Source of the DNA: Candidatus Hodarchaeota archaeon
Lineage (GTDB): Archaea > Asgardarchaeota > Heimdallarchaeia > Hodarchaeales > Hodarchaeaceae
DNA length: 13,095 nt
Assembly: GCA_016840035.1 (NCBI GenBank)
Contig: JAEOTC010000224.1
Location: 1 to 13,095 of the forward strand
Reading direction: 5' to 3'
Shown here: positions 1-13,095 of the stretch, piece by piece
How the letters are laid out: every line of letters starts with the position of its first letter
How positions within the stretch are numbered: position 1 is the stretch's first letter
Position numbers and translations under genes: made by a program
The notes under the pieces: model-generated
Seen by the model: only the letters and a program-made list of their open reading frames with translations
Databases searched by the model: none
What the model was told of the DNA's origin: nothing

Positions 1-99
1 TAAAATATCTTTTTTGCTTAGTTTTTTCTTAGTATCAAGGTAAATTCTTGCTTGTAATTCCTCTAAATCTTCCTGTAGATCAAATTTCACTGTCGACAC
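1..99 (-). CDS. Partial CDS (N-terminus, runs off the window edge); putative VapB/RHH-like antitoxin or small DNA-binding protein
   Basis: Not in the ORF track. Manual translation from GTG at 99 gives (M)STVKFDLQEDLEELQARIYLDTKKKLSKKDIL with no stop. GGTG SD-like motif at 106-109 and TATA-like TTTATATAAAA at 128-138 on the minus strand. Beta-strand then helix pattern resembles archaeal antitoxins (pattern recognition only). Confidence 0.5.
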   Translation of the reverse strand, partial: MSTVKFDLQEDLEELQARIYLDTKKKLSKKDIL

Positions 100-180
100 T
101 GAGAACACCAAGTAACCCAGAACACTGTTTTATATAAATGTTCTTATGATCCCACAGCGTTTGAAAAAACACTAGGAGAT

Positions 181-477
181 GTGGTAATTATTGCCACCAT
201 TGTGATTATTATAGTTTTTCATGAATTATTGCTACAAAAGGTCTTAGAAAGTGAGAAAACTGGAAAAGGAAAAAGGATTATAGGTATGGTAATTATTACT
301 TCAATTTTCTGGATTATTGCTTTTATTCCGTTGATGATGGGTTATTTCTATATGTTAAACTACGGTTTTGCAATATCTTCTCCGATGTTTTTTTTTCCAA
401 CTGTGCTTTTTCTCTTCAGAACATTTCTTGTTTGTCTTGGGGCAGGTATTGGCTATTCTTTTACCTTTGGCAGGTAA
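181..477 (+). CDS. Small hypothetical membrane protein (about 3 TM helices)
   Basis: 98-aa ORF with GTG start and AGGAG just upstream; three hydrophobic segments. Its 3' end is duplicated at 1459-1539. Confidence 0.65.
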   Translation: MVIIATIVIIIVFHELLLQKVLESEKTGKGKRIIGMVIITSIFWIIAFIPLMMGYFYMLNYGFAISSPMFFFPTVLFLFRTFLVCLGAGIGYSFTFGR

Positions 478-487
478 ATTAACGATT
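407..487 (+). repeat. 81-bp direct repeat, copy 1 (3' end of ORF 181-477)
   Basis: 75/81 identical to 1459-1539 by manual alignment, ungapped. Confidence 0.95.
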
Positions 488-583
488 CTCGATATCATAT
501 AATACAAAGCCAAGATTGTCTTACTATTAAAAAAGTGAATCTTACCAATAGCTTTTTACAATTGAATTTTTTAGGACTAGCCT

Positions 584-1426
584 ATGAAAAAGATTAACTC
601 ACATATCATGTATGGTACTGCTTGGAAAGAAGATAAAACAGAACGATTAACCTTAAATGCACTCATGGCAGGATTTAACTCTATCGATACTGCTAATCAA
701 CGTAAACACTATAATGAAGAAGGGGTGGGAAAGGCCCTACATGCATTTATCAAATCAACAGGAGCAGACCGAGAGGAATTCTTTATTCAAACGAAATTTA
801 CTTACAAAGAAGGTCAAGATCACCGTTTGCCTTTTGATCCTCAAGCAGAACCAGCGACCCAAGTAAAACAGTCCTTTTCCAGTTCATTAGGCCATCTACA
901 AATCGATTATATCGACTCATACGTGTTACATGGGCCCTCCACACGTTTTGGACTATCTGAACGTGATTACCAGGTTTGGACAACGATGGAAGAATTACTC
1001 TCGGAAGGAAAGGTTAACTATTTGGGTATTAGTAATGTTAATGCTGAACAGCTGAATTTTTTGTTTGAAAAGGTAGAGATTAAACCGTCTTTTGTCCAAA
1101 ATCGTTGTTTTGCGAGATTTGGATGGGATAAGGAAATTCGTGAGATATGCAAAAACAATAATATCATTTATCAAGGATTCTCATTACTAACCGCCAATAG
1201 AGAGGTATTAACCCATCCTAGAGTGATACAAATGAGTAAAACAATGAATAAAACAATCCCACAAATAATTTTTAGTTTTGCTAGACAAATTGGTATTTTA
1301 CCGTTAACAGGAACAACAAATCGGAAACATATGGAAGAAGACCTCGAAAGTGTCGATATTACGCTGACAAAAGAACAAGTAAACAGTCTTACGAATATTT
1401 CAACGAGAAAAAGTTCTAGTTTCTAG
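584..1426 (+). CDS. Aldo/keto reductase family oxidoreductase
   Basis: MYGTAW start, IDTANQRKHY (catalytic D and Y), IQTKF (K), YVLHGP (H), LGISNV, QNR, YQGFSLL; 280 aa fits the AKR TIM barrel. Confidence 0.93.
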   Translation: MKKINSHIMYGTAWKEDKTERLTLNALMAGFNSIDTANQRKHYNEEGVGKALHAFIKSTGADREEFFIQTKFTYKEGQDHRLPFDPQAEPATQVKQSFSSSLGHLQIDYIDSYVLHGPSTRFGLSERDYQVWTTMEELLSEGKVNYLGISNVNAEQLNFLFEKVEIKPSFVQNRCFARFGWDKEIREICKNNNIIYQGFSLLTANREVLTHPRVIQMSKTMNKTIPQIIFSFARQIGILPLTGTTNRKHMEEDLESVDITLTKEQVNSLTNISTRKSSSF

Positions 1427-1458
1427 TTTCTCTTCTAAGAATCAAGATAAAACAGAGT

Positions 1459-1539
1459 TTTTTCTCTTCGGAGCATTTCTTGTTTGTCTTGGGGTAGGTA
1501 TTGGCTATTCTTTTACATTTGGTACGTAAATTAACGATT
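1459..1539 (+). pseudogene. 81-bp direct repeat, copy 2: orphan 3' remnant of a paralog of ORF 181-477
   Basis: Encodes FLFGAFLVCLGVGIGYSFTFGT* versus FLFRTFLVCLGAGIGYSFTFGR* in copy 1. The rest of the gene is absent upstream. Confidence 0.8.
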
Positions 1540-1671
1540 TTGAGAGTTTTCCCTGTAGCGTGCAACGATTAAAAGGAAAACTCCTTACTCAATTCAGGAC
1601 TTCATTAGATCTGCATCGTCCTTAGGAGCTTCTAAAATCTTAAATACATCGGAGATTTGGGTATTTGCATT

Positions 1672-2841
1672 TTATTTTAGAGATCTCTTCTTATTATTAA
1701 TATGTAGCACTATCAGCCCTAGTGTGGGTACAACTACTACTAACTCCATACTAGATGTGTTAGTAGGTGCTGGAGTTGTATCAGGGGAAGTGGTTGGATC
1801 GTTAGATGTCGTGACAGGAGTTGTAGTCTCTACTGAATTTATAATCTCTAAGAATTTCGTCTCAAAAGCAGATCGATCTGCATCAATTGCAACCCGAGCA
1901 TTAATTGGTTCTCCTTCAATAAGCACAGTTTCACCTTCATGATTTTCTTTATCAAGGACAACTTCTAAATGAAAATCTTGGATTGTTACTACTTCAATAT
2001 TGGTGAGCGCAACTGCTGCTAGAATGTCCCAAAAATATAATCCAGGTATTAAAAACTGGTGGGTAATATCAGCTTCAGGGGTGAGTTTCACCTGTCCTAG
2101 ATTTTCTTTAAATTCTTCAGTGATAGGAACCTTATTTGTAGCATCTAAGGGAATAAGCAAGATGGGAATGTCAGAAGTGAGGATTGTATTTACTGCATGA
2201 GGGTCAATATAAAAATTCCATTCAGCCTCATAATTAGGAATATCCGATTCAATTCCCACATTACCAGGTACATTTACTGCACCACCCATAATATCTAATA
2301 ATTCAATCTTGCCAATAATTGAAGGATCAGATTGAATCGCCAACGCAACGTTAGTAAGTGGACCTAATGCAACAATCGTAATATTTTCAGGAGAGGAATT
2401 AACTATAGAAACAATTAATTCTGAAGCATTAAGGTCAGAAACTTTGTTTTCAGTATGTGGTAAGTCGAAACCATAAAAATTATAACTCCCTTGTCTCCAA
2501 GGAGTGGGAAAAGTGTGATTTGTAACTAATGGTGTTTCCTTTCCTGCCGCAACAGGGATATCTTCATACCCCAAATGACTTAGTAGTTTTACAAAATTAG
2601 TAGCTCCCTCTTCTACATAACTTACGCCACAGGAGAGAGTTAATGCACGAACAGATACTCTTGGGTGTTTAAGGAGATACAAAATTGCATAAACATCATC
2701 TGGAGCACCATCGGAATCAATAATTACCGAAATTGTTTCCAGTTCTTGAATAAAAAGTCCTGTTGATACAATAAGATTATTTAGAAGGATGCAGACAAAA
2801 ACTAATGATAAATGAAATGTTTTATTTGATTTCCTCCACAT
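1672..2841 (-). CDS. Inosine/uridine-preferring nucleoside hydrolase family protein with N-terminal signal/TM and C-terminal Thr-rich linker plus membrane anchor
   Basis: DSDGAPDD (DxDxxxDD Ca-binding motif), ALGPLTNVA, IMGGA, AEWNFYIDPHA, PLDAT, FWDILAA. Hydrophobic N-terminus; C-terminal TTTPVTTSNDPTTSPDTT linker, hydrophobic helix and KKRSLK tail. Confidence 0.92.
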   Translation of the reverse strand: MWRKSNKTFHLSLVFVCILLNNLIVSTGLFIQELETISVIIDSDGAPDDVYAILYLLKHPRVSVRALTLSCGVSYVEEGATNFVKLLSHLGYEDIPVAAGKETPLVTNHTFPTPWRQGSYNFYGFDLPHTENKVSDLNASELIVSIVNSSPENITIVALGPLTNVALAIQSDPSIIGKIELLDIMGGAVNVPGNVGIESDIPNYEAEWNFYIDPHAVNTILTSDIPILLIPLDATNKVPITEEFKENLGQVKLTPEADITHQFLIPGLYFWDILAAVALTNIEVVTIQDFHLEVVLDKENHEGETVLIEGEPINARVAIDADRSAFETKFLEIINSVETTTPVTTSNDPTTSPDTTPAPTNTSSMELVVVVPTLGLIVLHINNKKRSLK

Positions 2842-2924
2842 TGAAATAAACTCCGCATTAAGGAGATTTAAAACCTTTATTAAATTAACGTAAATTTCTA
2901 TATATATTCATATCTATGGATAAG

Positions 2925-2952
2925 CATTCGTAAATGGCTGGTTCGATACTTA
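2925..2952 (+). repeat. dif-like intergenic site (spacer GGCTGG)
   Basis: CATTCGTAAAT GGCTGG TTCGATACTTA; matches the site family at 4213, 6480, 9157 and 12352. Confidence 0.7.
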
Positions 2953-3187
2953 GATGTGGAATAACCTTCTCAATTGCAAAAATCTGTATAACTCCGGTAA
3001 TTAGACCAAAATAATAATTTAGATTATTTGGATAATTTTTCTATGTCTTTAAAACCCCCGTAAAAAATATGACTATAGTCAGGGTATTCCTCATATCATT
3101 CTGATATGTCATTTAATAAGCTTCATTTAAACAAAAAATTCGTTTAAATCTAATTTGATCTCTAATCCAAATTCCTTAAAATTAATT

Positions 3188-3215
3188 ATGTCATCAAACC
3201 AGCCTTAATAGAAAA
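3188..3215. repeat. dif-like intergenic site with inverted spacer (CCAGCC)
   Basis: ATGTCATCAAA CCAGCC TTAATAGAAAA; first 21 nt are 19/21 identical to 12954-12974; spacer is the reverse complement of GGCTGG. Confidence 0.75.
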
Positions 3216-3319
3216 CCATTAATGAACTTCCAGAAAATTACCACTTCAGTTTGCTATTCTAAAAATTAATTCATTCGGCCTAGTAGTATTGAAGAATTAT
3301 CAAAAAACTTAGATTTGTC

Positions 3320-3832
3320 TCAGATCTTCTCCAAATCTTTTATTATCCTGGAATATAATTTTATAGACATTCTGAAGTCTGTTTTAGTGGTTAAGTGGGT
3401 AAGCAGATTCTGACATTCATTCTTGGAGATCAGATCATGTTTTATACTCCTAAGTAGAATTCCTACTGTTCCAGTAATAACAAATCCCATTGCACGAGCG
3501 ATCTCTCTTGTCGCTAGATCATCAAGAATGACGATAGTGTTATCTCCCTGCAGACTTAATTCTTTAGCAAGAACTAAGACACTGGCTTCCCCTTTATGGA
3601 CGTTCAATTGCTCTAATTTGTCCATCAGTGAATTTGTTTGAGATTTTTTTGTTATTAACCAAGAGCTGAATGCTTCTTCTATTATTACTCTTTCTGGTGC
3701 GGTTTCTAATCTTAATACTTCACTCTTAACAAGATCTGTCGTATACACCTTCTTGAAAATCTTTGGAAGTAAGTCAAGCTTCCCAAGTTTTCCTAAGTAG
3801 ATCAAAGGAGAAGCACTAGTGATTCCTAGCAA
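3320..3832 (-). CDS. PIN-domain protein, DUF3368-like (putative toxin)
   Basis: SASPLIYLGKLGKLDLL, VKSEV, HKGEAS, ILDDLATREIARAMG, ITGTVGIL, FRMS are characteristic of DUF3368/COG2405-type PIN proteins; TTG start 4 nt after the partner gene's stop. Confidence 0.88.
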   Translation of the reverse strand: MLGITSASPLIYLGKLGKLDLLPKIFKKVYTTDLVKSEVLRLETAPERVIIEEAFSSWLITKKSQTNSLMDKLEQLNVHKGEASVLVLAKELSLQGDNTIVILDDLATREIARAMGFVITGTVGILLRSIKHDLISKNECQNLLTHLTTKTDFRMSIKLYSRIIKDLEKI

Positions 3833-3836
3833 GAAT

Positions 3837-4136
3837 CTACCCCAAAATAAAATTCAAATCCTCTTCATAACCTGATTCGGTATAAGTAGTAATATCTCTT
3901 TTGGATAGCTCATTTTGAAATGCTCTTAGAGAAATTTGAGCAATTTCCGCCGATTTCCAGACACTTATTCGTTTTTCTTTAACTTCTTCACAAAGAAAGG
4001 TGATTAAATCATCTTTAATTGCCTTGTCGAGAAGCTGACGAATGTAAGCAGATTTATCTTTTATCTTACGTTGTTTCATCAGATATTCAAGCTGTTTTTC
4101 TAAATCCTCGTCTAAGCGAACTGAAAGCACGCCCAT
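3837..4136 (-). CDS. UPF0175-family antitoxin with N-terminal ribbon-helix-helix
   Basis: VLSVRLDEDLEKQLE...DKSAYIRQLL (RHH) plus ISVWKSAEIAQISLRAFQNELSKRDI (UPF0175-type HTH); directly upstream of the PIN gene. Confidence 0.85.
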   Translation of the reverse strand: MGVLSVRLDEDLEKQLEYLMKQRKIKDKSAYIRQLLDKAIKDDLITFLCEEVKEKRISVWKSAEIAQISLRAFQNELSKRDITTYTESGYEEDLNFILG

Positions 4137-4212
4137 TTAAATCGAGTATACATAGTCATATCTAGTATATAAAATTAATGATGAATTTTGACCACATTGA
4201 AGAAAAAAAACA

Positions 4213-4240
4213 ACTTCGTAAAAGGCTGGTTTAGATTTCA
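4213..4240 (+). repeat. dif-like intergenic site (spacer GGCTGG)
   Basis: ACTTCGTAAAA GGCTGG TTTAGATTTCA; 4211-4249 is 35/39 identical to 9155-9193. Confidence 0.9.
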
Positions 4241-4293
4241 TAAGTATATATCGAGGTAAATACTACATTTCCAATCTAGGTTTACGAATATGG

Positions 4294-4509
4294 CTAATCA
4301 TCCTGTTCAAAGAAAAAAATTTCCTCAATTGGTGTTTTGAAAACCTTTGCTATGTTATACGCTAATTTAAGAGAGGGATTATATTTTCCTTTCTCCAAGA
4401 ATACTATAGTTTCCCTTCTCACACCTACCTTATCTGCAAGTTCCTTCTGAGTTAGGTTATACCTTGCTCTTAACTCTTTAATCCGGGTTTTCATGGATTT
4501 TCCGCTCAT
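4294..4509 (-). CDS. XRE/Cro-family helix-turn-helix transcriptional regulator
   Basis: [57 protein letters not shown] is a classic HTH_3. ATGA overlap with the upstream stop; alternative start at 4494. Confidence 0.95.
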
Positions 4510-4925
4510 CCTCTCTGCTCATACCAATAATACAGAAAATATTGCAAAGAAACCCCTACTGCGATAATAGGACCAGTTAAAGCAACAAAAGACATATTAT
4601 TTACGAGATTCATTGCATTTAGTACGATCAGAACCATTAGAGAGATATAAAGGAATCTAAAACTCCAATCTGTAGCCTTTAACCTATTAGTTATTGATCT
4701 CTCATCGTGACTGATGATTGAGACGTTTTCTTGTCTTCGTTTGAACTCCCTGAATGAATAGAGTAAGAGCGAAGTTCCAATGATGATAATCAATCCGTTC
4801 AATAAAATTTCAGTAGGGGTTTCACTTGTATAAACCCCTAGGCCTCCCATTAAAATTAAAACTCCACCTATTAGAATAGGAATTACTAATGGAAAAGTTT
4901 TTTGTTTGAGAACTTCCGATGCCAT
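4506..4925 (-). CDS. DUF2178-like membrane protein
   Basis: Four TM segments with a central DERS..NRLKA..WSF motif; this family commonly sits next to XRE regulators. Confidence 0.75.
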
Positions 4926-4937
4926 ATTCTTTAACCC

Positions 4938-5633
4938 CTAAACACTAAGTACTAACCTCTCTCTGTTAAACCATTTTTTTGATATATAATAAGCCCCACC
5001 TGTTAAGATCGTAATAATAAAGGATAACAATATCCCATGTAACATCGAACTAATGCCAAGAAATTCTTTCAGGAATATAGAAATCAAGAAAACAATAAAG
5101 AGTCCACCCATCGGCATTAAGACAGCTCCTCCATTCTCTGCAATTGCTGGGAATCTTAATGTTCCTAGAATAAAGATAAAAGTTGTGAATATCACTGAAA
5201 GTGGTCCAATTAAAAAAATTAACAGTAATATTGAAACAGCTACATCATCCACAAAAATAAGCACTATCACCGAGAGAAATGCTTCTACCAGTAATCCTAC
5301 AATGATACACGCCATGCTTTTACCAAGAAAAATCTCCCCTTCTGAGATAGGAGCTACAAGGATTGATTTAATTGTCTTCCATCTAATTTCGTTAATGAAA
5401 GTATGTATTCCGACAAGAGTCGTAATCATAACTGGAATAACTAGAAAAAACATTAAGCTTATGTATTCAGTCCTGGGTTCAGACTGATTCATAACTTCTA
5501 GTAATTGAGGAACAAATACTAGTATTGGTATTCCTATGGCAAGTAACATTGGCAGAACAACACTCTTTGACCCAAATCGTGTCCTTAACTCCTTCTTACA
5601 AATTTCTATCTCTACCTCAACCATGATTCTCAC
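4938..5633 (-). CDS. ABC-2 type transporter permease
   Basis: About 6 TM helices; EIRWKTIKSILVAPISEGEIFLGK motif; overlaps the ATPase stop. True start may be 5624. Confidence 0.88.
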   Translation of the reverse strand: MRIMVEVEIEICKKELRTRFGSKSVVLPMLLAIGIPILVFVPQLLEVMNQSEPRTEYISLMFFLVIPVMITTLVGIHTFINEIRWKTIKSILVAPISEGEIFLGKSMACIIVGLLVEAFLSVIVLIFVDDVAVSILLLIFLIGPLSVIFTTFIFILGTLRFPAIAENGGAVLMPMGGLFIVFLISIFLKEFLGISSMLHGILLSFIITILTGGAYYISKKWFNRERLVLSV

Positions 5634-6342
5634 CTATCACTGCAAAATAAACATCTTCTAGTGTCGTGGTTTTCAATTCAGACTTAATTTCAGCTATTTT
5701 TCCTACACAAAGAATTTCACCCTCACTTATGAGTGCTACAGAATCACAAACCTTTTCTGCTCTAGCTAAGAGATGTGTTGTCATTAGTATCGTTTTACCA
5801 TCTTTTTTCAGTTCAGTTATCATGTCTAAAACTTCTTTTGCTATCATAGGGTCAAGACCAGATGTAGGTTCATCTAAAAAAAGAATCTTTGGATTATGAA
5901 TCATAGCTTTTGCCAAACTGACTTTTTGTTTAGTTCCTTTGGAAAGGGTTGAAACTTGCGCATTTTTCTTTTCCCATATATCGAGAAACTCAAGCAATTC
6001 CTCAATTCTAACTTTTCTTTCATTCTTACTGATTTTATACAATCCCCCGAAAAAATTAAGGTTTTGAATAATTGTTAAACTTGGATATAGTCCGAAATCC
6101 TCTGGTAAGTAACCTATCAAACGCCTGATCTTTATTCCCTCTTTTGTGACATCATATCCAGCTACTATAGCTTTACCAGAAGTCGGTACTAACAGTGTTG
6201 ATAATATATTCACAGTAGTAGTCTTTCCAGCACCATTAGGACCAAGAAAAGCAAAAACTTCTCCTTCCTCAACTTTGAAACTGATATCATTTACTGCAGA
6301 TATGCCATTAAATTCTTTTATTAGATTTCTGACTTTGATCAT
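5617..6342 (-). CDS. ABC exporter ATP-binding protein (multidrug/ABC-2 type)
   Basis: Walker A GPNGAGKTT, signature LSKGTKQK, Walker B LFLDEPTSGLDP, H-loop TTH. Confidence 0.96.
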   Translation of the reverse strand: MIKVRNLIKEFNGISAVNDISFKVEEGEVFAFLGPNGAGKTTTVNILSTLLVPTSGKAIVAGYDVTKEGIKIRRLIGYLPEDFGLYPSLTIIQNLNFFGGLYKISKNERKVRIEELLEFLDIWEKKNAQVSTLSKGTKQKVSLAKAMIHNPKILFLDEPTSGLDPMIAKEVLDMITELKKDGKTILMTTHLLARAEKVCDSVALISEGEILCVGKIAEIKSELKTTTLEDVYFAVIGENHG

Positions 6343-6352
6343 TTCTTCTCAC

Positions 6353-6393
6353 ATGATAATTATTTCTAACATCATGTTATATATTTCTAACAT
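6353..6393 (-). promoter_or_regulatory. Two tandem 20-bp palindromic operators upstream of the ABC operon
   Basis: ATGATAATTATTTCTAACAT (6353-6372) and ATGTTATATATTTCTAACAT (6374-6393): ATGTTA-N8-TAACAT with 21-bp period, just downstream of a TATA-like TTTTAAG (about 6397-6403, minus strand). Confidence 0.7.
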
Positions 6394-6479
6394 TAACTTA
6401 AAAGAATGATGATTTCGGAAGAAATCAACACAAATTCAATTGATATTGCATAATGAAATAACGAAATAAGGGAGAGTGA

Positions 6480-6507
6480 ACATCGTAAAAGGCTGGATTA
6501 ATACCTT
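6480..6507 (+). repeat. dif-like intergenic site (spacer GGCTGG)
   Basis: ACATCGTAAAA GGCTGG ATTAATACCTT. Confidence 0.85.
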
Positions 6508-6587
6508 TAAGAATAAATCTGTTGAATAACTGACTGATTCTGATGTATCTACTTAATTTGAGTTTTTATTAAAGAATTCCCAAAATT

Positions 6588-7697
6588 CTAGTTAACTCTA
6601 TTCCTTGTTTCTCGGTACCAATAAAAGGGAAGAATTAATCCAACAACAAGAGTAACTGCAATTAAAAAAAGCTGTAGACTTATATCACGCGGAAAACCAG
6701 TATATAAGGGTTCTAAATGTTCATCAAGGATGATCAATCGCTTGTCTTGATCTGCAAGAAAAATTTTCTTATCATTCCAATAAATATCGTGCGGAGCTGC
6801 GCTACTATATTCTGAAATTTCTTTTGGGTGCGAGGGGTCTGTGATATTTAGGACATATACTCCTTTTTGTAAATCAGCAACGTAAAGATGAGTAGTGTTT
6901 CCAGTAACACCATAAGCTTCCCCTCCAAGTTTATAATATTTTCCAAGCTGAATAGGGGAATGGGGAGTGGAAACATCAAAAATATAGACTCCATGTCTAT
7001 GACATCCTAAGAAAAGCAAATCATTATGAATGTAAACATCAATCGCACCATGTGTTAATAGAGAAGTCGATACTAATTTAGGCGAAGATGGATCTGTTAC
7101 ATTAAGTACTTTAAGGCCCCTACCTGAATCTGGAAGGTAGATGAAGTTATCCTTTATCGCAACACCACGAAATACTCCTCCATCATCGTATTCTGTGACT
7201 TTAATAATATCATCAGGGGTAGAAATATCAAATATTTCCATACCTTGAGGATATTCAGTGACATACGCATAAGAACCATTAGTACATACTGAATGGGCAC
7301 TTCCGCCATCATTATATTGATCTGTGATCAAAGGATTCTCTGGATCACTTATATTAGCAATAATAAAACCATTACTATCGCTTGCAATATATACGAGGTC
7401 GTCCTTTACTGTTACACCAAACGCTCCGTCACTAGTAGCTACAATCCCGATTTTTCTAGGATTTACAGGGTTACTGATATCTAGAATCACTGTTCCGTCG
7501 TTAGTTGTAACAAAAACATGATTATCTTCAACACACACACTATACGCTACATTAGCCCCTAGACCAACTTGTGGTAAAACGATAACAACCAAAATATCCA
7601 GAAATATTAGAGTTACAAGAACCAAAAAATAAATAACTTTTAGAGTTCTATTTATTTTAGTATTAGTGAACAGTTTATTCAAATGAACCACCTTCAA
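6588..7697 (-). CDS. LVIVD-repeat (beta-propeller) membrane-anchored protein
   Basis: About seven ~41-aa repeats such as VYIASDSNGFIIANISDPENP, IYLPDSGRGLKVLNVTDPSSP and LYVADLQKGVYVLNITDPSHP; N- and C-terminal TM helices; TTG start uncertain. Confidence 0.88.
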   Translation of the reverse strand: MKVVHLNKLFTNTKINRTLKVIYFLVLVTLIFLDILVVIVLPQVGLGANVAYSVCVEDNHVFVTTNDGTVILDISNPVNPRKIGIVATSDGAFGVTVKDDLVYIASDSNGFIIANISDPENPLITDQYNDGGSAHSVCTNGSYAYVTEYPQGMEIFDISTPDDIIKVTEYDDGGVFRGVAIKDNFIYLPDSGRGLKVLNVTDPSSPKLVSTSLLTHGAIDVYIHNDLLFLGCHRHGVYIFDVSTPHSPIQLGKYYKLGGEAYGVTGNTTHLYVADLQKGVYVLNITDPSHPKEISEYSSAAPHDIYWNDKKIFLADQDKRLIILDEHLEPLYTGFPRDISLQLFLIAVTLVVGLILPFYWYRETRNRVN

Positions 7698-7902
7698 TCG
7701 GTTTGAAAGATTGATAGGTGTCTTGACTTTTGTATCAGATTTAATGTTTTAGACCCTTCCAAAAATGGAAGAATCTTAGTTCGACCAGATAATGAAAATC
7801 CACTCATAAAAAACTCTATATCATTATTTCATGAATTCAACCTGGTTAGTCACAACTAAATTAATCACATTATCCAAACAAAAAAAAAATAAACTAAATA
7901 TC

Positions 7903-8688
7903 CTAAAATATTGACATATTAATACTTTGTTGATTATTTCTTTCCTTCAGATGGGCTATTGTAATATTGAGCGCATTTTTTAGATTCATAAGGAAAACAA
8001 ATCCCTTCTCTGTAACTTTGAAGTTCTTCAAACGAGTATCTAACATAACAACGTCTGACAGATATGTTTCTAGGTAATTTAGGGTCACTAATTTTTTGAT
8101 TTGTCTAGAAAGGGTCGAAGGAGGGATATTAAGACTTTTAGAGAGTTTAGTTGGGTTTGTTTCAGTGGGATCCTGGTAAGCGATTTCAATTAATGTAAAT
8201 ATAGTGTTATTTCTAATTTTTGTTTGTAATTCTTGTTTAATCTCCGATGGGAAAAAATCTAACATTGTACTCGGTGTGGAAAAATTAGTAAGAAGATGAA
8301 TATCTTGAAATTTTAAAGTGGTGGTATTTTGTATGTTTTCTAATCCAATAGTAATTTTATTTCTTATAATTTTCAGGAATTCAACTTCACTTGACGGAAA
8401 TAGGGTATTAATATTACTATTATTTTGATTTTTATATTTTGAGCGATAATACCTTGCTATAATGACTGTGAATGTGATTATAAAGAGTAATATTACCAAG
8501 AACGTCGTTAAAAAACTAAAAAGTCCTTTTTGTTCTTTTAATGGTAATTCAGGTTTAATATTTGAAGTCAATCCTTGAAAAAAGAGAATTAATGTCACCA
8601 GTATTAAAACGCTGATGCTAATTATCTGAAACCCTTTTTTCATATTCAATGTAGGTAATGATGATTGATTCGGCATCAGGAAGCACAC
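7903..8688 (-). CDS. Membrane-tethered winged helix-turn-helix protein (MarR/ArsR-like)
   Basis: Two N-terminal hydrophobic helices; C-terminal TNPTKLSKSLNIPPSTLSRQIKKLVTLNYLE...DTRLKNFKVTEKG (MarR-type HTH and wing). Start may be 8676 or 8643. Confidence 0.8.
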   Translation of the reverse strand: MCFLMPNQSSLPTLNMKKGFQIISISVLILVTLILFFQGLTSNIKPELPLKEQKGLFSFLTTFLVILLFIITFTVIIARYYRSKYKNQNNSNINTLFPSSEVEFLKIIRNKITIGLENIQNTTTLKFQDIHLLTNFSTPSTMLDFFPSEIKQELQTKIRNNTIFTLIEIAYQDPTETNPTKLSKSLNIPPSTLSRQIKKLVTLNYLETYLSDVVMLDTRLKNFKVTEKGFVFLMNLKNALNITIAHLKERNNQQSINMSIF

Positions 8689-9014
8689 ATCATTGTTTAT
8701 CTATTCTTTGATTCCAATATTGCATTGAACTATTACTATAAAAGTTAGAATAAGAGTGCAATACATTTGAATACAGAACTAAACGTTTTTGTAAAAGGAG
8801 ATTTTTTTTCTATATCGATAGTTCAGCTTCTTCCCGTTATGTTAATCAAGTAGATGCATCGTGCTCAATTATTTTCTTTTCTCAACCTGTTTTTTACGAT
8901 ATTTTAGGGATTGCTCCAGAATTTGATCCCTGTTTTGGATATTTAATAGCTAGGATTATCATTGAATACCATAATCTCACAGACCCTAAATTAATTAAAA
9001 ACAAACCGCCAAAA

Positions 9015-9042
9015 ATGTTGTCTATGGCTGGATAAATGTATA
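9015..9042 (+). repeat. Degenerate dif-like site (spacer GGCTGG)
   Basis: ATGTTGTCTAT GGCTGG ATAAATGTATA; left arm 8/11 identical to the 12954 arm. Confidence 0.5.
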
Positions 9043-9060
9043 TTTCTAGGTATATTCATC

Positions 9061-9093
9061 TATATGTTGACGTAAAACTTGTATTTTATCCAA
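9061..9093 (+). repeat. 33-bp repeat containing a dif-like site with spacer CTTGTA
   Basis: 31/33 identical to 12979-13011; core TTGACGTAAAA CTTGTA TTTTATCCAAG. Confidence 0.9.
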
Positions 9094-9156
9094 GAAGCAA
9101 TAAAAAATGGGTAATTATACAGTAAAGTCGATACTATTCTAGATTCTTATCCACCA

Positions 9157-9184
9157 ACTCCGTCAAAGGCTGGTTTAGATTACA
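9157..9184 (+). repeat. dif-like intergenic site (spacer GGCTGG)
   Basis: ACTCCGTCAAA GGCTGG TTTAGATTACA; 9156-9173 is identical to 12351-12368. Confidence 0.9.
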
Positions 9185-9368
9185 AAAGTATATGGTATAT
9201 ACAGATGTAAATCACCATTAGAAAAAATAGATTAATTATAAAGTGCTTACACCTTCTGTTGATCTGGATCGAATATAGCGTTTTGAGGAGGTTCGATTAA
9301 GCAGATCTATCTTCACTCCAGAGTTTACCTCAGAAATACAACCTGCTGCGATTGGAAAATCTGAACAA

Positions 9369-11567
9369 TCAGGATAGAATCTTTCTTAGGCGCTTTCTTC
9401 TGACAAACAACACTCCTAAAGTGATTATAATTATTATTCCTAAGAATCCTGAGGTTTGTTGGGATGTCGATAAAATTGTAGTAGAGGTGGAGTCTACGGC
9501 AGTAGATAGAGTTGAACTTGAGTCACTTGTTGATAGAGGTTCTGGAAATGTTTGTAAAACCACCTCTGAAAACGACCCTTCACCGTTTTCATTCAGAGCT
9601 GTTACCATATAATAATACGTTATATCAGCCTGTCCACTGCCATCGAAGAACGTGGTTCCTAATGCTATACCGATAAGCATGTATTCATCTGGAGCTATTC
9701 CTCTGTACACGTTATAGCGCAGGATTTCAGACCCTCCATTGGCTTGAGGCTCTATCCAACTTAATCGAACACCAGCTCCACTTACGACAGCTTCCAGATT
9801 CTCTGGTGAGCTTGGTACTGAATATTGATTTGTCTCAAATGGGTTAGTTAACAACGGATTGGGATCATAGTATATTAAACCACTGATTCGATAATAAGAG
9901 CCTGCTAGATCCGACCAATAGTTACCTTCCCCAGTCACGATATCATACCAGTAAACTTGAGGATCCGCAACGATAAGATCCACAATTTTTGCTTGGGAGG
10001 GGTACATAGCTGTAAACTTGTTGTCAATGAATGCATTGTGATGGACATGGAGTTCTTTTGGTCTTTCACATGTAATTCCATGGAAAGAATTATTAATTAT
10101 TTGATTATACATAATCCTACATTCGGTTATTCCGTAGATCATAATGCCTGTGTTGGAATTATTAAATACTAGATTATGAGTGACTATAATACTGTCATCA
10201 TCAAAATCTGAAGCAAAGTACATACCAGCGGAATTCGATGCACAGGTATTATTCACAATGACAACATTTATGGGATAATAAACATTAATTCCATAGTAAG
10301 AATTTCCTTCAAGATGATTGCTACTTATGACAACCTCCTCTAAATTTCCTCCATGTATTCCGTATCTGTTCTTGATGAAAGTATTGTTGTGTAAGAAGAT
10401 ATCCATTGAGCTGCTAATCTGAATCCCGTAAAGTTCATTTGAATAGATAGTACTATTGATCAGCTTACATTGATAAGAATTGTAAATCACGATTCCTCCA
10501 TAGCTATTTTCACTACAAATGCTATTACTAATCTTTATATCAGTGATTCTATGTATAGTGATCCCTATTATTGTATTTGAGCAATAAAAATTCTCAATAG
10601 TAATATTCCATGCATTAACCACAATGATTTGACCATAGGCAGAGGAAAGCTGCTGATGGTTTTCTCCGTTAGAGAAATATAAGGGCAAATCATTTACTGT
10701 GTTATTTACAATTGTAAAATTATTCAGTTCGTCAATAGCAGTAACTAGAAGGGCAAGACCCCCATTTTCAAATGAATTGTTTATGATAGTCGCATTATGA
10801 GAGTTTTGATAGATACTTGCGTTACTGAACTGGTTCTCACGATATGTAATATTGACAGACTCCCCTCCAGTGCTTATCCCATATAAAGAACTGTTTGAAA
10901 GACTGTTCTCTTGAATGATCAACGAGCTAGAATGGGCAACATTGAGCCCGAGCCTGTTTACATCAAACGTACACCCTTTAATGGTGATAAAATCAGAATA
11001 AAGGAGATTTAACGCTGTGTCGTGATCCGTGAAGTTGGAAGCCCTGATGTCGATAACTGTGCTTGAAGTGGAATATATTCCAACGAAATTATTCGCAAAA
11101 ATGTTTTCATCCATATTCATAAATCTACTATCTAGTATATTTATACCATAATCTAATTCCTGAAAAGTATTATTATAAATGGTCCCATAACTATTATTCA
11201 CTGAATCAATATATATTCCAGTACCTCCTGAAATCCCTTGAAATAAACAATTTTGTATCACGAAATAGGTATCATTCACATTGGTAATATTTATACAGGG
11301 AACGGAGTTATTAATAAATCTATAATCTTCGATATAGAACGGATCCCCGGATGATCCATCTCCTCTGGATGCATATGTTGCAAAACCACTTTTATCCGTT
11401 ATTTCAATTGGATCATGGTCTTCATAGTCATTTATAGAAAATATGGAAGGAATCCTTTGAGGAGCGTTATTAAAATCTTCTTGTTCAAGGGGTACATACT
11501 TAACTGAAATAGTAGCTAGTAATCCGATTATTAAGGACAGAATAATGAATTTTGTAACTTTTTCCAA
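9369..11567 (-). CDS. Cell-surface protein: right-handed parallel beta-helix (NosD-like) repeats, fibronectin type III domain, Ser/Thr linker and C-terminal sorting/TM anchor
   Basis: Signal-like N-terminus; HDPIEI...GDGSSGDPFYIE; many N..GI repeats; GNYWSD; PSSPENL...VRLSW..P..NGGS.I..YNVYRG...YYYMVTALN..GEG (FN3); STSDSSST linker; SGF, hydrophobic helix and RRKR tail. Confidence 0.9.
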   Translation of the reverse strand: MEKVTKFIILSLIIGLLATISVKYVPLEQEDFNNAPQRIPSIFSINDYEDHDPIEITDKSGFATYASRGDGSSGDPFYIEDYRFINNSVPCINITNVNDTYFVIQNCLFQGISGGTGIYIDSVNNSYGTIYNNTFQELDYGINILDSRFMNMDENIFANNFVGIYSTSSTVIDIRASNFTDHDTALNLLYSDFITIKGCTFDVNRLGLNVAHSSSLIIQENSLSNSSLYGISTGGESVNITYRENQFSNASIYQNSHNATIINNSFENGGLALLVTAIDELNNFTIVNNTVNDLPLYFSNGENHQQLSSAYGQIIVVNAWNITIENFYCSNTIIGITIHRITDIKISNSICSENSYGGIVIYNSYQCKLINSTIYSNELYGIQISSSMDIFLHNNTFIKNRYGIHGGNLEEVVISSNHLEGNSYYGINVYYPINVVIVNNTCASNSAGMYFASDFDDDSIIVTHNLVFNNSNTGIMIYGITECRIMYNQIINNSFHGITCERPKELHVHHNAFIDNKFTAMYPSQAKIVDLIVADPQVYWYDIVTGEGNYWSDLAGSYYRISGLIYYDPNPLLTNPFETNQYSVPSSPENLEAVVSGAGVRLSWIEPQANGGSEILRYNVYRGIAPDEYMLIGIALGTTFFDGSGQADITYYYMVTALNENGEGSFSEVVLQTFPEPLSTSDSSSTLSTAVDSTSTTILSTSQQTSGFLGIIIIITLGVLFVRRKRLRKILS

Positions 11568-11817
11568 ACCTTTTACACCAACTCAAATACTTTTTACTAC
11601 TTTCATGGAATATCATATATTGGGAATTCAAGCTTTTTAGATTAACCAATTCGGGGAAAATTTTGAAATACTGAAACTCTATAGGATATGAATCAAGGGA
11701 AAGTATAAACAATCCAGAAGGCTAAGAAAGATGATATTAAACGTCATCCTCCACAAATGATTATACCAAGAGATCTGTACTTGTTGTTGGAAAAGGGGTT
11801 AAATTCCATCTAGAAAT

Positions 11818-12186
11818 CTATTGAGCTATGATAAGAACTATTTGAACTATTGAAAAGACTAATGTGCTTGTAAGGATGGAGTAGGAAGTTTTTGTTGTAA
11901 ATTCCGCTCGGTTTTTCACCTTGATGAAATACATATGAATACCAAATGCCCCGATGCCTGTAAAACTTAGAATAATTGCGAAAATTAAGCCGAGAACTGA
12001 TTGTTTATAGACTTCAACGAGGCCCATCATGAAGAAGGGAAGAATAGGAATATGAAAAAGTAAAAATCCAGTGATATCACCAGGTAGATTAAAAAGTTTC
12101 CATTCCTGCCAGTAAGCTGAATCTATTTCATGAAGAATCAAGAGAGTAGCAGTTATAAGATAATTGAAGAACAAAAGATTATACAT
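11818..12186 (-). CDS. DUF6713-like membrane protein
   Basis: LLILHEIDSAYWQEWKLFNLPG..GFLLFHIP motif recognised from memory; 4 TM helices with conserved-looking His residues. Confidence 0.75.
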   Translation of the reverse strand: MYNLLFFNYLITATLLILHEIDSAYWQEWKLFNLPGDITGFLLFHIPILPFFMMGLVEVYKQSVLGLIFAIILSFTGIGAFGIHMYFIKVKNRAEFTTKTSYSILTSTLVFSIVQIVLIIAQ

Positions 12187-12351
12187 CTAAGTTAAACCTT
12201 CCTAAGCATTGAGTATCCCCGTTTGAATTTATATCTCAGTATACAGTGTGTTCACTATATTACTCAAATTAGGAAAAAACCTCAGCCTCCACCATATTTG
12301 AGAAAGGGATTTTGCAGATAAATAGATAACTCTATTAGTGCAATTATCTGA

Positions 12352-12379
12352 ACTCCGTCAAAGGCTGGATTAACTCCAA
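12352..12379 (+). repeat. dif-like intergenic site (spacer GGCTGG)
   Basis: ACTCCGTCAAA GGCTGG ATTAACTCCAA. Confidence 0.9.
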
Positions 12380-12449
12380 TAAAAAACTATAAAGATCTTC
12401 CCTGGGATATTTGGACTAGACTCATTTCTTTTACGAAATTTAAGTTCAT

Positions 12450-12839
12450 TTATTTAGTGGTATTTGGCGAAATCCTAATAACTATAGCCTTAGATCTCTT
12501 ATAACATTTTGGACATTTTAAATACTTCCAACCACCTCTTAAATTTAGTCCATGGGGACTAAGAAGATCCGATAAAAAAGAAATTCGAAATTCGTGTCCA
12601 CAAATTTCGCATTTATAGGCAAAATTCTGTTTATGCCAATTAACAAGAAGAATAATTGTAAATAATACAACTACAATCAAAATCATAAACCAGACTAACC
12701 AAAAGTCAGGAAATATCAATAATAGAACAACGAAAAATAGTATAACTATAATAAAATAACTTAATAGTCCAAAAATGATTTTTATCTGATTCGTGTTGAT
12801 TATAGATAAATTCCTTTCTAGTTCCTTATCTTCTGACAT
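12450..12839 (-). CDS. Membrane protein with C-terminal zinc ribbon
   Basis: Two TM helices followed by YKCEICGHEF...KYLKCPKC (two CxxC pairs). Confidence 0.8.
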   Translation of the reverse strand: MSEDKELERNLSIINTNQIKIIFGLLSYFIIVILFFVVLLLIFPDFWLVWFMILIVVVLFTIILLVNWHKQNFAYKCEICGHEFRISFLSDLLSPHGLNLRGGWKYLKCPKCYKRSKAIVIRISPNTTK

Positions 12840-12953
12840 ACAAATTCCTCTTAAATAAATTTGATTGAGTTAATATTATTAGTTTATAGTTATTTAACTA
12901 ATTAAAATCTATTGTTCAATAAATGTAAGAAAACAGAACTTTTTATATAAAAA

Positions 12954-12981
12954 ATGTCGTCAAACCAACCTTAACGTATAT
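12954..12981. repeat. dif-like site with inverted spacer (CCAACC)
   Basis: ATGTCGTCAAA CCAACC TTAACGTATAT; near-copy of the 3188 site. Confidence 0.75.
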
Positions 12982-13011
12982 ATGTTGTCGTAAAACTTGT
13001 ATTTAATCCAA
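12979..13011 (+). repeat. 33-bp repeat containing a dif-like site with spacer CTTGTA
   Basis: Core TTGTCGTAAAA CTTGTA TTTAATCCAAA; 31/33 identical to 9061-9093. Confidence 0.9.
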
Positions 13012-13095
13012 ACAAGGCTAGTTTGAATCAATTGATTCTTCATTATTAGATTAGAGGAAACTGAACCACCACATAGAGAAGGATACTAAAACTAA

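Follow-up and report, generated by a model that had tools for sequence, protein, structure and literature searches.

Arrays of gene modules at a candidate Xer-type core site in the chromosome of Hodarchaeum archaea

In a 13,095-nucleotide stretch of DNA from a Candidatus Hodarchaeota archaeon (hereafter the window), we observed a row of unrelated gene units separated by copies of a 28-bp site, and the same units are found in sister species in different surroundings, where homology stops at the sites. We consider it somewhat probable that the window belongs to a chromosomal island of self-contained modules joined head to tail at an Xer-type core site and that site-specific recombination moves them in trans, with XerA as the probable enzyme. 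Strands would be exchanged at a 6-bp overlap by a tyrosine recombinase whose gene lies elsewhere, a pair of directly repeated sites would let a module leave as a circle with one site, and the circle could re-enter at any site having the same overlap. The site anatomy, the co-orientation of the sites, their restriction to one genus and the exchange between species of modules that end at sites are observed; the chemistry of the exchange, the circular stage and the acting enzyme are inferred. An earlier note on this DNA had proposed an integron-like or dif-module system, a reading that is partly supported by the results below.

Anatomy of the sites and modules

The site is composed of an 11-bp left arm (arm A), a GC-rich 6-bp overlap, GGCTGG, and a right arm of three types. 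Arm A follows the consensus ACTYCGTMAAA or rTGTCGTAAAA. The right arm T1 reads TTTAGATwrsAAAAGTATATAC-n4-GTATATAC, a conserved extension of about 40 bp that is found on most sites and holds two TATA-like GTATATAC boxes; T2 has the consensus ATTAACACY across loci. T1's long AT-rich palindrome is probably a binding site for an accessory factor. The 11-6-11 geometry that the earlier note had described fits, but the inversion of the arms is weak and was overstated: in a comparison of the inner arms, T2 matches at four of six bases (GTAAAA against GTTAAT) and T1 at three of six, and the T1 right arm shares little with arm A except TTT. The likeness of the arm to the XerC arm of pdif sites and to the loxP arm, which the note had put forward, we take to be a short resemblance that was also overstated. 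The T1, T2 and T3 right-arm types go beyond that note, as do a second spacer class and the recognition of arm A as a palindrome half-site. The second class, CGCACA, has the same arms as the GGCTGG class and never shares a contig with it (five CGCACA contigs against about 18 GGCTGG contigs). Unmixed classes are expected if overlaps must match, and the CGCACA sites would then form a separate compatibility class.

All five principal sites proved exact in sequence and position. The first, CATTCGTAAAT-GGCTGG-TTCGATACTTA (2925 to 2952, plus strand), closes the nucleoside-hydrolase module M0. Two T1 sites, both on the plus strand, are ACTTCGTAAAA-GGCTGG-TTTAGATTTCA, which continues into an AT-rich palindrome-like extension (4213 to 4264; nhmmer E-value 2.5e-13, also found by repeat search), and ACTCCGTCAAA-GGCTGG-TTTAGATTACA followed by AAAAGTATAT-GG-TATATAC (9157 to 9208; nhmmer E-value 9.5e-13), which is 100% identical to G019:C179 over 38 nt. 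Two T2 sites, ACATCGTAAAA-GGCTGG-ATTAATACCTT (6480 to 6507) and ACTCCGTCAAA-GGCTGG-ATTAACTCCAA (12352 to 12379), were recognized by sequence on the same strand. Four of the five principal sites form one repeat family in a repeat search of the window. GGCTGG or CCAGCC occurs seven times in the window against 1.30 expected, a count reached by none of 200 shuffles, and all seven copies are intergenic when checked against the ORF list, as had been noticed by eye.

The variant sites fared less evenly. At the left end of module M1 (3188 to 3215, minus strand), the A-type arm GTCATCAAA (3190 to 3198) is indeed joined to the inverted spacer CCAGCC (3199 to 3204). The variants at 9067 and 12985 are copies of a 33-nt repeat with 94% identity and the core CGTAAAA-CTTGTA. 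The former, TTGACGTAAAA-CTTGTA-TTTTATCC (9067 to 9094, plus strand; repeat search), is a second core inside a T3 element that recurs in G019:C116, G001:C17 and G021:C94. This element ends a geneless stretch (9015 to 9094, plus strand; repeat search and orthologous modules) in which GGCTGG (9026 to 9031) is present but the left arm has decayed; the arm is intact, ATGTCGTAAAA, in the orthologous modules of G002 and G013. A cluster at the contig end (12954 to 13032, plus strand) opens at 12954 with ATGTCGTCAAA-CCAACC, a real site whose spacer differs by one base from the inverted spacer it had been said to carry. It continues with GTCGTAAAA-CTTGTA-TTTAATCC (12985 to 13012, plus strand; repeat search) and closes with a variant that is weak, having a GGCTAG spacer and a poor left arm (13005 to 13032, plus strand).

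The sites delimit self-contained gene units, as had been proposed, with a layout of right arm, genes and A arm. All window modules lie on the minus strand, and their genes were assigned by Pfam. M0 (1672 to 2941) carries an inosine-uridine nucleoside hydrolase (E-value 1e-58), its promoter region and an A arm, and has a match in G019:C135. M1 (3205 to 4229) encodes a DUF3368 PIN-like toxin (3320 to 3832) and a UPF0175/RHH antitoxin (3837 to 4136). M2 (4230 to 6496) encodes an HTH_3 regulator (4294 to 4509), an unknown protein (4506 to 4925), an ABC-2 permease (4938 to 5633) and an ABC ATPase (5617 to 6342). M3 (6497 to 9031) holds an LVIVD-repeat protein (6588 to 7697) and a MarR-like winged-helix protein (7903 to 8688), M5 (9174 to 12368) a 732-residue beta-helix/NosD protein (9369 to 11567) and a DUF6713 protein (11818 to 12186), and M6 (12369 to 12970) a 129-residue membrane protein (12450 to 12839) with weak, sub-threshold zinc-ribbon matches. 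The gaps at 7697/7903 and 11567/11818 do lack sites, but they lie within modules and are not junctions as had been supposed; the LVIVD and MarR-like genes stay together in G002, G013 and G021.

The cargo is as heterogeneous as first described, the Pfam families of the 12 window ORFs being mutually unrelated. Its reported co-orientation holds between 1672 and 12839, where 12 of 12 ORFs are on the minus strand, but not in sister arrays: there, the gene next to the right arm (B arm) runs against the site in 25 cases and with it in 16. Modules contain one to four genes in either orientation, mostly with their own intergenic upstream regions (77 to 469 bp), and measure 0.07 to 5 kb, with a median spacing of about 1.5 kb; ‘empty’ cassettes occur. 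At lower coordinates than these modules, an aldo/keto-reductase gene (584 to 1426) lies between 89-nt direct repeats (399 to 487 and 1451 to 1539; unit 399 to 1539, plus strand), both copies of which terminate in GTAAAT-TAACGA-TT. Judged by sequence, this unit may be another module, joined through a site that has a different spacer.

Distribution of the sites and exchange of modules between species

The 13-mer CGTMAAWGGCTGG occurs nine times in the 4.3-Mb genome, five of them within the window, and matches to the T1 model in an nhmmer genome scan are confined to nine short contigs. The 17-mer core, consisting of arm A plus the spacer, is present in 16 of 22 Hodarchaeum genomes and in none of 61 genomes from 17 other genera of the class; reversed 17-mer controls gave zero matches everywhere. 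A search of public contigs gave 25 exact matches, of which 24 belong to Hodarchaeota or ‘Heimdallarchaeota’ MAGs, supporting the suspected Asgard host, and the 17-mer is also found on 17 JGI metagenome contig stretches. Array-bearing genomes hold 3 to 16 copies each (more than 15 in G014). Neighboring sites on the same contig are co-oriented in 36 of 37 pairs, and 46 of 53 loosely defined sites fall outside ORFs of at least 90 residues in sequence that is 75% coding. Gelsolin and Ras-type GTPase ORFs adjoin some of the sites.

Five window modules were found at 91 to 94% identity in G002, G012, G019 and G020, where they adjoin other genes, which bears out the expectation that units recur in sister species and that homology breaks at the sites. 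For M0, the 92% match to G019:C135 stops exactly after GGCTGG at 2941, beyond which G019:C135 reads ATTAACACC; its left end (1819) falls inside the hydrolase gene, far from a recognized site. The M1 stretch from 3190 to 4237 is present whole, at 91% identity and with different neighbors, in G020:C20 (4723 to 5771). Homology there starts at the 3190 arm, the equivalent of which in G020 is GTCGTCAAA-CCAGCC. M2 matches G002:C84 at 92% from 4212 to 6403, ending 77 bp before the 6480 site. Despite this identity, 4 of 11 positions are different in the A arms that precede the spacer; an arm in this place belongs to the left neighbor. M3 matches G002:C48 at 93% from 6609 to 9036 and, at lower identity, G010, G013 and G021; its right end is just past GGCTGG and its left end about 100 bp from the 6480 site. 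M6 (12382 to 12941) matches G012:C37 at 94%, with an A-GGCTAG-ATTACCACC site 76 bp further on in G012. For M5, none of the 21 other genomes of the genus gave a long match.

Of the ten ends of M0, M1, M2, M3 and M6, seven are no more than about 15 bp from a site: homology stops at the spacer edge at 2941 and at 9031 to 9036, begins at the site at 3190 and 4212, and breaks close to sites at 4237, 12382 and 12941. The other three ends (6403, 6609 and 1819) lie well away from recognized sites. No circle, deletion or excision junctions were found among the available runs, which are kept as contigs only; the joints in those run contigs are other loci sharing the repeat.

Candidate recombinases and alternative explanations

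The recombinase had been placed outside the window, and no PF00589 gene was found inside it. The leading candidate is the host XerA orthologue, which in G000 (contig C174) reaches 272.6 bits on NF040815, above the cut-off of 220. An orthologue is present in 10 of 10 genomes searched for tyrosine recombinases, nine of them with arrays, and XerA is the only tyrosine recombinase common to all ten. The XerA of Pyrococcus abyssi needs no partner protein to recombine dif in vitro (PMC2958812). Arm A is the half-site of a genus-wide family of 9-6-9 perfect palindromes, and this geometry is that of a site used by an Xer system with a single recombinase.

We think it unlikely that the same layout and chemistry are served instead by a dedicated integrase at an unassembled array head, with XerA uninvolved. 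The MAGs are incomplete (87% completeness for G000), and the arrays are mostly found on short contigs that end near sites, so heads may be missing and such an enzyme unassembled; nevertheless, no integrase lies next to the arrays of the 41-kb and 61-kb contigs, and none was found in the metagenome loci. Apart from G014, each genome searched encodes one or more additional tyrosine recombinases, but these enzymes are just 25 to 50% identical to one another, the second one of G000 (C244) has no adjoining sites, and G014, which is 91% complete and has more than 15 sites, encodes XerA only. The integrase could be of the integron type, or of the small-ORF-plus-integrase type seen in G021:C94, where an A-GGTTGG-T3 site is followed, 380 bp downstream, by a small ORF and a 296-residue tyrosine recombinase that is not XerA. 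The geometry of this locus is integron-like, yet relatives of the recombinase in G010 and G012 have no sites nearby. Similarly, an IntI is listed for Hodarchaeum sp003144275 (Ghaly et al. 2022, PMC9668308), but a TIGR02249 (IntI)-like match was obtained in 1 of 22 genomes, below the cut-off and with no adjoining sites.

Slightly less likely again is that the repeat is primarily an intergenic protein-binding, regulatory or terminator-like punctuation element and that ordinary homologous recombination or gene conversion, rather than a site-specific enzyme, shuffles the modules. Homologous exchange inside the 17 bp of arm A plus spacer would leave junctions identical to those we observe, a point against site-specific exchange, and junctions at the end of a shared repeat of 17 to 55 bp would be expected of it as well; the two module ends 77 to 100 bp off a site and the arrays with no linked recombinase fit as well. 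The TATA-like boxes in T1 also point this way, as do the promoter-like and terminator-like positions of palindromes that contain the A arm; the 9-6-9 palindromes could alternatively be hairpins or operator sites. Nevertheless, about 98% of the genome lacks the motif, as do ordinary conserved genes, and the distances from the motif to start codons (77 to 469 bp) and stop codons (54 to 185 bp) are variable, contrary to the genome-wide transcription-factor site at a fixed distance that the earlier note had named as a refutation. A regulatory site needs no strict co-orientation, and the single-strand DNA folds of four sites do not differ significantly from shuffles (z from −1.3 to +1.3). The invariant GC-rich 6-bp center in AT-rich arms, together with the unmixed spacer classes, fits a need for overlap matching and not a protein-binding or terminator role.

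Finally, we regard it as very improbable that transposable or integrated elements account for the sites as their ends or scars, for example as the ends of MITEs or ISs or as attL/attR of tandem proviruses or plasmids: the repeat is multicopy, about 55 bp long, breaks assemblies and sits in variable islands, with a DDE transposase about 2.3 kb from a site in G002:C84, but same-contig copies are direct rather than terminal inverted pairs, the 0.07- to 5-kb modules lack integrase, transposase, replication and capsid genes, no tRNA or Rfam matches were found, and a search of the genome found no SSV-type integrase and no serine recombinase except a resolvase fragment on C169.

Relation to known recombination systems

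Ghaly et al. 2022 (PMC9668308) described integrons and CALINs from Asgard archaea, although the sister-genome contigs concerned (NJBF01000069 and NJBF01000090) are not the site-bearing ones (NJBF01000094 and NJBF01000035). Integrons and CALINs share with the Hodarchaeum arrays one-way rows of sites between heterogeneous cassettes, sites that are homogeneous within a lineage, as are Vibrio VCRs, a conserved bulk of the site (here T1) at one module end with a short arm at the other, ‘empty’ cassettes, and cassettes common to several species. The arrays differ in lacking an adjacent IntI, which a CALIN does not need, and in their cargo: integron cassettes are mostly single, promoterless, co-oriented genes, whereas Hodarchaeum modules have one to four genes in mixed orientation with upstream regions. 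The sites themselves are not attC sites, which are imperfect palindromes of 57 to 141 nt that fold as single strands and carry R''/L''-L'/R' boxes (RYYYAAC ... GTTRRRY). The Hodarchaeum sites have double-strand-type cores with no hairpin, R/L boxes or GTTRRRY, the sequence reading GGTTTAGA.

Elements with no integrase of their own that use host Xer at dif are familiar as IMEX, such as the CTX/TLC/RS1 arrays of Vibrio cholerae, which are tandem and are split by hybrid dif-like sites with one good and one poor arm. IMEX are phages or plasmids with replication genes that insert at the single chromosomal dif; the Hodarchaeum arrays, in contrast, consist of plain gene modules at many sites in several loci. 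Archaeal dif itself, which in P. abyssi is ATTGGATATAA-TCGGCC-TTATATCTAAA and is acted on by XerA, resembles the present site in its single recombinase, 11-6-11 plan, GC-rich 6-bp center and AT-rich arms, and the conserved AT-rich flanks of dif in Thermococcales have been proposed to bind a partner (PMC2958812). It differs in that each chromosome has one dif, with inverted arms that are almost perfect (PMC2958812), against dozens of copies with unequal arms in Hodarchaeum. There is no positional similarity to P. abyssi dif, the sole archaeal dif compared.

The pdif modules of Acinetobacter plasmids use 28-bp 11-6-11 sites with partly palindromic inner arms, a geometry that the Hodarchaeum sites fit, with inner arms that may be partly palindromic. 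Like the Hodarchaeum arrays, pdif modules have no recombinase in or beside the modules (the host chromosome-resolving Xer is presumed to act), carry adaptive genes, toxin–antitoxin pairs and transporters in small modules, and place the same module in different contexts across species, often on small contigs (PMC6449649). Unlike pdif modules, which are bacterial, mostly plasmid-borne, flanked by inverted sites and served by two recombinases, XerC and XerD (PMC6449649), the Hodarchaeum arrays are archaeal and chromosomal, with direct repeats in long one-way arrays and one XerA per genome as a candidate only. The window exception to direct repeats is M1, with one inverted spacer at 3188. The T1 extension on most Hodarchaeum sites and the coexistence of two overlap classes are further differences from pdif.

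In the literature searched, we found no description of an integron-like gene-shuffling system without its own integrase in Hodarchaeum. We offer, more tentatively than the head-to-tail island itself and as the less probable outcome, a fuller version of the XerA reading: there may be no dedicated integrase at all, and housekeeping XerA may act on the 28-bp sites with the 6-bp overlap as an address (at least two classes plus locus-specific palindromes), thereby building and reshuffling chromosomal cassette arrays. If true, the integron would have an archaeal counterpart that does without an integrase, and the XerA system would also move paralogues of eukaryote-like genes, such as those for gelsolin and Ras-type GTPases.

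Sites and gene content of the window

The window is one entire contig of a 4.3-Mb MAG (G000; 293 contigs, 36% GC), and the source organism is a Hodarchaeota-type Asgard archaeon. The earlier note had described an array of gene units punctuated by a recurring site centred on GGCTGG, an observation that is confirmed and extended here. The sequence matches exactly at all five main sites, four of which group as one repeat family in a repeat search of the window; of the variant sites, those at 3188, 9015, 9067, 12954 and 12985 are real and that at 13005 is weak. GGCTGG or CCAGCC occurs seven times in the window against 1.30 expected, a count reached by none of 200 shuffles, and all seven copies fall between predicted ORFs, as had been judged by eye. 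The cargo is likewise co-oriented and heterogeneous. The genes at 1672–12839 all lie on the minus strand and are mutually unrelated: first a nucleoside hydrolase, then a DUF3368/UPF0175 toxin–antitoxin pair, an HTH_3 regulator with an ABC-2 transporter operon, an LVIVD protein with a MarR-like protein, a β-helix/NosD protein with DUF6713, and a small membrane protein that weakly matches zinc ribbons. Scanning the window against Rfam and for tRNAs gave no matches.

Each site joins a left arm, A, through a 6-bp spacer to one of three right arms. The A arm is conserved as ACTYCGTMAAA, ACTCCGTCCAT or rTGTCGTAAAA, with GGCTGG as the centre. The T1 right arm (window 4213 and 9157) reads TTTAGATwrsAAAAGTATATAC-n4-GTATATAC, a 40-bp extension that often contains a perfect 20-bp palindrome; T2 (6480 and 12352) reads ATTAACACY; and T3 (9026–9091 and, in part, 12975–13009) is a 65-bp element with the inner core CGTAAAA-CTTGTA-TTTwATCC. 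Neighbouring sites on a contig share the same direction in 36 of 37 pairs. Coding sequence makes up 75% of the DNA, yet 46 of 53 loosely defined sites lie outside ORFs; the median distance between sites is 1.5 kb (range 73–4944 bp), and gene orientation relative to the site is only weakly biased (25 versus 16). Contig ends near sites probably reflect assembly breaking at the 55-bp repeat and are thus set aside as evidence of heterogeneity.

Several further features were seen. 'Empty' modules of 73 bp consist of a T1 site followed directly by A-GGCTGG-T2 (locus L123, 3870–3970, and a Logan contig of run X3). Within the window, an aldo/keto-reductase gene is bracketed by an 89-nt direct repeat (399–487 and 1451–1539, 90% identical), both copies of which terminate in GTAAAT-TAACGA-TT, beyond which the sequences diverge; the left copy is the genuine 3′ end of ORF 181–477. 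This stretch resembles a module that has entered at an A-arm site bearing a further, different spacer. At 8892–8902 stands an inverted A-type arm (TTTTACGATAT) without adjoining GGCTGG, in a 680-bp gene-free gap that also contains the sites at 9015, 9067 and 9157.

Lineage restriction, overlap classes and palindromes

The pattern CGT[AC]AA[AT]GGCTGG has nine copies in the source genome (five in the window, three on contig C220 and one on C82), and an nhmmer model made from 38 T1 sites matches nine short contigs only (C220, the window contig C206, C256, C50, C211, C8, C4, C200 and C82). Across 185,579 species genomes, 24 of 25 exact matches are in Hodarchaeota-type Asgard MAGs. The 17-mer CGTMAAAGGCTGGWTTA is present in 16 of the 22 Hodarchaeum genomes (G000 and G001–G021). 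Elsewhere in the class it is absent from all 61 genomes searched, which represent 17 other genera, and reversed-pattern controls stand at zero in every genome; 17 stretches of JGI metagenome contigs carry it as well.

When arm A and T1 were searched together irrespective of the spacer, 98 sites were listed in 17 of the 22 genomes, against none in the controls. Most have as spacer GGCTGG or a sequence one base away from it; another class carries CGCACA and is found on contigs C4, C200 and C211 of G000, C26 of G004, C144 and C128 of G014, C142 of G020 and C39 of G012. Among contigs with several sites, about 18 are of the GGCTGG class and 5 of the CGCACA class, and none is mixed. Such unmixed overlap classes fit enzymes that require identical overlaps, not a regulatory motif.

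Perfect palindromes of the form GTCGTCAAA-N6-TTTGACGAC make up a family that spans the genus, with 2–9 copies per genome (at most two mismatches) in 21 of the 22 genomes; their centres are specific to each locus and conserved across species. The A arm is a half-site of this palindrome, which has the geometry of a site for a single-recombinase Xer system. In G000 the family has nine copies (C82:265, C176:139, C179:1749, C228:24590, C87:24433, C104:40011, C25:10822, C8:5487 and C114:48874). Seven lie between genes, some placed like promoters and others like terminators, and the remaining two fall within possibly paralogous ORFs of about 185 aa. The C82 copy is the GGCTGG-centred version, and that at C25:10822 is syntenic with differently centred palindromes in G001 and G015 and marks a synteny break. 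Two candidates for dif were rejected: GTCGTCAAA-GTCTTG-TTTGACGAC is conserved as a single copy in each of at least 10 genomes, but inside a conserved gene of about 185 aa, and the CTTGTA core is present only in G000 (twice) and G001.

Exchange of modules between species

The earlier note had pointed to synteny breakpoints as a check, and the comparison bears it out: modules are shared across species, and for most of their ends homology terminates at a site. The nucleoside hydrolase (window 1819–2941) matches G019:C135 at 92% identity, with homology stopping exactly after GGCTGG, where G019 goes on with a T2 arm. The match of the toxin–antitoxin pair (3190–4237; G020:C20, 91%) starts at the A arm of the inverted site and stops within the 4213 site, at which that of the ABC operon (4212–6403; G002:C84, 92%) begins. 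For the LVIVD and MarR-like genes (6609–9036; G002:C48, 93%, and in part G013, G010 and G021), homology stops just past GGCTGG at 9026–9031, and the match of the 129-aa protein (12382–12941; G012:C37, 94%) lies between the 12352 and 12954 sites. At three of the ten module ends, homology breaks off away from a site: the left end of the hydrolase match (1819) is inside the gene, and those at 6403 and 6609 flank the 6480 site at distances of 77 and about 100 bp. In the ABC operon, where the module is 92% identical, the A arms to the left of the spacer nevertheless differ at 4 of 11 positions, which is expected of a crossover within the spacer. The window A arm of the LVIVD module at 9015 is decayed; orthologous modules retain ATGTCGTAAAA, followed by T2 arms. 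The β-helix module has no counterpart among the 21 other genomes of the genus. The palindrome locus of G001 and G015 was considered as a syntenic counterpart of the hydrolase flank, but this was discarded, as the two show no homology; the locus corresponds to G000:C25 instead.

A gelsolin-repeat ORF (L028 9546–9902, on G002:C84) and a Ras/Roc/Arf-type GTPase ORF (L003 10893–11981, on G000:C220) each directly adjoin an array site, and paralogues of eukaryote-like genes may travel as cargo. On G002:C65, the final ~300 nt of 23S rRNA are present twice, at 3498–3825 and 12431–12734 (L100, L098), with 9 kb between the copies. No GGCTGG site stands beside 23S rRNA 3′ fragments in G002 or G014; this repeat is a different element.

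The window stretch is also present in marine-sediment metagenomes. There, the joints 127→9156, 13007→9154, 9193→12344 and 9001→6483 represent the repeat in other copies or settings, and no excision product of this locus was found among Logan contigs, which are assemblies and not reads, from four runs of one marine-sediment study.

Candidate recombinases and significance

We consider site-specific recombination, by whichever enzyme, to be probable, and we lean towards a conservative exchange at the 6-bp overlap in which a tyrosine recombinase, with XerA the foremost candidate, would act in trans. The source genome encodes two tyrosine recombinases, a XerA orthologue on C174 (NF040815, 272.6 bits; cut-off 220) and, on C244, a divergent copy in whose neighbourhood no sites occur; it has no SSV-type integrase (PF16795), and a resolvase fragment is its sole serine-recombinase match. 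XerA is present in all ten genomes searched and is the only tyrosine recombinase found in G014, alongside more than 15 sites. The other tyrosine recombinases are scattered, with 25–50% mutual identity. Repeated CCTGCA-rich motifs (e.g. ATCCTGCAATGCCCTGCA and ATCCTGCAGTACCCTGCA) downstream of the C244 gene (L002 1180–1400) may be the att region of that recombinase itself.

It is unlikely that the arrays are run by a dedicated integrase that is unassembled here. The array flanks on contigs of 41 and 61 kb encode Rce1-like, ICMT, RidA, PIN, methyltransferase, radical-SAM, gelsolin, DDE transposase, ABC and endonuclease V proteins and no integrase, and at the metagenome loci no homologue of the query XerA or second-class integrases lies beside sites. 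On G021:C94 (L109 8799–10482), an A-GGTTGG-T3 site lies 380 bp from a small ORF and a tyrosine recombinase of 296 aa (26% identity to XerA), an arrangement reminiscent of an integron; relatives of this recombinase in G010 and G012 lack a site of this kind in their vicinity. An IntI-like match occurs in G002 only, with no sites adjoining. Ghaly et al. list an IntI and a CALIN of three attC in a genome that appears to be G002, on contigs other than the site-bearing ones (PMC9668308). The sites themselves fold as single strands no better than shuffles and lack attC boxes, and hence are not attC.

Homologous recombination at a repeat with another primary role is a doubtful explanation. That the sites are scars of elements is highly improbable. 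The favoured system, exchange at the overlap by a recombinase in trans, works like both pdif modules and integrons yet fails defining features of each.

A 2021 review of archaeal tyrosine recombinases does not use the term IMEX and treats integrons in general terms only (PMC8371274), and classical integrons are the only such report for Asgard genomes in the literature searched (PMC9668308). We found no description of this cassette system in that literature. Each site is short and clearly defined. Among known archaea, the Asgard archaea of the Hodarchaeales are the nearest relatives of eukaryotes, and their genomes are large, with many acquired and duplicated genes whose routes of arrival are poorly known. 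If our reading is correct, a cassette system run in trans would offer a concrete, testable route of gene gain, loss and interspecies exchange; it would carry over to archaeal chromosomes an idea drawn from Acinetobacter plasmids, that Xer sites bound mobile modules, and would be a case in nature of overlap sequences serving as compatibility classes.
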